Below are positions 1-64,000 of a stretch of DNA of 64,000 bases, one piece after another; position 1 is the first letter of the stretch, and the number at the start of each line of letters is the position of its first letter. The DNA lies in NCBI RefSeq assembly GCF_003018255.1, contig NZ_CP027440.1; one strand, given 5' to 3'. The notes under the pieces were generated by a model. That model was not told where the DNA came from and made no database searches. It was given only the letters and a program-made list of their open reading frames with translations. The DNA comes from Escherichia coli. Lineage in GTDB: Bacteria; Pseudomonadota; Gammaproteobacteria; Enterobacterales; Enterobacteriaceae. A program made the translations under genes and the position numbers.

Positions 1-11
1 GGGAGTTTCGT

Positions 12-1160
12 TCAGCACTGTCCTGCTCCTTGTGATGGTTTACAAACGTAAAAAGTCTCTTTAATACCTGTTTTTGCTTCATATTGTTCAGCGACAGCTT
101 GCTGTACGGCAGGCACCAGCTCTTCCGGGATCAGCGCGACGATACAGCCGCCAAATCCGCCGCCGGTCATGCGTACGCCACCTTTGTCGCCAATCACAGC
201 TTTGACGATTTCTACCAGAGTGTCAATTTGCGGCACGGTGATTTCGAAATCATCGCGCATAGAGGCATGAGACTCCGCCATCAACTCGCCCATACGTTTC
301 AGGTCGCCTTGCTCCAGTGCGCTGGCAGCTTCAACGGTGCGGGCGTTTTCAGTCAGGATATGACGCACGCGTTTCGCCACGATTGGGTCCAGTTCATGCG
401 CAACAGCGTTGAACTCTTCAATGGTGACATCGCGCAGCGCTGGCTGCTGGAAGAAACGCGCACCAGTTTCGCACTGTTCACGACGGGTGTTGTATTCGCT
501 GCCAACCAGGGTACGTTTGAAGTTACTGTTAATGATGACGACAGCCACACCTTTCGGCATGGAAACTGCTTTAGTCCCCAGTGAGCGGCAGTCAATCAGC
601 AAGGCATGATCTTTCTTGCCGAGTGCGGAAATTAGCTGATCCATGATCCCGCAGTTACAGCCAACAAACTGGTTTTCTGCTTCCTGACCGTTAAGCGCGA
701 TTTGTGCGCCGTCCAGCGGCAAATGATAAAGCTGCTGCAATACGGTTCCGACCGCGACTTCCAGTGAAGCGGAAGAACTTAACCCGGCACCCTGCGGCAC
801 ATTGCCGCTGATCACCATGTCCACGCCGCCGAAGCTGTTGTTACGCAGTTGCAGATGTTTCACCACGCCACGAACGTAGTTAGCCCATTGATAGTTTTCA
901 TGCGCGACAATGGTCGCATCGAGGGAAAACTCGTCGAGCTGATTTTCATAATCGGCTGCCATCACGCGAACTTTACGGTCATCGCGTGGTGCACAACTGA
1001 TCACGGTTTGATAATCAATCGCGCAGGGCAGAACGAAACCGTCGTTGTAGTCGGTGTGTTCACCAATCAAATTCACGCGGCCAGGCGCCTGAATGGTGTG
1101 AGTGGCAGGGTAGCCAAATGCGTTGGCAAACAGAGATTGTGTTTTTTCTTTCAGACTCAT
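12..1160 (-). CDS. galK: galactokinase
   Basis: 382-aa ORF; N-terminus [49 protein letters not shown] matches GalK and the GHMP-kinase motif; sits downstream of galT in the gal operon. Confidence 0.96.
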
Positions 1161-1163
1161 TTC

Positions 1164-2210
1164 TTACACTCCGGATTCGCGAAAATGGATATCGCTGACT
1201 GCGCGCAAACGCTCTGCGGCCTGTTCTGCGGTCAGGTCTCGCTGGGTTTCTGCCAGCATTTCATAACCAACCATAAATTTACGTACGGTGGCAGAGCGCA
1301 ACAGAGGCGGATAAAAGTGCGCGTGCAGCTGCCAGTGTTGATTCTCTTCGCCATTAAATGGCGCGCCGTGCCAGCCCATAGAGTAGGGGAAGGAGCACTG
1401 GAAGAGGTTGTCATAACGACTGGTCAGCTTTTTCAACGCCAGTGCCAAATCGCTGCGCTGGGCGTCGGTCAAATCGGTGATCCGTAAAACGTGGGCTTTG
1501 GGCAGCAGTAGCGTTTCGAACGGCCAGGCAGCCCAGTAAGGTACAACGGCTAACCAGTGTTCGGTTTCGACAACGGTACGGCTACCGTCTGCCAGCTCGC
1601 GCTGAACATAATCCACCAGCATTGGCGATTTCTGTTCGGCGAAATATTCTTTTTGCAGACGGTCTTCGCGCTCAGCTTCGTTAGGCAGGAAGCTATTTGC
1701 CCAAATCTGTCCGTGCGGATGCGGGTTAGAGCAGCCCATCGCCGCGCCTTTGTTTTCAAAGACCTGCACCCATGGGTACGTTTTCCCCAGTTCTGCGGTT
1801 TGCTCCTGCCAGGTTTTGACGATTTCCGTCAATGCCGCAACGCTGAGTTCTGGCAACGTTTTGCTGTGATCCGGTGAAAAGCAGATCACCCGACTGGTGC
1901 CACGCGCGCTCTGGCAACGCATCAGCGGATCGTGACTTTCCGGCGCATCTGGTGTGTCAGACATCAAAGCCGCAAAGTCATTAGTGAAAACGTAAGTCCC
2001 GGTGTAATCGGGGTTTTTATCGCCTGTCACCCGCACATTACCTGCGCAGAGGAAGCAATCTGGATCATGAGCAGGTAACACCTGTTTGGCTGGCGTTTCC
2101 TGCGCCCCCTGCCAGGGGCGCTTAGCGCGGTGCGGTGAAACCAGAATCCATTGCCCGGTGAGCGGGTTGTAGCGGCGATGTGGATGATCAACGGGATTAA
2201 ATTGCGTCAT
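1164..2210 (-). CDS. galT: galactose-1-phosphate uridylyltransferase
   Basis: 348-aa [36 protein letters not shown] with HPHGQIW active-site motif; lies between galE and galK. Confidence 0.96.
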
Positions 2211-2219
2211 GGTCGTTCC

Positions 2220-3236
2220 TTAATCGGGATATCCCTGTGGATGGCGTGACTGCCAGTGCCAGGTGTCCTGCGCCATTTCATCGAGTGTGCGCGTTACGCG
2301 CCAGTTCAGTTCACGGTCGGCTTTGCTGGCGTCCGCCCAGTAGGCCGGAAGGTCGCCCTCGCGACGCGGTGCAAAATGATAATTAACCGGTTTGCCGCAG
2401 GCTTTGCTGAAGGCATTAACCACGTCCAGCACGCTGCTGCCTACGCCAGCGCCGAGGTTATAGATGTGTACGCCTGGCTTGTTCGCCAGTTTTTCCATCG
2501 CCACGACGTGACCGTCCGCCAGATCCATTACGTGGATGTAATCGCGTACGCCAGTACCGTCTTCGGTCGGATAATCGTTACCAAAAATCGCCAGCGAGTC
2601 GCGACGGCCTACAGCAACCTGGGCGATGTATGGCATCAGGTTATTCGGAATGCCTTGCGGATCTTCGCCCATATCGCCCGACGGATGCGCGCCAACCGGG
2701 TTGAAGTAGCGCAGCAGGGCAATGCTCCAGTCCGGCTGGGCTTTTTGCAGATCGGTGAGGATCTGTTCCACCATCAGTTTGCTTTTGCCGTAAGGGCTTT
2801 GCGGTGTGCCGGTCGGGAAGCTTTCAACGTATGGAATTTTGGGCTGATCGCCATAGACGGTGGCGGAGGAGCTAAAAATAAAGTTTTTGACGTTCGCGGC
2901 GCGCATGGCGCTAATCAGGCGCAGGGTACCGTTGACATTGTTGTCGTAATATTCAAGCGGTTTTTGTACCGATTCGCCAACGGCTTTCAGCCCGGCGAAG
3001 TGGATCACAGTGTCGATAGCGTGATCGTGCAGGATCTCGGTCATCAACGCTTCGTTACGGATATCGCCTTCAACAAACGTTGGATGTTTGCCGCCTAAAC
3101 GCTCGATAACAGGCAGTACGCTGCGCTTACTGTTACAGAGGTTATCAAGAATGATGACATCATGACCGTTTTGCAGTAATTGCACACAGGTATGACTTCC
3201 AATGTAACCGCTACCACCGGTAACCAGAACTCTCAT
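2220..3236 (-). CDS. galE: UDP-glucose 4-epimerase
   Basis: ORF trimmed to internal Met giving MRVLVTGGSGYIGSH (Rossmann GxxGxxG), 338 aa; ATG at 3236 is preceded by the gal promoter sequence. Confidence 0.95.
   Translation of the reverse strand: MRVLVTGGSGYIGSHTCVQLLQNGHDVIILDNLCNSKRSVLPVIERLGGKHPTFVEGDIRNEALMTEILHDHAIDTVIHFAGLKAVGESVQKPLEYYDNNVNGTLRLISAMRAANVKNFIFSSSATVYGDQPKIPYVESFPTGTPQSPYGKSKLMVEQILTDLQKAQPDWSIALLRYFNPVGAHPSGDMGEDPQGIPNNLMPYIAQVAVGRRDSLAIFGNDYPTEDGTGVRDYIHVMDLADGHVVAMEKLANKPGVHIYNLGAGVGSSVLDVVNAFSKACGKPVNYHFAPRREGDLPAYWADASKADRELNWRVTRTLDEMAQDTWHWQSRHPQGYPD
3202..3217. promoter_or_regulatory. GalR/GalS internal operator OI inside galE
   Basis: Plus strand atgtaaccgctaccac is the reverse complement of GTGGTAGCGGTTACAT, located inside the 5' end of galE. 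Confidence 0.7.
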
Positions 3237-3314
3237 AATTCGCTCCATTAGGCTTATGGTATGAAATAACCATAGCATAACAAAGATGCGAAAAGTGTGA
3301 CATGGAATAAATTA
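3237..3314 (-). promoter_or_regulatory. gal operon promoter region (P1/P2, CRP site)
   Basis: Minus-strand sequence TTTATTCCATGTCACACTTTTCGCATCTTTGTTATGCTATGGTTATTTCATACCATAAGCC directly upstream of the galE ATG matches the classical galP1/P2 region. Confidence 0.75.
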
Positions 3315-3330
3315 GTGGAATCGTTTACAC
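3315..3330. promoter_or_regulatory. GalR/GalS external operator OE
   Basis: gtggaatcgtttacac is the reverse complement of GTGTAAACGATTCCAC, upstream of the gal promoters. Confidence 0.7.
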
Positions 3331-3439
3331 AAGAATTTAGCCGTTTTTTATGCGCCATTAATGGATTATAAAACAGAGGGTTTATGAATGATTGAGCTTT
3401 TTATCTGAAAAAAGTCGCGGTTTCATGCCTGGATGCGTC

Positions 3440-3482
3440 GAACTGTAGGCCGGAGAGGGCGCTTAGGCCGCCTCCGGTACAG
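3440..3482. repeat. GC-rich REP-like palindromic element / possible modF terminator hairpin
   Basis: gtaggccggagagggcgcttaggccgcctccggtac forms an imperfect palindrome just downstream of the modF stop. Confidence 0.4.
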
Positions 3483-3496
3483 TCAGCATTACCGAC

Positions 3497-4969
3497 TCAG
3501 TTTATTTTTGTCAGCGCATAGCGATAAAAGTCACCGTCCGGCACGAACTCAAGACGATGGGTAATACAGGCAGGCGCATCTTCAGCATGGTGCGAAACAA
3601 ACAACAATTGCGTTTCACCTTCGCTAATCAGCACATCAACAAACCGGCGGATAAGCTGGCGATTGAGCGGATCAAGCCCCTGTAGTGGTTCATCGAGAAT
3701 AAGCAACGTCGGATGTTTCACCAGCGCGCGGACGATCAGCGCCAGACGCTGCTGTCCCCAGGAAAGACTATGGAACGGAGCGTCAGCCGTGCGTTTATCA
3801 ATGCCGAGAATATCCAGCCACTGCTGCACCAGTTTTTGCTGGCGATCCGAAACGGCCTGATAAATGCCAATCGAATCAAAATAGCCAGAAAGGATCACAT
3901 TACGCACGGTAGTGCTGACCCGGTAATCCAGATGCAAACTACTGCTGACGTAACCGATATGCTTTTTGATATCCCAGATGGTTTCGCCGCTGCCGCGACG
4001 TCGTCCGAAAAGCGTCAAATCGTTGCTGTAACCTTGCGGATGATCGCCAGTAATCAGGCTTAATAACGTCGATTTTCCCGCGCCATTTGGCCCGACAATT
4101 TGCCAGTGCTCGCCTGGATTCACCTGCCAGCTAAGGTTATTAAGAATGGGGCGATCGTTATAAGAAACCACGCCGTTGTTCAGCACAATGCGCGGTTCGT
4201 TGGCGGGTAAGGCGTGACGTGCTGAAGGTTCATCCGGCTCCGGCAGTTGCACACCTTCAAGCTGTTCGCTATGTGCCAGTTGCGCGACGAGTGCTTGCTG
4301 GAGCAGTTCCTCTTTAGCGCCCGTTTCCGCTAACGTACAATCCGCCAGCACGCCAGCAAACTGGACAAATTCCGGGATCTCATCGAAGCGATTGAGCACC
4401 AGTACCAGAGTAATACCGGACTGATGTAACGAGGCGAGTAGCTCAGCCAGCTGCTGACGTGAGGCAACATCCAGGCCATCGAACGGCTCATCAAGAATCA
4501 ACAAGTCAGGCTCCGACATCAGCGCCTGACACAGCAGGGTTTTTCGCGTCTCGCCAGTGGAAAGGTATTTAAAGCGTCGGTCGAGGAGGGCGGTAATACC
4601 GAACTGCTGCGCCAGTTGCATGCAACGCGGTGCATCCTTTACTTCATCCTGAATGATTTCAGCCGTGGTACGCCCGGTGTCATCTTCGCCAGGGCCGAGC
4701 ATATCGGTGTTATTCCGCTGCCATTCGTCGCTGACGAGCTTTTGCAATTGCTCGAAGGAGAGACGAGTGATGTGGGAAAACTGGCTTTGCCGTTCACCTT
4801 TCAAAAGCGGAAGTTCCCCCGCCTGCGCGCGGGCCAGCGCCGATTTCCCGCTTCCATTCGAACCGACAAACGCCCAACTATCACCCGCGTTTAACGTTAG
4901 CTGAGGCAATTGCAGCGTTTTTGTGTCGCTAAGACGAAACGTGCCTTGCAAAATTTGCAACGATGACAT
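3497..4969 (-). CDS. modF: ABC-type ATPase with two ATP-binding cassettes (ModF)
   Basis: ORF trimmed to MSSLQILQGTFRLSD (490 aa); two Walker A motifs (GSNGSGKS and GPNGAGKS); adjacent to modE. Confidence 0.9.
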   Translation of the reverse strand: MSSLQILQGTFRLSDTKTLQLPQLTLNAGDSWAFVGSNGSGKSALARAQAGELPLLKGERQSQFSHITRLSFEQLQKLVSDEWQRNNTDMLGPGEDDTGRTTAEIIQDEVKDAPRCMQLAQQFGITALLDRRFKYLSTGETRKTLLCQALMSEPDLLILDEPFDGLDVASRQQLAELLASLHQSGITLVLVLNRFDEIPEFVQFAGVLADCTLAETGAKEELLQQALVAQLAHSEQLEGVQLPEPDEPSARHALPANEPRIVLNNGVVSYNDRPILNNLSWQVNPGEHWQIVGPNGAGKSTLLSLITGDHPQGYSNDLTLFGRRRGSGETIWDIKKHIGYVSSSLHLDYRVSTTVRNVILSGYFDSIGIYQAVSDRQQKLVQQWLDILGIDKRTADAPFHSLSWGQQRLALIVRALVKHPTLLILDEPLQGLDPLNRQLIRRFVDVLISEGETQLLFVSHHAEDAPACITHRLEFVPDGDFYRYALTKIN

Positions 4970-5036
4970 TTTATATCCCATTTTGTGCAGCGATTACTGA
5001 CAGGGATACGTGTTTCATAACAAATTGTCAACACGC

Positions 5037-5825
5037 TTAGCACAGCGTGGCGATAATCACGCTGTCGGCATTAAAGTAGGCCGTGACATTCTGTCCTTGC
5101 TGAAGAGAAGTCGCTTCATTTACCGGCACTGTGGCGCACAGTGTTTGCCCGTCGGGTAGCGCCATTAATACTTCGCACTGCTCTGCGCCGCGCTCAATAT
5201 GGCTAATAATACCCGGTAATTGGTTGTCGGCGTTTTGTGCGACCGCTTCGTCCTGAGTAATGCCTACCCACGGCGCTTTTAGTAATATCAACACTTCTTT
5301 GCCTTCATCCAGCCCCAGACGCGCGCCGCTTTGTGCGGTAATTGCGACTTTCAGGCGTGTTTTTCCGTCAGCCAGTAAGACATCAACATGCTGTTGAACG
5401 TCATCATGATTGCGGGCGGTGATGGTGCCAAACCATTGGTTACGGGCGCTGGTTTGCAGTGAAAAACGTGAGATCGCGGCCAGCAGGCTGTTCAGCGGCA
5501 GGGCGTCATCGTCACTTAACACATCGAAGGCTTTTTGCTGGATTTGCGCCAGTAAGTCATAGAGCTGAATCAGTCGCTGACCATAGCGGGTCAGTACTGC
5601 GCCGCCTCCACCTTTACCGCCTGTTGCGCGCTCAACCAGAATATGCTCACTTAACTGATTCATCTCGTTAATGGCATCCCATGCGCTTTTATAGCTGATA
5701 CCGGCATCTTTCGCTCCCTGGCTAATGGAACCGGAAAGCGCAATGTGTTTTAGTAGCGAAATGCGGCGCGGGTCGGCGAATAATTTTTGTTGGAGCTTAA
5801 GGGTGAGAAGGATTTCGGCCTGCAT
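5037..5825 (-). CDS. modE: molybdate-responsive transcriptional regulator ModE
   Basis: 262-aa ORF MQAEILLTLKLQQKLFADPRRISLLKHIALSGSISQGAKDAGISYKSAWDAINEMN with N-terminal HTH and C-terminal Mop repeats. Confidence 0.95.
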   Translation of the reverse strand: MQAEILLTLKLQQKLFADPRRISLLKHIALSGSISQGAKDAGISYKSAWDAINEMNQLSEHILVERATGGKGGGGAVLTRYGQRLIQLYDLLAQIQQKAFDVLSDDDALPLNSLLAAISRFSLQTSARNQWFGTITARNHDDVQQHVDVLLADGKTRLKVAITAQSGARLGLDEGKEVLILLKAPWVGITQDEAVAQNADNQLPGIISHIERGAEQCEVLMALPDGQTLCATVPVNEATSLQQGQNVTAYFNADSVIIATLC

Positions 5826-5935
5826 AACAATATCCTGGAAAAAGTCTTATTGTGACGGAAAACGAACGCCACGCAAAGCTGACCGCACAAAAGGGGAGTG
5901 CTTTTCTTTGCTTAGCGGTTAGAATAGTCTCATGA

Positions 5936-6103
<168 letters not shown>

Positions 6104-6111
6104 ATCCCTGA

Positions 6112-6140
6112 ATGCCCGCTTAGTCGGGCATTTCTTTTTC
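6112..6140 (+). terminator. rho-independent terminator after acrZ
   Basis: Hairpin atgcccg-cttagt-cgggcat followed by ttctttttc. Confidence 0.7.
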
Positions 6141-6225
6141 TCAACCTCCTGCTTTTCCTGCCGATATTTTTTCTCATCTACCTCACAAAGGTTAGCAATA
6201 ACTGCTGGGAAAATTCTGAGTTAGC

Positions 6226-6249
6226 CGTTATATTGTCGCCTACATAACG
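6226..6249. promoter_or_regulatory. ModE operator at the modA promoter
   Basis: cgttaTATATtgtcgccTACATaacg fits the TATAT-N7-TAYAT ModE motif about 20 bp upstream of the modA start. Confidence 0.7.
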
Positions 6250-6268
6250 TTAGATTAAGGGGTTACCA

Positions 6269-7042
6269 ATGGCTCGTAAATGGTTGAACTTGTTTGCCGG
6301 GGCGGCACTCTCTTTCGCTGTTGCTGGCAATGCACTGGCAGATGAAGGGAAAATCACGGTGTTCGCCGCCGCATCACTGACTAACGCAATGCAGGACATT
6401 GCTACGCAGTATAAAAAAGAGAAAGGCGTGGATGTGGTTTCTTCTTTCGCTTCGTCATCTACTTTGGCCCGTCAGATTGAAGCGGGTGCGCCTGCGGATC
6501 TGTTTATTTCTGCCGATCAGAAATGGATGGATTATGCGGTTGATAAAAAAGCGATCGATACGGCTTCGCGCCAGACACTGCTCGGCAATAGCCTGGTCGT
6601 TGTAGCACCGAAAGCCAGCGAGCAGAAAGATTTCACCATCGACAGCAAAACCAACTGGACTTCGCTGCTGAATGGCGGTCGTCTGGCGGTTGGCGATCCG
6701 GAACATGTTCCCGCTGGCATTTATGCAAAAGAAGCACTGCAAAAACTGGGCGCATGGGATACGCTCTCCCCGAAACTGGCTCCGGCGGAAGATGTTCGTG
6801 GCGCGCTGGCGTTGGTCGAACGCAATGAAGCGCCGCTGGGTATTGTTTACGGTTCTGACGCAGTTGCCAGCAAAGGGGTAAAAGTGGTTGCCACCTTCCC
6901 GGAAGATTCGCATAAAAAAGTGGAATATCCGGTTGCTGTTGTGGAAGGGCATAACAATGCGACGGTGAAAGCATTTTATGATTATCTGAAGGGACCGCAG
7001 GCTGCGGAAATCTTTAAACGTTACGGATTTACAACCAAGTAA
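6269..7042 (+). CDS. modA: molybdate ABC transporter periplasmic binding protein
   Basis: 257-aa ORF with signal peptide MARKWLNLFAGAALSFAVAGNALA; stop overlaps the modB start (ATGA). Confidence 0.96.
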   Translation: MARKWLNLFAGAALSFAVAGNALADEGKITVFAAASLTNAMQDIATQYKKEKGVDVVSSFASSSTLARQIEAGAPADLFISADQKWMDYAVDKKAIDTASRQTLLGNSLVVVAPKASEQKDFTIDSKTNWTSLLNGGRLAVGDPEHVPAGIYAKEALQKLGAWDTLSPKLAPAEDVRGALALVERNEAPLGIVYGSDAVASKGVKVVATFPEDSHKKVEYPVAVVEGHNNATVKAFYDYLKGPQAAEIFKRYGFTTK

Positions 7043-7731
7043 TGATACTGACCGATCCAGAATGGCAGGCGGTTTTACTAAGCCTGAAAGTTTCTTCCCT
7101 GGCTGTGCTGTTTAGCCTGCCGTTTGGGATCTTTTTTGCCTGGTTACTGGTGCGTTGCACGTTTCCGGGCAAAGCTCTGCTCGACAGCGTACTGCATCTA
7201 CCGCTGGTGTTACCGCCCGTGGTCGTCGGTTACTTATTATTAGTTTCGATGGGACGGCGCGGATTTATCGGTGAACGTCTGTATGACTGGTTTGGCATTA
7301 CCTTCGCCTTTAGCTGGCGCGGCGCGGTTCTCGCTGCCGCCGTCATGTCGTTTCCGCTGATGGTGCGGGCAATTCGTCTGGCGCTGGAAGGGGTTGATGT
7401 CAAACTGGAACAGGCCGCAAGAACACTGGGTGCCGGGCGCTGGCGCGTTTTCTTTACTATCACGTTACCGCTGACCTTACCGGGCATTATTGTTGGTACG
7501 GTACTGGCTTTTGCTCGTTCTCTCGGTGAGTTTGGTGCAACCATCACCTTTGTGTCGAACATTCCTGGTGAAACGCGAACCATTCCTTCTGCCATGTATA
7601 CCCTGATCCAGACCCCCGGCGGGGAAAGTGGAGCGGCGAGACTGTGCATTATTTCTATTGCACTGGCGATGATCTCCCTGTTGATTTCAGAATGGCTGGC
7701 CAGAATCAGCCGTGAACGGGCGGGGCGCTAA
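7042..7731 (+). CDS. modB: molybdate ABC transporter permease
   Basis: 229-aa hydrophobic ORF with the ABC permease EAA-like loop; between modA and modC. Confidence 0.95.
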
Positions 7732-7733
7732 TC

Positions 7734-8792
7734 ATGCTGGAACTGAATTTTTCCCAGACGTTGGGCAACCATTGCCTGACCATTAATGAAACGCTGCCCG
7801 CCAATGGCATCACTGCTATCTTTGGCGTCTCCGGTGCCGGAAAAACTTCGCTGATTAACGCCATCAGTGGACTGACGCGCCCGCAAAAAGGGCGGATTGT
7901 CCTCAATGGGCGGGTACTAAATGATGCCGAAAAAGGTATCTGCCTGACGCCGGAAAAGCGTCGCGTTGGCTATGTTTTTCAGGATGCGCGGCTGTTCCCG
8001 CATTACAAAGTGCGTGGCAATCTGCGCTACGGCATGGCGAAAAGTATGGTCGATCAGTTCGATAAGCTGGTGGCGCTTTTAGGCATTGAACCGTTGCTTG
8101 ACCGTTTACCAGGCAGCCTGTCCGGAGGTGAAAAACAGCGCGTGGCGATTGGTCGGGCTTTGCTGACAGCACCGGAATTGCTGTTGCTGGATGAACCGCT
8201 GGCGTCACTGGATATTCCGCGTAAACGCGAACTGTTGCCTTATCTGCAACGGCTGACACGGGAAATCAACATTCCGATGTTGTATGTCAGCCATTCGCTG
8301 GATGAGATCCTCCATCTGGCAGACAGAGTGATGGTACTGGAAAACGGTCAGGTGAAAGCCTTTGGCGCGCTGGAGGAAGTGTGGGGCAGTAGCGTGATGA
8401 ATCCGTGGCTGCCGAAAGAGCAACAAAGTAGCATTCTGAAAGTGACGGTGCTTGAGCATCATCCGCATTACGCGATGACCGCGCTGGCGCTGGGCGATCA
8501 GCATTTGTGGGTCAATAAGCTGGACGAACCGCTGCAAGCTGCGCTACGCATCCGCATTCAGGCTTCCGATGTCTCGCTGGTTTTACAACCGCCGCAGCAA
8601 ACCAGCATTCGTAACGTATTGCGGGCAAAAGTGGTTAATAGTTATGACGACAACGGCCAGGTGGAAGTGGAGCTGGAAGTCGGCGGTAAAACGCTGTGGG
8701 CGCGTATCAGCCCGTGGGCCAGGGATGAACTGGCGATCAAACCTGGCCTGTGGCTGTATGCGCAAATTAAAAGTGTGTCGATAACCGCCTGA
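7734..8792 (+). CDS. modC: molybdate ABC transporter ATP-binding protein
   Basis: 352-aa ORF with Walker [18 protein letters not shown] signature and a C-terminal Mop-like domain. Confidence 0.95.
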
Positions 8793-9611
8793 TTAAATCA
8801 GGTGGCTATAAATGAACTGGGCAATGCTGTCGGTGGTGTTATCACCAATCACAATGTTGGCGCGCGCTTTTACTGCGTCATCGGCGTTGCCCATCGCCAC
8901 GCCTGTACCAGCGGCTTCCAGCATACTAATATCATTGAAGTTATCGCCGAAGGCCACGACGTTTTCCATCGACCAGCCTTGCGCCTCAACCCATTTCGTC
9001 AAACGTTTACCTTTGCTGTTGCCGCCGCGTGCAATATCAACCTGATCGTGCCAGGACCATTCACACTCCAGTCCCAGTTCATGTTCGACATGCTTACCAA
9101 AATGCTGCAATTGCGGCAGGTCATCGTGCGTCAGGGCGAACTTCCATACGGCGTTAACTTGTTGCGCCGTTTCAGCCAGAGAAGCGACTTGTGTGAAAGT
9201 CGGACGCTGTTCCGGCGGCAGGGTTTGCGCCCAGTTAGACGTGCGAATGACATGTCCGGTCGGGTGCTCATAGACCATTGCATCATCGACATACATCAGA
9301 CCGTGAATGTGGTGTTCATTCAGCATCTCAATGAGTTGCAGGGCTTTATTAACGGGCATTGGGTCCGCTTCCAGCACTGTTTTTGCATGATAATCATACA
9401 AATAGGTGCCATTACAGCAAATAGCAGGTGTATCCAGCGCCAGCGCCTGATAAAAAGGATGAATAGCGACGTGATGGCGACCTGTGACGATGATTAATTG
9501 ATAGCCTGCTTCGCGAGCGCGGGCCAGGGCTTCTATCGATGATGGAAGCAAGGTCTTTTTCGGGGTCAATAAGGTGCCGTCTAAGTCGAGAGCAATCACG
9601 CGTGTGGTCAT
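8793..9611 (-). CDS. ybhA: HAD-superfamily phosphatase (pyridoxal phosphate phosphatase YbhA)
   Basis: ORF trimmed to MTTRVIALDLDGTLL (HAD motif I DxDGT), 272 aa. Confidence 0.9.
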   Translation of the reverse strand: MTTRVIALDLDGTLLTPKKTLLPSSIEALARAREAGYQLIIVTGRHHVAIHPFYQALALDTPAICCNGTYLYDYHAKTVLEADPMPVNKALQLIEMLNEHHIHGLMYVDDAMVYEHPTGHVIRTSNWAQTLPPEQRPTFTQVASLAETAQQVNAVWKFALTHDDLPQLQHFGKHVEHELGLECEWSWHDQVDIARGGNSKGKRLTKWVEAQGWSMENVVAFGDNFNDISMLEAAGTGVAMGNADDAVKARANIVIGDNTTDSIAQFIYSHLI

Positions 9612-9729
9612 GGCGTATTCCAGATTAAGGTTAAGAATTTTCGTCTGCGCGAATGGTACACCGATACCACTATCGGACAAAATTCTGCGTTTTAATTCAG
9701 CATTCACCGCCAAAAGCGACTAATTTTAG

Positions 9730-10761
<1,032 letters not shown>

Positions 10762-10771
10762 CCGCTGATTT

Positions 10772-10800
10772 ACCCGGCGCAGTCTCTTCTGCGCCGGTGT
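10772..10800. terminator. bidirectional terminator hairpin between convergent pgl and ybhD
   Basis: acccggcgcag-tctcttc-tgcgccggtgt inverted repeat between the two stop codons. Confidence 0.6.
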
Positions 10801-10801
10801 A

Positions 10802-11755
10802 TTAACCTATCTCCTGTAACGCATGTCTCTGGCGTTCGACGATATTGGTCCACAAATTGTCTTTATCGTCAGTCCACAAATTAATCAGCAAGGCAAAAAA
10901 GCGTTCAGCTGCCGGAGAAAGCACGGCATCTTTGCGGCGAATAATCCCCAATGTCCGACGTATAACCGGTTCCACCAGCGGGATACCAATAATCGAAGAA
11001 TAGGGCGCATGGGGCATTGCCAGACCAGGAAGCGCCGAAATCCCCAGTCCCGCCTCCACCAGCCCTAATGACGTCGAAAGATGACGCACTTCGTAAAACC
11101 AGTCCAGCTTCCAGGGCTTGTCGGCTAGCTGTTGTTCTATCAATAGTCGGTTGCCGCTGGAGGAGCGTACGCCAATCATTTTGTAACCCACTAACTCCTG
11201 CCATTCTACAAGCTGCTTTTTGGCCAATGGATGGTCACGCCGACAGGCCAGCACGAACGGCTCGTTGACCAGTGGGGTAAAATCAATGGATGAATTTGTG
11301 ACGTTGTTCATGTTTATGCCAAAGTCTGATTCGTTACACAGCACCGATTCCATGCAATTATTCGTGCCTTGTTCCAGAATCCGCACTTTAATATTGGGAT
11401 ACAGCTCATTAAATTTACCGATTGCCAGCGGTAAAAAATAAAATACTGCGGTCGGAATACACGCTAACGTCACCATACCACGATGATAAGCATTCATATC
11501 ACGAATATTAAAAAGCGTTTCATCGAATTTTTTTATTAATTCCCGCGCCTCCGGGAGCAACCTTTTTCCTGCTTTTGTTAACGTAACCTTGCGAGTTGTA
11601 CGCTCAAATAGTTGAATGTGTAAATCTTCCTCCATCTTTTTTATTCTTCGCGTTAATGCAGGTTGCGTAATATTGAGTAATTTAGCAGCATTGTTAAATG
11701 AACTGGACTCTGCCAGTATGACAAATGCCTTCATACTTGATAATTCATGCTTCAT
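10802..11755 (-). CDS. ybhD: LysR-family transcriptional regulator
   Basis: ORF trimmed to MKHELSSMKAFVILAESSSFNNAAKLLNITQPALTRRIKKMEEDL (LysR HTH), 317 aa; divergent from ybhH. Confidence 0.88.
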   Translation of the reverse strand: MKHELSSMKAFVILAESSSFNNAAKLLNITQPALTRRIKKMEEDLHIQLFERTTRKVTLTKAGKRLLPEARELIKKFDETLFNIRDMNAYHRGMVTLACIPTAVFYFLPLAIGKFNELYPNIKVRILEQGTNNCMESVLCNESDFGINMNNVTNSSIDFTPLVNEPFVLACRRDHPLAKKQLVEWQELVGYKMIGVRSSSGNRLLIEQQLADKPWKLDWFYEVRHLSTSLGLVEAGLGISALPGLAMPHAPYSSIIGIPLVEPVIRRTLGIIRRKDAVLSPAAERFFALLINLWTDDKDNLWTNIVERQRHALQEIG

Positions 11756-11938
11756 TATTACTCCGGAAAATGGAAGCGACGATTTTGGGTGACTGGCAGT
11801 TAAAAATTTTACCTGCATTTAGCCAACTTAAATTAATGAAAAAATGTTATTAATCGTTGAGCTAAAGTCATTAGAGATGCTTTGCCCTTAATGTAACCAT
11901 ATCGCAATAAGTTATGTTTTTAAATTGAGGGCATTATT

Positions 11939-12991
11939 ATGAAAAAAATACCCTGCGTGATGATGCGAGGTGGAACCTCGAGGGGCGCGTTCCTGTTAGC
12001 GGAACATCTACCCGAAGATCAAACGCAGCGCGATAAAATATTGATGGCAATTATGGGTTCCGGTAACGATCTGGAAATTGACGGTATTGGCGGCGGTAAT
12101 CCGCTGACCAGTAAAGTCGCCATTATTAGCCGCTCCAGCGATCCGCGTGCAGATGTCGATTATCTGTTTGCTCAAGTTATCGTCCATGAGCAACGTGTCG
12201 ATACCACGCCTAACTGCGGCAATATGCTGTCTGGCGTTGGGGCATTCGCCATTGAAAATGGTTTGATTGCAGCGACTTCGCCAGTTACCCGCGTACGTAT
12301 CCGCAACGTCAATACGGGTACGTTTATCGAAGCTGATGTGCAAACGCCAAATGGTGTTGTCGAGTACGAGGGTAGCGCCAGAATTGACGGCGTACCGGGT
12401 ACTGCCGCACCGGTTGCGCTCACTTTCCTGAATGCCGCCGGAACGAAAACCGGAAAAGTCTTCCCGACGGATAATCAGATTGATTATTTTGACGATGTCC
12501 CGGTGACCTGTATCGATATGGCGATGCCAGTTGTCATTATTCCTGCTGAATATCTGGGAAAAACAGGCTATGAATTACCGGCAGAGCTGGATGCCGACAA
12601 AGCATTATTAGCCAGCATTGAATCTATCCGTCTACAAGCGGGTAAAGCAATGGGCTTAGGCGATGTCAGTAATATGGTTATCCCTAAACCTGTACTTATT
12701 TCTCCAGCGCAGAAAGGCGGGGCAATTAATGTGCGTTATTTTATGCCGCATTCTTGCCATCGCGCTTTGGCGATAACCGGTGCTATTGCTATTTCCTGTA
12801 GTTGTGCATTGGAAGGCACCGTCACCCGACAAATCGTCCCTTCTGTAGGATACGGCAATATCAATATTGAACACCCCAGTGGTGCGCTCGACGTTCATTT
12901 AAGTAATGAAGGTCAGGATGCCACGACGTTACGCGCATCTGTTATTCGGACGACAAGAAAAATATTTTCCGGTGAAGTTTATCTTCCCTGA
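11939..12991 (+). CDS. ybhH: PrpF/AcnD-accessory family putative isomerase
   Basis: 350-aa ORF MKKIPCVMMRGGTSRGAFLL, typical PrpF-like N-terminus. Confidence 0.88.
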   Translation: MKKIPCVMMRGGTSRGAFLLAEHLPEDQTQRDKILMAIMGSGNDLEIDGIGGGNPLTSKVAIISRSSDPRADVDYLFAQVIVHEQRVDTTPNCGNMLSGVGAFAIENGLIAATSPVTRVRIRNVNTGTFIEADVQTPNGVVEYEGSARIDGVPGTAAPVALTFLNAAGTKTGKVFPTDNQIDYFDDVPVTCIDMAMPVVIIPAEYLGKTGYELPAELDADKALLASIESIRLQAGKAMGLGDVSNMVIPKPVLISPAQKGGAINVRYFMPHSCHRALAITGAIAISCSCALEGTVTRQIVPSVGYGNINIEHPSGALDVHLSNEGQDATTLRASVIRTTRKIFSGEVYLP

Positions 12992-13066
12992 AAAATTTTG
13001 TTGTCGTGATAATGACAATCAATAAAGGAATTCTGTATGAGTCATACAGAAAGAACAGGATATTAA

Positions 13067-14500
13067 ATGAATAAAAAATCGTTATGGAAGCTAATTCTGA
13101 TATTAGCGATCCCATGTATTATTGGCTTTATGCCAGCTCCGGCAGGATTAAGCGAACTGGCGTGGGTGCTTTTTGGTATTTACCTGGCGGCCATTGTGGG
13201 GCTGGTTATCAAGCCTTTCCCGGAACCTGTCGTACTGTTAATTGCCGTCGCCGCATCGATGGTAGTGGTGGGTAACTTATCAGGTGGGGAATTTAAAACC
13301 ACCGCCGTATTAAGCGGTTACTCTTCCGGTACCACCTGGCTGGTGTTTTCTGCGTTTACTTTAAGCGCCGCGTTTGTAACCACAGGCTTAGGTAAACGTA
13401 TTGCCTATCTGCTGATTGGTAAAATTGGTAGCACTACCCTGGGTCTGGGTTACGTTACGGTATTTCTCGATCTGGTACTGGCTCCGGCAACACCGTCTAA
13501 CACCGCGCGTGCGGGCGGCATCGTGTTACCGATCATCAACAGCGTGGCAGTGGCTTTGGGATCAGAACCGGAAAAAAGTCCGCGTCGTGTTGGACATTAC
13601 CTGATGATGTCCATTTACATGGTCACTAAAACCACCAGCTATATGTTCTTTACCGCAATGGCGGGGAACATTCTGGCGCTGAAAATGATCAACGACATTC
13701 TGCACCTGCAAATTAGCTGGGGTGGATGGGCGCTGGCCGCTGGATTGCCGGGTATCATTATGCTGCTGGTCACCCCGCTGGTGATTTACACCATGTATCC
13801 GCCAGAAATTAAGAAGGTGGATAACAAAACCATCGCCAAAGCGGGCCTTGCCGAACTGGGACCGATGAAAATCCGCGAAAAAATGCTGCTCGGTGTCTTC
13901 GTGCTGGCGCTGCTGGGCTGGATTTTCAGTAAGTCACTGGGGGTTGATGAATCCACCGTGGCAATCGTTGTTATGGCGACTATGCTGCTGCTGGGTATCG
14001 TTACCTGGGAAGACGTGGTTAAAAATAAAGGCGGCTGGAATACCTTAATCTGGTACGGCGGTATTATCGGCTTAAGCTCCTTATTATCGAAAGTTAAATT
14101 CTTTGAATGGTTAGCTGAAGTCTTTAAAAATAACCTGGCATTTGATGGTCACGGTAACGTTGCTTTCTTCGTTATTATTTTCCTCAGCATCATCGTGCGT
14201 TATTTCTTCGCTTCCGGTAGTGCCTATATCGTTGCTATGTTACCTGTATTTGCCATGCTGGCGAACGTCTCCGGCGCACCGTTAATGTTAACCGCGCTGG
14301 CACTGTTGTTCTCTAACTCCTATGGCGGCATGGTTACTCACTATGGCGGCGCGGCAGGTCCGGTCATCTTTGGCGTGGGTTACAACGATATTAAATCCTG
14401 GTGGTTGGTCGGTGCGGTACTGACGATATTAACCTTCCTGGTGCATATCACCCTCGGCGTGTGGTGGTGGAATATGCTGATCGGCTGGAACATGCTGTAA
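13067..14500 (+). CDS. ybhI: DASS-family (divalent anion:Na+ symporter-like) transporter
   Basis: 477-aa polytopic membrane ORF MNKKSLWKLILILAIPCIIGFMPAP; follows ybhH. Confidence 0.88.
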   Translation: MNKKSLWKLILILAIPCIIGFMPAPAGLSELAWVLFGIYLAAIVGLVIKPFPEPVVLLIAVAASMVVVGNLSGGEFKTTAVLSGYSSGTTWLVFSAFTLSAAFVTTGLGKRIAYLLIGKIGSTTLGLGYVTVFLDLVLAPATPSNTARAGGIVLPIINSVAVALGSEPEKSPRRVGHYLMMSIYMVTKTTSYMFFTAMAGNILALKMINDILHLQISWGGWALAAGLPGIIMLLVTPLVIYTMYPPEIKKVDNKTIAKAGLAELGPMKIREKMLLGVFVLALLGWIFSKSLGVDESTVAIVVMATMLLLGIVTWEDVVKNKGGWNTLIWYGGIIGLSSLLSKVKFFEWLAEVFKNNLAFDGHGNVAFFVIIFLSIIVRYFFASGSAYIVAMLPVFAMLANVSGAPLMLTALALLFSNSYGGMVTHYGGAAGPVIFGVGYNDIKSWWLVGAVLTILTFLVHITLGVWWWNMLIGWNML

Positions 14501-14502
14501 AT

Positions 14503-14628
14503 ATACTCGTCATACTTCAAGTTGCATGTGCTGCGTCTGCGTTCGCTCACCCCAGTCACTTACTTATGTAAGCTCCTGGGGATTCACTCGCTTGTCGCCT
14601 TCCTGCAACTCGAATTATTTAGAGTATA
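14503..14628. repeat. ERIC/IRU element (enterobacterial repetitive intergenic consensus), complete 126-bp copy
   Basis: Contains cgctcaccccagtcacttactt (reverse complement of the ERIC2 primer) and atgtaagctcctggggattcac (ERIC1R), bounded by tatactcgtcatac and agagtata. Confidence 0.9.
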
Positions 14629-14658
14629 TCCATTTATTATCTTTCTGCGCACTTCACG

Positions 14659-16943
14659 GTGCGCAGATATCTGGAGCATTTGATGATCAAGTTATCTGAA
14701 AAAGGCGTGTTTCTCGCCAGCAATAACGAAATAATTGCCGAAGAACATTTCACCGGCGAAATAAAAAAAGAAGAAGCAAAAAAAGGCACTATTGCCTGGT
14801 CTATTCTCTCTTCTCATAATACGTCCGGAAATATGGATAAACTTAAAATTAAGTTTGATTCATTAGCCTCTCACGATATTACCTTTGTTGGTATTGTACA
14901 GACCGCTAAAGCGTCCAGTATGGAACGTTTCCCGCTGCCGTATGTGCTGACCAACTGCCATAACTCACTCTGTGCTGTGGGCGGCACCATTAACGGTGAT
15001 GACCATGTTTTTGGTTTATCGGCGGCCCAGCGTTATGGCGGTATTTTTGTGCCACCGCATATTGCGGTCATCCATCAATATATGCGTGAAATGATGGCGG
15101 CGGCGGCAAAATGATCCTCGGGTCAGACAGCCATACCCGTTACGGTGCGTTAGGGACAATGGCGGTTGGCGAGGGCGGCGGCGAGTTGGTAAAACAGCTG
15201 CTTAATGACACCTGGGATATCGACTATCCGGGCGTGGTTGCGGTGCATCTGACCGGAAAACCTGCGCCGTATGTGGGGCCGCAGGATGTGGCGCTGGCTA
15301 TCATCGGTGCCGTGTTCAAAAACGGTTACGTCAAAAACAAAGTGATGGAGTTCGTAGGTCCCGGTGTTGCAGCGCTCTCTACCGATTTCCGTAACAGCGT
15401 TGACGTGATGACCACTGAAACGACCTGTTTAAGTTCTGTCTGGCAAACCGATGAAGAAGTCCATAACTGGCTGGCGCTGCACGGTCGCGGCCAGGATTAC
15501 TGCCAACTTAACCCTCAACCAATGGCGTACTACGATGGCTGCATCAGCGTTGATTTAAGCGCCATCAAACCAATGATTGCGCTGCCATTCCACCCGAGCA
15601 ACGTGTATGAAATCGACACGCTGAACCAGAACCTGACCGACATTCTGCGTGAGATTGAAATTGAGTCCGAACGCGTGGCGCACGGTAAAGCCAAACTCTC
15701 GCTGCTGGATAAAGTGGAAAATGGTCGCCTGAAAGTGCAGCAGGGGATTATCGCGGGCTGTTCTGGCGGTAACTACGAAAACGTCATCGCGGCGGCGAAT
15801 GCGCTGCGCGGTCAATCCTGCGGCAACGATACCTTCTCATTGGCGGTTTACCCGTCATCACAGCCGGTGTTTATGGATCTCGCCAAAAAAGGTGTGGTAG
15901 CAGATTTGATTGGCGCAGGCGCAATCATCAGAACCGCGTTCTGCGGCCCATGCTTTGGTGCGGGCGATACGCCAATCAACAACGGTTTGAGTATTCGCCA
16001 CACCACGCGTAACTTCCCGAACCGCGAAGGCTCTAAGCCAGCTAATGGGCAGATGTCAGCGGTGGCGTTGATGGACGCTCGTTCTATCGCTGCAACTGCG
16101 GCAAACGGTGGCTATTTAACCTCTGCCAGCGAACTCGATTGCTGGGACAACGTGCCGGAGTACGCCTTCGATGTAACGCCGTATAAAAATCGCGTCTATC
16201 AAGGCTTTGTGAAAGGGGCGACCCAGCAACCGCTGATCTACGGACCGAACATCAAAGACTGGCCGGAATTGGGCGCGCTGACTGACAATATCGTCCTCAA
16301 AGTGTGCTCGAAGATCCTCGACGAAGTCACCACCACCGACGAACTGATTCCTTCCGGTGAAACCTCTTCTTATCGTTCAAATCCGATTGGTCTGGCGGAG
16401 TTTACCCTGTCACGCCGCGATCCCGGTTATGTTGGCAGAAGTAAAGCGACTGCTGAGCTGGAAAATCAGCGTCTGGCGGGGAATGTCAGCGAGCTGACAG
16501 AGGTGTTTGCGCGCATTAAGCAGATTGCTGGTCAGGAGCATATTGATCCGCTGCAAACTGAAATTGGCAGCATGGTCTATGCGGTGAAACCAGGCGATGG
16601 TTCTGCGCGTGAGCAGGCGGCGAGCTGCCAGCGTGTGATTGGCGGTCTGGCGAATATTGCCGAGGAATACGCGACTAAACGCTACCGTTCTAACGTCATC
16701 AACTGGGGGATGTTACCGCTGCAAATGGCGGAAGCACCAACGTTTGAAGTGGGGGATTACATTTACATCCCTGGCATTAAAGCGGCGCTGGATAATCCTG
16801 GAACGACGTTTAAAGGTTATGTGATCCATGAAGATGCACCGGTAACGGAGATTACGCTCTATATGGAAAGTCTGACTGCTGAAGAGCGCGAGATTATCAA
16901 GGCGGGTAGTTTGATTAACTTCAATAAAAACCGTCAGATGTAA
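14659..16943 (+). pseudogene. ybhJ: aconitase-family putative hydratase YbhJ, apparently interrupted by a frameshift
   Basis: Two ORF pieces in different frames: 14659..15114 (151 aa, ending [10 protein letters not shown]) and 15111..16943 (610 aa, [15 protein letters not shown] with aconitase DSHT motif). The downstream frame is open only from 15090, so the break lies in the gcggcggcggc tract at 15090..15112. Confidence 0.75.
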
Positions 16944-16954
16944 AAAGCGCCATG

Positions 16955-17070
<116 letters not shown>

Positions 17071-17083
17071 TAGTTAACAGCTC

Positions 17084-18367
17084 CTACTTCTTCGCCTCTG
17101 CAACCACTTTGCTACCCACGCCGCGGTTATTGTATTCCCACATGCGGTTGTAGTTAGTGTCATTCAGATTGCGCTGTACTTCGTCGTTATCATCAACGCT
17201 GCCGGTGTTACCCGCGAATGGACGATTGGAAATCACCGCATCAGCCCACGGTTTGGCTGTGTTAAAACCTTCGTTGATGGCGCTATCACGGATCACCACC
17301 TGACCGTTGGTATTGGCATCAACATCCAGCGAGCGGCCCAGTTGCGCCACGCCATCACCGGAAGCATTGAAACGACTGTTTACGGCGAGGAAACCGTAGT
17401 AAATGTTGGACAGCGTAGCCGGTGCAAACACATACGCTTCTTGCTGAGTACGTGAGTTCACCACGCGGAATTCGGTATTATCGAACACCACTGCGCCGCG
17501 ACCAGAAACGATATCCACATCCCCTTCAATGTAGCTGTTGGTCACCAGCGTACGCGGCTGACGATTCGTTTCCAGACGGTTCTGCACACCGCTGTTGGTG
17601 ACAAAGAAGGTGTTCTGACGACCGAGAATGTTAACGTTGTTAATCTGTACCTGGTCACCATCAGTACGCAGTGCCACCGCCGGATGGTTACCCGCATCTA
17701 CGCTATCGCCCAGCGTGTTTTCGATGGTCAGGTTTTGCAGTTGCAGTCCATTGTTTTGTGACCAGAAGACCGCAGAGCAGAGAACGCCGATACTGTCGCT
17801 GCGTTTGCTCTGGCAGCTATCGTACATATACCACGCTGGTTTACCTGGCATATATTTGCCGCGCGGGTTGACGTCGTGACGCCAGTCGGCGGGGCTCATG
17901 CCCCCATCAAGGGAAAGCCCAATCTTCACATCAATCGGTTTTTCACCTGTACCGTACAGAGTAATTCCACCCGGAGCGGCAGGGACATATACCGTTCCCT
18001 GATACTCACCAGGCATCACGGCAATATACTGGCGCTTGTTGGTACGCTTGATAATTGCCGCATCTACCGCCGCCTGAATCGTGGTATGCGTTACACCTTG
18101 AGTACCCGCCGGGCCGACAACAAAGTCAGGTTGTGCAGGCAGGGTAATCGGGGAAGGATTCCACGCTGCCGCACCTGGTGTCAGGGATGCAAAATAGTGT
18201 TGAGCATCGAAATTCTGCGCTTCTTTTGCCGACAGAATCGGGCGAGAAGAGGTACCAGGCGCGGTTTGATCAGAAGGACGTTGATCGGGCGGTGTTGAGC
18301 TACAGGCGGTCAGCGTCACGCCAAAAGCCAATGCCAGCGCCAGACGGGAAACTGAAAATGTGTTCAC
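17084..18367 (-). CDS. ybhC: outer-membrane lipoprotein, pectinesterase-fold acyl-CoA thioesterase-like
   Basis: 427-aa ORF with lipoprotein signal MNTFSVSRLALALAFGVTLTAC. Confidence 0.9.
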   Translation of the reverse strand: MNTFSVSRLALALAFGVTLTACSSTPPDQRPSDQTAPGTSSRPILSAKEAQNFDAQHYFASLTPGAAAWNPSPITLPAQPDFVVGPAGTQGVTHTTIQAAVDAAIIKRTNKRQYIAVMPGEYQGTVYVPAAPGGITLYGTGEKPIDVKIGLSLDGGMSPADWRHDVNPRGKYMPGKPAWYMYDSCQSKRSDSIGVLCSAVFWSQNNGLQLQNLTIENTLGDSVDAGNHPAVALRTDGDQVQINNVNILGRQNTFFVTNSGVQNRLETNRQPRTLVTNSYIEGDVDIVSGRGAVVFDNTEFRVVNSRTQQEAYVFAPATLSNIYYGFLAVNSRFNASGDGVAQLGRSLDVDANTNGQVVIRDSAINEGFNTAKPWADAVISNRPFAGNTGSVDDNDEVQRNLNDTNYNRMWEYNNRGVGSKVVAEAKK

Positions 18368-18518
18368 AGGTTGCTCCGGGCTATGAAATAGAAAAATGAA
18401 TCCGTTGAGGCCTGCTTTTTTATACTAACTTTAGCGAAACGGGAAGGTAAAAAGACAAAAAGTTGTTTTTAATACCTTTAAGTGATACCAGATGGCTTTG
18501 CGCCATCTGGCAGAGTAA

Positions 18519-18995
18519 TTAACTGAACATCGCGGTAATCGATGCGCTTGCCAGAGAGTGGAAATGGATGTTAAACCCGACCATCGCGCCGCTGGCACCT
18601 TCATCGACATCAATACGTTCTACATCCAGCGCATGAACGGTAAAAATGTAGCGATGGGTTTCGCCTTTCGGCGGCGCTGCACCATCGTACCCGGTTTTAC
18701 CAAAGTCGGTACGCGTCTGCAAAACGCCGTCTGGCATTGCTACCAGACCAGAGCCAAGCCCTTGCGGTAATACGCGGGTATCAGCGGGTAAGTTAACAAC
18801 TACCCAGTGCCACCAGCCGGAGCCGGTTGGCGCATCCGGGTCGTAGCAGGTGACAACAAAACTTTTCGTTCCCGCAGGAACATCATCCCACGCCAGATGC
18901 GGTGAAATATTATCGCCATCGTAACCCATGCCGTTAAAGACATGACGATGTGGCAACTTATCGCCATCGCGCAGATCATTACTGATGAGTTTCAT
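18519..18995 (-). CDS. ybhB: PEBP/YbhB-family protein
   Basis: 158-aa ORF MKLISNDLRDGDKLPHRHVFNGMGYDGDNISPHLAWDDVPAGTKSFVV with PEBP motifs. Confidence 0.92.
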   Translation of the reverse strand: MKLISNDLRDGDKLPHRHVFNGMGYDGDNISPHLAWDDVPAGTKSFVVTCYDPDAPTGSGWWHWVVVNLPADTRVLPQGLGSGLVAMPDGVLQTRTDFGKTGYDGAAPPKGETHRYIFTVHALDVERIDVDEGASGAMVGFNIHFHSLASASITAMFS

Positions 18996-19053
18996 GAACC
19001 CTCCTTTCTAGTTTGCAGAAAGTGTAGCCAGAACCCCTCACGCTGACTCCCGG

Positions 19054-20343
19054 TTATTGGCAAAAAAATGTTTCATCCTGCACCGCACGGTTAACCGCTA
19101 CGGTCAGACGCTGCAACTGTTGCGGGAGAATAATATAGGGCGGCATCAGGTAAATCAGTTTGCCAAAAGGCCGGATCCAGACACCCTGTTCGACAAAGAA
19201 TTTTTGCAGCGCTGCCATATTCACCGGACGAGTGGTTTCGACCACGCCGATTGCCCCCAGTACGCGCACATCGGCAACCATTTCGGCGTCACAGGCGGGG
19301 GCAAGTTGCTCGCGTAGCTGCCCTTCAATAGCCGCCACCTGATGCTGCCAGTCGCCAGATTCGAGAATCGCCAGGCTGGCGTTTGCTGCTGCGCAGGCCA
19401 GCGGATTGCCCATAAAAGTTGGCCCATGCATAAAGCAGCCGGCTTCGCCGTTACTGATGGTTTCCGCAACCTCGCGCGTGGTGAGCGTGGCGGAAAGGGT
19501 CATTGTGCCGCCGGTTAAGGCTTTACCGAGACACAAAATATCCGGCGCGATATCTGCATGTTCACAGGCAAACAGTTTGCCGGTACGACCAAATCCGGTG
19601 GCGATCTCGTCAGCAATCAGCAAGATACCTTCGCGATCGCACATTTTGCGGATTCGTTTTAACCATTCCGGATGGTAGATGCGCATCCCGCCTGCGCCCT
19701 GGACAATCGGTTCAATGATCACGGCGGCGATTTCATGACGATGTGCCGCCATCAGGCGGGCAAAGCCCACCATATCGCGTTCATCCCATTCACCATCCAT
19801 GCGGCTTTGCGGGGCGGGAGCAAACAAGTTTTCTGGCAGATAGCCTTTCCACAGGCTGTGCATTGAGTTGTCCGGATCGCACACAGACATCGCGCCAAAG
19901 GTATCGCCATGATAACCATTGCGGAAGGTCAGAAAACGCTGGCGCGCTTCGCCTTTGGCCTGCCAGTACTGCAACGCCATTTTCATCGCCACTTCCACCG
20001 CTACGGAACCGGAGTCCGCGAGAAAAACGCATTCCAGCGGTTGCGGCGTCATCGCCACCAGTTTGCGGCACAGCTCAATGGCTGGCGCATGAGTGATACC
20101 ACCAAACATCACATGCGACATGGCATCAATTTGCGTCTTCATCGCCGCATTAAGCTGCGGGTGATTGTAGCCGTGGATCGCCGCCCACCAGGACGACATA
20201 CCGTCAACCAGGCGTCTGCCGTCAGACAAAATTAGCTCGCAACCTTCGGCGCTCGCCACCGGATAAACCGGTAGCGGGGAGGTCATGGATGTGTATGGGT
20301 GCCAGATATGGCGTTGGTCAAAGGCAAGATCGTCCGTTGTCAT
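19054..20343 (-). CDS. bioA: adenosylmethionine-8-amino-7-oxononanoate aminotransferase
   Basis: ORF trimmed to [20 protein letters not shown] (429 aa); class-III aminotransferase; divergent from bioB across the bio operator. Confidence 0.95.
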
Positions 20344-20348
20344 AATCG

Positions 20349-20390
20349 ACTTGTAAACCAAATTGAAAAGATTTAGGTTTACGAGTCTAC
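20349..20390. promoter_or_regulatory. bio operator (BirA site) within the divergent bioA/bioBFCD promoters
   Basis: cttgtaaaccaaattgaaaagatttaggtttacgagtctac, the imperfect palindrome TTGTAAACC...GGTTTAC, sits between the divergent starts. Confidence 0.8.
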
Positions 20391-20429
20391 ACCGAATTAA
20401 CAACAAAAAACACGTTTTGGAGAAGCCCC

Positions 20430-21470
20430 ATGGCTCACCGCCCACGCTGGACATTGTCGCAAGTCACAGAATTATTTGAAAAACCGTTGCTGGATCTGCT
20501 GTTTGAAGCGCAGCAGGTGCATCGTCAGCATTTCGATCCACGTCAGGTGCAGGTCAGCACTTTGCTGTCAATTAAGACCGGAGCTTGTCCGGAAGATTGC
20601 AAATACTGCCCGCAAAGCTCGCGCTACAAAACCGGGCTGGAAGCCGAGCGGTTGATGGAAGTTGAACAGGTGCTGGCGTCGGCGCGCAAAGCGAAAGCGG
20701 CAGGATCGACGCGCTTCTGCATGGGCGCGGCGTGGAAGAATCCCCACGAACGCGATATGCCCTACCTGGAACAAATGGTGCAGGGAGTAAAAGCGATGGG
20801 GCTGGAGGCGTGTATGACGCTGGGTACGTTGAGTGAATCTCAGGCGCAGCGCCTTGCGAATGCCGGGCTGGATTACTACAACCATAACCTCGACACCTCG
20901 CCGGAGTTTTACGGCAATATCATCACCACACGTACTTATCAGGAACGCCTTGATACGCTGGAAAAAGTGCGCGATGCCGGGATCAAAGTCTGCTCAGGTG
21001 GCATTGTGGGTTTAGGCGAAACGGTAAAAGATCGTGCCGGATTATTACTGCAACTGGCAAACCTGCCGACGCCGCCGGAAAGCGTGCCAATCAACATGCT
21101 CGTGAAGGTGAAAGGTACTCCACTGGCAGATAACGATGATGTCGATGCCTTTGATTTTATTCGCACCATTGCCGTAGCGCGGATCATGATGCCGACCTCA
21201 TACGTGCGCCTTTCTGCCGGACGCGAGCAGATGAATGAACAGACTCAGGCGATGTGCTTTATGGCCGGGGCTAACTCGATTTTCTACGGTTGCAAACTGC
21301 TAACCACGCCGAATCCGGAAGAAGATAAAGACCTGCAACTGTTCCGCAAACTGGGGCTAAATCCACAGCAAACTGCCGTGCTGGCAGGGGATAACGAACA
21401 ACAGCAGCGTCTGGAGCAGGCACTGATGACCCCGGACACTGACGAATATTACAACGCGGCAGCACTATGA
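20430..21470 (+). CDS. bioB: biotin synthase (radical SAM)
   Basis: 346-aa [38 protein letters not shown] with CxxxCxxC (CPEDCKYC) cluster motif. Confidence 0.96.
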
Positions 21471-22621
21471 GCTGGCAGGAGAAAATCAACGCGGCGCTCG
21501 ATGCGCGGCGTGCTGCCGATGCCCTGCGTCGCCGTTATCCGGTGGCGCAAGGGGCCGGACGCTGGCTGGTGGCGGACGATCGCCAGTATCTGAACTTTTC
21601 CAGTAACGATTATTTAGGTTTAAGCCATCATCCGCAAATTATCCGTGCCTGGAAGCAGAGTGCGGAGCAATTTGGCGTCGGTAGCGGCGGCTCCGGTCAC
21701 GTCAGCGGTTATAGCGTGGCACATCAGGCGCTGGAAGAAGAACTGGCCGAGTGGCTGGGCTATTCGCGGGCGCTGCTGTTTATCTCCGGTTTTGCGGCTA
21801 ATCAGGCAGTCATTGCCGCGATGATGGCGAAAGAGGACCGTATTGTTGCCGACCGGCTTAGCCATGCCTCATTGCTGGAGGCTGCAAGTTTAAGCCCGTC
21901 GCCGCTTCGCCGTTTTGCTCATAACGATGTCACTCATCTGGCGCGACTGCTTGCTTCCCCCTGTCCGGGGCAGCAACTGGTAGTGACAGAAGGTGTGTTC
22001 AGCATGGACGGCGATAGTGCGCCACTGGAGGAAATCCAGCAGGTAACGCAACAGCACGATGGCTGGTTGATGGTCGATGACGCCCACGGCACGGGCGTTA
22101 TCGGGGAGCAGGGGCGCGGCAGCTGCTGGCTGCAAAAGGTAAAACCAGAATTGCTGGTGGTGACTTTTGGCAAAGGATTTGGCGTCAGCGGGGCAGCGGT
22201 GCTTTGCTCCGATACGGTGGCGGATTATCTGGTGCAATTTGCCCGCCATCTTATTTACAGCACCAGTATGCCGCCCGCTCAGGCGCAGGCATTACGTGCA
22301 TCGCTGGCGGTCATTCGCAGTGATGAGGGTGATACACGGCGCGAAAAACTGGCGGCACTCATTACGCGTTTTCGTGCCGGAGTACAGGATTTGCCGTTTA
22401 CGCTTGCTGATTCATGCAGCGCCATCCAGCCATTGATTGTTGGTGATAACAGCCGTGCGTTACAACTGGCAGAAAAACTGCGCCAGCAAGGCTGCTGGGT
22501 CACGGCGATTCGCCCGCCAACCGTACCTGCTGGTACTGCGCGACTGCGCTTAACACTAACAGCCGCGCATGAAATGCAGGATATCGACCGTCTGCTGGAG
22601 GTGCTGCATGGCAACGGTTAA
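21467..22621 (+). CDS. bioF: 8-amino-7-oxononanoate synthase
   Basis: 384-aa [28 protein letters not shown]; overlaps the bioB stop. Confidence 0.95.
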
Positions 22622-23363
22622 TAAACAAGCCATTGCAGCGGCATTTGGACGGGCAGCCGCACACTATGAGCAACACGCCGATCTACAGCGCCAGAGTGCT
22701 GACGCCTTACTGGCAATGCTCCCACAGCGTAAATACACCCACGTACTGGATGCGGGTTGTGGACCAGGCTGGATGAGCCGCCGCTGGCGAGAGCGTCACG
22801 CGCAGGTGACTGCGTTAGATCTCTCTCCGCCAATGCTTGTTCAGGCACGCCAGAAGGATGCCGCAGACCATTATCTGGCGGGAGATATCGAATCCCTGCC
22901 GTTAGCGACTGCAACGTTCGATCTTGCATGGAGCAATCTCGCGGTGCAGTGGTGCGGTAATTTATCCATGGCACTCCGCGAGCTGTATCGGGTGGTGCGC
23001 CCCGGAGGCGTGGTCGCGTTTACCACGCTGGTGCAGGGATCGTTACCCGAACTGCATCAGGCGTGGCAGGCGGTGGACGAGCGCCCGCATGCTAATCGCT
23101 TTTTACCGCCAGATAAAATCGAACAGTCGCTAAACGCCGTGCATTATCAACATTATATTCAGCCCATTACGCTGTGGTTTGATGATGCGCTCAGTGCCAT
23201 GCGTTCGCTGAAAGGCATCGGTGCCACGCATCTTCATGAAGGGCGCGACCCGCGAATATTAACGCGTTCGCAGTTGCAGCGATTGCAACTAGCCTGGCCG
23301 CAACAACAGGGGCGATATCCTCTGACGTATCATCTTTTTTTGGGAGTGATTGCTCGTGAGTAA
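22608..23363 (+). CDS. bioC: malonyl-ACP O-methyltransferase
   Basis: ORF trimmed to [27 protein letters not shown] (251 aa) with SAM-binding LDAGCGPG; overlaps the bioF 3' end. Confidence 0.92.
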
Positions 23364-24033
23364 ATGTTATTTTGTCACCGGAACGGATACCGAAGTGGGG
23401 AAAACTGTCGCCAGCTGCGCGCTTTTACAAGCCGCAAAGGCAGCAGGCTACCGGACGGCAGGTTATAAACCGGTGGCCTCTGGCAGCGAAAAGACCCCGA
23501 AAGGCTTACGTAATAGTGACGCGCTGGCGTTACAGCGCAACAGTAGCCTGCAGCTGGATTACGCAACGGTAAATCCTTACACCTTCGCAGAACCCACCTC
23601 GCCGCATATCATCAGCGCGCAAGAGGGCAGGCCGATAGAATCATTGGTAATGAGCGCCGGATTACGCGCGCTTGAACAACAGGCTGACTGGGTGTTAGTG
23701 GAAGGTGCTGGCGGCTGGTTTACGCCGCTTTCTGACACTTTCACTTTTGCGGATTGGGTAACACAGGAACAACTGCCGGTGATACTGGTAGTTGGTGTGA
23801 AACTCGGCTGTATTAATCACGCGATGTTGACTGCGCAGGCAATACTACACGCCGGACTGACTCTGGCGGGGTGGGTGGCGAACGATGTCACGCCTCCGGG
23901 AAAACGTCACGCTGAATATATGACCACGCTCACCCGCATGATTCCCGCGCCGCTGCTGGGCGAAATTCCCTGGCTTGCAGAAAATCCAGAAAATGCGGCA
24001 ACCGGAAAGTACATCAATCTTGCCTTAATGTAG
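23356..24033 (+). CDS. bioD: dethiobiotin synthetase
   Basis: GTG-initiated (M)[19 protein letters not shown] with P-loop, 225 aa; the ORF track opens 6 nt upstream at a TTG. Confidence 0.9.
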
Positions 24034-24040
24034 TCATCCT

Positions 24041-24098
24041 GTAATTGGTTAAATTGCGAGCGAGATCGTGTCTCCGATTGACTGCAATTTAACCAATT
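24041..24098. repeat. long inverted repeat (15-16 bp arms, 26-nt spacer) just downstream of bioD
   Basis: gtaattggttaaattgc ... gcaatttaaccaattaa; no U-tract on either strand, so not a canonical intrinsic terminator. Confidence 0.7.
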
Positions 24099-24192
24099 AA
24101 ATTCTAAAAAAATCACGAAAAAAATTTTACCTCCGCATCATGCGGTGAATGTGGGAATTGCCCAGGCGGCGGGGGATAGGGGCTGCAGACAG

Positions 24193-24215
24193 TTATCCAC
24201 TATTCCTGTGGATAA
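24193..24215. promoter_or_regulatory. inverted pair of DnaA-box-like 9-mers upstream of uvrB
   Basis: ttatccact and tgtggataa (consensus TTATNCACA) in opposite orientation. Confidence 0.55.
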
Positions 24216-24519
24216 CCATGTGTATTAGAGTTAGAAAACACGAGGCAAGCGAGAGAATACGCGGCTTGCACGCGAATTGGCGTTAAAGACGGCTCAAAGA
24301 AATATCTTTTATTTTTTAACAGGTTAGATAATTGCAATGGCAGTCACTGAACAGGCATCTCTTGCCATAAAACTGTCATCAATCATCTTGACAAATGTTA
24401 AAAAAGCCGTTGCTTTGGGGATAACCCGGTAAGGCCGGAGTTTTATCTCGCCGCAGAGTAAATTTTGCTCATGATTGACAGCGGAGTTTACGCTGTAACA
24501 GAAATATTATGGTGATGAA

Positions 24520-24535
24520 CTGTTTTTTTATCCAG
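24520..24535. promoter_or_regulatory. LexA (SOS) box of the uvrB promoter
   Basis: ctgtttttttatccag fits CTGT-N8-ACAG, about 80 bp upstream of the uvrB ATG and overlapping a tataat-like -10. Confidence 0.75.
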
Positions 24536-24611
24536 TATAATTTGTTGGCATAATTAAGTACGACGAGTAAAATTACATACCTGCCCGCCCAACTCCTTCA
24601 GGTAGCGACTC

Positions 24612-26633
24612 ATGAGTAAACCGTTCAAACTGAATTCCGCTTTTAAACCTTCTGGCGATCAGCCGGAGGCGATTCGACGTCTCGAAGAGGGGCTGGAAGA
24701 TGGCCTGGCGCACCAGACGTTACTTGGCGTGACTGGCTCCGGGAAAACCTTCACCATTGCCAATGTCATTGCTGACCTTCAGCGCCCAACCATGGTACTT
24801 GCGCCCAACAAAACGCTGGCGGCCCAGCTGTATGGCGAAATGAAAGAATTCTTCCCGGAAAACGCGGTGGAATATTTCGTCTCCTACTACGACTACTATC
24901 AGCCGGAGGCCTATGTACCGAGTTCCGACACCTTCATTGAGAAAGATGCCTCGGTAAACGAACATATCGAACAGATGCGTTTGTCCGCCACCAAAGCGAT
25001 GCTGGAGCGGCGTGATGTGGTTGTGGTGGCGTCTGTTTCCGCGATTTATGGTCTGGGCGATCCTGATTTATATCTCAAGATGATGCTCCATCTCACGGTC
25101 GGTATGATTATCGATCAGCGCGCGATCCTGCGCCGACTGGCGGAGCTGCAATATGCTCGTAATGATCAAGCCTTCCAGCGTGGTACTTTCCGTGTTCGTG
25201 GCGAGGTGATTGATATCTTCCCGGCAGAATCGGATGACATTGCACTTCGCGTGGAGCTGTTTGACGAGGAAGTGGAACGATTGTCGTTATTTGACCCGCT
25301 GACCGGGCAGATTGTTTCCACTATTCCACGTTTTACCATCTACCCGAAAACGCACTACGTCACGCCACGCGAGCGCATCGTCCAGGCGATGGAGGAGATC
25401 AAAGAAGAGCTGGCCGCCAGACGTAAAGTGCTATTGGAAAACAACAAACTGCTGGAAGAGCAGCGGCTGACCCAGCGTACCCAGTTTGATCTGGAGATGA
25501 TGAACGAGCTAGGCTACTGTTCGGGGATTGAGAACTACTCGCGCTTCCTCTCCGGTCGTGGACCGGGTGAGCCACCGCCGACGCTGTTTGATTACCTGCC
25601 TGCTGATGGGCTGCTGGTGGTCGATGAATCTCACGTCACCATTCCACAAATTGGCGGCATGTATCGCGGTGACCGGGCGCGTAAAGAGACACTGGTGGAG
25701 TACGGCTTCCGCCTGCCATCAGCGCTGGATAACCGTCCGCTGAAATTTGAAGAGTTCGAAGCATTAGCGCCGCAAACCATCTATGTTTCGGCGACGCCGG
25801 GTAATTACGAGCTGGAAAAATCCGGTGGCGATGTGGTGGATCAGGTGGTGCGTCCAACAGGCTTACTCGACCCGATTATCGAAGTGCGGCCAGTGGCAAC
25901 ACAGGTGGATGATCTTCTTTCGGAGATTCGTCAGCGAGCGGCAATTAACGAACGCGTACTGGTTACAACTCTGACCAAGCGGATGGCGGAAGATCTCACT
26001 GAATATCTCGAAGAACACGGTGAGCGCGTGCGTTATCTTCACTCAGATATCGACACCGTCGAACGTATGGAGATTATCCGCGACTTGCGTCTGGGTGAGT
26101 TCGACGTATTGGTAGGGATCAACTTACTGCGCGAAGGTCTGGATATGCCGGAAGTTTCGCTGGTGGCGATCCTCGACGCTGACAAAGAAGGCTTCCTGCG
26201 TTCCGAACGTTCGTTGATCCAGACCATTGGTCGTGCGGCACGTAACGTTAACGGTAAAGCGATTCTCTACGGCGATAAGATCACCCCATCAATGGCGAAA
26301 GCGATTGGCGAAACCGAACGTCGCCGCGAGAAACAGCAGAAGTACAACGAGGAACACGGCATTACGCCGCAAGGCTTGAACAAGAAAGTGGTCGATATCC
26401 TGGCGCTGGGGCAGAACATTGCCAAAACCAAAGCGAAGGGCAGAGGAAAATCGCGACCGATTGTTGAGCCGGATAATGTGCCGATGGATATGTCGCCTAA
26501 AGCGTTGCAGCAGAAAATCCATGAACTGGAAGGGTTGATGATGCAACACGCGCAGAATCTGGAGTTCGAAGAAGCGGCACAAATTCGTGACCAGTTGCAT
26601 CAGCTGCGTGAGTTGTTCATTGCGGCTTCGTGA
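24612..26633 (+). CDS. uvrB: excinuclease ABC subunit B
   Basis: 673-aa [30 protein letters not shown] with Walker A GVTGSGKT and helicase motifs. Confidence 0.97.
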
Positions 26634-26670
26634 CAGGATAACGAAGAAGACAGATGACAAAAGCAAAATT

Positions 26671-26770
26671 GCCTGATGTGCTACGCTTATCAGGCCTACA
26701 TGATCTCTGCAATACATTGAATTAGCGCGGTTTGTAGGCCGGATAAGGCTTTCACGCCGCATCCGGCATA
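26671..26770. repeat. REP/BIME cluster
   Basis: gcctgatgtgctacgcttatcaggcctac and gtaggccggataaggctttcacgccgcatccggca between convergent uvrB and ybhK. Confidence 0.85.
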
Positions 26771-26824
26771 AACAACGCGCACTTTGTCTTCAATAGGAAG
26801 CCGGAATTTTCCTTCGGCTTTCCG

Positions 26825-27793
<969 letters not shown>

Positions 27794-27930
27794 TTAACCT
27801 GCCAATATTGAGGATACAAACTATTTTCTTCTACCTCTAAAGGACGATGTACGCTATGCCTTCCTGATGATGTATATCAAAGTAAAACCGCCATTTTCCC
27901 TTATTCTGTAGCGAAATAGCACGATCATGA

Positions 27931-27954
27931 CGCTATATACATGATTACATAGCG
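27931..27954. promoter_or_regulatory. ModE-type operator upstream of moaA
   Basis: cgcTATATacatgatTACATagcg fits TATAT-N7-TACAT and is palindromic at its ends. Confidence 0.55.
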
Positions 27955-27994
27955 AAAGTGTGGATGGTAAAAATCTCATTTACACGCTAGTATC

Positions 27995-28125
27995 GGCTTA
28001 ACCACTAAACACTCTAGCCTCTGCACCTGGGTCAACTGATACGGTGCTTTGGCCGTGACAATGCTCGTAAAGATTGCCACCAGGGCGAAGGAAGAAATGA
28101 CTTCGCCTCCCGTATCTGGAAAGGT
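27995..28125 (+). ncRNA. molybdenum cofactor (Moco) riboswitch / moaA leader
   Basis: Structured GC-rich leader directly 5' of moaA (ctctgcacctgggtcaactgatacggtgctttggccgtgacaatgctcgtaaagattgccaccagggcgaaggaag...); the Moco RNA motif is established at this position in E. coli. Boundaries approximate. Confidence 0.55.
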
Positions 28126-28129
28126 GTAC

Positions 28130-29119
28130 ATGGCTTCACAACTGACTGATGCATTTGCGCGTAAGTTTTACTACTTGCGCCTGTCGATTACTGATGTGTG
28201 TAACTTTCGTTGCACCTACTGCCTGCCGGATGGCTACAAACCGAGCGGCGTCACCAATAAAGGCTTTCTTACCGTCGATGAAATTCGCCGGGTTACGCGC
28301 GCCTTTGCCAGTCTGGGCACCGAAAAAGTGCGCCTGACAGGCGGTGAGCCGTCTTTACGCCGCGACTTTACCGATATCATCGCCGCTGTGCGGGAAAACG
28401 ACGCTATCCGCCAGATTGCGGTCACCACCAATGGTTACCGTCTGGAACGCGATGTGGCGAACTGGCGCGATGCGGGACTTACTGGCATCAACGTCAGCGT
28501 TGATAGCCTTGACGCTCGCCAGTTTCATGCCATTACCGGGCAGGATAAATTCAACCAGGTCATGGCAGGGATCGATGCTGCATTTGAGGCCGGTTTTGAG
28601 AAGGTCAAAGTCAATACCGTGCTGATGCGTGATGTTAATCATCATCAGCTCGACACCTTTCTGAACTGGATCCAGCATCGCCCTATCCAGCTGCGTTTCA
28701 TCGAATTGATGGAAACGGGTGAGGGCAGCGAGCTCTTCCGTAAGCATCACATCTCTGGTCAGGTTCTGCGTGACGAGCTACTGCGTCGCGGCTGGATCCA
28801 CCAATTACGTCAACGCAGCGACGGTCCCGCGCAAGTCTTTTGTCATCCGGATTACGCCGGAGAGATTGGCCTTATCATGCCGTATGAAAAAGACTTCTGC
28901 GCCACTTGCAACCGCCTGCGCGTTTCCTCCATTGGTAAACTCCATCTCTGCCTGTTTGGTGAAGGCGGCGTTAACCTGCGCGATCTGCTGGAAGACGATA
29001 CCCAGCAACAGGCGCTGGAAGCGCGTATTTCAGCGGCGCTGCGGGAGAAGAAACAGACCCATTTCCTGCATCAAAACAACACCGGTATTACGCAAAACTT
29101 ATCGTACATTGGCGGCTAA
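28130..29119 (+). CDS. moaA: GTP 3',8-cyclase (radical SAM) MoaA
   Basis: ORF trimmed to [31 protein letters not shown] (CxxxCxxC), 329 aa. Confidence 0.95.
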
Positions 29120-29140
29120 AACGTCAAAAGGAGAGATCAG

Positions 29141-29653
29141 ATGAGTCAGGTAAGCACTGAATTTATCCCGACCCGTATTGCTATTCTTACGGTTTCTAAT
29201 CGTCGTGGTGAAGAAGACGATACCTCCGGTCACTATCTGCGCGATTCGGCGCAGGAAGCGGGCCATCACGTTGTCGATAAAGCCATTGTGAAAGAAAACC
29301 GCTACGCTATTCGCGCTCAGGTATCTGCGTGGATCGCCAGCGACGATGTACAAGTGGTATTGATTACGGGTGGTACTGGCCTGACGGAAGGTGATCAGGC
29401 TCCCGAAGCGCTGCTGCCGTTGTTCGACCGTGAAGTTGAAGGTTTTGGTGAAGTGTTCCGGATGTTGTCGTTTGAAGAGATTGGCACCTCAACGTTGCAA
29501 TCTCGTGCGGTAGCGGGCGTCGCTAACAAAACGCTGATTTTCGCCATGCCGGGTTCGACCAAAGCGTGCCGCACCGCGTGGGAAAATATCATCGCGCCGC
29601 AGCTCGATGCCCGTACACGTCCATGCAATTTCCATCCACATTTGAAGAAATAA
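29141..29653 (+). CDS. moaB: MoaB (MogA-like molybdopterin-binding protein)
   Basis: 170-aa [30 protein letters not shown]. Confidence 0.93.
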
Positions 29654-29655
29654 GT

Positions 29656-30141
29656 ATGTCGCAACTGACCCATATCAACGCCGCTGGCGAAGCACACATG
29701 GTGGATGTCTCCGCCAAAGCGGAAACCGTGCGTGAAGCGCGGGCGGAAGCCTTTGTCACCATGCGCAGCGAGACGCTGGCGATGATTATTGATGGTCGCC
29801 ACCACAAAGGCGACGTATTTGCCACTGCGCGTATCGCCGGTATTCAGGCGGCAAAACGCACCTGGGATCTGATCCCGCTGTGTCACCCGCTGATGCTCAG
29901 CAAAGTTGAAGTCAATTTACAGGCCGAGCCGGAGCACAATCGGGTACGTATAGAAACCTTATGCCGCCTGACCGGGAAAACCGGTGTCGAAATGGAAGCG
30001 TTAACCGCGGCCTCCGTGGCGGCGCTGACCATTTATGACATGTGCAAAGCGGTGCAAAAAGATATGGTAATTGGTCCGGTACGTTTGCTGGCGAAGAGCG
30101 GCGGCAAGTCGGGTGACTTTAAGGTGGAAGCGGATGATTAA
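29656..30141 (+). CDS. moaC: cyclic pyranopterin monophosphate synthase MoaC
   Basis: ORF trimmed to [21 protein letters not shown] (161 aa). Confidence 0.93.
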
Positions 30142-30379
30142 AGTTCTTTTTTTCGCCCAGGTGCGCGAGTTGGTGGGAACAGATGCAACCGAAGTGGCTG
30201 CGGATTTCCCAACCGTTGAAGCGTTACGCCAACATCTGGCTGCGCAGAGCGATCGCTGGGCGCTGGCGCTGGAAGATGGCAAATTGCTGGCTGCCGTCAA
30301 CCAGACGCTGGTGAGTCTTGACCATCCGCTGACTGACGGCGACGAAGTGGCTTTCTTCCCGCCGGTAACCGGAGGTTAA
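30134..30379 (+). CDS. moaD: molybdopterin synthase sulfur-carrier subunit MoaD
   Basis: ORF trimmed to [17 protein letters not shown] ... PPVTGG (81 aa, C-terminal GG); start overlaps the moaC stop. Confidence 0.92.
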
Positions 30380-30380
30380 G

Positions 30381-30833
30381 ATGGCAGAAACCAAAATTGT
30401 TGTCGGCCCGCAGCCATTCAGCGTAGGAGAAGAGTATCCGTGGCTGGCGGAGCGTGATGAAGACGGTGCGGTAGTCACCTTTACCGGTAAGGTGCGCAAC
30501 CATAACCTTGGCGACAGCGTCAAAGCATTAACCCTCGAACACTATCCGGGGATGACTGAAAAAGCACTGGCAGAAATTGTCGATGAAGCGCGTAACCGCT
30601 GGCCGCTGGGGCGCGTCACGGTGATTCACCGCATCGGGGAATTATGGCCGGGAGATGAAATCGTTTTTGTCGGTGTCACCAGTGCGCATCGCAGCAGTGC
30701 GTTTGAAGCCGGGCAGTTTATTATGGATTATCTCAAAACCCGCGCACCGTTCTGGAAGCGTGAAGCCACGCCGGAAGGCGACCGCTGGGTTGAAGCTCGG
30801 GAGAGCGATCAGCAGGCGGCAAAACGCTGGTAG
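30381..30833 (+). CDS. moaE: molybdopterin synthase catalytic subunit MoaE
   Basis: 150-aa ORF MAETKIVVGPQPFSVGEEYPWLAERDEDGAVVTFTGKVR. Confidence 0.94.
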   Translation: MAETKIVVGPQPFSVGEEYPWLAERDEDGAVVTFTGKVRNHNLGDSVKALTLEHYPGMTEKALAEIVDEARNRWPLGRVTVIHRIGELWPGDEIVFVGVTSAHRSSAFEAGQFIMDYLKTRAPFWKREATPEGDRWVEARESDQQAAKRW

Positions 30834-30969
30834 TTTTTTGTTAGCCGGATAAGGCACCGCTGCGTCCGGCAATTTCACCGCTCAGTACATGCGTTTACGC
30901 TGCGTCGATGCACAGCCTCATCATTTTGCAGTATCCTTAAGATATTCCTTATATCTTCAGGAGATCGTC

Positions 30970-31674
30970 ATGGACAGATTCCCACGTTCTGATTCAATTG
31001 TACAACCCCGGGCTGGCTTGCAAACTTATATGGCGCAAGTCTATGGCTGGATGACCGTTGGCTTGTTGCTGACCGCATTTGTTGCCTGGTATGCGGCTAA
31101 TTCCGCGGCCGTGATGGAGCTGTTGTTCACTAACCGTGTCTTTTTAATCGGTCTGATCATCGCGCAATTAGCATTGGTTATTGTGTTATCAGCGATGATT
31201 CAAAAGCTGAGCGCAGGTGTAACGACGATGCTCTTTATGCTTTATTCGGCGCTGACGGGTCTTACGCTTTCCAGTATTTTCATTGTTTATACCGCTGCTT
31301 CTATCGCCAGTACTTTCGTCGTTACTGCCGGAATGTTTGGCGCAATGAGCCTGTACGGTTACACCACGAAGCGCGATCTAAGCGGCTTTGGCAATATGCT
31401 GTTTATGGCGTTAATCGGCATTGTGCTGGCATCGCTGGTCAACTTCTGGCTGAAAAGCGAAGCATTGATGTGGGCAGTTACCTACATTGGCGTGATTGTC
31501 TTTGTCGGATTGACGGCGTATGACACGCAGAAATTGAAAAATATGGGTGAGCAGATTGATACCCGCGACACGTCGAACCTGCGCAAATATTCCATTCTTG
31601 GCGCGTTAACCTTGTATCTGGACTTCATCAACTTGTTCCTGATGTTGTTGCGGATCTTCGGCAACCGCCGTTAA
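30970..31674 (+). CDS. ybhL: BAX inhibitor-1 (BI-1/YccA) family inner membrane protein
   Basis: ORF trimmed to MDRFPRSDSIVQPRAGLQTYMAQVYGWMTVGLLLTAF (234 aa), 7-TM profile. Confidence 0.9.
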   Translation: MDRFPRSDSIVQPRAGLQTYMAQVYGWMTVGLLLTAFVAWYAANSAAVMELLFTNRVFLIGLIIAQLALVIVLSAMIQKLSAGVTTMLFMLYSALTGLTLSSIFIVYTAASIASTFVVTAGMFGAMSLYGYTTKRDLSGFGNMLFMALIGIVLASLVNFWLKSEALMWAVTYIGVIVFVGLTAYDTQKLKNMGEQIDTRDTSNLRKYSILGALTLYLDFINLFLMLLRIFGNRR

Positions 31675-31691
31675 TTCTTTTTCACCATCAA

Positions 31692-31720
31692 TATCCCGGC
31701 CATGTGTCGGGATTTTTTTC
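31692..31720 (+). terminator. rho-independent terminator after ybhL
   Basis: atcccggc-catgtg-tcgggat followed by ttttttc. Confidence 0.65.
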
Positions 31721-31879
31721 TTACGAAAAAACGACACTTAACAAGTACCAAGTATAAAATATGCCTTATGGCCGAGCGGAAGTGTTTTCCGTATCCATAA
31801 ATACAAAAGTATTTTGTATGCGTGGCTTTAAATTTATTGATGGTGAATATTAATATTTTTTCTAAGGATAACTAAAAGA

Positions 31880-32269
31880 ATGGAATCATACTCGCAAAGC
31901 AGCAATAAATTAGATTTTCAGCACGAAGCCAGGATATTAAACGGCATATGGCTCATTACCGCTTTGGGTTTGGTGACAACCGCAGGACTGGCCCTGGTGA
32001 TCATCAGGAATGCCGCATTAATGAGTGAACGGCCCATTTGGGTAATAAGTTGCTTAATGATTGTTTTATGGTCAGGCATTATCTCGCATGGACGAAATAA
32101 GCTCCTTGAACTGGCAGGAAAATGCCATAGCGAAGAGTTGTGGAGTCCGGTTAGTTGCGCTTTTACAGGTGCATTAACACTCTATTACTATTTTATCGGC
32201 TTCTTTGGGATACTTGCCGCGATAGCTATAACGCTTGTCTGGCAAAGGCATACGCGGTTTTTTCATTAG
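31880..32269 (+). CDS. ybhM: small inner membrane protein, YbhM-like, shorter than I recall for K-12
   Basis: 129-aa ORF MESYSQSSNKLDFQHEARILNGIWLITALGLVTTAGLALVII with 3-4 hydrophobic segments, at the ybhM position. Confidence 0.6.
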   Translation: MESYSQSSNKLDFQHEARILNGIWLITALGLVTTAGLALVIIRNAALMSERPIWVISCLMIVLWSGIISHGRNKLLELAGKCHSEELWSPVSCAFTGALTLYYYFIGFFGILAAIAITLVWQRHTRFFH

Positions 32270-32304
32270 TCGTAAATGCACATACTAAAGAACTTAACCG
32301 AACT

Positions 32305-33261
32305 TCACATCGCCGCTTCATTTTTCGCCCGCAGCTTCTTCGCCTGGCTTTCCAGTAGCAGGTAACAGATCAGCGCCAGCAGCAGTGGGATAAAGTAATA
32401 CAGCACACGGTAAGCGAGTAGGGCGGCGATAATGCTACCTTTGGAGGTATGCTCCCCAGCCAGTAGTGCGATAAACACCGCTTCCAGCACACCAATCCCC
32501 GCCGGAATATGCACAATCACCCCGGCAATACTACTAACCAGCAACACGCCCAGTACAAAGAAATAGTTCACGCTTTGACCAAGTAACAGCCAGATTATCG
32601 CTCCCATGACCATCCAGTTAACGCTGGAAATCAGCATCTGGGCGAGGGCGAATTTCCATGAAGGCAGCACCAGCTTTTGCCCTTTGATGGTCATATGGCG
32701 GTGCTTCGCGAAAGCGCAAAACCACAAATAAACCGCGATAATCATCAATAAGCCAATGCCGAGAATACGCAGCGTGGTTTGATCGACATACCAGTGATCC
32801 GGCAGCTCCACCACGCCTGCGGTAAAGATAATCCCGGCCAGCAAAATATAGCCCAGCCAGTTGGTGGTAATACTGAGCGAGAAAATCCGCGTAATAGTGC
32901 TGCCCGGTAACCCTAGCCGCGAGTACAAACGATAGCGCATACCTATGCCGCCGACCCAGGTACTGAGCGTCAGGTTGAAGGCGTAGCAGATAAACGACAC
33001 CAGCATCACCTGGCGCTTCGCCAGTTTGTGACCGCAGTAGAAACGGGCGAGCAGGTCATAGCAGCCGTAAATCAGATAGCTGACGACCACCAGCCCGACC
33101 GCACTGAGCAGCGCAACGCGATTGTAGTCGCGGATGACCTTCCAGACCTCTTCCCAGTCCACTTTTTTGGCGTAGACCACCAGCAACACAATCACCGCGA
33201 TAAAAAACAGCCAGGTGAGGATCTTCTTTGCTAAGCGCCAGCGCGGGTGTGATTTACTCAT
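32305..33261 (-). CDS. ybhN: inner membrane protein YbhN (lysylphosphatidylglycerol-synthase-like TM domain)
   Basis: 318-aa polytopic [33 protein letters not shown]; start overlaps the clsB stop. Confidence 0.9.
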   Translation of the reverse strand: MSKSHPRWRLAKKILTWLFFIAVIVLLVVYAKKVDWEEVWKVIRDYNRVALLSAVGLVVVSYLIYGCYDLLARFYCGHKLAKRQVMLVSFICYAFNLTLSTWVGGIGMRYRLYSRLGLPGSTITRIFSLSITTNWLGYILLAGIIFTAGVVELPDHWYVDQTTLRILGIGLLMIIAVYLWFCAFAKHRHMTIKGQKLVLPSWKFALAQMLISSVNWMVMGAIIWLLLGQSVNYFFVLGVLLVSSIAGVIVHIPAGIGVLEAVFIALLAGEHTSKGSIIAALLAYRVLYYFIPLLLALICYLLLESQAKKLRAKNEAAM

Positions 33262-34502
33262 CAGGGTTTTACCCCCGTGTTTTCAGTTTCTACCCGATCC
33301 TGCGTTTCCATTGTCGGTTGTGCGGGGGGATCAACCTGCGCCAGACGTGGTGTATGTGCCGGAAGCCAGCCAACCAGCGCCGGGAAGTGGCGTAAAAAGT
33401 GGAACGCCAGCACGCTTTTGGTCAGGTTCCACCAGGTGCGTTTCGGCAGCATGGTCTCATCGACCTGCTGACAATCTGCGGCAATAATGCCGTTCAGATT
33501 ATCGCGCAGCGTCTGGTTAAAATGACGATCGTGGATGATGACATTTGCTTCGAGATTCAGTGACAAACTGAGCGGATCGAGATTACTGGACCCTACTGTC
33601 GCCCAGTGATCGTCCATCAATGCCACTTTGCCGTGGAGCGGGCGGCGGCGGTACTCAAATACCTGAACGCCGCCTTTAACCAGATAGTTATACAGCAAGC
33701 GCGCACCGACTCTGACAATCGGCATATCCGGTTCGCCCTGAATGATCAGTTTGATCCGCACCCCGCGCCGTGCCGCTTTACGCAAGGCGTGTAAAAATCG
33801 ATAGCCGGGGAAGAAGTAGGCGTTGGCGATAATGACTTCTCGCCGCGCCTGAGTGAGCATTTTCAGATAGTGACGTTCAATATCATCGCGATGTTCTTCG
33901 TTATCGCGCCAGACCAGCAATACCTGCGCTTCTCCCGGCTGGCGGTTCTCTTCCGCTTTGTGATGACGTCGCCACCAGCGTCGTGCCGCGCTCTGTCCAG
34001 GCAGGTTTTCCAGCTCAAACTGGAGAATATCTTCGACAATCGGCCCTTCAAGGCGTACCGCGTAATCCTGTTTAGCCTCTGGACCGTAGCTGGACATATG
34101 CTCGGCGGAGTAATTCAGCCCGCCAATAAAGGCGATACGCGCGTCGATCACCACAATTTTGCGATGCATCCGGCGAAACACATTGGTGCGCATACCAAAA
34201 AGGCGAGGACGGGGATCGTAGTAGCGAAATACCACGCCAGCTGCCGTCAGTTCATTGACAAACTCATCGCTGAGATCCGGCGAACCGTAGCCATCCAGCA
34301 AGACTTCCGCTTTCACCCCGCGTTGCGCTGCTGCCAGTAGCGCCGCATGCAGCTGTTTGCCGACGTCATCCTCAAACCAGATAAACGTTTCAAGAATGAT
34401 GCGTTCTTGCGCCTCGCCAATCGCCTTAAACATCGCGGGATAATATTGCTCGCCGTTTTCCAGCAACTGGATCTTATTGCCTTCGCGCCAGCTACATTTC
34501 AT
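33261..34502 (-). CDS. clsB: cardiolipin synthase B (phospholipase D superfamily)
   Basis: 413-aa ORF with two HxK(x)4D motifs (HRKIVVID and HGKVALMD). Confidence 0.93.
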
Positions 34503-35260
34503 AAATGAATCTCCGCACTTAAAGGGGCATGATCAGAAAGGTGTCGCCATGTCCGCAGCGGCAACGCGGTTGGCGCGCTGGCGCTGGCATTTTTGACATA
34601 GATCCTGTCCAGACGTAGTAGAGGAAATTGCACCGGAAACGTGCGCGCCGGGCGTCCGTGGGCGCGGGTAAATATCTCATCCAGCCCGGCCTGCATTTTT
34701 AACGGATGATTAGCTTTTTGCCGCCAGTCGTTGAAATCACCCGCCACCAATACTGGTTCGCCGTCCGGCAGCTCATTCACCCATTCGGCGAGCATCGCAA
34801 GCTGCGCCTGACGGTGCGCCTCACGCAGGCCCAGATGTACGCACATCACATGAATCGCTTTCCCGGTCATCGGCGGCACAATGCGGCAGTAGAGCACGCC
34901 GCGCTTTTCCGCACCATCGACCGAAACATCGCGATTCTCATAATGTTCAATGGGATAACGTGAAAGAACCGCGTTGCCGTGATGCCCTTCCGGGTATACG
35001 GCATTGCGACCGTAGGCGAAATCGCTCCACATGGTGTCGGCGAGAAACTCGTAGTGCGAGGTATCGGGCCAGTTTTCCACATGCAGCGGATGAACTTCGT
35101 GCGCGCCCATCACTTCCTGCAGGCAAACAATATCGGCGCTGACGGTACGCACGGCGTCGCGAAGTTCCGGCAAAATGAAGCGTCGGTTAAACGCGGTAAA
35201 GCCTTTGTGAATATTGATGGTGAGCACCTTGAACGAAAATTGTTGTGTTTGATCGGGCAT
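34499..35260 (-). CDS. ybhP: endonuclease/exonuclease/phosphatase (EEP) family protein
   Basis: 253-aa [24 protein letters not shown]; overlaps the clsB start. Confidence 0.9.
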
Positions 35261-35392
35261 AATTTTCCTGTCTTTGCCTCTTATCTCATTGAAATAGTGT
35301 AGTCGGCGTCACAAAAAGGTGCGGTCTTACGGAATTTTCCGTAAAGTTCGGTACTCTGAGTAAGTAGAGATAAATTCTTCAGGAGAGAAGCC

Positions 35393-35803
35393 ATGAAGTG
35401 GCAACAACGTGTTCGTGTCGCAACGGGTCTAAGTTGCTGGCAGATTATGTTGCATTTACTGGTAGTGGCGCTGCTGGTGGTGGGCTGGATGAGTAAGACT
35501 CTGGTTCACGTCGGCGTGGGATTATGCGCACTGTATTGTGTCACGGTAGTGATGATGCTGGTGTTTCAGCGCCACCCCGAGCAACGCTGGCGTGAGGTGG
35601 CAGACGTGCTGGAAGAGCTGACCACGACCTGGTATTTTGGCGCAGCGCTGATTGTGCTGTGGCTGTTGTCCCGCGTACTGGAAAACAACTTTTTGCTGGC
35701 GATTGCAGGGCTGGCAATCCTTGCTGGCCCGGCGGTAGTGTCTTTGCTGGCGAAAGATAAGAAGTTACATCACCTTACGTCTAAACATCGCGTACGCCGC
35801 TGA
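35393..35803 (+). CDS. ybhQ: inner membrane protein YbhQ
   Basis: 136-aa ORF with 4 hydrophobic segments; its 3' end overlaps the convergent ybhR 3' end. Confidence 0.85.
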
Positions 35804-36871
35804 CCCTGTCGTGGCCGTTATCACCAGTAGCGGCCACAAACTATTCCACACAATATCCAGACTCGCATCTTTCAAATAAATCTGCTTGGTAATGTCCGTA
35901 AAGTGGCGAATAGGGTTAATCCACGTCAGGTTTTGCAGCCATACTGGCATGTTTTCCACCGGCGAAACGTAACCGGAAAGGAGAATGGCGGGCATCATAA
36001 AGACAAACACGCCGATAAACGCCTGCTGTTGTGTTGAACAGAGTGATGAAATCAACAGACCGAATCCCACCAGCGATAAACCGTAAATCACCATCGTAAA
36101 GTAGAACAGCGCCAGCGATCCGGCGAAGGGGATTTGATACGCCCAGATACCAATCGCCAGCACAATGGTGGCCTGGAAGGTGGCGACAATTAATGCCGGT
36201 ACGGCCTTGCCGATGAAGATCTGCCAGGTGGTGAGCGGTGAGACCAGTAACTGATCGAGCGTACCTTGTTCACGTTCGCGGGCGACAGAAAGTGAAGTGA
36301 CGATCATTACGCCGATAGTGGTGATCATGGCGATCAGCGACGGCACCACAAACCATTTGTAGTCGAGATTCGGGTTATACCAGTTGCGTACCACCAGCTC
36401 GCTGTTGTTAGGTTTCGGTTTTCCTTCCAGCAGCTCCTGCTGATAATTTTTGACGATCTGTTGCAGGTAGTTGGCGGCAATTTGCGCACTGTTGGAGTTA
36501 CGCCCGTCGAGGATCAACTGCAACGGCGCGGTCTGGAAGGTATCCAGTTTGCGCGAGAAGTCAGCCGGGAAACGCACCAGGAGTAATGCCTTTTGTGTGT
36601 CGATGGTTGGGCGGATCTCCTGCGGGCTTTTCAACAGCAGCACATGGGTAAAGGCGCTGGCGCGGGCAAAACGTTGAGTAAGTTCTACCGAGTGTTCGCC
36701 GTTATCTTCATCGTAGATGGCGATGGTGGCGTTGGTCACTTCCAGCGTGGCGGCGAACGGGAACAGGATCACCTGAATCAGCACGGGTAAAATAAGAATC
36801 GCACGGGTTTGCGGTTCGCGCAGCAGCGACTGCAACTCTTTGCGGATTAACGTCCATAAGCGATGAAACAT
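35765..36871 (-). CDS. ybhR: ABC-2 type efflux transporter permease
   Basis: 368-aa membrane [36 protein letters not shown]. Confidence 0.92.
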
Positions 36872-36881
36872 GCTCTTCTCC

Positions 36882-38007
36882 CTAATCCAGCCGACGTTTG
36901 GTTTTCAGCCACGTCAGGCCGATAAACATCACCGCCGAAGCGATCAAAAACAGCACGTTTACCACCAGCACCACTGGAATATTCCCGGCGAGGAACAGGC
37001 TTTGCAGGGTGCTGACGAAATAACGAGCGGGAATAATGTACGTCACCGCGCGGATCACCGCGGGCATACTGTCGATTTGAAAAATAAAGCCGGAAAGCAT
37101 AATCGACGGCAGAAAAGCCGCGTTCAGAGCGACCTGAGCGGCATTGAACTGGTTGCGGGTTATCGTGGAAATCAGCAGCCCCATCCCCAGGGTACTGAGT
37201 AAAAACAGGCTGGAGATAAAAAACAGAATCAGCAGCGAACCGCGATACGGCACGCCGAGAATAAACACTGACACCAGCATACACAGCAACATCGCCAGCA
37301 TCCCGAGAAAGTAATAAGGGATCAGTTTACACAGCAGCAGTTCCGTGCGGGTAATCTCTGTAGAGAGTAACGCCTCCATGGTGCCGCGTTCCCATTCTCG
37401 CGCCACCACCAGCGAGGTGAGAATCGCGCCGATGACCGTCATGATAATGGTCACCGCACCGGGGATAATAAAGTGCTGGCTTATTGCCGCCGGGTTAAAC
37501 CAGTAGCGGGTTTGTACATCAATAAGCGGTTCAAAAGTCTGCCCGTTATCCTCCGCTCGCTGCATTTGCCAGATCTGCCAGATCCCTTCGACATACCCCT
37601 GCACAAAGTTAGCGGTATTCGGCTCACTGCCGTCGGTGATCACCTGAATCGGTGCGGTGGCGTTGGCGCGCTCCATCTGTTCGGCGAAATCCACCGGAAT
37701 AACCACCAGACCGCGAATTTTCCCCGCCTGCATTTTGGCGATCAGTTCCTGACGGTTATCGCTGATGGTGGCGTCGATGTAGGGCGAACCGGTCATGGTG
37801 TGGGTGAAATCCAGCGCCGCTTCGCTACGCTGTTCCAGTAAAATCCCGACCCGCAGCTTGCTGGAGTCGAGGTTAATGCCGTATCCAAAAATAAACAGCA
37901 GTAGCAGTGGGATCACTACCGCAATCAGCCAGCTACTCGGATCGCGAACGATCTGCCGCGTCTCTTTGACGCACAGCGCCCGCACGCGACGCCAGGACAG
38001 GATCGGA

Positions 38008-38015
<8 letters not shown>
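36882..38015 (-). CDS. ybhS: ABC-2 type efflux transporter permease
   Basis: 377-aa membrane [36 protein letters not shown], paralogous to ybhR. Confidence 0.92.
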
Positions 38016-41406
<3,391 letters not shown>

Positions 41407-41634
41407 CGCACAGTCCATTCTTAATCAAATGATTGATTAAGATTATGACTCCATATGAGAGTTGTCCAGTATGGCTAAGAATTTTAGCAACGCCAGTCAC
41501 AGGGATAATTTATGCGCTGCGTCACAAAAACTGCTACACTCCGCTCCCTCATGACATTGTGGTTTTTGTCATTTTCCTTTTCAGTATCTCCCTGAAAACT
41601 ACACCGGTAACGGTCGGGGCGGTTCGGAGTAGTT

Positions 41635-42996
41635 ATGTCTTTCGATTCTTTGGGTTTAAGCCCTGATATCCTGCGCGCCGTTGCCGAGCAGGGTTACCGT
41701 GAACCCACCCCTATTCAGCAGCAGGCGATCCCTGCGGTGCTGGAAGGCCGCGACCTGATGGCCAGCGCCCAGACCGGTACCGGCAAAACAGCGGGCTTTA
41801 CGCTGCCGCTGTTGCAACACCTGATCACTCGCCAGCCGCACGCCAAAGGGCGTCGTCCGGTACGCGCGCTCATTCTTACCCCGACCCGTGAACTGGCGGC
41901 GCAGATTGGCGAAAACGTCCGTGATTACAGCAAATATCTGAACATTCGTTCGCTGGTGGTGTTTGGCGGTGTCAGCATTAACCCACAAATGATGAAGTTG
42001 CGCGGCGGCGTTGATGTGCTGGTGGCAACGCCGGGACGTCTGCTGGACCTGGAACATCAAAATGCAGTGAAGCTGGATCAGGTTGAAATCCTCGTCCTTG
42101 ATGAAGCTGACCGCATGCTCGACATGGGCTTTATCCACGATATCCGTCGCGTGTTAACAAAACTGCCAGCGAAGCGCCAGAACCTGTTGTTCTCCGCGAC
42201 CTTCTCTGACGATATTAAAGCCCTGGCGGAAAAACTGTTGCACAACCCGCTGGAAATCGAAGTGGCACGCCGCAATACCGCGTCTGATCAGGTGACCCAG
42301 CACGTTCACTTTGTCGATAAGAAACGCAAACGCGAATTGCTGTCGCATATGATTGGGAAAGGGAACTGGCAGCAGGTGCTGGTGTTTACCCGTACCAAAC
42401 ATGGCGCTAACCATCTGGCTGAACAGCTTAATAAAGATGGCATCCGTAGTGCGGCGATCCACGGTAATAAATCGCAAGGTGCGCGTACTCGTGCGCTGGC
42501 TGATTTTAAATCGGGCGATATTCGTGTACTGGTGGCAACTGACATCGCTGCGCGCGGCCTGGATATTGAAGAGCTGCCGCACGTGGTCAACTATGAACTG
42601 CCAAACGTACCGGAAGATTATGTCCACCGTATCGGGCGTACCGGTCGTGCGGCTGCTACCGGTGAAGCGTTGTCGCTGGTGTGTGTTGATGAACACAAAC
42701 TGCTGCGTGATATCGAAAAACTGCTGAAAAAAGAGATCCCGCGCATTGCGATTCCGGGTTATGAGCCGGACCCGTCAATCAAAGCCGAACCGATCCAGAA
42801 CGGTCGCCAGCAACGTGGCGGCGGTCGTGGGCAAGGTGGTGGTCGCGGTCAACAGCAACCACGCCGTGGAGAAGGTGGCGCAAAATCTGCAAGTGCGAAA
42901 CCTGCAGAAAAACCGTCTCGCCGCCTCGGCGATGCCAAACCGGCAGGCGAACAACAACGTCGCCGCCGTCCACGTAAACCTGCCGCTGCGCAGTAA
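41635..42996 (+). CDS. rhlE: ATP-dependent RNA helicase RhlE (DEAD-box)
   Basis: 453-aa ORF with Q-motif, [15 protein letters not shown] and HRIGRTGR motifs and an RGG-rich basic tail. Confidence 0.96.
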
Positions 42997-43004
42997 TCTT
43001 TTGA

Positions 43005-43150
<146 letters not shown>

Positions 43151-43230
43151 TCACAACAAGCACTTGTCAGCCATTTGCGAGCGCGGCAAAAAGATTTCTC
43201 TGTTTTAACGCCCACAAGCCACCCGATGCG

Positions 43231-43536
43231 TTACTTCTCCGCAGCCAATTGTCCGCGCAACGCCATTAAAAGGTACCCCAGGCGATTCTTGCCCTGACCA
43301 TTACCGCTATCTCCCCAGTAAGCATCATTTTGCGTATGCTCAACCAGTTTTGCGGACGCGGTTGCCAGCAAGAGTGTACGCAGTTCTGCATGTTGTTCGA
43401 ATTTAGCGCGAAGCGCTTTACGCATCATCCTGCTGGTTATTGCGAGCCGCTTTCCAGAAACAGAAAAACCATTACCCCTGAAAACCGAAAAATGCCACAA
43501 TATTGGCTGTTTATACAGTATTTCAGGTTTTCTCAT
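43231..43536 (-). pseudogene. ybiA: YbiA-like (DUF1768 N-glycosidase family) gene, apparently 5'-truncated
   Basis: 101-aa ORF whose C-terminal ~64 aa (MRKALRAKFEQHAELR...NRLGYLLMALRGQLAAEK) match YbiA as I recall it; N-terminal 37 codons run through the dinG promoter and LexA box and abut the dinG ATG. Confidence 0.5.
43501..43520. promoter_or_regulatory. non-canonical LexA box of dinG
   Basis: tattggctgtttatacagta, with a good right half (ATACAGTA) and degenerate left half, about 15 bp upstream of the dinG ATG. Confidence 0.65.
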
Positions 43537-45685
43537 GGCATTAACCGCCGCGCTTAAAGCGCAAATTGCCGCCTGGTATAAGGCGCTTCAGGAACAGATC
43601 CCCGACTTTATTCCCCGTGCGCCGCAGCGGCAGATGATTGCGGACGTCGCCAAAACGCTGGCCGGAGAAGAAGGGCGGCATCTGGCGATTGAAGCACCCA
43701 CCGGCGTTGGGAAAACGCTCTCCTATTTGATTCCCGGCATCGCCATTGCCCGCGAAGAGCAAAAAACGCTGGTGGTGAGTACCGCCAACGTGGCATTGCA
43801 GGATCAGATCTACAGTAAAGATTTGCCTCTGCTGAAAAAGATCATTCCCGATCTTAAATTCACTGCTGCTTTTGGGCGTGGGCGCTACGTTTGTCCGCGT
43901 AATCTGACAGCGCTTGCCAGTACTGAACCCACGCAACAGGATCTGCTGGCGTTTCTTGACGACGAGCTGACGCCGAACAATCAGGAAGAGCAAAAACGTT
44001 GTGCGAAGCTGAAGGGCGATCTCGACACTTATAAATGGGATGGTCTGCGCGATCATACGGATATCGCCATTGATGACGATCTCTGGCGTCGTTTAAGTAC
44101 CGACAAAGCCAGCTGCCTCAACCGCAACTGTTACTACTATCGTGAATGCCCGTTTTTTGTTGCTCGTCGGGAGATTCAGGAAGCGGAAGTGGTGGTGGCA
44201 AACCATGCGCTGGTGATGGCGGCGATGGAAAGCGAAGCCGTACTACCTGACCCGAAAAATCTGCTGCTGGTGCTGGACGAAGGTCATCACCTGCCAGATG
44301 TGGCGCGGGATGCGCTGGAGATGAGCGCCGAAATCACCGCGCCCTGGTATCGGCTACAGCTGGACTTGTTCACGAAACTGGTCGCTACCTGCATGGAGCA
44401 GTTTCGCCCGAAGACCATCCCACCGCTGGCGATCCCTGAACGTTTGAATGCGCATTGTGAAGAGCTGTATGAGCTTATCGCCTCGTTAAACAACATTCTC
44501 AATCTCTACATGCCTGCCGGGCAGGAGGCAGAGCACCGTTTTGCGATGGGCGAACTGCCTGATGAAGTGCTGGAGATCTGCCAGCGGCTGGCAAAACTCA
44601 CCGAGATGCTGCGTGGCCTGGCGGAGTTATTTCTTAACGATTTAAGTGAGAAAACCGGTAGCCATGACATTGTACGTCTGCATCGGTTGATTTTGCAGAT
44701 GAATCGCGCGTTGGGGATGTTCGAGGCGCAAAGCAAACTCTGGCGGCTGGCGTCTCTGGCGCAATCTTCCGGTGCGCCGGTGACTAAATGGGCGACGCGG
44801 GAAGAGCGCGAAGGGCAGCTGCATCTCTGGTTTCACTGTGTGGGTATTCGTGTCAGCGATCAGCTGGAAAGGCTGCTGTGGCGCAGTATTCCGCACATTA
44901 TTGTCACTTCCGCGACCTTACGTTCGCTGAACAGTTTTTCGCGTTTACAGGAGATGAGTGGTCTGAAAGAGAAAGCGGGCGACCGCTTTGTGGCGCTGGA
45001 TTCGCCCTTTAACCACTGCGAACAGGGCAAAATTGTTATTCCCCGGATGCGCTTTGAGCCTTCCATCGACAACGAAGAGCAGCACATTGCTGAAATGGCA
45101 GCCTTTTTCCGTGAGCAGGTGGAGAGCAAAAAACATCTCGGTATGTTGGTACTGTTTGCCAGCGGGCGTGCGATGCAGCGCTTTCTCGACTATGTGACGG
45201 ATTTACGCCTGATGTTGCTGGTGCAGGGCGATCAGCCACGTTATCGCTTAGTTGAACTGCACCGCAAACGCGTTGCCAACGGTGAGCGTAGCGTGCTGGT
45301 GGGCTTACAGTCCTTTGCCGAAGGTCTTGATCTGAAAGGCGATCTGCTCAGTCAGGTGCATATCCACAAGATCGCTTTTCCGCCCATCGACAGTCCGGTG
45401 GTGATCACCGAAGGTGAATGGCTGAAAAGCCTCAACCGCTATCCGTTTGAGGTGCAAAGCCTGCCGAGCGCTTCGTTTAACCTGATTCAGCAGGTTGGGC
45501 GACTGATTCGAAGCCACGGTTGCTGGGGGGAAGTGGTTATCTACGACAAACGCTTGCTGACCAAAAATTATGGCAAGCGACTACTGGATGCATTACCGGT
45601 ATTTCCGATAGAGCAACCGGAAGTCCCTGAAGGTATAGTTAAAAAGAAAGAAAAAACGAAATCCCCACGCCGTCGGCGGCGTTAA
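43535..45685 (+). CDS. dinG: ATP-dependent DNA helicase DinG (Fe-S, superfamily 2)
   Basis: 716-aa ORF MALTAALKAQIAAWYKALQEQIPDFIPRAPQRQMI with Walker A APTGVGKT and DEGHH box. Confidence 0.96.
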   Translation: MALTAALKAQIAAWYKALQEQIPDFIPRAPQRQMIADVAKTLAGEEGRHLAIEAPTGVGKTLSYLIPGIAIAREEQKTLVVSTANVALQDQIYSKDLPLLKKIIPDLKFTAAFGRGRYVCPRNLTALASTEPTQQDLLAFLDDELTPNNQEEQKRCAKLKGDLDTYKWDGLRDHTDIAIDDDLWRRLSTDKASCLNRNCYYYRECPFFVARREIQEAEVVVANHALVMAAMESEAVLPDPKNLLLVLDEGHHLPDVARDALEMSAEITAPWYRLQLDLFTKLVATCMEQFRPKTIPPLAIPERLNAHCEELYELIASLNNILNLYMPAGQEAEHRFAMGELPDEVLEICQRLAKLTEMLRGLAELFLNDLSEKTGSHDIVRLHRLILQMNRALGMFEAQSKLWRLASLAQSSGAPVTKWATREEREGQLHLWFHCVGIRVSDQLERLLWRSIPHIIVTSATLRSLNSFSRLQEMSGLKEKAGDRFVALDSPFNHCEQGKIVIPRMRFEPSIDNEEQHIAEMAAFFREQVESKKHLGMLVLFASGRAMQRFLDYVTDLRLMLLVQGDQPRYRLVELHRKRVANGERSVLVGLQSFAEGLDLKGDLLSQVHIHKIAFPPIDSPVVITEGEWLKSLNRYPFEVQSLPSASFNLIQQVGRLIRSHGCWGEVVIYDKRLLTKNYGKRLLDALPVFPIEQPEVPEGIVKKKEKTKSPRRRRR

Positions 45686-45712
45686 TGATGTGAGTCAGGT
45701 AAGGAGTCGTAA

Positions 45713-46806
<1,094 letters not shown>

Positions 46807-46811
46807 GAGTA

Positions 46812-47901
<1,090 letters not shown>

Positions 47902-48040
47902 AAAAAAGCCCGTCCAGTGGCGGACGGGCAAACAAGGGTAACATAGGATCAATGAGGGTTAGAGCATATGCGTCTGTCGGCAAACAGACAGGGAAATACT
48001 TGTGCTGGACGTAGCGTAAACGCCTTATCCGTTCTACGAA

Positions 48041-48301
48041 TTACTTATAAATTACCGCAGTACCGCTTAATTTATTGTTGTTGGTGGCAGAAGTGATGCT
48101 GTATCCACTCGCCCCAGCTGCCGCAGCTTTCTCAGCCAGTTTCGCTTCCAGGGCATCGAGGGTGGATGCGCCATCGGCAGAAACCACGCCGATTTTATTC
48201 ATGTTCTGTGCCTGGGATGCCGTTACCGGTTCCGCGGCAAACACGCCAAATGACAGAGTTGAAAGAGCCATAGCAGCAACAACAGTATTGATAGTTTTCA
48301 T
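48041..48301 (-). CDS. ybiJ: DUF1471 (YhcN-family) small secreted protein
   Basis: 86-aa ORF with signal peptide MKTINTVVAAMALSTLSFGVFA and C-terminal ...GTAVIYK. Confidence 0.9.
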   Translation of the reverse strand: MKTINTVVAAMALSTLSFGVFAAEPVTASQAQNMNKIGVVSADGASTLDALEAKLAEKAAAAGASGYSITSATNNNKLSGTAVIYK

Positions 48302-48565
48302 AATTAATCTCTCGCAGGTGATTTTTGTATAAGTGACGTTGTTTCGTCGATGTGATGAGTATCACGTTTTTTTTCGAGAGATAAAATCGAAGAGAATTGA
48401 CCGCCTTGTTCAAATAAATTGATTGATATCTAACATACTGATAATCCATTTATTTGTTGAACTTATGGACTTGTTTTATGCAGCGTGGCAGTCACGACAG
48501 CGTTAAAGGCACGGAATGCCACGCAAAATACAAATTATACTCGCTATACATCCCGCCAGTTGTAG

Positions 48566-48832
48566 TTAACGTAACTGGCTGTCTTTCGAACCTCTGCGAT
48601 TATATCCTGTATAAGCTGGTTTTTGTAAATCTTTCTCCTGCTGACAATGAATGCATAAGCGCACACCAGGAATGGCTTCCCGACGGGCTTGCGGGATGGG
48701 GGCTCCGCACTCTTCACATTCATACAGGCTTTCGCCACGCGGAATTTCACCCCGAGCGCGGGCAATCGCATCTTCAATTGTACTGTTGATCTGTTCGTTG
48801 ACGGCGTCATCGTTAGCCCAACCGGATGCCAT
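48566..48832 (-). CDS. ybiI: DksA/TraR-type C4 zinc-finger protein
   Basis: 88-aa ORF with CxxC-N17-CxxC (CEECGAPIPQARREAIPGVRLCIHC). Confidence 0.9.
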   Translation of the reverse strand: MASGWANDDAVNEQINSTIEDAIARARGEIPRGESLYECEECGAPIPQARREAIPGVRLCIHCQQEKDLQKPAYTGYNRRGSKDSQLR

Positions 48833-48905
48833 ATCGTCCTCCCCATATCAATACTTGTACAGTTAAGTGTAGCTAATATAGGGACGAACTCGGGCAGTTC
48901 AAGCG

Positions 48906-49583
48906 TCAGATCTCCGACCATTCCCGCAGCAGATTATGATAAAGATTGAGCAGCGACAGGATCTCTTCACTTTCGCCGTAGCGGCTTTTCAGCGACTGAA
49001 TATTGTTGTCCAGTTCAAACAGCATGGCGCGCTTTTTATCATCGCGGATCATCGACTGGATCCACATAAATGATGCCACTCGTACGCCGCGGGTTACGGG
49101 TGTCACGCAATGCAGGCTGCTGGAGGGATACAACACCAGATCGCCTGCCGGAAGTTTTACCCGATGTTGCCCGAAGGTGTCATTAACGACCAGTTCGCCG
49201 CCATCGTAGCTTTGTGGATCGCTTAAAAACAGCGTGGCAGAAAGGTCAGTGCGCATCCAGCCGTTTTGTGGGTGACTGCGTACTGCGCCATCCACATGAA
49301 AACCATAGGTTTCATTGTTCTGATAGCGATTAAACAGCGGCGTGGAAAGGGTACGCGGCAAGGCCGCGGCAAAGAACAAAGCATGTTGGTTAACCGCGTT
49401 CAGCACCTCATTTTGCAGGGCGGCGTATAACGTGCTGCGGGTGTCTACCTGTTGATTGTTCTTAACTTGCGCACCTTGTGCGCCAGTGGTGACGCGTCCA
49501 TCCACCCATTCGGCTTGTTCCAGTTGTTCGCGAAAACGGGCGACGTCCTGTGGCGATAGCACGCCGGGAATGTGGTACATCAT
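48906..49583 (-). CDS. ybiX: PKHD-type Fe(II)/2-oxoglutarate-dependent hydroxylase
   Basis: ORF trimmed to [30 protein letters not shown] (225 aa) with HxD...H motif; immediately downstream of fiu. Confidence 0.9.
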
Positions 49584-49624
49584 ACAAGTTCTCCAAAAAG
49601 TGGGGCCTGCGCCCCACATCTCAA

Positions 49625-51907
49625 TCAGAAATGCATATTGGCCGTGAGCAAGAAGGTTCTTGGCTCGCCCGGGTGATAACGGTAGCCGCTCTTGTTGATT
49701 GAGGCGACGTAATCGGTATCAAACAGGTTGTAGACGTTTAGCTGGAAGTCGAGATTGCGATTAACCCGATACCCCAGTTTAGCGTCGGCGACCCAATAAC
49801 CTTCGGTAAACGCTGGCGTTCCCACCGCGCCGTCAGAACCTTTATGCATACTGCCGATATAGCGTGCGCCCGCACCAACGGAAATATCATCGGTTGCCTG
49901 ATACTGGCTCCATAAGGTAAAGGCGTGCTCCGGGGTATACGGCAGCGATGAGGAACCATCCTGGGCAACATCTTTGCCGTTTTTGATGGTTGCTTTTTGC
50001 TGGGTATAGCCGCCAATCACCTGCCACGCGGGAGTGATATTCCCGGCCACGGATATCTCATAGCCTTCGACGCGTTTCTTACCGTATTGCGAGTAAGTTC
50101 CGTCATCATTTTGCTCAACTTCATTTTTGATATCAGTACGGAACAGCGCGGCGGTGAGCAACAGGCGTTTATCCAGAACCTGCCATTTGGTGCCAATCTC
50201 GCTGGTGTTGGCTTTTTGCGGTTTAAAATCGGTGCGGTTGGCACTGTTACCGCTGCCAGACTGCGCAAGGGCGAAGTTGTTGCCGCCCGGAGGCTGCTGG
50301 GAAACGGCATAGTTAATATAGACATTGCCGTTTTCCGTCAGGTGATACAGCGCCCCGGCTTTCCAGTTCACCAGATTGCCCGACTTGGCGGTATCGACGG
50401 TGGTGACCGGAGAACCTTTTGCCACGCCAGCAGGGCAGGTGATGGCACCGCGTCCGCTGCCGCCGCAGGCGGTGGCACTGTCATATTCAGTATGATAATT
50501 ATCCAGACGGATCCCGCCGTTCAGCTCAAAATCACGGGTGATTTGCAGCGTATCGAAGGCGTAAATTGCGAAGGTATCCGTCTGACCATTGGCGTTTGCG
50601 CCGTTGCGCGTCAGGCCGCCGGGATGAATGCTGCTGTCAGGATGATAAATATTTACCGCAGGTAACGTCACCGGATTAACGCCGTAGTTAGTCTGCGTTT
50701 CACGGGTAAATTCCACGCCGGTACTGACATCATGACCGATAGCGCCGGTATAGAACGTCGAGGTCAGGTTGGTCTGGTTGGTGAGAATTTTATTACTCAC
50801 ATCTTTAGTATTCGCCGTGCGTGACCAGGTCCAGCTATTCACATCGCTGGTGGGCTGGGTAATATTCGACGCCCCGCCCATAATCGCCGTCATCAGGTAA
50901 TCCTGCTTCACGCGCGACCAACGGGTAGTATTGCGAATGGTGGTGTTATCGTTGATGTCGTGCTCAAAACGCATGGTAGCGGTGTCGGTGGTCGAATCGT
51001 CGTAATCGGAATCCGTGCCGTAAAAGTTATGAGTATCAACTTTTCCGGAATGATTCAGAGCCGCTGTTCCCGCAGATGGGGCAGAATAACCCGGTAAACC
51101 GATAGTCGGAATGCCGCCGTCTGGCGTGTTGTGCTGGGTGACATGCAGATAATTAAGATACAAACGATTCGCTGTACCAAGGCCAAAAGCGACAGAAGGG
51201 GCGACGCCGTAACGCTCATTTTTGACTTTGTCGCGTCCGGCATCGTGCGTTTTTTCGCCCATTACATTCAGGCGCACCGCAGTGGTATCACCAATGACCT
51301 GATTGACGTCCAGCGTGCCGCGGCGGAACCAGGCGCTGCCAATACTGGCGGAGGCGTCAATGCCGGAATCATTGCGCGGCTGTTTGCTGATCATATTGAT
51401 CGAGCCTGTCGGCGCGCTGCGCCCGTAGTCGGTGCCGGACGGCCCTTTAATTACTTCGACCTGCTCGGTATTGAAGGTGTCGCGCGAGACGCTGCCGATA
51501 TCGCGAATGCCATCGATATAAATACTGTTAGAGGTATCGGCACCGCGCATATAAATGGCGTCGCCAGTGGTGGAGTTACCGTTCTCACCCGCAAAAAACG
51601 CACCCACGCCGGGGACGTTTTTGAGCGCGTCGGTAAGGTTGGTTGCACCCTGATCTTTAATCACTTGTTCAGAAATCACCGTCATCGTGCGGGTAGTATC
51701 CGCTACCGGACGCGAGAATTTCGGATCGGCAGATTGTTGTGGCGCATAAAGCGAAGGCGTTGATGCTTCGACAACCAGCGTGTCATCCGCGTTAGCTTGC
51801 CCTTCGGCAGCGAGTGCCTGCGCCACAGGCGTAATACCAATACAAAGACCGGCAAAGAACGTGAGCGAATGAAATTGTCTGGCAGGGAAATTGCGATTGT
51901 TTTCCAT
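49625..51907 (-). CDS. fiu: TonB-dependent catecholate siderophore receptor Fiu
   Basis: 760-aa ORF with signal peptide, TonB box region and C-terminal beta-barrel ending in F. Confidence 0.95.
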
Positions 51908-52011
51908 TTTGCAGGTGACTTTTTCTTATATGGTGAAATTTTCACTGTCACGAGAAAGCATCTCTGCGGATGCGATGCCACTGTTAATCCCGTGATAGCG
52001 TCCGTGCAAGT

Positions 52012-52037
52012 GATAATAATTTTGATAAGCATTATCA
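52012..52037. promoter_or_regulatory. Fur box in the fiu promoter
   Basis: gataataattttgataagcattatca matches the GATAATGATAATCATTATC-type consensus about 100 bp upstream of the fiu start. Confidence 0.7.
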
Positions 52038-52171
52038 CTTGGCGCGATTTTCTATCACCCATTGCGCGAAAAAGAAATACATTTATTTACATTGCGTTCA
52101 TATTTGATGTTTTTTGCTTACAAATTGGACGAAAACTGCATCCAGAGGCGAATGCAGTTACGTTGGTGGGG

Positions 52172-52432
52172 TTATTTGTAGATGATTGCAGTACCGAACA
52201 TCTGGTCATTTCCGCCTGCGGAATTAATGACATAACCTTTCGCGCCTTGTTCGCGCGCTTTTTCTGCCAGTTTATCCTCCAGATCGCTTAGGTTTGATGC
52301 GCCAGTTGCCGAAACGGTACCGGCGGGCCGTAGTTGACCACTGTCCAGGTTACTCATCGGTTGCGCGGCATAAGCCGTGAGAGAGATTCCGCTCAGGACG
52401 GTGGCAATCAGTAGTGTGAGGCACTTTTTCAT
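52172..52432 (-). CDS. mcbA: DUF1471 (YhcN-family) small secreted protein McbA
   Basis: ORF trimmed to MKKCLTLLIATVLSGISLTAYA (86 aa), C-terminal ...GTAIIYK; paralog of ybiJ. Confidence 0.88.
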   Translation of the reverse strand: MKKCLTLLIATVLSGISLTAYAAQPMSNLDSGQLRPAGTVSATGASNLSDLEDKLAEKAREQGAKGYVINSAGGNDQMFGTAIIYK

Positions 52433-52707
52433 AATGACATCCTCATAAATACAACGGGTAGTGCCAGATAAGTGTAGGTCGCCTGCGCGATGAAAATGAC
52501 GCAAAAAATTGACAGAGATGCGCTTATTTTTTGAACAATATATTTTTACAAAATAAGATAAATCAATGACATGCATGATGATGATTTTTATGGTGAATTA
52601 CCATAAACCATAGCCATGTGAAGGTTTTTAGAAATGATAAACGCAGCCAGATATTTACCCTGTCGCGTTATGCGGGTATCTTACGCCGCTGCTTAAAGGA
52701 GAATGCT

Positions 52708-53634
52708 ATGTCCGCCCAGAAACCGGGGTTGCATCCGCGCAACCGTCATCACAGCCGCTACGATCTCGCCACGCTTTGTCAGGTCAATCCTGAACTCAGG
52801 CAATTCCTCACGCTTACACCCGCCGGGGAGCAAAGCGTAGACTTTGCCAATCCGCTGGCGGTGAAGGCGCTCAATAAGGCGTTGCTGGCCCATTTTTACG
52901 CCGTAGCGAACTGGGATATCCCGGACGGTTTTCTCTGCCCGCCAGTACCGGGCCGGGCGGATTATATTCATCACCTTGCCGATTTACTGGCTGAAGCAAG
53001 CGGAACAATTCCAGCTAATGCCAGCATTCTGGATATCGGTGTTGGTGCGAACTGTATTTATCCGCTGATTGGCGTACATGAATATGGCTGGCGTTTTACC
53101 GGTAGTGAAACCAGCAGCCAGGCGTTAAGCAGTGCGCAGGCGATCATCAGTGCTAATCCGGGGCTTAACCGCGCCATTCGTCTGCGTCGGCAAAAAGAGA
53201 GTGGGGCGATTTTTAACGGCATCATCCATAAAAACGAGCAATACGATGCGACCTTGTGTAACCCGCCATTCCACGATTCCGCCGCTGCGGCACGGGCAGG
53301 TAGTGAACGTAAACGCCGTAACCTGAGGCTGAACAAAGACGATGCACTGAACTTTGGTGGTCAGCAACAGGAGTTGTGGTGTGAAGGCGGTGAGGTCGCT
53401 TTTATCAAAAAGATGATTGAAGAGAGCAAAGGCTTCGCGAAGCAGGTGATGTGGTTTACCTCGCTGGTATCTCGTGGTGAAAACTTACCGCCGTTGTATC
53501 GTGCTTTGACGGACGTAGGTGCGGTGAAGGTGGTAAAAAAAGAGATGGCCCAGGGGCAAAAGCAGAGCCGCTTTATAGCCTGGACCTTTATGAACGACGA
53601 GCAGCGCCGCCGTTTTGTCAATCGCCAGCGTTAA
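52708..53634 (+). CDS. rlmF: 23S rRNA m6A1618 methyltransferase
   Basis: ORF trimmed to [23 protein letters not shown] (308 aa) with SAM motif [14 protein letters not shown] and NPPF. Confidence 0.9.
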
Positions 53635-55856
53635 AGCGTTGGCTCCCCCGGCGGCAACGGTTCAGCCGGGGCCGCGCCCGGAGCTGGCAGCACCTGATAA
53701 GTCTGCACCGGCGCGCGAACACCCGCCAGGTCGAAATGTTTTTTCACCTGGCTGTCGAGGGCAAAGCGGACCGTCCACTGTTTGAGTGGCAGCGTGGTGA
53801 ACGAAACACGCAGTGTAAACGCGGTATTGCTTAAGCCGACAATCCCGGCAAAGTTCGGTTCACCAATAACCAGCCCGCGAATTTCTTCGTTTTCCATCAA
53901 TTCTGCTACCGCATCTTTCAGTGCCTGATTGGCTTTATCAGCATCTTCATGGCGATCAACATCGTAGTTTGCCACTACCGAACCAATACCGCGGACGAAG
54001 TTAGCAAAGGTGGTTATCGAAGACCACGGAATGATGTGATACGCCCCGGTATCCTGGCGCACGCCCACGGAGCGAATCGACATCCGTTCCACAGTGCCGG
54101 TCAACGGCCCGATAGTCACCAAATCTCCAGTGTTCATGCCGTTTTCAAACTGAATAAATACCCCGGTGATAATATCTTTCACCAGCGTTTGCGAACCAAA
54201 AGAGATAGCCAGACCTAATGCCCCGGCACCTGCCAGCAATGGCGCGATATTAACGCCGATTTCCGACAACACAATCATGATGGTGATGGTACTGATAATC
54301 ACCGCCAGCGCGTTACGGAACAGCGTCAGCAGGGTACGCGTACGGGCGCTGGGTAGTGGGCGGCCATGAATATCCGAAGCCAGCCGGTTTTCGATCAAAC
54401 TGGCGAGCACCGTCCAGCCAACCGCCGAGAAGAAAAGAATGAGTGCGATACGGATCAGGATATCTACGGTTTTCTGCCCCGCACCGTTTTGCAGCCAGTT
54501 CCAGAAATCGAATAATCCCCATGCGCTCAACAGCAGCATTACCGCCACGCAGACGGTCAGAATACGCGCCGTTTTCAGCGCCGCCGAAAGCCAGCCATTC
54601 AGCCGTTTTTGCAGCTCCGGATAATTTCGCTGAGTATGTGGCGAGAGGGTGATGGTTTTCGCCAGCCAGCGGGAAAACATACCGGAAACAAATGCTGCGA
54701 TACCAATAATCGCCAGGCTGCGCACCGTTGCACCCATCATAAATTTCAGGCTGTTGCCCGGATCGAACAACGAAAAGAAAAACAGCACGATAAAATAGGC
54801 GCTTGCCAGCCAGTGCCACACCAGCGCAAAGGCGCGGATAAACAAGCTGAAAAAGGCCAGCGAATGCTCCGCAAAGTTGAGCAAATGTTGGGTAATCTCT
54901 TTTTTATTACGAAAGATCAGGTACAACGCCCAGATGGTCATGCACAGCATAATGATGACGTTCGCCAGCGCGCCAATTTGTACATTCACCTGATTAGAGA
55001 TAATCGGCACGGCCACAATCAGGCCATAACCTATCAAACTGCTTAACCAGCTCAGGCGACGGCTCCAGTAACGGGCGGTCTCGTCATGAATCGTGAATGG
55101 GCGCAGCTCCGCCACATTTGGGCAAAAAATCAGGCGTAGTACAGCTTTGAAAAATTCAATCAGGGCAAAGGCGTTGAGAAACAAACTTTGTTGGAAAGCG
55201 ATGGTGCGACTGCCCGCATTCAGGTTGTCGCTTAAAACCTGACCGACAAATAATGTCAGTGCCAGTAACAGCAGGTCGATAATAAACGCCCCGATAATCA
55301 TCGCCGGAAGCTGCAACCAGTTACTGCGCTCACGATTTTTTTGCCGCGCCCACTGGCCCATTTTGCGATACAGCGGAAGTGCGCACAGGCGAATCAGCCA
55401 GTAAAAACCAAACACTAATACCGCTAACATTGAAAAATGGGTCAACGCATTGCTGAAGGTTTGTGGATTAAACGGCTTATGCGGGGAGCCGGTGATATTG
55501 CGATAAAGTTGTCCGAAGCGGGCGGAAAGGGCTTCACCATAATGGCGGCTGACTTCGGTGACTTTTTGCAGCACGGTTTGCTCTTCAACCAGCGTCGGCG
55601 GCACGATCTTCGGTACGGGTTCCGCAGGGGGCGTCGCGGCGACGGTGCGCAACTGGTCGATCAACTCTTTACGTGAGGTGTCATTATCCAGCACATCCGC
55701 CAGTGCACCATAGGCCGCTTTTTTTTGTTCGATATCCGGTTCCGGGGCCGGTTCAGTCGTTGAGTCCGTTGTCGTTGTGGTTGTAACGCCGGGTATGGAT
55801 ACCGCGTGGGCAGGTGCGCCCAGCAGGCAGAAGAGGATGAACAGGATCCACCGCAT
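53631..55856 (-). CDS. ybiO: MscS-family mechanosensitive channel (large, multi-TM)
   Basis: ORF trimmed to [18 protein letters not shown] (signal peptide), 741 aa, with C-terminal MscS core. Confidence 0.9.
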
Positions 55857-55972
55857 GACTCCTCCAGTGAGAAAACAGAGCAAAAAGATAAGTATAGATG
55901 CTGGAGGAGGGGCGATTTTAAATGAGAGGAATCTGGTGTGCCTCCCTTTCGGAGGAAAGGGAGGCTGAGAAG

Positions 55973-56695
55973 TTAAGAGACGTGCTGCAAAAATTCCTGC
56001 AAGCGCTGGCTCGGTGGGTTCTTGATCAACACCTGCGGATCGCCATCTTCCGCAATCCGGCCTTTGTCGATAAAGATCAGGCGCGAAGCTACTTTCTCGG
56101 CAAAACCGATTTCGTGTGTCACGATCACCATCGTCATCCCTTCTTCAGCCAGATCCTGCATAACCTTCAGCACTTCATGGCGCAGTTCCGGGTCAAGAGC
56201 GGAAGTCGGTTCATCAAACAGCATCATTTTCGGCTTCACCGCCAGCGCGCGTGCGATCGCCACACGCTGCTGTTGACCACCAGAAAGTTCGGAAGGGTAG
56301 TGATGTGCACGTTCTGCCAGACCGACTTTCGCCAGCAGCTCACGCGCCAGTTTTTCCGCCTCTTCTTTGTTCGCGCCACGCACGCGTAGCGGACCAAACA
56401 TGACGTTTTCCAGCGCCGTCAGATGCGGGAAGAGGTAAAACTGCTGGAACACCATACCTGCTTCCTGGCGAATCAGGCGCTCGTCAACTTTCGGATCGTT
56501 AACCTTCAGGCCATCGACAATCAGATCGCCGGAAGTGATTTCTTCCAGTTTGTTGATGCAGCGCAGCAGGGTCGATTTACCGGAACCGGACGGCCCGATA
56601 ATCACCACGACTTCGCCCTGAGCAATGTTCAAATCGATATTGTGCAGCACCTGGGTTGGACCAAAATGCTTGGAGACGTTTTTAAATTCAATCAC
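55973..56695 (-). CDS. glnQ: glutamine ABC transporter ATP-binding protein
   Basis: 240-aa ORF with GPSGSGKST and LSGGQQQR. Confidence 0.96.
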
Positions 56696-57351
56696 AGGAT
56701 TTTCATCCTTCTTTCCAGACGACGCAGAATAAAGCTCAGCACCAGGGTAATAATCAGATAGAACACCGCCACGGCGCTCCAGATCTCAAGGGCGCGGAAG
56801 TTACCGGCAATAATTTCTTGCCCCTGACGGGTCAGTTCCGCCACGCCGATAACAATAAACAGCGAGGTGTCTTTAATGCTGATGATCCACTGGTTACCCA
56901 GCGGCGGCAGCATACGACGCAGTGCCAGCGGTAAAATGACGTAGCGAATGGTTTCCCAACGTGAAAGACCGAGCGCCAGTCCTGCTTCACGAAAACCTTT
57001 GTGAATAGACAGCACCGCACCACGCGTGATTTCCGCAATGTATGCGCCGGAGTTGATCATGATGGTGACCACCGCCGCAGTAAATGGGTCGATGCGTAAG
57101 TCGTTAAATGCCATCGGCAGGGCGAAATAGATAAACATCACCTGGACGACGATAGGTGTGCCGCGGATCACTTCAATAAAGACCAGCGCGACGTGGTTGG
57201 CTATCCAACCACCGAAGGTGCGTGCAAAACCTGCCAGCAATCCGATCACCAGGCCGCCAGCCAGACCGAGGACCGAGATCCACAGGGTCATTTTGGCACC
57301 TTCAATCAGAAGCGGAATGGCAGGCCAGATGGCACTCCAGTCAAACTGCAT
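56692..57351 (-). CDS. glnP: glutamine ABC transporter permease
   Basis: 219-aa membrane ORF; overlaps the glnQ start. Confidence 0.95.
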
Positions 57352-57399
57352 ATGTTGTTCCTGTTACCGTGGTGTAAATAATCAAATTCAGGGTAATTA

Positions 57400-57480
57400 A
57401 TGGCCCCGGAGCGGGTTTGCGCCCCTCACCCTAATCCTCTCCCCAGAGGGGAGAGGGAACTGCCAGTGCGCCTTACAGGC
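57400..57480. repeat. GC-rich hairpin-containing intergenic repeat between glnH and glnP
   Basis: gcccctcaccctaatcctctccccagaggggagagggaactgcc with stem cctctcccc/ggggagagg; family (boxC- or REP-related) not resolved by eye. Confidence 0.5.
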
Positions 57481-57489
57481 GTAGCGTTA

Positions 57490-58251
<762 letters not shown>

Positions 58252-58275
58252 CTATCCACGGGACGATCCCCTGCG

Positions 58276-58407
58276 TGACATTCACATATATGAAAAAATC
58301 GTGCCAGTTTTGCAACTCATTGATTTTTCGAGATGCGGCAAAAACGTGATGCACGATTTATAGGGCAATACCCTGAAGATGCACCATTCTGGGGCACCAA
58401 ACTGGTG
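58276..58407 (-). promoter_or_regulatory. glnH regulatory region: sigma-54-type promoter and two overlapping NtrC sites
   Basis: Minus strand reads CTGGCACGATTTTTTCATATATG (TGGCAC -24 element with a weak -12); upstream TGCACCATTCTGGGGCA and GCACCAAACTGGTGC fit the NtrC palindrome. Confidence 0.6.
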
Positions 58408-58572
58408 CGCTAAAATTGTGCACTCAACACAGTGATTATTTAGCGTAAAACCTGATGAAAAAACAATCTTTATGTAACGATTGTGTGATGATGTGGATAC
58501 AAAAAATTTACTTAATCAGCTGAAGATAGCAGATGGATGCACTAAATAAGTGCGTTGAGGCGGGCTACAAAA

Positions 58573-58600
58573 CAAAACGGCCTCCTGTCAGGAAGCCGCC
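58573..58600 (-). terminator. rho-independent terminator after dps
   Basis: Minus strand ggcggcttcctgacaggaggccg followed by ttttgtttt. Confidence 0.6.
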
Positions 58601-58639
58601 TTTATCGTGTACTAAAGTTCTGCACCATCAGCGATGGAT

Positions 58640-59317
<678 letters not shown>

Positions 59318-59404
59318 TTATTTGCTCGCCAGGAATTTTCGGAATAAATATGCTTTTGCATAATTCGATATATAAAGACGGTGTAGAGGAAAAGTAGCGA
59401 TAAA

Positions 59405-59434
59405 TTCTGCATGGTTATGCATAACCATGCAGAA
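59405..59434. repeat. perfect 30-bp palindrome; likely rhtA terminator in the far-upstream dps region
   Basis: ttctgcatggttatgcataaccatgcagaa lies 9 bp downstream of the rhtA stop and is followed on the minus strand by tttatcgctactttt. Confidence 0.6.
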
Positions 59435-59442
59435 ATGTAAAT

Positions 59443-60330
59443 TTAATTAATGTCTAATTCTTTTATTTTGCTCTCTTTGCGTACTGTCAGCGTAGAACCC
59501 ATTGAAGCGGCGATAATTGCGCCGAGCGCCAGCAGCTGTATGGGTGTCAGTGTTTCTCCGAGGAAAATCATCCCGGAAACGGCAGCCAGTGCCGGTTCCA
59601 TGCTCATCAGCGTACCAAATGTCCGCGTTGGCAAACGGGTGAGGGCAATCATTTCCAGCGAATAAGGCAGAGCGGTCGAGAGAATAGCGACCGCCAGACC
59701 CAATGGAATAACCGACCAGTGCCAGAGTGCTTCACCAGCCTGAAGCGCTCCAATTGGCACGAAAATTAACGCTGCAATCAACGAACCAATTGCCACCGTC
59801 GCAGGGCCATGTTCCGCTCCTGCGCGTTGCCCACTTAAAATGTAAATAGCCCAACAAGCCCCTGCTCCCAGTGCCAGCGCACAGCCGGTTAAATCGACAT
59901 GGGAAACGTCTTGCCCCAGCGGTAGCAGGAACCACAGACCAAGAGCCGCCAGAACAACCCAGACGAAATCTACCGGGCGACGAGAAGAGAACAGCGCCAC
60001 CGCCAGTGGTCCGGTGAACTCCAGCGCCACCGCAATACCCAGCGGTACCGTCTGAATAGAAAGATAAAAAAGATAATTCATCCCCCCCAGCGAAACGCCG
60101 TAAAACAACAGCGGTAACCGCTGCTCTTTGGCAAAGCGCAGTCGCCATGGCTTAAAGAACGCGATGAGGATCAGCGTTCCTAATGCCAGACGCAGCGCAG
60201 TGACACCCGGTGCGCCCACCAGAGGAAAAAGTGACTTAGCTAACGAGGCTCCACCCTGAATAGACGCCATGGCAACGAGCAATATGACTATTGGTAACCA
60301 GACCGGCATTTTACGTAATGAACCAGGCAT
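59443..60330 (-). CDS. rhtA: threonine/homoserine exporter (DMT superfamily)
   Basis: ORF trimmed to MPGSLRKMPVWLPIVILLVAMASIQ (295 aa), 10-TM profile. Confidence 0.93.
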   Translation of the reverse strand: MPGSLRKMPVWLPIVILLVAMASIQGGASLAKSLFPLVGAPGVTALRLALGTLILIAFFKPWRLRFAKEQRLPLLFYGVSLGGMNYLFYLSIQTVPLGIAVALEFTGPLAVALFSSRRPVDFVWVVLAALGLWFLLPLGQDVSHVDLTGCALALGAGACWAIYILSGQRAGAEHGPATVAIGSLIAALIFVPIGALQAGEALWHWSVIPLGLAVAILSTALPYSLEMIALTRLPTRTFGTLMSMEPALAAVSGMIFLGETLTPIQLLALGAIIAASMGSTLTVRKESKIKELDIN

Positions 60331-60682
60331 CCTTTCTCCCACAAATATCTAAACCTAAGTAAAGCGTGGAGTGTACTGGATATACCCAATGCTGGTTGAG
60401 CATTTGTTGAAAAAATTTTCCCCCGTTTTGACTAAAATGCGCCAGGATTGATGGAATCATTAGTCTGGTGATTAGGAATAATCTGGATGAATGACAGGGA
60501 AAACATGCGTAATACTTATGCAGTTCTCTGAAAAAGTGATTTAAATTTAGATGGATAGCGGTGTATGGAAACGTTCTGTTACATGAAATGGCCCGTTAGA
60601 CATCACAAATCGCGAAGAGTTTCCCATTAATTTTTGATATATTTAAAACTTAGGACTTATTTGAATCACATTTGAGGTGGTT

Positions 60683-61198
60683 ATGAAAAAAATTGCATGT
60701 CTTTCAGCACTGGCCGCAGTTCTGGCTTTCACCGCAGGTACTTCCGTAGCTGCGACTTCTACCGTAACTGGCGGTTACGCACAGAGCGACGCTCAGGGCC
60801 AAATGAACAAAATGGGCGGTTTCAACCTGAAATACCGCTATGAAGAAGACAACAGCCCGCTGGGTGTGATCGGTTCTTTCACTTACACCGAGAAAAGCCG
60901 TACTGCAAGCTCTGGTGACTACAACAAAAACCAGTACTACGGCATCACTGCTGGTCCGGCTTACCGCATTAACGACTGGGCAAGCATCTACGGTGTAGTG
61001 GGTGTGGGTTATGGTAAATTCCAGACCACTGAATACCCGACCTACAAACACGACACCAGCGACTACGGTTTCTCCTACGGTGCTGGTCTGCAGTTCAACC
61101 CGATGGAAAACGTTGCTCTGGACTTCTCTTACGAGCAGAGCCGTATTCGTAGCGTTGACGTAGGCACCTGGATTGCCGGTGTTGGTTACCGCTTCTAA
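60683..61198 (+). CDS. ompX: outer membrane protein X
   Basis: ORF trimmed to MKKIACLSALAAVLAFTAGTSVA (171 aa), C-terminal ...GVGYRF beta-barrel signature. Confidence 0.96.
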   Translation: MKKIACLSALAAVLAFTAGTSVAATSTVTGGYAQSDAQGQMNKMGGFNLKYRYEEDNSPLGVIGSFTYTEKSRTASSGDYNKNQYYGITAGPAYRINDWASIYGVVGVGYGKFQTTEYPTYKHDTSDYGFSYGAGLQFNPMENVALDFSYEQSRIRSVDVGTWIAGVGYRF

Positions 61199-61214
61199 TC
61201 ACTTCGGTGATATA

Positions 61215-61245
61215 AAAAATCCGCCTCTCGGGGCGGATTTTTGTT
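61215..61245. terminator. bidirectional rho-independent terminator between ompX and opgE
   Basis: aaaaatccgcc-tctcg-gggcggattttt with U-tracts on both strands. Confidence 0.8.
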
Positions 61246-61246
61246 T

Positions 61247-62830
61247 TTAAGGTTTCGGGTCGAAAATATCGGTTCCGAGATGGTTGTAATCTACCTTCTG
61301 TAACTGGAAGTTGGTGATGTATATCGGCCCGGCTTTCTTCTCAGATATAAACGGGTATTTGATATTTATTTCCTTCGCTTTAATTCCCGTCCACTGGGAG
61401 AAAAAGCCTAAGAAGTCATTGGCAGAGCGGCGGGCTTTAATCACCCGATGCGCTTTATCGTCGCTCGAAATGACCATAAAAGGCACCTGGAAATTTTGCT
61501 GATACTTATCATCATGGGCAAGGTATTGCACGTCTTTGCCACGCTCTTTAAAGGCCAGACCGTGGTCAGAAAAGTAAACCAGCGAGAAGCTACTGCCGCT
61601 GTTGCGTAACTGATCGTACAGCTTACGCAGTAAATCGTCTGTTTGCGTCATGGTATAGAGATAGCACGACGTTTCTTTCGATTGCACAAAGGTTTCGTAT
61701 TTGCCTTGTGTCCGGTCGCAGGCCTGCGGATGTGAGCCCATCAGATGTAAAACAATCAGCTGCGGTTGCGAGTGCTCTTGCGCCAGCACTTGAGCGGTCA
61801 TATCCAGTAACGCTTCGTCTTTCGTGTTTTTATCTGCTTCAAAATTACCTTCTTTCAGGAAGTACACTTCATCTGCACGTTTGGCGATGCTGGCGATGGC
61901 GGTATCGTATTCGCCGATTTGGCCCTGGTTGGAAAACCACCAGGTCTGGAAGCCCGCGCGATTTGCCAGGGTGACAAAGTTATCCTGAAACTGTGGTTTG
62001 CCATCGACAACGCGATTGAGCGTTAAGCCAAGCGATTTCTGCGTGGAGCCACTGGCGGCAATGTAGTCAGCAAATATCAAACCGTTAACGCTGCTGGCAA
62101 ACGGGGTATTGTCCCAGTGACCGCCAAAGGCACCGAGGGCATCGCGACGCGCGCTTTCTCCGATCACCACCACATAGGTCTGATACTTCGGCTTAACGGC
62201 AGTGACCGTCCAGGTATCTTTCATTCCGGACAGTTTTGCCATCCGTTCTTGCTCTTCAATCACCTCGTTATTATTGACGATGACATCCTTAGCAAAACGA
62301 AATACCGGATAGCCAGTATCTTTCAGTTTAAATACGCCACCCCAGGCCAGGTTTTGCACGGGAGCAACAAAAAATGTCGCCACACTGAATACCAGACACA
62401 GGCTGTCGAAGGTATTCCAGCGCGCTTTTTCACTCTCTTTTTTCCGCCTGATTGCTATTACGCCGAGCGCAAAAATAAATAAGCCGACCAGGTAGCTGTA
62501 CCACGGAAAAATCGTCAGGATTTCGGTCGACTCTTCCATATTGGTGGAGTGCAATGCCAGCAATGTATTGAAATTAGGTGCGCCGTAGGCCTGAGCAAAA
62601 GGGAAATAACAAGCCGCCACCAGCGAACTGACACCGACCAGAACTTTTTGTACGCGAGGCAATGTTCGCCATAGCAAAAGCAAAATAGCCGTAAACGCAG
62701 CGGTGTAGAGCAAACTGAAGGGATAACCTAAGCCGAGGTTAATTAATAGCGACTGTAAAAAGTAGAACGCAGTCCACGGGCTAAATACCCGGCTACGGGT
62801 AACAAGCGATTCTTTGAGGGTTAAATTCAT
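61247..62830 (-). CDS. opgE: phosphoethanolamine transferase (osmoregulated periplasmic glucan modification)
   Basis: 527-aa ORF with N-terminal TM segments and sulfatase-like domain. Confidence 0.9.
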   Translation of the reverse strand: MNLTLKESLVTRSRVFSPWTAFYFLQSLLINLGLGYPFSLLYTAAFTAILLLLWRTLPRVQKVLVGVSSLVAACYFPFAQAYGAPNFNTLLALHSTNMEESTEILTIFPWYSYLVGLFIFALGVIAIRRKKESEKARWNTFDSLCLVFSVATFFVAPVQNLAWGGVFKLKDTGYPVFRFAKDVIVNNNEVIEEQERMAKLSGMKDTWTVTAVKPKYQTYVVVIGESARRDALGAFGGHWDNTPFASSVNGLIFADYIAASGSTQKSLGLTLNRVVDGKPQFQDNFVTLANRAGFQTWWFSNQGQIGEYDTAIASIAKRADEVYFLKEGNFEADKNTKDEALLDMTAQVLAQEHSQPQLIVLHLMGSHPQACDRTQGKYETFVQSKETSCYLYTMTQTDDLLRKLYDQLRNSGSSFSLVYFSDHGLAFKERGKDVQYLAHDDKYQQNFQVPFMVISSDDKAHRVIKARRSANDFLGFFSQWTGIKAKEINIKYPFISEKKAGPIYITNFQLQKVDYNHLGTDIFDPKP

Positions 62831-63101
62831 ATGCCACTATCGTAACAAACGCCATGTGCTTACCCTGGCGTCAAGGGTCAATACCTGCAAGAGTGCGTGG
62901 AGAGGGGAAAGGGGTCCGCATCCGCGAGCCGCAATATACGCAGGGCTGCAAGAAGATAGAGCGAGCCGCCGTTCAGGTCAACTACTGACGAACAAATCTT
63001 TTGCGAAGGGGATTGCAAATCCGACAAAAAGTGGGGTTTTTCAGACCAAAACGCGTTATGCCTGCATAAAAGCAGGAGTGAAGCGGCGTACCGCGACGCC
63101 G

Positions 63102-63230
63102 CTATTTATCTGAAGGTTTATCTTGCTGCGGTTTGTTGTTGACCATATCGCACAACATAGAGAGCAGCATTAACCGTACTTTAAAGGGAGAATGACTAAA
63201 CACGCGCATACACCTCTTGAACTCATTCAT
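63102..63230 (-). CDS. mntS: small protein MntS (manganese homeostasis)
   Basis: Hand-translated 42-codon minus-strand ORF MNEFKRCMRVFSHSPFKVRLMLLSMLCDMVNNKPQQDKPSDK, below the ORF-track floor; MntR-type operators lie upstream. Confidence 0.85.
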   Translation of the reverse strand: MNEFKRCMRVFSHSPFKVRLMLLSMLCDMVNNKPQQDKPSDK

Positions 63231-63288
63231 AAGACCTCCTGACTTGCTAATCCCGTCGATCCTTGAGGGATGATTGCATTACATACAG

Positions 63289-63322
63289 ATATAGCACAGG
63301 CTATATTATATAGCTATTGCTA
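63289..63322. promoter_or_regulatory. MntR operator(s) in the mntS promoter
   Basis: atatagcacaggctatat is an ATAGC-centred palindrome, followed by a second partial copy tatatagctattgcta. Confidence 0.65.
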
Positions 63323-63415
63323 AAACGTTAATTTTTTGTACCTTCGCAACTCTGGTTTACAATGTGCGCACGAAATGAGAACGCTATGTATGCGTCACCA
63401 TAATGAGGAAGCACA

Positions 63416-63883
63416 ATGAGTCGTCGCGCAGGTACGCCAACAGCAAAAAAAGTGACGCAGTTAGTGAACGTGGAAGAGCACGTTGAAGGGTTCCGCCAGG
63501 TCAGAGAGGCGCATCGGCGCGAGCTGATTGATGATTACGTTGAGCTGATTTCTGACTTGATCAGGGAAGTGGGGGAAGCTCGTCAGGTAGACATGGCTGC
63601 TCGTTTGGGAGTTTCGCAACCGACGGTGGCTAAAATGCTTAAGCGACTGGCAACCATGGGGCTGATTGAAATGATCCCCTGGCGTGGCGTGTTTTTAACG
63701 GCAGAAGGAGAGAAACTGGCGCAGGAAAGCCGCGAGCGACATCAGATAGTCGAAAATTTCTTGTTGGTGTTGGGCGTCAGTCCGGAAATCGCCCGTCGCG
63801 ACGCGGAAGGCATGGAGCACCATGTTAGTGAAGAGACGCTGGATGCCTTTCGTTTGTTTACCCAGAAACACGGTGCCAAATGA
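63416..63883 (+). CDS. mntR: manganese-responsive transcriptional regulator MntR (DtxR family)
   Basis: 155-aa [51 protein letters not shown]. Confidence 0.95.
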
Positions 63884-64000
63884 GCCTGCCTTTTTTACGC
63901 ACGCTGCAAGGCGATCGTTTTTTTCAGTTATTAATTCTTGTTGGCATCGGATTAAGTTTTTTCGTTCCCTTTGCACCGAAATCCTGGCCTGCTGCTATCG
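63880..64000 (+). CDS. ybiR: putative anion transporter YbiR, 5' partial (runs off window end)
   Basis: ATG at 63880 overlaps the mntR stop (ATGA); reads [40 protein letters not shown]. Confidence 0.8.

What the first reader, a model, noticed from the sequence alone, without database searches (positions are those of the whole stretch)
31880..32269. ybhM is only 129 aa here, shorter than I recall for K-12
The ORF at the ybhM position has a normal start (MESYSQ...) and 3-4 hydrophobic segments, then stops 36 bp before the ybhN stop. I recall K-12 YbhM as about 237 aa with its 3' end overlapping ybhN, which would imply an internal deletion of roughly 0.3 kb here.
Basis: partly seen in the sequence, partly recalled or inferred. 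Interest (0 to 1): 0.4.

Follow-up and report, generated by a model that had tools for sequence, protein, structure and literature searches.

The report
Common in-frame deletion allele of ybhM
This E. coli strain carries a common natural version of the little-studied membrane-protein gene ybhM that has lost 324 bases in frame, leaving a three-helix stump of a seven-helix protein; about one complete E. coli genome in ten has the same version, so the finding is real but ordinary.

Summary
Window 31880..32269 (+) is an intact 129-aa ORF at the ybhM position. K-12-type ybhM is 714 bp (237 aa). The window lacks exactly 324 bp (codons 39-146), in frame.

The deletion lies inside a 5-nt microhomology (TGGCC). 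This is part of an 11-nt imperfect direct repeat that encodes Gly-Leu-Ala in TM1 and again in TM5. The product joins the front of TM1 to the end of TM5 and keeps TM6 and TM7. Promoter hexamers, ribosome-binding region, start codon, stop codon and the 35-nt spacer to ybhN match K-12.

The allele is not rare. The same junction occurs in 575 of 5426 complete E. coli genomes (10.6%), on at least 8 haplotypes. RefSeq already annotates it (WP_000446942.1).

Long or short, YbhM lacks both aspartates of the BI-1 pH sensor, and it is close to Escherichia-restricted.

My best reading is a slippage-type deletion in a fast-evolving, dispensable accessory gene. The stump cannot form the 7-helix fold. Whether it keeps some function is unresolved. 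Interest is low.

The parts
31880..32269 (+). Short ybhM allele: 129-aa ORF (390 nt with stop). It equals K-12 YbhM residues 1-38 fused to 147-237.
   Evidence: The product is identical to RefSeq WP_000446942.1. The exact protein is recorded on at least 1000 public contigs.
31989..31993 (+). Deletion junction: the 5-nt microhomology TGGCC (gene nt 110-114). The 324 bp that follow it in long alleles are missing. Window reads GCAGGAC-TGGCC-CTGGTG.
   Evidence: Most long alleles read CAGGGCTGGCC|TGGGG on the left and CAGGGTTGGCC|CTGGT on the right, 324 nt apart. Every short allele has the left repeat joined to the right-hand continuation.
31934..32017 (+). Hybrid transmembrane helix, about residues 19-46. 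TM1 residues up to A38 are fused to the last third of TM5 (L39 onward). It carries the window-lineage Arg43 (AGG at 32006-32008).
   Evidence: AF2 helices are 6-43 and 134-154 in the long form and 8-46 in the short form. Arg43 is private to the window lineage.
32033..32260 (+). Retained TM6 (about residues 52-84), the TM6-TM7 loop, and TM7 (about residues 90-127). Pfam Bax1-I matches short-form residues 32-114, which runs from the junction into TM7 and corresponds to profile positions 130-205.
31731..31758 (+). ybhM promoter ACGACA-N16-TATAAA, with both hexamers identical to K-12. It is reported as a constitutive sigma-70 promoter with an H-NS site.
   Evidence: sequence; PMC3946193 via (SELEX-chip assignment in K-12).
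31693..31722 (+). Terminator-like hairpin plus T-run after ybhL, which separates the ybhL and ybhM transcription units.
   Evidence: consensus scan only
32305..33261 (-). ybhN, convergent neighbour. There is a 35-nt spacer to the ybhM stop, as in K-12, and no overlap.
30970..31674 (+). ybhL, the canonical BI-1 paralogue upstream (234 aa, both sensor aspartates present). Used as the full-length comparator.

Best explanation
The window carries a natural deletion allele of ybhM. A single 324-bp in-frame deletion arose between two copies of an 11-nt imperfect direct repeat, CAGGG(C/T)TGGCC, with 5 nt of perfect microhomology (TGGCC). The repeat encodes Gly-Leu-Ala in TM1 and again in TM5. Replication slippage or microhomology-mediated illegitimate recombination is the inferred cause. 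TM1 and TM5 cross the membrane in the same direction and four helix-equivalents are removed. The product should therefore still insert, as a 3-helix protein (TM1/5 hybrid, TM6, TM7) with native orientation, expressed from the unchanged promoter and ribosome-binding site. It cannot form the 7-helix BI-1 fold, so whatever the full-length protein does is most likely lost or strongly reduced. The allele persists because ybhM is a dispensable, fast-evolving, AT-rich accessory paralogue that already lacks the BI-1 pH-sensor aspartates. What is shown: the deletion, its junction, its frequency, the intact expression signals and the helix content. What is inferred: the slippage mechanism, membrane insertion and loss of function.
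For: The deletion and junction are.

Polarity: E. albertii YbhM is 237 aa and the paralogues are full length.

Frequency: 575 of 5426 genomes share the same junction, and 4734 of 5426 keep the 324-bp segment.

The same gene carries other in-frame deletions, giving 224, 221, 216, 208 and 195 aa products. Several of them sit at short repeated residues such as FLIS, IIV and AI, which fits a slippage-prone coding sequence.

Helix mapping: the long model has 7 helices at pLDDT 92.5. The short model has 3 helices.

Pfam Bax1-I falls from 75.1 bits over the full profile to 31.8 bits, below the 34.1 cut-off, and covers only profile positions 130-205.

Signs of relaxed constraint on the stump:
- All 3 substitutions private to the window lineage are nonsynonymous, including Arg43 inside the hybrid helix.
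- One abundant short haplotype changes the family-invariant Gly (G36E) and the nearly invariant Asn (N44D).
- One short haplotype has Q14*.
- An IS200C element sits between ybhL and the short gene in the ST405-type lineage.

Dispensability: ybhM is interrupted by IS5 in the laboratory strain RR1/HB101 (PMC5379014).

YbhM lacks both sensor aspartates, with G179 and Y212 where 38-39 of 56 relatives have Asp.

The promoter and ribosome-binding site are unchanged.
Against: The reading frame is intact in 7 of 8 short haplotypes, which differ by up to 4.4%.

dN/dS between short haplotypes is 0.03-0.21, no higher than between long alleles at 0.04-0.29.

Changes seen only in short alleles (11 nonsynonymous, 6 synonymous) do not differ from changes seen only in long alleles. 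The script gave 24:13, Fisher p = 1.0. That count was inflated by LH09-a's divergent first 33 nt, and my hand recount without them is about 12:9.

No long allele among 5426 genomes is closer than about 96% to the window's short allele, so the allele is old yet not decayed.

These points allow a retained function. Recombination between short and long alleles could also produce them.
Confidence: 0.6

Rival explanations
1. The 129-aa product is a functional three-helix membrane protein kept by selection. It could act as a small partner or modulator of the other BI-1 paralogues (YbhL, YccA) or of FtsH. The long/short difference would then be an old, possibly balanced, polymorphism.
For: The frame is intact on at least 7 divergent haplotypes in 575 genomes. 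dN/dS is low between short haplotypes. There is no excess of nonsynonymous private changes relative to long alleles. Three conservative changes around the junction (L31M, V43M, I53V) are shared by five short haplotypes and seen in no long allele, which could be compensatory. Expression signals are unchanged. TM6-TM7 is the most conserved part of YbhM across Escherichia.
Against: Charged residues have entered the hybrid helix in abundant haplotypes: R43, and E36 with D44. There is a nonsense allele and an IS200C upstream in one lineage. The short AF2 model is of low confidence, pLDDT 69.8 and pTM 0.46. Mosaic site patterns show recombination with long alleles, which can import low dN/dS without selection on the stump. 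No experimental function is known even for full-length YbhM.
Confidence: 0.2
2. The same deletion arose independently several times at a slippage hotspot, rather than once.
For: The left-flank variants at gene nt 97 and 108, only 2-13 nt from the junction, occur as A,A or G,G in both short and long alleles. Short haplotypes are no closer to each other than to long alleles in ybhM or in ybhN. Other deletions at short repeats occur in the same gene.
Against: Five nucleotides of perfect homology is a weak hotspot. No short allele has a near-identical long 'parent' among 5426 genomes, the best long match being about 95-96%. Five short haplotypes share three short-only substitutions, which indicates common descent for that group at least. 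Gene conversion ending at the heterology explains the flank pattern equally well.
Confidence: 0.25
3. The short ORF is a sequencing or assembly artefact, or K-12 carries an insertion and the short form is the normal gene.
For: None beyond the length difference itself.
Against: 575 independent complete genomes share the junction. In total 4734 of 5426 E. coli genomes, plus E. albertii, carry the 324-bp segment. The segment encodes TM2-TM4, which align with YbhL and the Pfam profile over its full length.
Confidence: 0.01

Closest known systems
E. coli K-12 YbhM (b0787; RefSeq WP_000446911.1), uncharacterised BI-1/YccA-family inner-membrane protein
   Same: It is the same locus between ybhL and ybhN, with the same promoter hexamers, ribosome-binding region, start and stop. 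The retained 129 codons are 96% identical at protein level.
   Different: The window lacks codons 39-146, which cover the end of TM1, TM2-TM4 and two thirds of TM5. It also has three private substitutions, N7S, V43R and R92S.
RefSeq WP_000446942.1 / WP_000446924.1 / WP_001522650.1 / WP_001586827.1 (129-aa 'Bax inhibitor 1 family protein' or 'hypothetical protein')
   Same: WP_000446942.1 is identical to the window product. The others are the same deletion allele on other haplotypes.
   Different: Nothing for WP_000446942.1. The others differ at 3-7 residues.
Bacillus subtilis YetJ (PDB 4PGR and related), the structural prototype of the BI-1/TMBIM family: a 7-helix pH-gated Ca2+ leak channel
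   Same: Full-length YbhM matches the family profile end to end and is predicted to have 7 helices. The paralogue YbhL aligns directly with YetJ, including both sensor aspartates.
E. coli YbhL and YccA (canonical BI-1 paralogues)
   Same: They belong to the same Pfam family, and ybhL is the adjacent gene.
   Different: YbhL shares about 24-27% identity with YbhM and keeps the di-aspartyl motif. YccA was not examined here.

Membership tests
BI-1 / TMBIM (Pfam PF01027 Bax1-I) | Sequence match to the family profile at or above the curated cut-off (34.1 bits) | tested here: not met
   The window's 129-aa product scores 31.8 bits (E 1.5e-7) on profile positions 130-205 only. K-12 YbhM scores 75.1 bits over positions 3-205. 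The short form is a recognisable fragment of a family member, not a complete domain.
BI-1 / TMBIM (Pfam PF01027 Bax1-I) | Seven transmembrane helices, with two three-helix layers around a central C-terminal helix | tested here: not met
   The short form has 3 predicted helices, 8-46, 52-84 and 90-127. The long form has 7.
BI-1 / TMBIM (Pfam PF01027 Bax1-I) | Di-aspartyl pH sensor (BsYetJ Asp171 and Asp195; PMC8589314) | tested here: not met
   YbhM has Gly (Ala in E. albertii) and Tyr at these alignment columns, where 38 and 39 of 56 relatives have Asp. YbhL has both Asp. This holds for long and short alleles.
BI-1 / TMBIM (Pfam PF01027 Bax1-I) | Arginine (or His) latch in TM2 that closes the channel | tested here: not met
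   TM2 (residues 54-70 of the long form) lies entirely within the deleted codons 39-146. I did not map the equivalent residue in long YbhM.
BI-1 / TMBIM (Pfam PF01027 Bax1-I) | Three-dimensional similarity of the full-length protein to solved BsYetJ | tested here: inconclusive
   [not shown]
BI-1 / TMBIM (Pfam PF01027 Bax1-I) | pH-dependent Ca2+ leak activity | not testable with these tools
   This needs liposome flux or electrophysiology. No paper in the library reports any activity for YbhM.
ybhM orthologue group (Escherichia) | Position between ybhL and ybhN, and at least 90% identity of alignable residues to K-12 YbhM | tested here: met
   Synteny is moaE-ybhL-ybhM-ybhN-clsB. Identity over aligned residues is 96%.
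Microhomology-mediated (slippage-type) deletion | Short direct repeats at both ends in the undeleted allele, with one copy left at the junction | tested here: met
   TGGCC occurs at gene nt 110-114 and 434-438 of long alleles, within CAGGG(C/T)TGGCC. A single copy remains in all short alleles.

The most novel reading that the evidence does not exclude
The three-helix remnant (TM1/5 hybrid, TM6, TM7) is not debris. On this reading it is a selectively maintained small membrane protein, and the long and short ybhM forms are an old polymorphism kept in E. coli, for example because the stump modulates the other BI-1 paralogues or FtsH. Intact frames on at least 7 divergent haplotypes, low dN/dS, and three shared conservative changes next to the junction do not exclude this.
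Probability: 0.15. Interest if true: 0.45.

Novelty: already known. Interest (0 to 1): 0.15.

Why it matters
It matters little for biology at large. The main use is practical. Anyone annotating or comparing E. coli genomes should treat the 129-aa 'hypothetical protein' / 'Bax inhibitor 1 family protein' next to ybhL as a deletion allele of ybhM. It is not a separate gene and not an error. The locus is also a compact example of how low-complexity transmembrane coding sequence sheds helices in frame at short repeats. It offers a natural allelic series (237, 224, 221, 216, 208, 195 and 129 aa) for testing which parts of an uncharacterised BI-1 paralogue matter. If the stump proved functional, it would show a 7-helix channel-family protein reduced to a working 3-helix protein.

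Tried and rejected
- **Sequence search of the PDB.** phmmer of YbhM against PDB sequences found nothing. Only YbhL reaches YetJ.
- **Test for relaxed selection.** I compared derived changes seen only in short alleles with those seen only in long alleles. The two do not differ, the sample is small, and the script's long-only count was inflated by the divergent first 33 nt of LH09-a. I recounted by hand to about 12:9.
- **Single versus recurrent origin.** Flank haplotypes were compared. The result is unresolved because the site patterns are mosaic.
- **Literature.** Only incidental mentions of ybhM exist, and no paper holds both YbhL and YccA.
- **Rfam.** There is no RNA family in or near the ORF.
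- **Phylogroup of the window strain.** It was not determined because the typing markers lie outside the window. Only two carriers could be tied to sequence types from papers.
- **Rejected readings.** An assembly artefact and an insertion in K-12 are both excluded.

Full report
**Observation.** Window 31880..32269 (+) is an intact ATG-initiated ORF of 129 codons, MESYSQSSNKLDFQ...WQRHTRFFH. It lies between ybhL (30970..31674, +) and ybhN (32305..33261, -), in the order moaABCDE-ybhL-ybhM-ybhN-clsB-ybhP. The whole window is 99.987% identical to E. coli JNE23-011, NZ_AP045067.1. RefSeq annotates the ORF there as WP_000446942.1, 'Bax inhibitor 1 family protein'.

**Comparison with K-12.** In a K-12-derived genome, ybhM is 714 bp / 237 aa and ends 35 nt before the ybhN stop. 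The window has the same 35-nt spacer. The DNA alignment shows a single 324-bp gap and no other indel. The protein alignment shows residues 1-38 and 147-237 retained at 96% identity.

**Junction.** The missing stretch is gene nt 115-438, codons 39-146. In most long alleles the left end reads CAGGGCTGGCC|TGGGG. The right end, 324 nt downstream, reads CAGGGTTGGCC|CTGGT. Every short allele reads CAGG(G/A)CTGGCC|CTGGTG. The breakpoint therefore lies within the shared TGGCC of an 11-nt imperfect direct repeat. The repeat encodes G-L-A in TM1 and again in TM5. This is the signature of slippage or microhomology-mediated deletion, but the mechanism itself is inferred. The same gene also occurs in public data with other in-frame deletions, giving 224, 221, 216, 208 and 195 aa. 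Several of them sit at short repeated residues such as FLIS, IIV and AI.

**Polarity.** E. albertii YbhM is 237 aa. The paralogue YbhL and the Pfam profile align across the deleted part. The long form is ancestral.

**What the product looks like.**
- With a 56-sequence alignment, AlphaFold2 gives the long form 7 helices: 6-43, 54-70, 79-100, 103-127, 134-154, 159-189 and 197-235. Mean pLDDT is 92.5 and pTM 0.88.
- The deletion removes the last turn of TM1, all of TM2-TM4 and the first two thirds of TM5.
- The short form is predicted as 3 helices, 8-46, 52-84 and 90-127, with modest confidence (pLDDT 69.8, pTM 0.46). Hydropathy agrees.
- TM1 and TM5 have the same orientation in a 7-helix protein with a cytoplasmic N-terminus. 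The fusion should therefore leave TM6 and TM7 in their native topology. This is an inference.
- Pfam Bax1-I drops from 75.1 bits (profile 3-205) to 31.8 bits (profile 130-205), below the 34.1-bit cut-off.

**Expression signals.** The hexamers of the reported constitutive sigma-70 promoter ACGACA-N16-TATAAA are identical in the window (31731..31758) and K-12. That promoter is reported with an H-NS site (PMC3946193). The last 56 nt before the ATG are also identical. The region is AT-rich, GC 0.38-0.42 against 0.50-0.58 in the flanks.

**Population frequency.**
- The flanks are found in 5407 of 5426 complete E. coli genomes.
- The 324-bp segment is found in 4734.
- A 200-nt query centred on the junction, with the E-value limit set so that half-matches fail, hits 575 genomes (10.6%). 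Every hit is one ungapped piece.
- By identity to the window, 77 hits are at least 99% (many from poultry), 197 are 95-99% and 301 are 90-95%.
- The exact window protein is recorded on at least 1000 public contigs, in a 452-member cluster.
- Carriers include WCHEC4533, which is listed among ST405 genomes (PMC9037040), and MS14384, which is ST963 (PMC10024524).
- K-12, O157:H7, CFT073, SE15, ST131, O104:H4 and SMS-3-5 carry the long form.

**Age and origin.** I sampled 15 short-allele loci including the window, which gave 8 haplotypes. They differ from each other by up to 4.4% within ybhM (dS 0.09-0.17) and by 22-36 of 957 nt in ybhN. That is as much as they differ from long alleles. No long allele in the collection is more than about 96% identical to the window's short allele, so the allele is not recent.

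Five short haplotypes share three short-only substitutions (L31M, V43M, I53V), which indicates common descent for that group. The variants at nt 97 and 108, just left of the junction, segregate in both short and long alleles. That fits either a second independent deletion or gene conversion ending at the heterology. I could not decide between these.

**Selection.** The evidence points both ways.

For constraint:
- The frame is intact in 7 of 8 short haplotypes.
- dN/dS between short haplotypes is 0.03-0.21, against 0.04-0.29 between long alleles.
- Derived changes seen only in short alleles are 11 nonsynonymous to 6 synonymous. Those seen only in long alleles are about 12 to 9, so the two classes do not differ. 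The 12:9 figure is my hand recount after removing an artefact from LH09-a's divergent first 33 nt. The script itself gave 24:13 with Fisher p = 1.0.

For relaxation:
- All three substitutions private to the window lineage are nonsynonymous (N7S, V/M43R, R92S). They put an arginine into the hybrid helix.
- The WP5-S18-type haplotype, from the most divergent identity class, changes the family-invariant Gly and the nearly invariant Asn (G36E, N44D).
- Strain MEW has Q14*.
- The ST405-type lineage has IS200C between ybhL and the gene.

Mosaic site patterns show recombination between allele classes. This weakens any pairwise dN/dS argument.

**What YbhM is.**
- It belongs to the BI-1/TMBIM family by sequence profile.
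- The prototype, B. subtilis YetJ, is a 7-helix pH-sensitive Ca2+ channel. Its closed state depends on Arg60 and the Asp171-Asp195 pair (PMC8589314).
- YbhL aligns to YetJ with both aspartates. YbhM has Gly and Tyr at those positions, where 38-39 of 56 relatives have Asp.
- YbhM is close to Escherichia-specific. A word-indexed search found only E. coli, Shigella and E. albertii. An exhaustive HMMER search of 1.84 billion representatives found only about ten full-length relatives, at 25-35% identity, with E below 1e-10.
- The structure searches did not recover YetJ, so the fold test is inconclusive.
- No function is published. The only mentions are the promoter assignment, induction on lettuce in O157 Sakai, and an IS5 insertion in strain RR1.

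**Conclusion.** It is a frequent, already annotated natural allele of a poorly conserved accessory gene. It most likely arose by slippage at a short repeat and is tolerated because the gene is dispensable.

| Reading | Confidence |
|---|---|
| Deletion allele with loss or strong reduction of the 7-helix function | 0.6 |
| Retained function of the stump | 0.2 |

Whether the deletion arose once or more than once is a separate, open question. Novelty: already known, as database content, although no paper in the library describes it. Interest: low.

Noticed in passing
window about 43231-43428 (-), within 42950-43560: ybiA (NADAR-family N-glycosidase) is only a 198-nt remnant between rhlE and dinG, annotated as a pseudogene in the near-identical genome. 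This stretch is 611 nt here against 906 nt in K-12-type genomes. Roughly a fifth of complete E. coli genomes share the short state (5 of 24 evenly spaced rows). The stretch also contains a dispersed repeat with 22-39 copies per genome.
   Followed up: partly
L012 1194-1898 (E. coli LH09-a); L016 1848-2432 and L017 1785-2432 (E. albertii): Some E. coli and E. albertii carry a third BI-1-family gene between ybhL and ybhM. In those genomes YbhM has a different N-terminus (MNSRSANNITN / MKSYPSKNITN). The two-gene layout of the window and K-12 may itself be a derived state.
   Followed up: partly
L016/L017 3240-4590 (E. albertii): Downstream of ybhM, E. albertii has a 232-aa protein with no Pfam hit, a DUF3969 protein and a small ORF, followed directly by ybhQ. 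The ybhN-clsB-ybhP genes are absent from this position.
   Followed up: no
L005 1273-1731, L015 1273-1731, L024 1-117: An IS200C element is inserted between ybhL and the short ybhM in AR_0006, 1579 and DA33137. WCHEC4533 falls in the same identity class (94.0%) and is listed among ST405 genomes. The insertion may separate the gene from its promoter.
   Followed up: no
window 31700-33261 (ybhM-ybhN): Within-species diversity here is unusually high. Synonymous divergence is 0.1-0.25 in ybhM and nucleotide differences are 2-5% in ybhN between E. coli strains, against 0.6-1.7% in ybhL for most pairs. ybhM is AT-rich, GC 0.38-0.42.
   Followed up: partly
proteins P0014, P0017, P0018, P0027, P0031 (alignment A3): Other in-frame internal deletions of ybhM occur in public E. 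coli data: 16, 21, 13, 29 and 42 residues lost. Several of them sit at short repeated residues. There are also frameshifted and truncated forms.
   Followed up: partly
L022 387-776 (strain MEW); L025 387-776 (WP5-S18-ESBL-07): One short allele has a premature stop at codon 14. Another has G36E and N44D at positions that are invariant or nearly invariant across the BI-1 alignment.
   Followed up: yes
window 27998-28142 (+): The molybdenum-cofactor riboswitch upstream of moaA scores 103 bits. It is the only Rfam family at gathering score in the window.
   Followed up: no
[not shown]
   Followed up: no

Follow-up and report, generated by a model that had tools for sequence, protein, structure and literature searches.

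The rhlE–dinG interval of the analyzed window (the whole stretch of 64,000 nucleotides of Escherichia coli DNA) raised the question of whether the 101-aa open reading frame (ORF) listed there on the minus strand (43231..43536) is a gene and, if not, how it arose and what its origin means for dinG. The neighboring genes cecR, ybiB, fiu, dps, and ompX and the gene order agreed with the 18-minute region of E. coli. The ORF is flanked by two intact plus-strand genes, rhlE (41635..42996, 453 aa), which forms the left edge of a variable spacer, and dinG (43535..45685, 716 aa, equal in length to K-12 dinG), and its ATG (43536-43534) shares two nucleotides with the ATG of dinG (43535-43537). The distance from the rhlE stop codon to the dinG ATG was 538 bp in the window versus 833 bp in K-12, and thus the gap is too short for an intact ybiA, as a preliminary description of this DNA had claimed.

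Membership of the ORF in the NADAR family was evident from its score against the Pfam profile (PF08719), which was 63.8 bits against a gathering cutoff of 35.1 (E = 2.9e-17). The match covered only ORF residues 33-97 and profile positions 88-162 of 163, in agreement with the earlier assignment of only the C-terminal ~64 residues to YbiA, and K-12 YbiA (160 aa) covers profile positions 2-162. The matched segment falls short of the whole NADAR fold described in PMC11125620. The ybiA-derived part of the ORF (43231..43428, minus strand) comprises the last 65 codons and the stop codon of the NADAR-family N-glycosidase YbiA, and its nucleotides were 89-91% identical to the 3' end of intact ybiA.

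When the rhlE–ybiA–dinG region was aligned with K-12 MG1655 and the intact allele of M7424, one 298-bp gap and no other rearrangement was observed, and full-length ybiA homology across the ORF was refuted. The gap takes out ybiA codons 1-95 and about 13-14 bp of the leader (K-12 coordinates), which corresponds to the loss of the 5' half of ybiA put forward in the preliminary description. Two 8-mers, CGCATCAC inside ybiA and CGCATTAT in the ybiA leader, lie exactly 298 bp apart in the intact alleles (positions 3159 and 3457 in K-12; 692 and 990 in M7424). They are imperfect direct repeats, matching at 6 of 8 positions with 5 bp exact, and the window keeps a single hybrid copy (CGCATCAT, 43421..43428) at the deletion junction, which was identical across all truncated alleles inspected.

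The bases past the junction read CCTGCTGG in the window versus GTTGGTGG in K-12, while they read CCGGGTGG in the intact allele of SCPM-O-B-8794 and CCTGGTGG in the truncated allele of Escherichia albertii. The right arm of the SCPM-O-B-8794 allele is CGCATTATCCGGGTGG, which accounts for the CCTG after the junction. A 299-bp deletion with a one-nucleotide insertion, or three substitutions past the junction, had also been considered for these bases; both were dropped, as the SCPM-O-B-8794 arm makes extra events unnecessary. The SCPM-O-B-8794 and E. albertii sequences thus leave a plain repeat-to-repeat 298-bp deletion to explain the junction.

We concluded, with a probability of about 0.93, that 43231-43428 is a dead ybiA remnant produced by a single 298-bp deletion between imperfect 8-bp repeats. 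The deletion between CGCATCAC and CGCATTAT took codons 1-95 of ybiA together with its ribosome-binding region, and replication slippage or recombination at short repeats is the likely mechanism, judging from the sequence. Relative to intact orthologues at the same locus, the start codon, leader, and 95 codons are gone, a disabling lesion by which the remnant qualifies as a pseudogene.

YbiA is an N-glycosidase acting on riboflavin-pathway intermediates and is needed for swarming of K-12; in vitro, it hydrolyzes ADP-ribosylated guanine, while it gives no antitoxin protection against DarT1 or YarT (PMC11125620, PMC11543638). Its NMR structure (PDB 2B3W) is cited in PMC11543638, in which the active-site residues of a Phytophthora NADAR enzyme are given as E43, K50, R79, W89, R93, E125, D130, and W133. 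Mapped by inference onto the E. coli protein, the equivalents of E43, K50, and R79 fall within the deleted residues 1-95, and the active-site set of the remnant is incomplete. As active-site residues are contributed by both halves of the domain, one half would not be expected to function; the remaining C-terminal 46% of the NADAR fold probably could neither fold nor catalyze in the absence of the N-terminal part.

None of the leading 36 codons of the 101-aa ORF (43429..43536, minus strand) derives from ybiA; they correspond to the dinG promoter, within the retained dinG upstream region, read as its reverse complement. The 101-codon frame arose by accident: the frame of the remnant stays open through the reverse-complemented promoter to a chance ATG. 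The overlap of the ORF start with the dinG LexA box and ATG that had been noted earlier was real, as the LexA box (43501-43520) lies inside the ORF. The retained ybiA–dinG divergent control region (43429..43534, given on the plus strand) amounts to 106 bp of the 119 bp in K-12; its only departures from K-12 are at 43430 and 43433, and 43434-43534 is 100% identical. The LexA (SOS) box of dinG (TATTGGCTGTTTATACAGTA, plus strand) is an exact match to the dinG SOS-box motif in Thomassen et al. 2010 (PMC3009722). Promoter positions were obtained by placing on the window sequence the hexamers predicted by Shimada et al. 2014 (PMC3946193), which give ATGCCA-16-TACAGT for dinG and CTGAAA-18-TATTGT, the sole published promoter prediction, for ybiA. 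The predicted dinG promoter occupies 43492..43519 on the plus strand (ATGCCA at 43492-43497, a 16-nt spacer, and TACAGT at 43514-43519), and the predicted ybiA promoter occupies 43497..43526 on the minus strand (CTGAAA at 43526-43521, an 18-nt spacer, and TATTGT at 43502-43497), with the LexA box sitting within its spacer. A generic consensus scan for promoters and terminators over 42950-43650 on both strands made no calls, the dinG promoter included. The SOS box and predicted core hexamers are present and unaltered, which places the locus among LexA-regulated dinG promoters.

The preliminary description had the ybiA promoter deleted as well, and this part was not supported, as the predicted CTGAAA-18-TATTGT lies inside the retained 106 bp. 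The right breakpoint falls just ~13-14 bp before the former start codon of ybiA, and what ybiA lost is its start codon, ribosome-binding region, and 95 codons, with the predicted promoter kept. Since this promoter is retained, the remnant may still be transcribed.

The distribution of the deletion was determined among 5,426 complete E. coli genomes. A 61-nt junction probe (window 43400-43460), which has no 28-mer in common with the intact alleles and cannot seed on them, detected the truncated ybiA in 1,122 genomes, at one place in each and at full length in 1,119. Intact-type ybiA, with the 298-bp segment present, was found in 3,429 genomes. In a further 542 genomes (O157:H7, O145, and IAI39), the T3SS effector gene espX2 takes the place of ybiA, and in 325, a PaaA2-like antitoxin and RelE/ParE toxin pair does so; the four contents of the rhlE–dinG spacer account for 5,418 of the 5,426 genomes. 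The preliminary description had treated the deletion as a peculiarity of this one genome, and this was ruled out by the 1,122 junction-positive genomes; the junction is a lineage marker and the remnant a pseudogene in RefSeq. The positive genomes include 536, Nissle 1917, O18, APEC O2-211, and M-17, all of which we take to be phylogroup B2 strains. The truncated allele is old and has gone to fixation in a large E. coli lineage, to which 536, Nissle 1917, O18, and APEC O2 belong.

All four haplotypes (e.g., O145 RM9467, NMBU-W10C18, and E69) share the sequence from ~43436-43440 to the dinG ATG, corresponding to the last 95-100 bp, and an rhlE terminator hairpin is common to them at the other side of the spacer. 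A functional dinG promoter can thus be read as lying within this shared stretch. This bears on the possibility that the deletion alters dinG regulation, through a lost upstream element or interference from divergent transcription, and was selected for that effect. The deletion does place new sequence within 106 bp of the dinG ATG. In the three other haplotypes too, everything beyond about -95 to -100 is exchanged for different sequence, and the region farther upstream is clearly free to vary. The LexA box is unchanged, as are the two predicted hexamers, and the sharing of the last 95-100 bp by four unrelated upstream contexts argues for a promoter that is complete inside that stretch; we consider a selected regulatory effect very unlikely. 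The deletion ended before the shared divergent control region, leaving dinG its LexA box and core promoter, and because of this, dinG is expected to be regulated normally. The dinG gene itself is intact and strongly constrained (dN = 0.0014 and dS = 0.16 versus K-12).

Several side observations were made on the spacer. Over 42900-43700, the window was 100% identical in E. coli JNE23-011 and JNE112863, the only two such genomes among the complete genomes listed. A REP/BIME repeat block (43027..43184), also present in K-12, lies between rhlE and the ybiA remnant. In an Rfam scan of 42900-43700, the block gave sub-threshold scores for the REP-derived families naRNA4 (40.7 bits; gathering score of 59.5) and ES036 (35.7 bits; gathering score of 37.6), and no match was obtained over the ybiA remnant or the junction. 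The rhlE 3' end and REP block of the window strain were K-12-like, with 3/153 differences from K-12 and 11/152 from Nissle over 42997-43150; from ~43151, the window was identical to Nissle. This pattern suggests a recombination breakpoint just left of the ybiA remnant in the window strain.

Other lesions were seen at the same locus. Escherichia sp. MOD1-EC7003 carries an independent ybiA lesion: ~38 nt at the start and ~170 nt at the end of the gene are left, and where the middle should be, there is a duplicate of the REP/BIME block normally found between rhlE and ybiA. E. coli 8178 (NZ_CP151931.1) has a TEM-116 beta-lactamase gene exactly at the site of the remnant, directly upstream of the dinG promoter, which looks like an engineered marker at a neutral site. 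In E. coli AHB21 (NZ_OZ547226.1), ISKox3 (ISL3-family) between ybiA and dinG splits the promoter region, and ybiA also has an internal stop codon. The dinG gene of NMBU-W10C18 was annotated as frameshifted. E. coli F637 has a 27-bp in-frame deletion in an otherwise intact ybiA (456 versus 483 bp) that is annotated as a functional NADAR family protein.

The wide occurrence of the frame also lends itself to another reading, in which a functional small protein retaining the C-terminal NADAR helices is made from the 101-aa ORF or from a 65-aa ORF starting at the junction ATGs. More than 1,000 genomes, as well as E. albertii, carry the ORF intact, and the predicted ybiA promoter is kept. A 65-aa peptide could conceivably start from the in-frame ATG-ATG at the junction (43428-43423), and gene callers emit both 65-aa and 101-aa products. 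However, the 101-aa ORF starts upstream of the predicted ybiA promoter, so its translation would need an antisense transcript beginning inside dinG. The 14 nt 5' of its ATG (CGGCGGTTAATGCC-ATG, minus strand), read by eye, contained no AGGAG-like Shine-Dalgarno motif, and at the junction ATGs, an AGGA lies only 0-2 nt away. The first 36 codons are promoter DNA, the conservation of which is explained by dinG, and half of the NADAR domain is gone.

The substitution pattern also weighed against a functional peptide. The remnant differed from the closest intact allele with dN = 0.065 and dS = 0.19, and from K-12 with dN = 0.080 and dS = 0.25; between the intact ybiA genes of K-12 and M7424, dN was 0.011, so that dN of the remnant was 6-7 times higher. 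With changes polarized using three intact alleles, nine sites were private to the truncated alleles (six nonsynonymous and three synonymous) and six varied among them (four nonsynonymous and two synonymous). From these 15 substitutions only, the combined nonsynonymous-to-synonymous count of 10:5 fitted the neutral expectation (p = 0.36) and rejected the 1:3 ratio of intact ybiA (p = 0.0008). Fisher's test gave p = 0.03 against full-length intact ybiA and p = 0.13, which is not significant, against the same region of the three intact alleles. Copies in the databases add replacements including R39C, L57R, G75E, G81R, R85H, L86P, A91V/P, and K101Q. These small numbers all point towards a probable relaxation of constraint on the remnant. 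Given the predominance of nonsynonymous changes and the many replacements among database copies, we regard a functional small protein as exceedingly unlikely.

Annotation had given the small-protein reading some apparent support. Older GenBank records and gene callers list 101-aa and 65-aa products (e.g., ABE06287.1, ABJ00179.1, and ABG68831.1 of strain 536) under the names "DUF1768 domain-containing protein", "Swarming motility protein ybiA", and "N-glycosidase YbiA". The "YbiA" and "swarming motility protein" names, attached to these ORFs across many GenBank records from the lineage, are mis-annotations carried over from the full-length protein. The PGAP pipeline of RefSeq rejects the ORF as a gene: in JNE23-011, it places a pseudo-CDS at exactly 43231-43428 ("NADAR family protein; incomplete; missing N-terminus"), and the "missing N-terminus" pseudogene label was found in all truncated genomes inspected (JNE23-011, RM14723, an ST80 strain, Nissle 1917, and O18). 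The remnant is thus an ordinary lineage-fixed pseudogene that RefSeq had already annotated; a whole-word search of the literature on ybiA returned no description of the 298-bp deletion.

A protein look-up returned 101-aa copies labeled E. albertii, and the same junction was found in two E. albertii assemblies and the type strain NBRC 107761. Between the type strain and Nissle 1917, the spacer and remnant (43151-43429) differed at 4/279 positions, the rhlE 3' end at 18/279, and dinG (43835-44134) at 24/300. As unconstrained DNA is far more similar here than the flanking coding sequence, the truncated allele was probably exchanged well after the species diverged. We lean towards a single origin of the truncated ybiA, which would have crossed the E. 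coli/E. albertii boundary through homologous recombination of a ~0.3-0.5 kb tract, with the rhlE–dinG gap acting as a replacement hotspot anchored on the invariant dinG promoter. The 5' end of dinG in the E. albertii assembly GCA_002937375.1 was near-identical to that of Nissle (3/600 differences), and this E. coli-like sequence indicates gene flow from E. coli to E. albertii at the locus. For the truncated allele, we attempted to infer the direction of exchange from derived states and distances. Derived changes (minus-strand bases) were present on each side, 43433 C and 43375 A in E. coli and 43386 A in E. albertii, and favored neither direction. The remnant is ~10% diverged from K-12, which is as compatible with neutral decay after the lineages split as with an E. 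albertii origin.

The short form in E. albertii, an outgroup species, could also be taken to mean that this form is ancestral, with the 5' half of the K-12 form having been inserted later. This was effectively refuted by the profile match, since the short form corresponds only to positions 88-162 of a 163-position domain whose family is found at full length throughout bacteria. Among E. coli genomes, 3,429 from diverse lineages have intact ybiA, and Escherichia sp. MOD1-EC7003 retains both the 5' and 3' ends of the gene. In addition, the 4/279 differences between the E. albertii and E. coli short alleles, against 6.5-8% in the flanking genes, make the sharing recent rather than ancestral, and the probability left to an ancestral short form is vanishingly small.

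Loss of ybiA by deletion has practical consequences for work on this gene. An intact ybiA is missing from the locus in about 37% of complete E. coli genomes, including model uropathogenic and probiotic strains, and this absence should be heeded in studies of YbiA/NADAR function (riboflavin-intermediate glycosidase, guanine de-ADP-ribosylation, and swarming). The junction provides a clean lineage marker. The import for wider biology is small, with a dispensable accessory enzyme gene dead in a major lineage and the SOS gene dinG apparently unaffected. Two by-products of mild interest are the haplotype structure of the spacer and the sharing with E. albertii, the latter being a tidy example of between-species gene flow at a neutral site.

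The remnant is an ortholog of K-12 YbiA (b0798, NADAR/DUF1768) in the syntenic position, on the minus strand and flanked by rhlE and dinG. Over its 65 C-terminal residues, it shares 85-88% identity with intact E. coli YbiA alleles, and the VEH...NDAYWGD motif region is kept. It differs from intact YbiA in lacking residues 1-95 and the translation start, and in carrying E to Q, E to A, E to G, and A to T replacements, none of which occurs in the intact YbiA alleles. The RefSeq pseudogenes ACXDC2_RS07035 (JNE23-011) and ACFX5S_RS16265 (Nissle 1917) are the same feature at the same coordinates, with no difference. Among known routes to bacterial pseudogenes, slipped-strand deletions between short direct repeats are the closest comparison. 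The ybiA repeat differs from these in being imperfect (6/8), with the mechanism read here from sequence alone; as in those deletions, the lost segment is bounded by a repeat at a spacing equal to the deletion length, and one hybrid copy is left behind.

What the first reader, a model, noticed from the sequence alone, without database searches (positions are those of the whole stretch)
48041..52432. Two DUF1471 paralogues (ybiJ, mcbA) flank the Fur-regulated fiu-ybiX-ybiI unit
ybiJ and mcbA are both 86 aa, both signal-peptide bearing, and share the C-terminal G-T-A-(V/I)-I-Y-K motif. They bracket the siderophore receptor fiu, the Fe(II)/2OG hydroxylase ybiX and the zinc-finger protein ybiI. A CRP-like site (tgtgatgagtatcacg, 48351..48366) lies upstream of ybiJ. 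The arrangement suggests a local duplication with divergence into different regulons.
Basis: seen in the sequence. Interest (0 to 1): 0.3.

Follow-up and report, generated by a model that had tools for sequence, protein, structure and literature searches.

The report
Known E. coli ybiJ–fiu–mcbA region
This is the well-annotated E. coli ybiJ-ybiI-ybiX-fiu-mcbA region: two small, anciently duplicated periplasmic stress proteins lie either side of an iron-uptake gene pair that sits elsewhere in some relatives, so the arrangement is ordinary and mostly already described.

Summary
The window is E. coli chromosome. ybiJ (48041-48301) and mcbA (52172-52432) are both 86-aa DUF1471 proteins, 46.5% identical without gaps, and they flank ybiI, ybiX and fiu. 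The CRP-like site is exactly at 48351-48366.

- YbiJ is as close to the unlinked paralogue BhsA (46.5%) as to McbA. A tree puts YbiJ and McbA as sisters with only 63% bootstrap.
- The flanks share nothing, but synonymous sites are saturated, so that test says nothing either way.
- Both genes hold their slots in about 9 genera, so any duplication is ancient.
- fiu-ybiX is a separable two-gene cassette. In the K. pneumoniae complex and K. aerogenes, mcbA-ybiI-ybiJ are contiguous; in K. pneumoniae MGH 78578 fiu-ybiX lies elsewhere. ybiI travels with the DUF1471 genes, not with fiu.

Regulation does differ between the genes.
- Fur controls fiu, ybiX and ybiI.
- McbR represses mcbA (literature).
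- YhaJ and CRP act on ybiJ. The CRP site is published as CRP-bound and is invariant in 19 species. It covers the -10 hexamer and the mapped start site, which implies repression rather than activation.

Almost all of this is already known, so interest is low.

The parts
48041..48301 (-). ybiJ CDS: 86-aa DUF1471 periplasmic protein with a signal peptide
   Evidence: ORF; RefSeq annotation; PF07338 at E 7e-18
47908..47929 (-). Terminator-like hairpin plus T-run downstream of ybiJ. It lies within the stretch that corresponds to the K-12 sRNA ZbiJ (about window 47900-47996).
   Evidence: Scan; K-12 annotation; alignment to K-12
48348..48351 (-). Mapped ybiJ transcription start sites, 47 and 50 nt upstream of the ATG
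   Evidence: Kim et al. 2012, supplement file 2. The upstream 51-mers given there match the window sequence apart from one base that differs in the A-run upstream of the CRP site.
48351..48366 (.). CRP site TGTGATGAGTATCACG. It contains the -10 hexamer GATACT (48358-48363, minus strand) and spans -15 to +1 of the promoter.
   Evidence: Sequence; CRP ChIP-seq; genomic SELEX; Footprint-seq, estimated Kd 1.9 nM; both half-sites invariant in 19 species
48410..48422 (.). YhaJ (LysR-type regulator) box TCA-N7-TGA, centred 65 nt upstream of the start site
   Evidence: Positions match the published inactivating mutations C-120T and T-112C/T-111C; YhaJ gel shift reported (PMC5031710). The box keeps a fixed 56-nt offset from the CRP site wherever it is present (12 of 19 species).
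48566..48832 (-). ybiI CDS: DksA/TraR-type C4 zinc-finger protein. Its own start site is mapped at about 48929, inside the 3' end of ybiX.
   Evidence: start site; member of the Fur-1 iModulon
48906..49583 (-). ybiX CDS: Fe(II)/2-oxoglutarate PKHD-type hydroxylase
49600..49617 (-). GC-rich hairpin plus T-run in the 41-bp fiu-ybiX spacer. Strain 2014C-3338 (the one aligned) has a 171-bp REP-type insertion here, and nearly all other genomes listed match in three pieces with the same extra length.
   Evidence: Scan; alignment; match pattern
49625..51907 (-). fiu CDS: TonB-dependent catecholate siderophore receptor
52012..52036 (.). Two overlapping Fur boxes (15/19 and 14/19 matches to the consensus). 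They lie 3-30 nt downstream of the mapped fiu start sites (52039 and 52042) and overlap a consensus-like -10.
   Evidence: joint-best Fur match of the window, tied with 13008-13026; promoter scan; start sites; Fur regulon literature
52172..52432 (-). mcbA (ybiM) CDS: 86-aa DUF1471 periplasmic protein
   Evidence: PF07338 at E 1e-19
52471..52476 (-). Likely mcbA -10 hexamer TACACT, within the conserved block CCTA(A/C)ACTTA
   Evidence: Conserved in 12 species. The K. pneumoniae ybiM start site maps 7 nt after the same hexamer. Inferred for E. coli.
52502..52533 (.). Conserved inverted repeat CAAAAAAT-N16-ATTTTTTG upstream of the mcbA -10. Candidate operator; regulator unknown.
   Evidence: Arms nearly invariant in Escherichia, Citrobacter, Leclercia and Silvania: the GTTCAAAAAA and TTTTTTGC cores are fixed and only the outermost base of each arm varies. 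Not tested further.

Best explanation
This is the ordinary, conserved E. coli chromosomal stretch hcxB | ybiJ-ybiI-ybiX-fiu-mcbA | rlmF.

ybiJ and mcbA encode two small Sec-exported DUF1471 (YhcN/BhsA/McbA family) envelope-stress and biofilm proteins. They are ancient paralogues within the BhsA-YbiJ-McbA subclade. Most likely they arose by a local duplication that predates the divergence of Escherichia, Citrobacter, Klebsiella/Raoultella, Kluyvera, Leclercia and their relatives. That would be the usual way this family expands.

They do not bracket the iron genes for any functional reason. fiu-ybiX is a self-contained, Fur-repressed two-gene cassette made of a catecholate siderophore receptor and a hydroxylase. 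It sits between mcbA and ybiI in E. coli and most relatives. In the K. pneumoniae complex and K. aerogenes it is absent from that slot, and mcbA-ybiI-ybiJ are contiguous; in K. pneumoniae MGH 78578 it is placed elsewhere in the genome.

Each gene is transcribed from its own promoter with its own control.
- fiu: a Fur box lies over the core promoter (shown by sequence and literature).
- ybiI: it has its own start site inside the ybiX 3' end and is co-regulated with the Fur-1 iModulon (literature).
- mcbA: the -10 is TACACT (inferred), and McbR represses it (literature only).
- ybiJ: the start site is 47-50 nt upstream of the ATG. The YhaJ activator box is at -65 (published). The CRP site covers the -10 hexamer and +1, so cAMP-CRP most likely represses ybiJ or competes with RNA polymerase rather than activating it. 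The sign of that effect is my inference.
For: Identity and annotation. Domains. Paralogy.

Subclade and sister test: YbiJ, McbA and BhsA clades are each monophyletic at 97-100% bootstrap. YbiJ+McbA+BhsA together get 89%, YbiJ+McbA 63%, McbA+BhsA 29% and YbiJ+BhsA 6%. YbiJ and McbA align without gaps, whereas BhsA and YhcN need indels.

Both slots are occupied by orthologues, co-oriented, in about 9 genera. Tandem expansion is typical of the family: yjfN-bsmA are adjacent in E. coli, and yhcN sits next to a ycfR-like gene in Salmonella (PMC4092069).

The cassette is separable.
- The fiu-ybiX pair occurs alone in Pantoea, Serratia, Rouxiella, Tatumella and in beta- and gamma-proteobacteria, in unrelated contexts.
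- The K. pneumoniae complex and K. aerogenes have rlmF, a flavin reductase gene, mcbA, ybiI, ybiJ and ybiB in a row, with no fiu-ybiX.
- In K. pneumoniae MGH 78578, fiu and ybiX orthologues lie between the ompW and trpA orthologues.

Regulation.
- Fur box and Fur-1 iModulon membership.
- The YhaJ box coincides with published mutations and a gel shift.
- CRP binding is shown by ChIP-seq, SELEX and footprinting.
- The CRP site is invariant in 19 species.
- Mapped start sites place it at -15 to +1.
- A YbiJ-GFP fusion was seen only in M9 glucose.
- Another DUF1471 gene is directly repressed by CRP in K. pneumoniae.
Against: The sister relationship of YbiJ and McbA is weakly supported. Bootstrap is 63% on 66 columns. 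Raw identity puts YbiJ marginally closer to BhsA: 45.0% against 43.6%.

There is no flank or synonymous-site signal left.

No outgroup genome with a single pre-duplication gene at the rlmF-ybiB locus was found.

Whether fiu-ybiX was inserted between the paralogues or deleted in the K. pneumoniae/K. aerogenes lineage is not resolved. The broad distribution of the E. coli-type order favours a later deletion or relocation in Klebsiella.

CRP repression of ybiJ is inferred from geometry only. I found no crp-mutant expression data.

I found no defined McbR operator, so the McbR link rests on the literature alone.
Confidence: 0.62

Rival explanations
1. Independent origin. mcbA is not a local copy of ybiJ. 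It derives from a bhsA-like gene, or another family member, that was transposed or transferred next to rlmF. The two paralogues then ended up near each other by chance or by later rearrangement.
For: McbA+BhsA is recovered in 29% of bootstraps. YbiJ is as similar to BhsA as to McbA. In Salmonella the best match to McbA is YcfR/BhsA. mcbA is patchy: it is absent from its slot in the K. oxytoca group, Kluyvera sichuanensis, two Pseudocitrobacter genomes and one unnamed species, and Salmonella lacks it. It evolves faster: 62% within-clade identity against 78% for YbiJ. The promoters and flanks are unrelated.
Against: All genes at the mcbA slot form one clade at 97% bootstrap, so the patchiness is loss rather than repeated gain. 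The genes are co-oriented, of equal length, align without gaps, and lie only 572 bp apart in K. pneumoniae. Family members cluster more often than chance predicts.
Confidence: 0.25
2. Functional coupling. The DUF1471 proteins flank fiu because they work with the outer-membrane receptor or the hydroxylase, for example as periplasmic partners in catecholate or iron stress. On this view the arrangement is selected as a unit.
For: The gene order is conserved in about 9 genera. All products except YbiI and YbiX are envelope proteins. DUF1471 genes respond to oxidative stress.
Against: fiu-ybiX exists without any DUF1471 neighbour in many lineages. It is separated from the mcbA-ybiI-ybiJ cluster in the K. 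pneumoniae complex and K. aerogenes. mcbA is repeatedly lost while fiu stays. The regulons differ: the Fur-1 iModulon lists fiu, ybiX and ybiI but not ybiJ or mcbA. There is no good Fur box at ybiJ or mcbA; the best matches are 13/19, no better than the background tail.
Confidence: 0.05
3. CRP activates ybiJ, so the site is a conventional upstream activator site.
For: The site lies upstream of the coding sequence and is a 9/10 match to the core consensus. CRP binds it in vivo and in vitro.
Against: Relative to the mapped start sites, the site centre is at about -7.5 or -10.5, not -41.5 or -61.5. The -10 hexamer lies inside the site. The CRP site of the paralogue bhsA also sits inside its core promoter, centred at -22.5. 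A DUF1471 gene in Klebsiella is repressed by CRP. YbiJ-GFP was seen only in glucose medium.
Confidence: 0.2

Closest known systems
E. coli K-12 ybiJ (b0802) and mcbA/ybiM (b0806), members of the DUF1471 / YhcN / BhsA-McbA family (Pfam PF07338; Eletsky et al. 2014, PMC4092069)
   Same: YbiJ is identical to the K-12 protein. McbA differs at one residue (I for T in GTAxIYK). The neighbours, domains, signal peptides and size are the same. YbiJ has already been called a paralogue of McbA in print.
   Different: Nothing substantive. This strain lacks 89 bp of REP sequence in the hcxB-ybiJ spacer.
Other tandem or clustered DUF1471 paralogues: yjfN-bsmA(-yjfY) in E. coli, and yhcN next to a ycfR-like gene in Salmonella
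   Same: Small co-oriented family members lie next to or near each other. This has been read as expansion by local duplication.
   Different: ybiJ and mcbA are separated by ybiI, and in most genera also by the fiu-ybiX cassette. The pair belongs to the BhsA-like subclade rather than the YjfN/BsmA one.
fiu-ybiX (piuA-piuC type): a Fur-regulated pair of TonB-dependent receptor and Fe(II)/2OG hydroxylase
   Same: A receptor gene is followed by a YbiX-like hydroxylase in the same orientation across Enterobacterales and in beta- and gamma-proteobacteria. A Fur box lies at the receptor promoter.
   Different: Only in Enterobacteriaceae does the pair sit inside the mcbA-ybiI-ybiJ cluster. In distant lineages the receptor is only 23-39% identical to Fiu.
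CRP-repressed promoters where the site overlaps the core promoter, for example KP1_4563, a DUF1471 gene of K. pneumoniae (PMC5521740)
   Same: A high-affinity CRP site lies over or within the core promoter of a DUF1471 gene.
   Different: Repression has not been shown for ybiJ. Here the site also contains the -10 hexamer, and it is combined with a YhaJ activator box at -65.

Membership tests
DUF1471 / YhcN-BhsA-McbA family (PF07338) | Match to the Pfam model above its gathering score | tested here: met
   YbiJ 64.8 bits and McbA 70.6 bits, against a cut-off of 27
DUF1471 / YhcN-BhsA-McbA family (PF07338) | Small single-domain protein (about 85-110 aa) with an N-terminal Sec signal peptide | tested here: met
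   86 aa each. Both have MK, a hydrophobic core and A-x-A before the mature AEP/AQP, read from the sequence. No dedicated signal-peptide predictor was run. The literature agrees.
DUF1471 / YhcN-BhsA-McbA family (PF07338) | Family is small and restricted to Enterobacterales | tested here: inconclusive
   The family is small: only 169 cluster representatives at 50% identity reach E <= 1e-3 among 1.84 billion proteins. That library carries no organism names, so the taxonomic range was not shown by it. Every named hit and locus seen here is from Enterobacterales, and the literature says the same.
Local (tandem or segmental) gene duplication | The two copies are each other's closest relatives | tested here: inconclusive
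   NJ bootstrap is 63% for YbiJ+McbA, 29% for McbA+BhsA and 6% for YbiJ+BhsA. Raw identities are tied.
Local (tandem or segmental) gene duplication | Residual nucleotide similarity in the flanks or at synonymous sites | tested here: not met
   Flank alignments score no better than shuffles (z -0.4 to 1.2). Third-position identity is 32%. This is expected for an ancient event, so it does not exclude one.
Local (tandem or segmental) gene duplication | Same orientation and stable co-location across taxa | tested here: met
   Both genes are on the same strand at fixed slots in about 9 genera. They lie 572 bp apart in K. pneumoniae.
CRP (cAMP receptor protein) binding site | TGTGA-N6-TCACA core, bound by CRP | tested here: met
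   9/10 core match. Both half-sites are invariant in 19 species. Binding is published from ChIP-seq, SELEX and Footprint-seq.
CRP class I / class II activation | Site centred near -61.5 or -41.5 relative to the transcription start | tested here: not met
   The centre is at -7.5 or -10.5 relative to the mapped start sites.
Fur-repressed promoter | Fur box (GATAATGATAATCATTATC-like) overlapping the core promoter, with iron/Fur-dependent expression | tested here: met
   15/19 and 14/19 overlapping matches at 52012-52036; the 15/19 is the joint-best of the window, tied with 13008-13026. They lie next to the mapped start sites. Expression data come from the literature only.
YhaJ (LysR-type) regulated promoter | T-N11-A / TCA-N7-TGA box near -65, shown to be needed for induction | tested here: met
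   The box at 48410-48422 coincides with published mutations at -120 and -112/-111 from the ATG. It is centred 65 nt upstream of the mapped start site.
McbR (YncC) regulated promoter | McbR operator in the mcbA promoter | not testable with these tools
   I found no defined consensus; the only description I found is AT-rich sites with an 'ATATAT' motif from ChIP-seq. Repression and a gel shift are known only from Zhang et al. 2008, cited.

The most novel reading that the evidence does not exclude
cAMP-CRP is a conserved repressor of ybiJ, acting against YhaJ. The CRP site contains the -10 hexamer and the start site, and it keeps a fixed 56-nt offset from the YhaJ box in the 12 of 19 sampled species that have an exact box. 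CRP sites inside core promoters may be a shared trait of the BhsA/YbiJ/YhcN branch that mcbA has lost. Separately, the E. coli gene order may result from relocation of a portable fiu-ybiX cassette into or out of an older mcbA-ybiI-ybiJ cluster.
Probability: 0.5. Interest if true: 0.25.

Novelty: already known. Interest (0 to 1): 0.12.

Why it matters
It matters little beyond tidying the annotation. The genes, their family, the Fur, McbR, YhaJ and CRP links, and the paralogy are all in the literature or in RefSeq.

Two small points may help people who work on these genes.
1. The ybiJ CRP site lies over the -10 hexamer and the start site. That predicts catabolite repression of a stress gene whose function is still unknown. 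It may explain why YbiJ was seen only in glucose medium.
2. fiu-ybiX behaves as a portable two-gene module, while ybiI stays with the DUF1471 genes. ybiI should therefore not be assumed to be part of the siderophore unit, even though it is co-regulated with it.

Tried and rejected
- **Flank comparison.** I do not count it as decisive, because synonymous sites are saturated.
- **Strict Fur consensus.** Allowing up to 3 mismatches finds nothing in the window. A ranked scan was needed.
- **Candidate GntR-type operator.** I first suspected the palindrome ATGGTGAATTACCAT (52590-52604) as a McbR operator. It is not conserved even within Escherichia, so I dropped it.
- **CRP at mcbA.** There is no CRP box upstream of mcbA. 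The best candidate is 8/10, with only one good half-site.
- **Outgroup state of the rlmF-ybiB locus.**
  - Distant YbiJ-like representatives P0184, P0190 and P0208 lie on short contigs or in unrelated contexts, so no pre-duplication state was obtained.
- **Direction of the fiu-ybiX event.** The mcbA-ybiI spacers of K. pneumoniae and K. aerogenes show no fiu, ybiX or Fur-box remnant. They show only the ybiI promoter region. Insertion and deletion cannot be told apart from them.
- **First bootstrap run.** It crashed on a print statement after computing. I repeated it with 26 taxa.
- **Not attempted.** I did not run structure prediction, because the DUF1471 fold is already solved for family members.

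Full report
**What is there.** The window is E. coli chromosome. The 5.5-kb stretch around the finding is 100% identical to strain JNE23-011, and it is present in 5421 of 5426 complete E. coli genomes. RefSeq and K-12 annotation give, on the minus strand, ybiJ, ybiI, ybiX, fiu and mcbA, bounded by hcxB and rlmF. The ORF coordinates match the finding: ybiJ 48041-48301, ybiI 48566-48832, ybiX 48906-49583, fiu 49625-51907 and mcbA 52172-52432. Pfam confirms the domains. YbiJ and McbA both hit PF07338 (DUF1471). YbiI is a DksA/TraR zinc finger. YbiX is a 2OG-Fe(II)/PKHD hydroxylase. Fiu is a TonB-dependent receptor.

**The paralogue pair.** YbiJ and McbA are both 86 aa and 46.5% identical with no gap. 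Both have an obvious Sec signal, with A-x-A before AEP or AQP. The shared C-terminal GTA(V/I)IYK is real but is a family motif. BhsA has GTAVIYK and YahO has GTANIYK. K-12 McbA and most McbA orthologues have GTATIYK. I extracted the other family members from K-12: YahO, BhsA, YdgH, YhcN, YjfN, BsmA and YjfY. YbiJ is no closer to McbA than to unlinked paralogues. It is 46.5% identical to McbA, 46.5% to BhsA and 45.5% to YhcN; McbA and BhsA are 43% identical.

**Duplication test at nucleotide level.** The coding sequences still align (z = 10 against shuffles). Identity by codon position is 60%, 61% and 32%, so synonymous sites are saturated. The upstream and downstream flanks score no better than shuffled sequence in any orientation. 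It has no power at this divergence.

**Synteny.** I used YbiX as an anchor and obtained 80 loci from one genome per species. I mapped all neighbours by tblastn and an HMM.
- The order rlmF | mcbA-fiu-ybiX-ybiI-ybiJ | (hcxB) ybiB recurs in Escherichia, Citrobacter, Leclercia, Silvania, Raoultella, one Pseudocitrobacter and a Klebsiella MAG. Kluyvera has the same order but lacks ybiI.
- The ybiJ slot is filled in every such locus that extends that far.
- The mcbA slot is empty in K. michiganensis, K. spallanzanii, Kluyvera sichuanensis, two Pseudocitrobacter genomes and one unnamed species. Salmonella also lacks McbA (PMC4092069).
- In Pantoea, Rouxiella, Serratia and Tatumella, and in beta- and gamma-proteobacteria, only the receptor-ybiX pair is found. 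It has no DUF1471 gene, ybiI, rlmF or ybiB nearby, and its contexts are unrelated to one another.

**Phylogeny.** I used the slot genes plus BhsA and YhcN orthologues from a protein search. A neighbour-joining tree on 66 mature-domain columns gave these bootstrap values:
- YbiJ-slot genes form one clade at 100%, mcbA-slot genes at 97% and BhsA at 100%.
- YbiJ+McbA+BhsA together get 89%.
- YbiJ+McbA as sisters gets 63%, McbA+BhsA 29% and YbiJ+BhsA 6%.

McbA evolves faster: within-clade identity is 62%, against 78% for YbiJ and 85% for BhsA. The pair is therefore ancient, and the empty mcbA slots are losses. A local duplication is the favoured reading but is not proven. Two more points support it. 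The family expands in tandem elsewhere, as with yjfN-bsmA and with yhcN next to a ycfR-like gene in Salmonella. YbiJ and McbA also share the same length and align without gaps.

**The iron genes are a separable cassette.** The supplement of Kim et al. 2012 gave a lead. In K. pneumoniae MGH 78578 the orthologues of ybiB, ybiJ, ybiM and rlmF have consecutive locus tags. The fiu and ybiX orthologues lie between the ompW and trpA orthologues. I fetched the loci to check. In the K. pneumoniae complex and K. aerogenes the order is rlmF, a flavin reductase gene, mcbA, ybiI, ybiJ, ybiB, with no fiu-ybiX. In K. pneumoniae, ybiI starts 20 bp after the mcbA stop, and ybiJ starts 572 bp after it. 'fiu-ybiX-ybiI' is therefore a co-regulated set rather than an evolutionary unit, because ybiI stays with the DUF1471 genes. 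The Klebsiella spacers hold no cassette remnant, so I cannot say whether the cassette was inserted or deleted. The wide spread of the E. coli-type order favours a later relocation in Klebsiella.

**Regulation of fiu, ybiX and ybiI.** The window's joint-best match to the 19-bp Fur consensus (15/19, tied with 13008-13026) is at 52018-52036. An overlapping 14/19 match is at 52012-52030. Both lie 3-30 nt downstream of the mapped fiu start sites and overlap a consensus-like -10. fiu, ybiX and ybiI are in the Fur-1 iModulon (PMC10164565). ybiI has its own mapped start site 97 nt upstream of its ATG, inside ybiX. Only a weak Fur-like match (13/19) is found there.

**Regulation of ybiJ.** The 16-mer TGTGATGAGTATCACG is at 48351-48366.
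- Significance: on sequence alone it is not significant in 64 kb, since 1.7 matches are expected by chance.
- Binding: it is listed as a CRP ChIP-seq site in ETEC (PMC4287617) and as a genomic SELEX target (PMC3105977). Footprint-seq gives an estimated Kd of 1.9 nM (PMC12871828).
- Conservation: in my alignment of 19 species, CGTGATACT and TCACATCGAC are invariant while the surroundings drift.
- Geometry: the mapped start sites are 47 and 50 nt upstream of the ATG (PMC3415461 supplement). That places the site at -15 to +1, and the -10 hexamer GATACT lies inside it.
- YhaJ: the published YhaJ box (TCA-N7-TGA) was defined by mutations at -120 and -112/-111 from the ATG and by a gel shift (PMC5031710). 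It maps to 48410-48422, centred 65 nt upstream of the start site, which is the usual position for a LysR-type regulator.

This geometry argues for CRP as a repressor or competitor, not an activator. Three observations fit. YbiJ-GFP was detected only in M9 glucose. CRP directly represses another DUF1471 gene in K. pneumoniae. The CRP site of bhsA lies inside its own core promoter, centred at -22.5. The sign of the CRP effect on ybiJ remains my inference.

**Regulation of mcbA.** No CRP box is present. The conserved blocks are a likely -10 (TACACT, 52471-52476) and an inverted repeat CAAAAAAT-N16-ATTTTTTG at 52502-52533. The K. pneumoniae ybiM start site maps 7 nt after the same hexamer. McbR repression is known from the literature only. 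I found no defined McbR operator, so a McbR matrix scan was not possible.

**Verdict.** The flanked 'unit' is a composite. The CRP site is a core-promoter site. The main known ybiJ regulator, YhaJ, was missed. Nearly everything here is already annotated or published, so novelty is 'already known' and interest is low.

Noticed in passing
window 47990-48040 (hcxB-ybiJ spacer): The spacer is 89 bp shorter than in K-12. One REP-type repeat copy has been lost by recombination between direct repeats (gcgtaaacgcct[t/g]atccgt). The region equivalent to the K-12 sRNA ZbiJ (about 47900-47996) is intact. The small ORF ybiE (starting at 47968) has lost its stop codon (TGA to TTA) and reads on into the antisense of ybiJ.
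   Followed up: partly
window 49584-49624 (fiu-ybiX spacer): This 41-bp spacer carries a GC-rich hairpin plus T-run (49600-49617), a possible partial terminator between fiu and ybiX. Strain 2014C-3338, the one aligned, has a 171-bp REP-type insertion at this point, which the window and K-12 lack. Almost all other genomes listed match in three pieces with the same extra length. Only 2 of 5421 genomes match the window collinearly over the 5.5 kb.
   Followed up: partly
L089 7247-9094; L092 7228-9195 (K. pneumoniae complex, K. aerogenes): mcbA, ybiI and ybiJ are contiguous, with no fiu-ybiX. A 204-aa flavin reductase gene (PF01613) lies between rlmF and mcbA. The same gene is present in Kluyvera, Raoultella, some Pseudocitrobacter and the K. 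oxytoca group. In K. pneumoniae MGH 78578, fiu and ybiX lie between the ompW and trpA orthologues.
   Followed up: yes
L005 about 4990-5005 (bhsA promoter); L007 about 7482-7497 (yhcN promoter); L004 about 3361-3376 (yahN/yahO spacer): Other DUF1471 paralogues also carry strong CRP sites that are published as CRP-bound. The bhsA site is centred at -22.5 from its mapped start site. The yhcN site starts just after a TATACT hexamer. CRP sites within core promoters may be a shared trait of this branch of the family. mcbA lacks one.
   Followed up: partly
window 52502-52533: Inverted repeat CAAAAAAT-N16-ATTTTTTG upstream of the likely mcbA -10. Its arms are nearly invariant across Escherichia, Citrobacter, Leclercia and Silvania. 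The regulator is unknown, and it is absent in the K. pneumoniae version of the promoter.
   Followed up: no
window 13008-13026: The other 15/19 Fur-consensus match in the window (GATAATGACAATCAATAAA) lies in the ybhH-ybhI spacer.
   Followed up: partly
window 52417-52419 versus L003 (K-12) mcbA: The window's McbA has GTAIIYK where K-12 and most Escherichia and Citrobacter orthologues have GTATIYK. Isoleucine is the residue seen in the Raoultella and Klebsiella orthologues.
   Followed up: no
L034-L036, L038, L040, L041 (Kluyvera) and L028: ybiI is absent between ybiX and ybiJ in Kluyvera species and in one unnamed Enterobacteriaceae genome. ybiI is therefore also dispensable at this locus.
   Followed up: no

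What the first reader, a model, noticed from the sequence alone, without database searches (positions are those of the whole stretch)
57400..57480. GC-rich hairpin repeat inside the glnH-glnP intergenic region
An operon-internal stem-loop (cctctcccc-aga-ggggagagg with GC-rich flanks) between glnH and glnP is a candidate mRNA stabiliser or partial terminator that could set the excess of binding protein over permease.
Basis: seen in the sequence. Interest (0 to 1): 0.25.

Follow-up and report, generated by a model that had tools for sequence, protein, structure and literature searches.

The report
BoxC repeat hairpin between glnH and glnP
The GC-rich hairpin between the E. coli glutamine-transporter genes glnH and glnP is real, but it is one slightly mutated copy of a long-known scattered E. 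coli repeat (BoxC, also called PIT or TMECO); its proposed role in boosting glnH over glnPQ is plausible but untested, so the finding is largely ordinary.

Summary
A perfect 9-bp stem with a 3-nt loop (CCTCTCCCC/GGGGAGAGG) sits at 57436-57456 in the 138-nt glnH-glnP spacer. The operon is on the minus strand.

The hairpin is the core of a 58-nt BoxC / PIT / TMECO repeat (57414-57471, minus strand). A profile built from 10 other MG1655 copies hits it at E=4e-12. It differs at 2 of 36 core positions from the commonest type, so it fails the strict published pattern and is missing from the published list of 23 copies.

This copy is present in 5401 of 5426 complete E. coli genomes. Sister Escherichia lineages carry a REP-like hairpin in the same place.

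All 79 enterobacterial glnH-glnP spacers examined hold a stable hairpin (-15.6 kcal/mol or stronger). The hairpins come from unrelated sequence families: REP-like, GGGGCG plus T-run, BoxC and others. So the position appears to need a hairpin, which fits an mRNA-decay barrier protecting glnH.

It is not a canonical terminator. There is no U-tract, and PIT elements are reported to have shown no terminator activity. A genome-wide decay screen analysed glnHPQ but did not list it as differentially decaying.

Verdict: a known repeat, with a plausible but unproven function.

The parts
57414..57471 (-). Full BoxC / PIT / TMECO repeat unit: left flank, three blocks, right flank
   Evidence: An nhmmer profile built from 10 other MG1655 BoxC copies aligns to 57471..57414 with E=4.4e-12 and 41.4 bits; it is the only copy in the window. 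Alignment with 11 MG1655 copies shows shared flanks beyond the 36-nt core.
57422..57457 (-). 36-nt three-block core: CCCTCTCCCC-TCT-GGGGAGAGGA-TTA-GGGTGAGGGG (TMECO 'type A', TTA second loop)
   Evidence: Differs at 2 of 36 positions (G6->T, G23->A) from the commonest Table 1 sequence of Holder 2015, CCCTCGCCCCTCTGGGGAGAGGGTTAGGGTGAGGGG. The strict published pattern does not match it.
57448..57456 (-). 5' arm of the hairpin on the mRNA (CCUCUCCCC)
   Evidence: Invariant in the 9 full-length E. coli alleles sampled.
57445..57447 (-). Hairpin loop (UCU in this strain)
   Evidence: Varies among E. coli alleles: TCT, TAT or GCC.
57436..57444 (-). 3' arm of the hairpin on the mRNA (GGGGAGAGG)
   Evidence: Invariant in all 10 sequences sampled.
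57422..57431 (-). Third G-rich block (GGGTGAGGGG): the potential triplex third strand, or the alternative pairing partner of the C-rich arm
   Evidence: Variable among E. coli alleles: GGGTGAAGGG in ST131-type strains, plus 1-nt indels.
57467..57483 (-). Small strain-specific hairpin just after the glnH stop (CGCCUGUAAGGCG); not part of BoxC
   Evidence: Folds in the window strain. The pairing is lost in MG1655 and other alleles (CACCTGTAAAACG).
57352..57385 (-). Conserved glnP translation-initiation region (…UUUACACCACGGUAACAGGAACAACAU); by literature it contains the GlnZ sRNA pairing site just upstream of the SD
   Evidence: Invariant in the 10 E. coli sequences sampled. The ACAGGAA core is conserved at 94% or more across 79 species. 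GlnZ pairing next to the glnP RBS is reported by Walling 2022 and Miyakoshi 2022.
57490..58236 (-). glnH (periplasmic glutamine-binding protein), the upstream gene
56692..57351 (-). glnP (permease), the downstream gene

Best explanation
The hairpin is the inner stem-loop of one copy of the BoxC repeat, also called the PIT element or TMECO triplex motif. This is a 56-60-bp GC-rich imperfect palindrome scattered about 20-30 times in E. coli intergenic DNA. This copy entered the glnH-glnP spacer in an ancestor of E. coli, taking the place of a REP-like hairpin that sister Escherichia lineages still carry, and it is now essentially fixed in the species. It is co-transcribed with glnHPQ, and in the mRNA it forms a stable 9-bp G+C-rich hairpin (-18 kcal/mol) with no U-tract.

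Most likely mechanism (inferred, not shown): the hairpin does not terminate transcription. Instead it blocks 3'-to-5' exonucleases after an endonucleolytic cut in the AU-rich stretch or in glnPQ, including cuts that follow GlnZ sRNA repression of glnP. The glnH segment would then outlive the glnPQ segment. This is the job REP hairpins do in malE-malF and hisJ-hisQ.

My confidence that it is a BoxC copy is about 0.95. My confidence that it acts as a decay barrier of physiological consequence is about 0.4. The single figure given combines the two.
For: Identity. The three-block core matches the published TMECO type A at 34 of 36 positions. A profile HMM from 10 other copies gives E=4.4e-12 over 58 nt, including the family's flanks. 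The spacer finds a median of 11 places per E. coli genome. An orthologous copy in a divergent Escherichia lineage (L015) has the canonical sequence and matches the strict pattern.

Fixation. 5401 of 5426 genomes carry the colinear 241-nt stretch at 95% identity or more. The REP-type allele of L012 has no match in any of them.

Structure. Hairpin -18.3 kcal/mol, element -29.5. Both stems are invariant while the loop and the third G block vary in the E. coli alleles sampled.

Conserved hairpin position. All 79 glnH-glnP spacers from different enterobacterial species have a hairpin of -15.6 kcal/mol or stronger. They belong to unrelated families: 37 REP-like, 22 GGGGCG plus T-run, 19 other, 1 BoxC. 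The median fold z-score is -3.4, and 72 of 79 are below -2.

Context. All 11 BoxC copies inspected lie downstream of at least one gene's 3' end: 6 between convergent genes, 5 between co-directional genes (pstA-pstB and yihS-yihR among them), 0 between divergent genes.

Precedent. In E. coli ABC-transporter operons the binding-protein mRNA is stabilised by 3' structures (Dar & Sorek 2018). GlnZ down-regulates glnP and glnQ, and glnH is not named among the repressed genes. That creates a need for an insulator between glnH and glnP.
Against: No experiment ties any BoxC copy to mRNA stability. Holder 2015 and the work it cites found no promoter or terminator activity, no effect on RNA polymerase, and no functional bias in the neighbouring genes. 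glnQ-glnP-glnH was among the 390 operons analysed by Dar & Sorek but is absent from their list of differentially decaying pairs (LB, exponential phase). Invariant stems in 9 closely related alleles say little, because overall diversity is low and no compensatory change was seen. The conserved hairpin position could instead reflect a tolerated insertion site for palindromic repeats rather than selection for structure. The 79 species are not independent observations.
Confidence: 0.55

Rival explanations
1. It is a neutral or selfish repeat copy with no role at this locus. BoxC simply landed in a spacer that tolerates palindromic insertions, and the hairpin is a by-product of the repeat's own sequence.
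For: No function has been established for the family despite direct tests. The copy is slightly degenerate, with 2 of 36 core changes and altered flanks. glnHPQ was not flagged as differentially decaying. The same spacer hosts REP-like elements and, judging from memory only, possibly ERIC-like elements in other species, as expected for a permissive site.
Against: 79 of 79 species keep a strong hairpin in the spacer, even the shortest spacers (75-90 nt), which have no recognisable mobile repeat but a compact GGGGCG hairpin. The copy is retained colinear in 99.5% of E. coli genomes. The two core changes both favour a plain Watson-Crick hairpin over triplex or G-quadruplex forms.
Confidence: 0.3
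2. It is a partial intrinsic terminator or attenuator that lets only a fraction of polymerases continue into glnPQ.
For: In many other genera the hairpin at this position is followed by a T-run (23 of 79 have at least 5 T in 8), which looks like a leaky terminator. BIME/REP elements are cited as able to attenuate transcription (Espeli 2001, cited in PMC2267715).
Against: In E. coli the stem is followed by AUUAGGGUGAGGGG, with no U-tract. The terminator scan finds no site on the minus strand in the spacer. PIT elements are reported to have shown no terminator activity. [quoted passage not shown]
Confidence: 0.08
3. It acts at the DNA level. The three blocks fold into an intrastrand purine-motif triplex (or a G-quadruplex) that stalls polymerases and promotes local rearrangement, as proposed for TMECO motifs.
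For: TMECO oligonucleotides form triplexes in vitro, and TM loci were reported as more rearranged among E. coli strains. One strain (B2.3) has an IS21-like ISEc10 inserted inside the hairpin.
Against: In vivo footprinting did not detect the triplex. This copy has lost a G of block 2. Its third block varies among strains (GGGTGAAGGG, indels) while the hairpin arms do not. The locus is colinear in 5401 of 5426 genomes, so it is not unstable.
Confidence: 0.05

Closest known systems
BoxC repeat (Bachellier et al. 1990s) = PIT element (Hoyne & Maher 2000/2002) = TMECO intrastrand triplex motif (Holder et al. 2015, PMC4666352)
   Same: The same three blocks (CCCTCNCCC, GGGNGAGGG, GGGNGAGGG) and the TTA second loop (type A). 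The same left and right flanks, intergenic location and multi-copy distribution in E. coli.
   Different: There are two core substitutions. G6->T makes the inner hairpin perfectly paired. G23->A breaks the strict pattern and one G-run. The left flank is altered (TGGCAGTT where the family has GGACGGTC). The copy is not in the 23-copy Table 1 of Holder 2015. This copy sits inside an operon and is stably inherited, whereas the family was described as associated with variable loci.
REP / BIME (PU) elements acting as intercistronic mRNA stabilisers (malE-malF, hisJ-hisQ; Newbury/Higgins 1987-88, cited in PMC5927463 and PMC2267715)
   Same: It works like these, by inference. It is a GC-rich extragenic palindrome, it is transcribed, and it lies just downstream of the binding-protein gene of an ABC importer operon. 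REP-like hairpins occupy the very same position in sister species.
   Different: It is not a member. The REP consensus is absent from the spacer although REPs occur elsewhere in the window. Stabilisation by BoxC has never been shown.
Protective 3' RNA structures of differentially decaying operons (Dar & Sorek 2018, PMC5927463)
   Same: The proposed mechanism is the same: a stable structure at the 3' edge of the stabilised upstream gene, with the binding-protein subunit favoured.
   Different: glnQ-glnP-glnH was analysed there but not reported as differentially decaying under their condition.
Rho-independent (intrinsic) terminator
   Same: A GC-rich stem-loop downstream of a stop codon. Counterparts at this position in other genera do carry T-runs.
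   Different: There is no U-tract after the E. coli stem and no hit in the terminator scan on the transcribed strand.

Membership tests
BoxC / PIT / TMECO | Three blocks CCCTCNCCC - N3-6 - GGGNGAGGG - N3 - GGGNGAGGG (published consensus, PMC4666352) | tested here: inconclusive
   Blocks 1 and 3 and both loops fit. Block 2 is GGGAGAGGA, one mismatch, so the exact pattern fails. 34 of 36 core positions equal the commonest Table 1 sequence. The orthologous copy in L015 fits exactly.
BoxC / PIT / TMECO | Homology over the whole ~56-nt unit, including flanks outside the triplex core | tested here: met
   A profile HMM from 10 other MG1655 copies gives E=4.4e-12 and 41.4 bits, aligned over model positions 5-62 = window 57471-57414.
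BoxC / PIT / TMECO | Multi-copy, dispersed, strictly intergenic in E. coli | tested here: met
   The spacer finds a median of 11 and up to 24 places per genome across 5425 genomes, with 60868 of 60890 places on chromosomes. All 11 MG1655 copies inspected are intergenic.
BoxC / PIT / TMECO | Ability of the G-rich strand to form an intrastrand purine-motif DNA triplex | not testable with these tools
   This needs CD/NMR or chemical probing. The G23->A change and the perfect Watson-Crick inner stem would be expected to weaken the triplex (inference).
REP / BIME | REP consensus GCCKGATGCGRCGY...RCGYCTTATCMGGCCTAC | tested here: not met
   The 3' half of the consensus, with up to 3 mismatches allowed, gives 10 hits in the window and none in 57352-57489.
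Intrinsic terminator | GC-rich stem-loop immediately followed by a U-tract on the transcribed strand | tested here: not met
   No minus-strand terminator-like site lies in the spacer, and the stem is followed by ATTAGGGTGAGGGG.
Rfam RNA families | Match to any curated covariance model | tested here: not met
   The only overlapping hit is a chance-level one (whalefall-1, 15.2 bits against a gathering score of 37, E=3.1).
Operon-internal mRNA stabiliser (functional class) | Upstream segment has a longer half-life than the downstream one, with RNA 3' ends at the foot of the structure | not testable with these tools
   Only indirect evidence is available: glnQ-glnP-glnH was analysed but not listed as differentially decaying in Dar & Sorek 2018.

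The most novel reading that the evidence does not exclude
The glnH-glnP spacer has a selected position for a hairpin that different enterobacterial lineages fill with whatever palindromic repeat is at hand: a terminator-like hairpin, REP or BoxC (possibly ERIC, judged from memory only). In E. coli a BoxC copy would then have been domesticated, with two point changes that favour a plain hairpin. It would serve as the decay barrier that keeps glnH mRNA alive while GlnZ and RNase E remove glnPQ. That would be the first demonstrated cellular function for a BoxC/PIT element.
Probability: 0.3. Interest if true: 0.45.

Novelty: already known. Interest (0 to 1): 0.2.

Why it matters
As it stands the finding matters little. 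The hairpin is a copy of a repeat family described in the 1990s, in the best-studied bacterial genome.

Two modest points could be of use. First, this copy, and presumably other slightly degenerate ones, is missed by the strict TMECO pattern, so published copy counts are lower bounds. Second, the cross-species comparison gives a clean natural experiment. The same spacer always carries a strong hairpin, but from unrelated repeat families, directly upstream of a validated sRNA target site. If the hairpin proves to be a decay barrier, it would give BoxC its first function. It would also show how 'junk' palindromic repeats are interchangeable parts for setting subunit ratios in ABC-transporter operons.

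Tried and rejected
- Rfam scan of 55500-59500 at permissive thresholds found no family.
- It is not a REP/BIME: the consensus is absent from the spacer although present elsewhere in the window.
- It is not an intrinsic terminator, and there is no sigma-70-like promoter in the spacer: 0 promoter-like sites and no minus-strand terminator-like site.
- I searched the 5426 E. coli genomes for the alternative REP-type allele seen in L012 to test for polymorphism; there was no match.
- I looked for published transcript evidence. Mao 2007 (PMC1865078) has no northern or terminator data for the spacer. No paper combines glnH with Term-seq apart from the GlnZ paper. In Dar & Sorek's supplement the operon was analysed but is not in the differential-decay list.
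- Compensatory-change analysis was not possible. The stems are invariant in the E. coli sample, and the hairpins of other species are not homologous, so they cannot be aligned.
- The mechanical 166-aa ORF at 57400-57900 (+), antisense to glnH, was ignored as an artefact of ORF listing.
- I could not read Hoyne & Maher 2000/2002 or Bachellier's BoxC list directly. I therefore could not check whether this copy is in their catalogues.

Full report
**1. The observation**

The window is E. coli. glnH (57490-58236), glnP (56692-57351) and glnQ (55973-56695) are all on the minus strand (ORF list; MG1655 annotation). The spacer is 57352-57489, 138 nt.

The reported sequence cctctcccc-aga-ggggagagg is at 57436-57456. 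It is a perfect 9-bp inverted repeat with a 3-nt loop. A loosened version of the motif occurs once in the window and never in 100 shuffles.

On the mRNA strand the region reads GCGCACUGGCAGUU-CCCUCUCCCC-UCU-GGGGAGAGGA-UUA-GGGUGAGGGG-CGCAAACC. RNA folding energies are:
- 27-nt hairpin: -18.3 kcal/mol (z -2.5)
- 58-nt element: -29.5 kcal/mol
- whole spacer: -50.1 kcal/mol (z -2.6)

The only correction is the strand.

**2. What it is**

Rfam has nothing for it. BLAST of the spacer against 5426 complete E. coli genomes finds the locus itself in 5401, plus a median of 11 (up to 24) places per genome, almost all chromosomal. So it is a dispersed repeat.

The literature search led to Holder et al. 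2015 (PMC4666352). They describe the 'BoxC' palindromic repeat of the 1990s, re-described as the PIT (potential intrastrand triplex) element by Hoyne & Maher and as 'TMECO' by themselves. Their consensus is CCCTCNCCC-N3-6-GGGNGAGGG-N3-GGGNGAGGG, with 23 copies in MG1655.

The glnH-glnP sequence equals their commonest 'type A mm' sequence at 34 of 36 positions. It is not in their Table 1, because the G->A change in block 2 breaks the exact pattern.

I fetched ten other MG1655 copies. The family extends beyond the 36-nt core into shared flanks: left ~GYGCAC-GGACGGTC, right ~GAAMM…CGCAC. Together these form the imperfect outer palindrome of the ~56-nt BoxC. A profile HMM built from those ten copies hits the window once, at 57471-57414 on the minus strand, with E=4.4e-12.

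An independent survey (Cozzuto 2008, PMC2267715) lists BoxC in E. coli as a 50-56-nt family of 22-32 copies with a shared predicted fold. It is not a REP: the REP consensus occurs ten times in the window and never in this spacer.

**3. History of this copy**

The 241-nt stretch from glnP through the spacer into glnH is colinear at 95% identity or more in 5401 of 5426 E. coli genomes.

In nine full-length alleles sampled across that ranking:
- both hairpin arms are invariant;
- the loop varies (TCT, TAT, GCC);
- the third G block varies (GGGTGAGGGG, GGGTGAAGGG, 1-nt indels);
- the first ~23 nt after the glnH stop vary;
- the last 70 nt before glnP are invariant.

One strain (B2.3) has an IS21-like ISEc10 inserted inside the right arm.

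A glnP-anchored scan of one genome per species returned 80 loci.
- A divergent 'E. coli' lineage (L015; glnP DNA 95.6% identical to the window) has a canonical BoxC at the same place, one that fits the strict pattern. The window copy is therefore a point-mutated descendant.
- E. albertii, E. whittamii and another divergent 'E. coli' (L012) instead have a REP-like hairpin, GCCCGGCAG…CTGACCGGGC, in a spacer about 44 nt shorter.
- That REP-type allele matches none of the 5426 E. coli genomes.

**4. The hairpin position is conserved**

I could delimit the spacer in 78 of the 80 loci. Together with the window that makes 79, with lengths of 75-466 nt. Every one contains a hairpin of -15.6 kcal/mol or stronger, with a median of -22.

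The hairpins fall into unrelated sequence classes:
- 37 REP-like (CCCGG…CCGGG; Citrobacter, Enterobacter, Salmonella and others);
- 22 compact GGGGCG-loop-CGCCCC hairpins, usually followed by a T-run (Kosakonia, Cedecea, Buttiauxella, Atlantibacter and others);
- 19 others (long CAGGCCTGCTG palindromes in Klebsiella, among others);
- BoxC only in E. coli.

With the conserved last 30 nt removed, all 79 fold better than dinucleotide shuffles. The median z is -3.4, and 72 of 79 are below -2.

What stays constant in sequence is the stretch just before the glnP start, …CACGGTAACAGGAAC…. Two papers show this is where the nitrogen-starvation sRNA GlnZ pairs to repress glnP. In Salmonella it also lowers glnP and glnQ RNA (Walling 2022 bioRxiv 10.1101/2022.04.01.486790; Miyakoshi 2022 PMC9731577).

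**5. Mechanism**

Shown:
- The element is inside the operon, and no promoter-like or minus-strand terminator-like site lies in the spacer.
- It forms a strong hairpin with no U-tract.

Reported by others:
- PIT elements had no promoter or terminator activity and did not impede RNA polymerase.
- The triplex forms in vitro but was not detected in vivo.

Inferred:
- The hairpin acts as a 3'-to-5' exonuclease barrier at the end of the glnH segment, like REP in malE-malF.
- This matches the general model in which the binding-protein cistron of ABC importers is stabilised by a 3' structure (Dar & Sorek 2018).
- An AU-rich unpaired stretch (57381-57400) follows the element and contains an RNase-E-like GA|AUU. 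This is a sequence observation only.

Three points support the inference:
- The conserved hairpin position described in section 4.
- The location of all 11 inspected BoxC copies downstream of a gene's 3' end, never between divergent promoters.
- The two core changes of this copy. Both favour a simple Watson-Crick hairpin: G6->T removes the G·A mismatch of typical copies, and G23->A removes a G-run needed for triplex or G-quadruplex formation.

Three points count against it:
- There is no direct evidence for any BoxC copy.
- glnQ-glnP-glnH was analysed by Dar & Sorek but is not among their differentially decaying pairs in LB.
- The invariant stems in E. coli carry no covariation signal.

**6. 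Rivals**

- A functionless repeat in a permissive site. I give this about 0.3.
- A leaky terminator (about 0.08). It is disfavoured by the missing U-tract, the negative PIT terminator assays, and the operon's inclusion in a set stated to be filtered against internal terminators.
- A DNA triplex or instability element (about 0.05). It is disfavoured by the 99.5% colinearity and by the variable third block.

**7. Comparison, novelty and verdict**

By whole-unit homology, copy number and location, the element is a BoxC/PIT/TMECO member. It narrowly fails the strict published pattern.

It probably works like a REP stabiliser but is not a REP. The repeat family and the operon are long known, so I rate the finding 'already known'.

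Interest is 0.2. The most novel reading still open is a domesticated BoxC serving as a glnH/glnPQ insulator next to the GlnZ site. I give that about 0.3 probability and moderate interest.

Noticed in passing
window 57352-57385 (minus strand): The last ~30 nt before the glnP start codon are invariant in the E. coli alleles sampled, and the ACAGGAA core is conserved at 94% or more across 79 species. Published work places the GlnZ sRNA pairing site just upstream of the glnP SD. The spacer is therefore bipartite: a variable hairpin module followed by a conserved sRNA-target/RBS module.
   Followed up: partly
window 57467-57483: A small hairpin (CGCCUGUAAGGCG) lies a few nt after the glnH stop in this strain. 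Its pairing is lost in MG1655 and other alleles (CACCTGTAAAACG), so it is strain-specific and probably not functional. glnH also ends in tandem stop codons, TAA TAA (57492-57487).
   Followed up: partly
L092 3140-3160 (E. coli strain B2.3, NZ_CM185023.1): An IS21-like ISEc10 element is inserted inside the right arm of the BoxC hairpin. The region beyond it is rearranged: glnH is no longer adjacent.
   Followed up: partly
L015 56-117 ('E. coli' strain E69, CP089930.1): A divergent lineage (glnP DNA 95.6% identical to the window) carries a canonical BoxC at the same glnH-glnP position, and it fits the strict published pattern. L012, also named E. coli (96.2%), has a REP-like hairpin instead and matches none of 5426 complete E. 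coli genomes. Both may be cryptic Escherichia clades.
   Followed up: partly
L063 2885-2961 (Enterobacter sp. kpr-6): An inverted pair of BoxC cores (type A plus type B) sits about 730 nt downstream of the glnP match, roughly where glnQ should end by analogy with E. coli. So the family exists outside Escherichia, apparently at the other end of the same operon.
   Followed up: no
L008 1496-1530 (MG1655 pstA-pstB) and L009 1453-1487 (yihS-yihR): Other BoxC copies also lie between co-directional genes, one of them inside another ABC-transporter operon (pstSCAB). In pst the C-rich strand is the one transcribed, so orientation relative to transcription is not fixed.
   Followed up: partly
window 17002-17050, 26683-26750, 43062-43130: Paired matches to the REP consensus in inverted orientation (BIME-like) occur elsewhere in the window.
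   Followed up: no
L089 (Serratia sp. H1w, 232-nt spacer) and L041 (Intestinirhabdus alba, 466-nt spacer): These glnH-glnP spacers are much longer and carry long extra palindromic inserts. The L089 insert (…CCCCAGGAGCTTAC…GTGACTGGGGTGAG…) resembles an ERIC element from memory; this was not tested.
   Followed up: no
window 58574-58602 (minus strand): A strong terminator-like hairpin with a T-run (13 pairs) lies downstream of dps and upstream of the glnH promoter region. It also gives weak, sub-threshold Rfam hits (ctRNA_p42d, STnc70).
   Followed up: no

What the first reader, a model, noticed from the sequence alone, without database searches (positions are those of the whole stretch)
59405..59434. 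Perfect 30-bp palindrome between rhtA and dps
ttctgcatggttatgcataaccatgcagaa is perfectly symmetric, unusually long for a simple terminator stem, and lies about 260 bp upstream of the dps start. It may both terminate rhtA and act as a protein-binding site in the dps control region.
Basis: seen in the sequence. Interest (0 to 1): 0.3.

Follow-up and report, generated by a model that had tools for sequence, protein, structure and literature searches.

The report
Stem-loop ending the rhtA message
The perfect 30-bp palindrome is real and strongly conserved. It is most likely the ordinary RNA hairpin at the 3' end of the rhtA messenger, not a special dps control site, and it has already been described in print as an inverted repeat upstream of dps.

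Summary
Window 59405-59434 is a perfect 15+15 palindrome. It lies 8 nt after the rhtA stop codon and 262-291 nt upstream of the dps ATG. It is single-copy and present in 5420 of 5426 complete E. coli genomes.

Across about 75 Enterobacteriaceae species, a 9-17 bp hairpin sits 5-15 nt after the rhtA stop. Its sequence and its loop (3-9 nt) vary. Fourteen of 15 stem pairs show compensatory double changes. G·U mismatches outnumber A·C mismatches 21 to 2 on the rhtA-sense strand. The conserved object is therefore an RNA stem-loop in the rhtA transcript. The palindrome is perfect only because the Escherichia tetraloop UGCA happens to be self-complementary.

A U-tract is lacking in almost all genera and is weak in E. 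coli (UUUAU/UUUCU). The downstream spacer is C-rich and G-poor. This matches the known class of protective 3' stem-loops of weakly or Rho-terminated mRNAs.

Published full-length RNA data list rhtA as monocistronic. No mapped rhtA 3' end was found in the data I could reach.

The repeat is already published (Antipov 2017, Melekhov 2015) as a weak in vitro Dps contact site. Variable spacing and covariation argue against a sequence-specific operator.

Verdict: ordinary, low interest.

The parts
59405..59434 (-). The perfect 30-bp palindrome, which is an RNA hairpin of the rhtA transcript. The 5' arm is 59434-59422, the UGCA loop is 59421-59418, and the 3' arm is 59417-59405. The stem is 13 bp.
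59443..60330 (-). rhtA coding sequence (threonine/homoserine exporter). Its TAA stop at 59443-59445 lies 8 nt upstream of the hairpin.
59397..59404 (-). Short, weak U-run directly 3' of the stem. It reads UUUAUCGC here, UUUCUCGC in K-12, and UUUUCUCG in the strains sequenced with 59405 T->A.
59235..59404 (-). Poorly conserved, AT-rich spacer that is C-rich and G-poor on the sense strand. It is a candidate Rho-loading (rut) and diffuse termination zone. This role is inferred.
59144..59234 (-). Conserved dps core promoter, OxyR-type repeat and 5' UTR block. The -10 TATACT is at 59195-59190 and the TSS is at about 59182, mapped from MG1655 848950. This is a separate conservation island and is not part of the hairpin.
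58640..59143 (-). dps coding sequence, the downstream gene.

Best explanation
The palindrome is the DNA image of a stem-loop at the 3' end of the rhtA mRNA.

Shown here:
- A stable hairpin (13 bp in E. coli, 9-17 bp elsewhere) begins 5-15 nt after the rhtA stop codon throughout Enterobacteriaceae.
- It is preserved by compensatory substitutions.
- It tolerates G·U, but hardly any A·C, on the rhtA-sense strand.

Inferred:
- Transcription from the rhtA promoter runs through the hairpin. It stops partly at the weak U-run just after the stem in E. coli, and otherwise diffusely in the C-rich, G-poor spacer downstream, probably with the help of Rho.
- 3'-to-5' exonucleases (PNPase, RNase II) then trim back to the hairpin.
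- The hairpin therefore fixes and protects the mature rhtA 3' end, and rhtA transcription is kept from running into the dps promoter.

The perfection of the palindrome is incidental. The Escherichia tetraloop UGCA happens to be self-complementary, which has a 1 in 16 chance for a 4-nt loop. Other genera have non-palindromic loops.
For: Position:
- The hairpin is tied to the rhtA stop (gap 5-15 nt, median 8, sd 2.3). Its distance to the dps ATG ranges from 198 to 357 nt, and the intergenic length from 245 to 408 nt.
- RNAfold places a hairpin there in nearly all of 77 loci.

Covariation (43-sequence alignment A2):
- 92.9% of cells are paired, against 79.5% in shuffles and 31-45% when the 3' partner is slid.
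- 14 of 15 pairs change on both sides, and 0 of 500 shuffles reach any of the measures. Results are similar on the model-based alignment.
- Examples: CUGCAUG/CAUGCAG in Escherichia and Enterobacter, CAGCAUG/CAUGCUG in Kosakonia and Phytobacter, UUACCGUGG/CCACGGUAA in Buttiauxella, and C-G to U-A in E. albertii.

Strand and molecule:
- G·U versus A·C is 21:2 in the core stem, and 26:6 with a strand-neutral hairpin finder.
- The sense fold is more stable than the antisense fold in 39 versus 19 species.

Not a classical terminator outside E. coli:
- There are on average 2.5 T in the 8 nt after the stem, and at least 5 T in only 4 of 72 loci.
- The terminator-type score is above 0 in 5 of 73 loci (median -14), against 66 of 81 (median +22) for the dps terminators scored the same way.
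- The E. coli hairpin scores +12.8, or +22.7 with the A30->U variant, against +40 for the dps terminator.

Downstream composition:
- In the 60 nt after the stem, C averages 14.4 and G averages 6.9. C exceeds G in 68 of 72 loci.

Match to a published class:
- Dar & Sorek 2018 (PMC6061677) describe stable stem-loops without U-tract or upstream A-tract, followed by C>G sequence, which protect Rho-dependent mRNAs from PNPase and RNase II.

Transcripts:
- SMRT-Cappable-seq (PMC6131387, supplementary files 4 and 6) lists b0813 from TSS 850130 as a single-gene operon in both conditions. It lists dps separately from TSS 848950.
Against: - No 3' end is mapped at the hairpin in the Term-seq tables I could read. 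Adams 2021 lists nothing between 848852(-) and 850273(+). This may reflect low rhtA expression, but it leaves the key step unshown.
- Rho dependence is untested. The C>G bias extends over the whole spacer up to about +210, so it is not specific to the region just after the stem.
- Covariation and strand tests use related species and are not phylogenetically corrected.
- The arm sequence UUCUGCAUGG is more conserved across Escherichia, Citrobacter, Salmonella, Enterobacter and Lelliottia than structure alone requires.
- Pseudocitrobacter and Trabulsiella do without the hairpin.
Confidence: 0.7

Rival explanations
1. It is a self-sufficient Rho-independent (intrinsic) terminator of rhtA. The hairpin plus the following U-run release RNA polymerase directly.
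For: In E. coli the stem is strong (-18.7 kcal/mol) and is followed by UUUAU/UUUCU. The terminator-type score is positive (+12.8). It rises to +22.7 in the E. coli genomes carrying A30->U, which extends the run to UUUUCUC. rhtA is monocistronic in full-length RNA data.
Against: - The simple terminator scan does not call it, because only 4 of 8 tail bases are T.
- There is no upstream A-tract.
- The score is well below that of the neighbouring dps terminator (+40).
- In other genera the conserved hairpin is followed by AAUAU, AGG or CGC, with at least 5 of 8 T in only 4 of 72 loci. What selection preserves is therefore not a hairpin-plus-U-tract unit.
- No Term-seq 3' end is listed there.
- The scoring formula was recalled from memory and used with modern energies, so only the relative values are meaningful.
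Confidence: 0.2
2. It is a DNA-level structural element (palindrome or cruciform) in the distal dps regulatory region. It recruits Dps or another nucleoid protein and affects promoter topology and dps autoregulation, as proposed by Antipov et al. 2017.
For: [quoted passage not shown]
- Dps ChIP-seq covers the dps locus, and a dps-promoter reporter drops in a dps mutant (PMC5553809; PMC4433220).
- My mapping puts the palindrome 222-251 bp upstream of the TSS, which is consistent.
- In Escherichia the palindrome is spacer-free with an AT-rich centre, which favours extrusion.
Against: - The protection was weak and was seen at 5-10-fold molar excess of a protein that binds DNA non-specifically. 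The distal fragment bound Dps less well than the promoter fragment.
- The repeat itself was never mutated.
- A DNA duplex or cruciform function predicts no preference between G·T and A·C, yet G·U wins 21:2 and 26:6 on the rhtA-sense strand.
- The element tracks the rhtA stop, not the dps promoter.
- About 150 nt of unconserved sequence separate it from the conserved dps block.
- Most genera have 4-9-nt non-palindromic centres.
Confidence: 0.08
3. It is the operator of a sequence-specific dimeric transcription factor controlling dps or rhtA.
For: It has perfect dyad symmetry. The arms TTCTGCATGG/CCATGCAGAA are conserved in five genera. TGCA recurs every 10 bp inside it.
Against: - The distance between the conserved arms varies from 0 to 9 nt across genera, which is incompatible with a fixed dimer footprint.
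- The arms are replaced by unrelated complementary sequences in Buttiauxella, Cedecea, Raoultella and Klebsiella.
- G·U asymmetry points to RNA.
- The known dps regulator sites lie in the proximal conserved block. That OxyR, IHF, Fis, H-NS and MntR act there is from my own knowledge and from the statements quoted.
- No paper in the searchable library contains the sequence.
Confidence: 0.02

Closest known systems
Protective 3' stem-loops of Rho-dependent E. coli transcripts (Dar & Sorek 2018, NAR; hypothesis of Peters et al.)
   Same: A stable stem-loop shortly after the stop codon, with no U-rich tail in most species, no upstream A-tract, and C>G sequence downstream. Its energy and size are like those of terminator hairpins.
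   Different: Neither the steady-state 3' end nor bicyclomycin or exonuclease sensitivity has been shown for rhtA. In E. coli itself a short U-run follows, so this may be one of the intermediate hybrid cases that the paper discusses.
Canonical intrinsic terminator, e.g. the dps terminator in this window (58574-58602, minus strand)
   Same: A hairpin directly downstream of a coding sequence. In E. coli proper it is followed by three to four U.
   Different: The dps terminator has a G+C-rich stem and a UUUUGUUUUG tail, a mapped Term-seq 3' end (848340), and a score of +40. The rhtA hairpin is A+U-rich at its base, has a weak tail, scores +12.8, and has no mapped end.
REP/BIME extragenic palindromes acting as mRNA 3' stabilisers
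   Same: An intergenic palindromic sequence that can block 3' exonucleases.
   Different: REPs are multi-copy families. This sequence is single-copy in 5420 genomes. The covariance model finds it only at this locus in 550 kb. It has no match in Rfam.
The '30 bp inverted repeat' in the distal dps regulatory region (Melekhov 2015; Antipov 2017)
   Same: It is the same sequence. The published position 216-281 bp upstream of Pdps contains it.
   Different: Those papers treat it as a DNA structural target of Dps. They do not consider that it sits 8 nt after the rhtA stop or that it is conserved as an RNA hairpin.

Membership tests
Intrinsic (Rho-independent) terminator | Energetically stable stem-loop in the nascent RNA | tested here: met
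   13-bp stem with a 4-nt loop, -18.7 kcal/mol, z = -5.6. Only 5 of the 13 pairs are G-C.
Intrinsic (Rho-independent) terminator | U-rich tract of about 7-8 nt immediately 3' of the stem | tested here: inconclusive
   In E. coli the tail is UUUAUCGC or UUUCUCGC (4 of 8 T, not called). It is UUUUCUCG in the sequenced E. coli variants with A30->U. Across genera the mean is 2.5 of 8 T, with at least 5 T in 4 of 72 loci. The score is above 0 in 5 of 73 loci, against 66 of 81 for dps terminators.
Intrinsic (Rho-independent) terminator | RNA 3' end mapped at the U-tract, independent of Rho | not testable with these tools
   No entry near 849160-849200 in the Adams 2021 supplementary tables. The other data sets are not held.
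Protective 3' stem-loop of Rho-terminated mRNA | Stable stem-loop just downstream of the coding sequence, not followed by a U-rich sequence and not preceded by an A-tract | tested here: met
   The 5' flank is U-rich (UAUU...) and the 3' flank is AAUA...
Protective 3' stem-loop of Rho-terminated mRNA | C-over-G enrichment (rut-like) downstream of the stem | tested here: met
   C averages 14.4 and G 6.9 per 60 nt, with C>G in 68 of 72 loci. However, the bias spans the whole spacer, so it is weakly diagnostic.
Protective 3' stem-loop of Rho-terminated mRNA | Read-through on Rho inhibition, and longer 3' tails in pnp/rnb mutants | not testable with these tools
   This needs bicyclomycin and exonuclease-mutant RNA-seq. 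The Dar & Sorek and Peters tables are not held.
   14 of 15 pairs have double changes, 92.9% of cells are paired, and 0 of 500 shuffles match. G·U versus A·C is 21:2 and 26:6.
REP/BIME or other dispersed palindromic repeat | Many copies per genome sharing a consensus | tested here: not met
   One site per genome in 5420 genomes. Only chance-level near-matches in the window. The covariance model hits only this locus.
Dimeric transcription-factor operator | Half-site sequence and spacing conserved among orthologous promoters | tested here: not met
   The centre varies from 0 to 9 nt, and the half-sites are replaced by unrelated complementary arms in several genera.
Any curated Rfam family | Match at or above the gathering score | tested here: not met
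   The best hit is a spurious mir-19 match, 18.3 bits against a gathering score of 50, E = 4.4.

The most novel reading that the evidence does not exclude
In Escherichia the rhtA 3' hairpin has been co-opted as a second-layer DNA element. A spacer-free 30-34-bp palindrome extrudes or bends under supercoiling and recruits Dps or another nucleoid protein. It would then couple the topology of the distal dps upstream region, and so dps autoregulation, to an element that also ends the rhtA message. Alternatively, the unusually conserved arm sequence UUCUGCAUGG could be read by an RNA-binding protein.
Probability: 0.07. Interest if true: 0.45.

Novelty: already known. Interest (0 to 1): 0.12.

Why it matters
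It matters little beyond annotation.\n\n- It gives rhtA, an exporter widely used in threonine and 5-aminolevulinate production strains, a defined 3' element that engineers should keep or replace deliberately.\n- It cautions that the '30-bp inverted repeat' used as a model Dps target in the dps regulatory region is primarily the neighbouring gene's 3' RNA hairpin.\n- It is also a clean, small example of how covariation and G·U asymmetry separate an RNA hairpin from a DNA palindrome.

Tried and rejected
- Chance: rejected.\n- Dispersed repeat or mobile element: rejected, because the sequence is single-copy.\n- Rfam family: none.\n- Literature search for the sequence itself: no paper holds it.\n- 'dps + rhtA' and 'rhtA + terminator' searches gave nothing relevant. 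The RpoD-SELEX paper concerns the rhtA-ompX spacer, not this one.\n- Experimental 3'-end evidence:\n - Adams 2021 tables have no entry at the site.\n - Supplements of Dar & Sorek 2018, Choe 2022, the 2025 3'-seq comparison, Grünberger 2022 and Conway 2014 are not held.\n - Dar 2018 PLoS Genet has no rhtA entry.\n - Ju 2019 and Peters 2012 are not held.\n- ProQ-binding angle: papers were found but not pursued for lack of look-ups.\n- Antisense-strand terminator: rejected by hand. The + strand tail AUGUAAAUUUAAUUA gives a clearly negative hand-computed terminator score with the recalled formula.\n- 36-aa ORF starting inside the palindrome (59318-59428, minus strand): its downstream sequence is not conserved even among Escherichia species, so it was treated as spurious.\n- Fixed-spacing operator (NsrR-like or GntR-like motifs recalled from memory): no convincing match, and the idea is contradicted by the variable spacing.

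Full report
**1. The observation**

Window 59405-59434 reads TTCTGCATGGTTATGCATAACCATGCAGAA. It equals its own reverse complement, and the perfect arms end exactly at 15+15. It is by far the longest perfect inverted repeat in the 64-kb window. The next spacer-free palindrome is 7+7, and the other perfect hairpin repeats have 11-nt arms. About 6e-5 such palindromes would be expected by chance.

The window is E. coli, but not K-12; it is 100% identical to strain JNE23-011 over the spacer. All three genes lie on the minus strand:
- glnH, 57490-58236
- dps, 58640-59143
- rhtA, 59443-60330

The palindrome begins 8 nt after the rhtA TAA codon and lies 262-291 nt upstream of the dps ATG.

**2. Conservation inside E. 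coli**

The palindrome is unchanged in K-12, although the 300-nt spacer differs at 9 positions. A BLAST search with the 30-mer finds it in 5420 of 5426 complete genomes. There is one site per genome; the two hits per genome are the two strands of the same site.

About 6 of 30 evenly sampled genomes align over only 29 nt. In the two of these that I sequenced, the change is sense-strand A30->U. That shortens the palindrome to 28 bp and lengthens the following U-run to UUUUCUC. One strain has two changes at the stem base, leaving the 26-bp core.

**3. Other species**

A scan of one genome per species with Dps returned 80 loci, and rhtA-dps synteny holds throughout Enterobacteriaceae. Directly after the rhtA stop codon, almost every genus has a hairpin.

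- Escherichia species keep a perfect 30-34-bp palindrome. E. albertii carries a C-G to U-A double change.
- Citrobacter and Salmonella keep the arms but have a 1-nt deletion or other changes in the centre.
- Enterobacter and Lelliottia keep UUCUGCAUGG(C)/(G)CCAUGCAGAA around unrelated 6-8-nt loops.
- Kosakonia and Phytobacter have CAGCAUG/CAUGCUG.
- Raoultella, Buttiauxella, Cedecea and Klebsiella have different complementary arms.

With an uninterrupted-stem criterion, 61 of 77 loci have a stem of at least 9 bp (median 14 bp, loops 3-9 nt). Most of the rest have interrupted stems.

The gap from the stop codon to the stem is 5-15 nt (sd 2.3). The distance from the stem to the dps ATG is 198-357 nt (sd 18.8). 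The element therefore belongs to the rhtA 3' end and not to a fixed position in the dps promoter.

A spacer alignment shows two separate conserved islands. One is the hairpin. The other is the dps core promoter, OxyR-type repeat and 5' UTR. About 150 nt of poorly conserved sequence lie between them. Pseudocitrobacter and Trabulsiella have a 118-133-nt spacer and no hairpin.

**4. Structure, not sequence; RNA, not DNA**

On a 43-species alignment, the 15-pair helix is paired in 92.9% of cells. This compares with 79.5% in column shuffles and 31-45% when the 3' partners are slid by 1-3 columns. Fourteen of the 15 pairs carry changes on both sides, and 0 of 500 shuffles reach any of the measures. 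A covariance-model alignment gives the same picture. These tests are not corrected for phylogeny.

Mismatches in the core stem are G·U on the rhtA-sense strand 21 times and A·C twice. A hairpin finder that treats G·U and A·C alike gives 26 versus 6, which is roughly 14 versus 4 independent events. The sense strand folds better than the antisense strand in 39 versus 19 species (Wilcoxon p = 0.013).

A duplex-DNA or cruciform function would not prefer G·T over A·C. The selected object is therefore an RNA hairpin in the rhtA-sense transcript.

The 'perfect palindrome' follows from a 13-bp stem whose tetraloop UGCA happens to be self-complementary. That has a 1 in 16 chance for a 4-nt loop, and it is a feature of Escherichia only.

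**5. What kind of 3' hairpin**

The simple terminator scan does not call it, because the tail UUUAUCGC has only 4 of 8 T.

I applied a d'Aubenton-Carafa-type score. The formula was recalled from memory and used with modern energies, so only the relative values are meaningful.

| Hairpin | Score |
|---|---|
| E. coli rhtA hairpin | +12.8 |
| E. coli rhtA hairpin, A30->U variant | +22.7 |
| Adjacent dps terminator | +40 |
| rhtA hairpins across genera | above 0 in 5 of 73; median -14 |
| dps-downstream hairpins across genera | above 0 in 66 of 81; median +22 |

Across genera the 8 nt after the stem hold on average 2.5 T, and there is no upstream A-tract. The 60 nt downstream are C-rich and G-poor (C 14.4 versus G 6.9; C>G in 68 of 72 loci). 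This bias continues over the whole spacer.

This anatomy matches the class described by Dar & Sorek 2018. [quoted passage not shown] These stem-loops protect the mRNA from PNPase and RNase II after diffuse termination downstream. The authors also note intermediate cases and easy evolutionary switching through the U content. The E. coli alleles that differ in the U-run look like such intermediates.

**6. Experimental data I could reach**

- SMRT-Cappable-seq lists rhtA (b0813, TSS 850130) as a single-gene operon in both growth conditions. It lists dps (b0812, TSS 848950) separately, with no b0813|b0812 unit. Transcription from the rhtA promoter therefore ends before dps.
- The Term-seq tables of Adams et al. 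2021 contain the dps terminator end (848340) and ends inside dps. They contain nothing between 848852(-) and 850273(+). The rhtA 3' end itself is therefore not mapped there, perhaps because rhtA is weakly expressed.
- Other 3'-end data sets were not available.

**7. The protein-binding idea**

The repeat is already in the literature. Antipov et al. [quoted passage not shown] They speculate that losing this interaction alters promoter topology. In MG1655 coordinates the palindrome is 849172-849201, which is 222-251 bp upstream of TSS 848950. This is the same element.

The underlying footprint (Melekhov et al. 2015) showed a few protected bands at 5-fold, and end protection at 10-fold, molar excess of Dps. 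The distal fragment bound less well than the promoter fragment. The repeat was never mutated.

A sequence-specific operator is hard to reconcile with the variable centre, the swapped arms and the G·U asymmetry. A structural DNA role in Escherichia cannot be excluded, but it is not needed to explain the conservation.

**8. Verdict**

The best-supported explanation is that it is the 3'-terminal stem-loop of the rhtA mRNA, with confidence of about 0.7. In E. coli it is a weak or hybrid terminator. Across the family it is probably a protective end structure upstream of Rho-dependent termination.

The element belongs to a well-known kind and has itself been described in print. Novelty and interest are therefore low. 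The steps not shown are the exact RNA 3' end, Rho dependence and exonuclease trimming.

Noticed in passing
window 58574-58602 (minus strand): This is a canonical intrinsic terminator of dps (AAGGCGGCTTCCTGACAGGAGGCCGTTTTGTTTTG). The K-12 equivalent carries a strong Term-seq 3' end at MG1655 848340. It served as the positive control for the terminator score (+40).
   Followed up: yes
window about 57425-57470 (minus strand), between glnH and glnP: A hairpin-forming element, CCCTCTCCCCTCTGGGGAGAGGATTAGGGTGAGGGG, lies in the glnH-glnP spacer. The K-12 version of this sequence appears in the Adams 2021 table as an RNA 3' end. It is probably a repeat-type mRNA stabiliser or attenuator inside the glnHPQ operon.
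   Followed up: no
window 59405 (sense-strand A30 of the hairpin): About 6 of 30 evenly sampled complete E. coli genomes lose the outermost pair. In the two I sequenced (H54, H55) the change is T->A here. The palindrome drops to 28 bp and the post-stem U-run lengthens to UUUUCUC, which looks more like an intrinsic terminator (score +22.7 versus +12.8).
   Followed up: partly
L015, L017 (Pseudocitrobacter); L047, L061, L070 (Trabulsiella), rhtA-dps spacer: The spacer is only 118-133 nt. The hairpin and the whole distal dps upstream region are missing, and the rhtA stop is followed almost directly by the OxyR-type repeat of the dps promoter.
   Followed up: partly
window 59318-59428 (minus strand): A 36-codon ORF (MVMHNHAEF...) starts inside the palindrome. 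The sequence downstream of the hairpin diverges even among Escherichia species, so the ORF is probably spurious.
   Followed up: partly
window 59405-59434: TGCA recurs at exactly 10-bp intervals inside the palindrome (positions 4-7, 14-17 and 24-27). The central copy is lost outside Escherichia and Citrobacter, so this is probably a by-product of the stem sequence.
   Followed up: partly
window about 60565-60630 (plus strand): RefSeq annotates a 21-codon small protein, YliM, just upstream of ompX in matching genomes (L001 2965-3030).
   Followed up: no
window 59401: This strain differs from K-12 in the tail right after the hairpin: sense UUUAUCGC versus UUUCUCGC. This is one of 9 differences in the 300-nt spacer, while the palindrome itself is unchanged.
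   Followed up: yes

What the first reader, a model, noticed from the sequence alone, without database searches (positions are those of the whole stretch)
63102..63322. mntS small protein with MntR palindromes upstream of mntR
A 42-codon minus-strand ORF lies downstream of an ATAGC-centred palindrome pair and immediately upstream of mntR on the opposite strand, matching the known manganese homeostasis arrangement. It is missed by the ORF track, and the overlapping 99-aa plus-strand ORF 62814..63113 is spurious.
Basis: partly seen in the sequence, partly recalled or inferred. Interest (0 to 1): 0.3.

Follow-up and report, generated by a model that had tools for sequence, protein, structure and literature searches.

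The report
Known E. coli mntS gene and operators

Summary
The observation and the interpretation both hold. The window is E. coli chromosome. The minus-strand ORF 63102..63230 encodes 42 aa, scores 96 bits against the NCBIfam MntS equivalog (cut-off 36), and is annotated mntS in the listed E. coli genomes; the region is present in 5421 of 5426. Its promoter carries a perfect 18-bp palindrome, ATATAGC-N4-GCTATAT (63289-63306), and one base further a second, weaker box (63308-63325). mntR starts at 63416 on the other strand. A matrix built only from the K-12 mntH and mntP operators ranks box 1 first in the 64-kb window. Box 2 is not significant by score alone. In 77 other Enterobacteriaceae species the ORF is intact (ATG start, 41-44 aa, third-codon-position variation dominant). 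Both boxes keep their register in all of them. The 99-aa plus-strand ORF is open only in this strain; K-12 and all 77 relatives have stops or frameshifts. Mechanism, from the literature: Mn-MntR represses mntS, and MntS binds and inhibits the exporter MntP. Novelty: already known. In passing I found an unannotated, highly conserved promoter and leader upstream of opgE, with a mini-uORF and alternative hairpins, between mntS and opgE.

The parts
63102..63230 (-). mntS coding sequence (42 codons plus TAG stop at 63102-63104)
   Evidence: NF033226, 96 bits against cut-off 36; annotated mntS. Intact in 77 relatives. Codon-position entropy 0.43/0.21/0.80.
63236..63241 (-). Shine-Dalgarno AGGAGG, 5 nt before the mntS ATG
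   Evidence: Read from the sequence. These columns are at least 97% conserved in 77 sequences.
63297..63297 (-). Transcription start of mntS/rybA (5' end of the rybA feature in K-12, 853064)
   Evidence: K-12 annotation mapped with an offset of 789767. Not measured here.
63305..63310 (-). -10 hexamer TATAAT of the mntS promoter, lying between and overlapping the two MntR boxes
   Evidence: Read from the sequence. It ends 8 nt upstream of the annotated start. Columns are conserved. The -35 is weak (AATTAA/TTAACG region, 63326-63333).
63289..63306 (.). MntR box 1, ATATAGCACAGGCTATAT, a perfect palindrome covering -9 to +9
   Evidence: Top hit of a matrix trained on mntH and mntP. Half-sites are identical in 70 of 78 sequences; 8 have G at position 17 (ATGT), and the 4-bp spacer varies in 5.
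63308..63325 (.). MntR box 2, ATATAGCTATTGCTAAAA; degenerate right half; covers -28 to -11
   Evidence: Weak by score alone (9.2 bits). GC-N4-GCTA is invariant in 78 of 78; the TATA before it holds in 75-78 of 78. It always starts 1 nt after box 1.
63082..63103 (-). Terminator hairpin AGCGGCGU-CGCGGU-ACGCCGCU, starting inside the stop codon; main 3' end at 63078
   Evidence: nearly invariant; followed by UUCAUUUUU in most genera and by UUCACUCC in Escherichia. Term-seq 3' end at K-12 852845 (Adams et al. 2021, suppl. file 1) gives a 220-nt RNA.
63049..63076 (-). Second small hairpin (CCUGC/GCAGG, 63061-63076) and a second mapped 3' end at 63049
   Evidence: Read from the sequence. Term-seq 3' end at K-12 852816. 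Poorly conserved outside Escherichia.
62958..63297 (-). Longest annotated RybA transcript (340 nt), which contains mntS
   Evidence: K-12 ncRNA feature b4416, 852725..853064. Folding energy is not unusual (z = 0.08). No Rfam family.
63416..63883 (+). mntR, the Mn-sensing DtxR-family regulator, transcribed divergently
   Evidence: NF008273, 269 bits against cut-off 153. Pfam Fe_dep_repress and Fe_dep_repr_C. Annotated mntR.
63336..63363 (+). Predicted mntR promoter (-35 TTGTAC 63336-63341, -10 TACAAT 63358-63363); an inference only
   Evidence: Two conserved blocks flank a variable spacer. Kept intact in L040 despite a roughly 250-bp insertion upstream, and in L015.
62814..63113 (+). 99-aa ORF; spurious, not part of the system
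   Evidence: No family match. Not annotated. TGA stop in K-12 at 62900. Interrupted in 77 of 77 relatives.

Best explanation
This is the E. coli mntS (rybA) locus and its MntR operators. When cytoplasmic Mn2+ is low, MntR is unmetallated and off the DNA. A sigma-70 promoter with a perfect -10 (TATAAT, 63310->63305) then fires from 63297 and makes a transcript of about 220 nt. That transcript is translated from a strong AGGAGG site into the 42-residue MntS. MntS binds and inhibits the Mn exporter MntP, so Mn is retained. When Mn2+ rises, Mn-MntR dimers occupy two adjacent 18-bp boxes that together cover -28 to +9. They occlude the -10 element and the start site, and mntS is shut off. Shown here: the identity of the ORF and of MntR; the operator motif and its match to other MntR targets; conservation of the frame, the ribosome-binding site, both boxes and the terminator; and the geometry relative to the annotated start. 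Taken from the literature: repression by Mn-MntR, MntS binding to MntP, and the origin of MntS from a SitA signal peptide. Inferred: occupancy of both boxes and promoter occlusion as the repression mode.
For: Identity. The window differs from K-12 at only 5 bases in 62700-63420. None lies in the boxes or the promoter, and the one inside mntS is synonymous. Operators: the same A[T/C]ATAGC-N4-GCTAT[A/G]T motif occurs once upstream of K-12 mntH and twice upstream of mntP. A matrix built from those sites ranks box 1 first in the window. Conservation: 80 loci from different Enterobacteriaceae species were fetched through MntR. mntS is intact, with an ATG start and 41-44 aa, in 77. Two of the remaining three lack upstream sequence, and in one the gene is replaced by foreign DNA. 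Codon-position entropy is 0.43/0.21/0.80. Box 1's half-sites are identical in 70 of 78 sequences, and the G-C bases of box 2's core are invariant in 78 of 78 in a fixed register. Transcript ends: K-12 rybA feature and Term-seq 3' ends 4 nt after the hairpin. Function: Martin et al. 2015, PMC4361602; Wright et al. 2023, bioRxiv 10.1101/2023.06.02.543501; RegulonDB curation 'MntR | mntS | repressor | manganese treatment', PMC4207228; PmntS-egfp reporter repressed by Mn only when MntR is present, PMC9806134.
Against: Nothing contradicts it. Four caveats remain. Box 2 alone is not distinguishable from chance by score, and part of its conservation could reflect promoter function, because it abuts the -10. 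I could not read Waters et al. 2011, the primary paper with the mapped start and operator analysis, so the start site rests on the K-12 annotation. The -35 element is poor. No binding or expression was measured here.
Confidence: 0.97

Rival explanations
1. The transcript (RybA) works mainly or additionally as a regulatory RNA, and the 42-codon frame is secondary.
For: K-12 annotates a 340-nt ncRNA, rybA, over the locus. Gerstle et al. 2012, cited, reported Hfq-independent effects of RybA on aroF and aroL under peroxide stress. Several longer isoforms exist, from 205 to about 400 nt (Martin et al. 2015). Parts of the 3' region are conserved.
Against: The substitution pattern in the ORF is that of a protein under purifying selection, and length changes are in whole codons. 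Overproduction phenotypes were attributed to the protein and were unchanged in an hfq mutant (PMC4361602). There is no Rfam family. The 340-nt RNA folds no better than shuffled sequence (z = 0.08). The conserved 3' blocks look like the promoter and leader of the next gene, opgE, rather than a small-RNA body.
Confidence: 0.15
2. The two MntR boxes serve mainly to autoregulate the divergent mntR gene rather than mntS.
For: The boxes lie in the shared 185-bp intergenic region. Box 2 ends 10 bp before the predicted mntR -35. In Citrobacter sp. R56 (L015), box 2 and half of box 1 remain next to mntR although mntS is gone.
Against: The boxes overlap the mntS -10 and start site, not the predicted mntR core promoter. 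Their distance to the mntS start codon is nearly constant (56-66 nt, 36 nt in one species with a short leader). In Leclercia (L040) a roughly 250-bp insertion separates them from the mntR promoter and leaves them attached to mntS. The literature lists mntS, not mntR, as the repressed target.
Confidence: 0.1
3. The 99-aa plus-strand ORF 62814..63113 is a real gene, and the small minus-strand ORF is incidental.
For: It is the longest ORF in the spacer in this strain. The underlying DNA is conserved enough to give tblastn hits in relatives.
Against: Those hits carry in-frame stops and frameshifts. The ORF is open in 1 of 78 sequences. K-12 has TGA where the window has TGG, a single SNP at 62900. 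It has no family match and a TTG start. It is not annotated in the listed E. coli genomes. The DNA conservation is explained by a promoter and leader on the other strand.
Confidence: 0.01

Closest known systems
E. coli K-12 mntS / rybA (b4705 / b4416), divergent from mntR (b0817)
   Same: Same locus. The MntS protein is identical. Operators, promoter, ribosome-binding site and terminator are identical. Neighbours are the same: rhtA, yliM, ompX, opgE, mntS, mntR, ybiR, ldtB.
   Different: There are five single-base differences in 62700-63420. One (62900, A->G) removes a stop and creates the spurious 99-aa ORF. One is a synonymous change in mntS.
MntR operators of E. coli mntH and mntP (and dps)
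   Same: The same 18-bp inverted repeat with an ATAGC core and a 4-bp spacer. mntH: ACATAGCCTTTGCTATGT. mntP: ATTTAGCCAAAGCTATGT and ACATAGCTTAGGCTATAT. dps: GTATAGCACCAGCTATGT, at window 59191-59208.
   Different: The mntS promoter has two abutting boxes 19 bp apart that overlap the -10 and the start site, which fits repression. The mntP boxes are 40 bp apart, lie several hundred bp upstream of the coding sequence, and are reported to activate (literature).
Signal peptide of MntR-linked SitA proteins (Rahnella, Sodalis, Yersinia)
   Same: According to Wright et al., MntS is homologous to these 40-45-residue signal peptides, shares the PF motif, and inherited its linkage to mntR.
   Different: MntS has lost the AXA cleavage motif and the periplasmic binding domain, and it is less hydrophobic. 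I did not re-test this homology here.

Membership tests
MntS small protein (NCBIfam NF033226, equivalog) | Sequence match above the curated cut-off | tested here: met
   96 bits against a cut-off of 36; residues 1-39 match profile positions 1-40 of 41.
MntS small protein (NCBIfam NF033226, equivalog) | Short ORF of about 42 codons kept intact with a start codon and ribosome-binding site across Enterobacteriaceae | tested here: met
   ATG start and 41-44 aa in 77 of 77 loci that hold the region. AGGAGG columns are conserved. Third-position variation dominates.
MntS small protein (NCBIfam NF033226, equivalog) | Divergent neighbour of mntR | tested here: met
   A 180-191 bp intergenic region in 75 of 77 relatives and 185 bp in the window; the two exceptions are 162 bp (L039) and 432 bp (L040).
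MntS small protein (NCBIfam NF033226, equivalog) | Binds and inhibits the exporter MntP and raises cellular Mn | not testable with these tools
   Literature only: PMC4361602 and bioRxiv 10.1101/2023.06.02.543501.
E. coli-type MntR operator | Inverted repeat with ATAGC half-site cores separated by 4 bp | tested here: met
   Box 1 is a perfect 7-4-7 repeat. Box 2 has a perfect left half and 5 of 7 in the right half.
E. coli-type MntR operator | Matches a matrix built from independent MntR targets | tested here: met
   Box 1 scores 22.5 bits, ranks first in 64 kb, and exceeds all 200 shuffles.
E. coli-type MntR operator | Second box also scores as an operator on its own | tested here: inconclusive
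   9.2 bits, rank 5, below the mean best score of shuffled windows (11.7). Its G-C core bases and its register are nonetheless invariant in 78 of 78 sequences.
E. coli-type MntR operator | Placed so that binding blocks RNA polymerase | tested here: met
   The boxes span -28 to +9 of the annotated start at 63297 and flank or overlap the TATAAT. The start site comes from annotation and was not measured here.
E. coli-type MntR operator | Mn-dependent binding of MntR and repression | not testable with these tools
   Literature: a reporter repressed by Mn only when MntR is present (PMC9806134) and RegulonDB curation (PMC4207228).
MntR (DtxR family, NCBIfam NF008273) | Full-length match above the cut-off, with both DtxR-type domains | tested here: met
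   269 bits against a cut-off of 153. PF01325 and PF02742 both match.
Base-pairing small RNA (RybA) | Curated RNA family or unusually stable conserved structure | tested here: not met
   No Rfam match at E <= 1. Folding z-score 0.08. Only the terminator hairpin is conserved.

The most novel reading that the evidence does not exclude
The 270-bp spacer downstream of mntS is not idle 3' UTR. It holds an unannotated, highly conserved promoter and a leader of about 116 nt for the co-directional gene opgE. The leader has two mutually exclusive hairpins, an invariant mini-uORF and a Rho-dependent termination region. The long RybA isoforms, which read through the weakened Escherichia terminator, run into this leader. 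MntR-controlled transcription could therefore modulate opgE, which adds phosphoethanolamine to periplasmic glucans, in response to manganese.
Probability: 0.08. Interest if true: 0.4.

Novelty: already known. Interest (0 to 1): 0.05.

Why it matters
For the scan, it matters that a sequence-only reader found a 42-codon gene and its operators, and correctly rejected a longer overlapping ORF. The locus itself adds nothing new. MntS, RybA, MntR and their regulation have been described since 2001-2011, and the MntS mechanism (inhibition of MntP) was published in 2023-24. The comparative data here are confirmatory: both operator boxes and the reading frame are kept in 77 other species, and there are natural insertion and deletion variants. 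The only lead with some potential novelty is the conserved opgE promoter and leader next door.

Tried and rejected
- **Rfam:** a permissive scan of 62000-64000 found nothing, so there is no curated RNA family for RybA or the opgE leader.
- **Folding:** neither the 340-nt RybA nor the opgE leader folds better than shuffles. RNAalifold on the spacer returned only weak structures.
- **Primary paper:** Waters et al. 2011, which has the mapped start and operator analysis, is not held in the library. I used the K-12 annotation, later papers and Term-seq supplements instead.
- **99-aa ORF:** tested as a gene and rejected.
- **Promoter scan:** it did not report the mntS promoter because the -35 is too weak for its rule. 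The -10 was read by eye against the annotated start.
- **Searches not run:** I did not run a large protein-database search for MntS homologues or re-test the SitA signal-peptide homology. The identity was already settled and the cost was not justified.
- **Leader copies:** a search for further copies of the opgE leader in E. coli genomes found a median of one copy per genome (highest 2) and no annotation in the listed records.

Full report
**What is in the sequence.** A minus-strand ORF runs from an ATG at 63230 to a TAG at 63104-63102. It encodes MNEFKRCMRVFSHSPFKVRLMLLSMLCDMVNNKPQQDKPSDK, 42 aa. AGGAGG lies 5 nt upstream of the ATG. Further upstream, on the same strand, there is a perfect TATAAT (63310->63305). 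Two ATAGC-cored inverted repeats sit here. Box 1 is 63289-63306, ATATAGCACAGGCTATAT, a perfect 7-4-7 palindrome. Box 2 is 63308-63325, ATATAGCTATTGCTAAAA, with a degenerate right half. A 155-aa plus-strand gene starts at 63416. The finding's coordinates are correct, except that box 2 runs 3 nt past its end. The 99-aa plus-strand ORF 62814..63113 also exists.

**Identity.**
- The stretch 62831-63415 is 100% identical to E. coli NZ_AP045067.1. It is found, at 95% identity or more, in 5421 of 5426 complete E. coli genomes.
- mntS is the only annotated feature under the match in every listed record.
- The 42-aa product scores 96 bits against the NCBIfam equivalog 'small_MntS' (cut-off 36). The 155-aa product scores 269 bits against the MntR equivalog (cut-off 153).
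- K-12 annotates mntS (b4705), and around it the ncRNA rybA (b4416, 852725..853064). With the offset of 789767, this puts the transcription start at window 63297 and the longest RNA end at 62958.
- The window differs from K-12 at five bases in 62700-63420. None is in the operators or the promoter, and the one inside mntS is synonymous.

**Operator test.**
- The pattern ATATAGC-N4-GCTATAT, with up to 3 mismatches, finds one site upstream of K-12 mntH and two upstream of mntP. In the window it finds box 1, box 2 and a site 47-64 bp upstream of dps.
- I built a symmetric matrix from the mntH and mntP sites only. Box 1 is the best hit in the 64-kb window at 22.5 bits; the maximum over 200 shuffled windows was 22.07.
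- The dps site ranks third at 14.5 bits. Box 2 ranks fifth at 9.2 bits, which is not significant on its own.

**Relatives.**
- I used MntR as the anchor and fetched 80 loci from different species of Enterobacteriaceae. They include Escherichia, Citrobacter, Salmonella, Enterobacter, Klebsiella, Raoultella, Kluyvera, Kosakonia, Leclercia and Franconibacter.
- Two loci lack upstream sequence. In one (Citrobacter sp. R56, L015) AT-rich foreign DNA with an HNH-like ORF replaces the mntS side, and the junction lies inside box 1.
- In the other 77, mntS is intact with an ATG start and 41-44 aa. The first 30 residues are strongly conserved and the C-terminal tail is variable.
- Column entropy by codon position is 0.43, 0.21 and 0.80. 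Length changes occur in whole codons.
- Box 1's half-sites are identical in 70 of 78 sequences; the other 8 have ATGT for ATAT. Box 2 always begins one base after box 1. Its GC-N4-GCTA bases are invariant, and the TATA before them holds in 75-78 of 78.
Neither is met.

**The 99-aa ORF.**
- It has no NCBIfam or Pfam match.
- In K-12 its codon 29 is TGA; the window has TGG through a single SNP at 62900.
- In all 77 relatives the frame carries stops or shifts, and it is open in 1 of 78 sequences.
- The tblastn similarity it produces reflects conserved non-coding DNA on the other strand (see 'Noticed in passing' below).

**Transcript anatomy.**
- A hairpin (AGCGGCGU/ACGCCGCU, 63103->63082) starts inside the stop codon and is nearly invariant. 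In most genera it is followed by UUCAUUUUU. In Escherichia it is followed by UUCACUCC, a weaker tail.
- Term-seq data for K-12 place 3' ends at 852845 (window 63078, 4 nt after the hairpin) and at 852816 (window 63049) (Adams et al. 2021, supplementary file 1). These give RNAs of 220 and 249 nt.
- Those lengths are in line with the '205-nt' RybA and the longer isoforms described by Martin et al. 2015.
- The whole 340-nt RNA is not unusually structured (z = 0.08) and matches no Rfam family.

**Mechanism.**
- The geometry is shown here. The two boxes cover -28 to +9 of the mntS promoter, so bound MntR would occlude the -10 element and the start site.
- That MntR with Mn represses mntS comes from the literature: PMC9806134, PMC4207228 and PMC4361602.
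- So do the findings that MntS raises cellular Mn by binding and inhibiting the exporter MntP, and that it derives from a SitA signal peptide (bioRxiv 10.1101/2023.06.02.543501).
- Occupancy of both boxes is inferred.
- In Leclercia (L040) a roughly 250-bp insertion separates the boxes from the mntR promoter but leaves them on the mntS promoter. This argues that the boxes serve mntS rather than mntR autoregulation.

**Noticed in passing: a conserved opgE promoter and leader.**
- mntS and the next gene, opgE (61247..62830), are co-directional. They are separated by 247-300 nt in all 77 relatives.
- The spacer is more conserved than much of the mntS coding sequence. TTGACC (62981->62976) and TATCTT (62958->62953) are almost fully conserved, with only the final base of the -35 varying, around a variable 17-nt spacer. 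That is the signature of a promoter.
- The following leader contains the near-invariant TTGACCCTTGACGCCAGGGTRAGCACATGGCGTTTT (62883->62845). It can form two mutually exclusive hairpins. One of them has a single covarying pair, A-U to C-G, in 15 sequences, probably from few events.
- An invariant ATG 22-28 nt before the opgE start opens a mini-ORF, MAF(S/L)(R/Q), of 3-5 codons in 52 of the 73 sequences scored.
- Adams et al. report a Rho termination region peaking 37 nt into opgE, with Rho score 6.2 and p = 5e-42 (supplementary file 2).
- Nothing is annotated there in the listed records, and it is present at a median of one copy per genome (highest 2). The folding energy is unremarkable.
- This looks like an undescribed regulatory leader. 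It is not part of the finding and remains a lead only.

**Verdict.** The feature is already known, so interest is low.

Noticed in passing
window 62831-63020 (minus strand), between mntS and opgE: An unannotated, very highly conserved non-coding block. It contains a putative opgE promoter (TTGACC 62981->62976, 17-nt variable spacer, TATCTT 62958->62953) and an upstream inverted repeat TTTGC-N10-GCAAA (63019->63000). It also holds a leader of about 116 nt with the near-invariant motif TTGACCCTTGACGCCAGGGTRAGCACATGGCGTTTT (62883->62845). That motif can form two mutually exclusive hairpins (62878->62862, or 62872->62848 followed by a U-run). An invariant ATG starts a 3-5-codon mini-uORF, MAF(S/L)(R/Q), just before the opgE start. 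There is no Rfam hit and no unusual folding energy. Published data show a Rho termination region peaking at K-12 852560 (window 62793). This is a candidate new cis-regulatory leader.
   Followed up: partly
window 59191-59208: An MntR-type box, GTATAGCACCAGCTATGT, lies 47-64 bp upstream of the dps start codon (dps = 58641..59144, minus strand). It is the third-best matrix hit in the window. It is consistent with the MntR repression of dps curated in RegulonDB.
   Followed up: partly
L015 (Citrobacter sp. R56, NZ_CP069159.1), about 1800-2420: mntS and opgE are missing next to mntR. AT-rich foreign DNA encoding an HNH-like ORF abuts the locus, with the junction inside MntR box 1. The right half of box 1, box 2 and the mntR promoter are retained.
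   Followed up: partly
L040 (Leclercia adecarboxylata NCTC13032), intergenic region 2069-2500: A roughly 250-bp GC-rich insertion with internal repeats (GCGCTGGCC...GGCGAGGCC, like a REP/ERIC element) sits between MntR box 2 and the mntR promoter. It uncouples the boxes from mntR but not from mntS.
   Followed up: no
window 63082-63103 and relatives (alignment A1, columns 36-75): In most genera the mntS terminator hairpin is followed by a U-rich tail (UUCAUUUUU). In Escherichia the tail has decayed to UUCACUCC. This may explain the several read-through RybA isoforms reported for E. coli.
   Followed up: partly
window 63206 (K-12 852973): Published Term-seq data list an abundant 3' end only 24 nt into the mntS coding sequence. 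Its origin (processing, pausing or premature termination) is unknown.
   Followed up: no
window 7955-7978: The second-best hit of the MntR matrix is AAAGCGTCGCGTTGGCTATGTTTT (15.2 bits). Only the right half-site is good, so it is probably chance. Its context was not examined.
   Followed up: no
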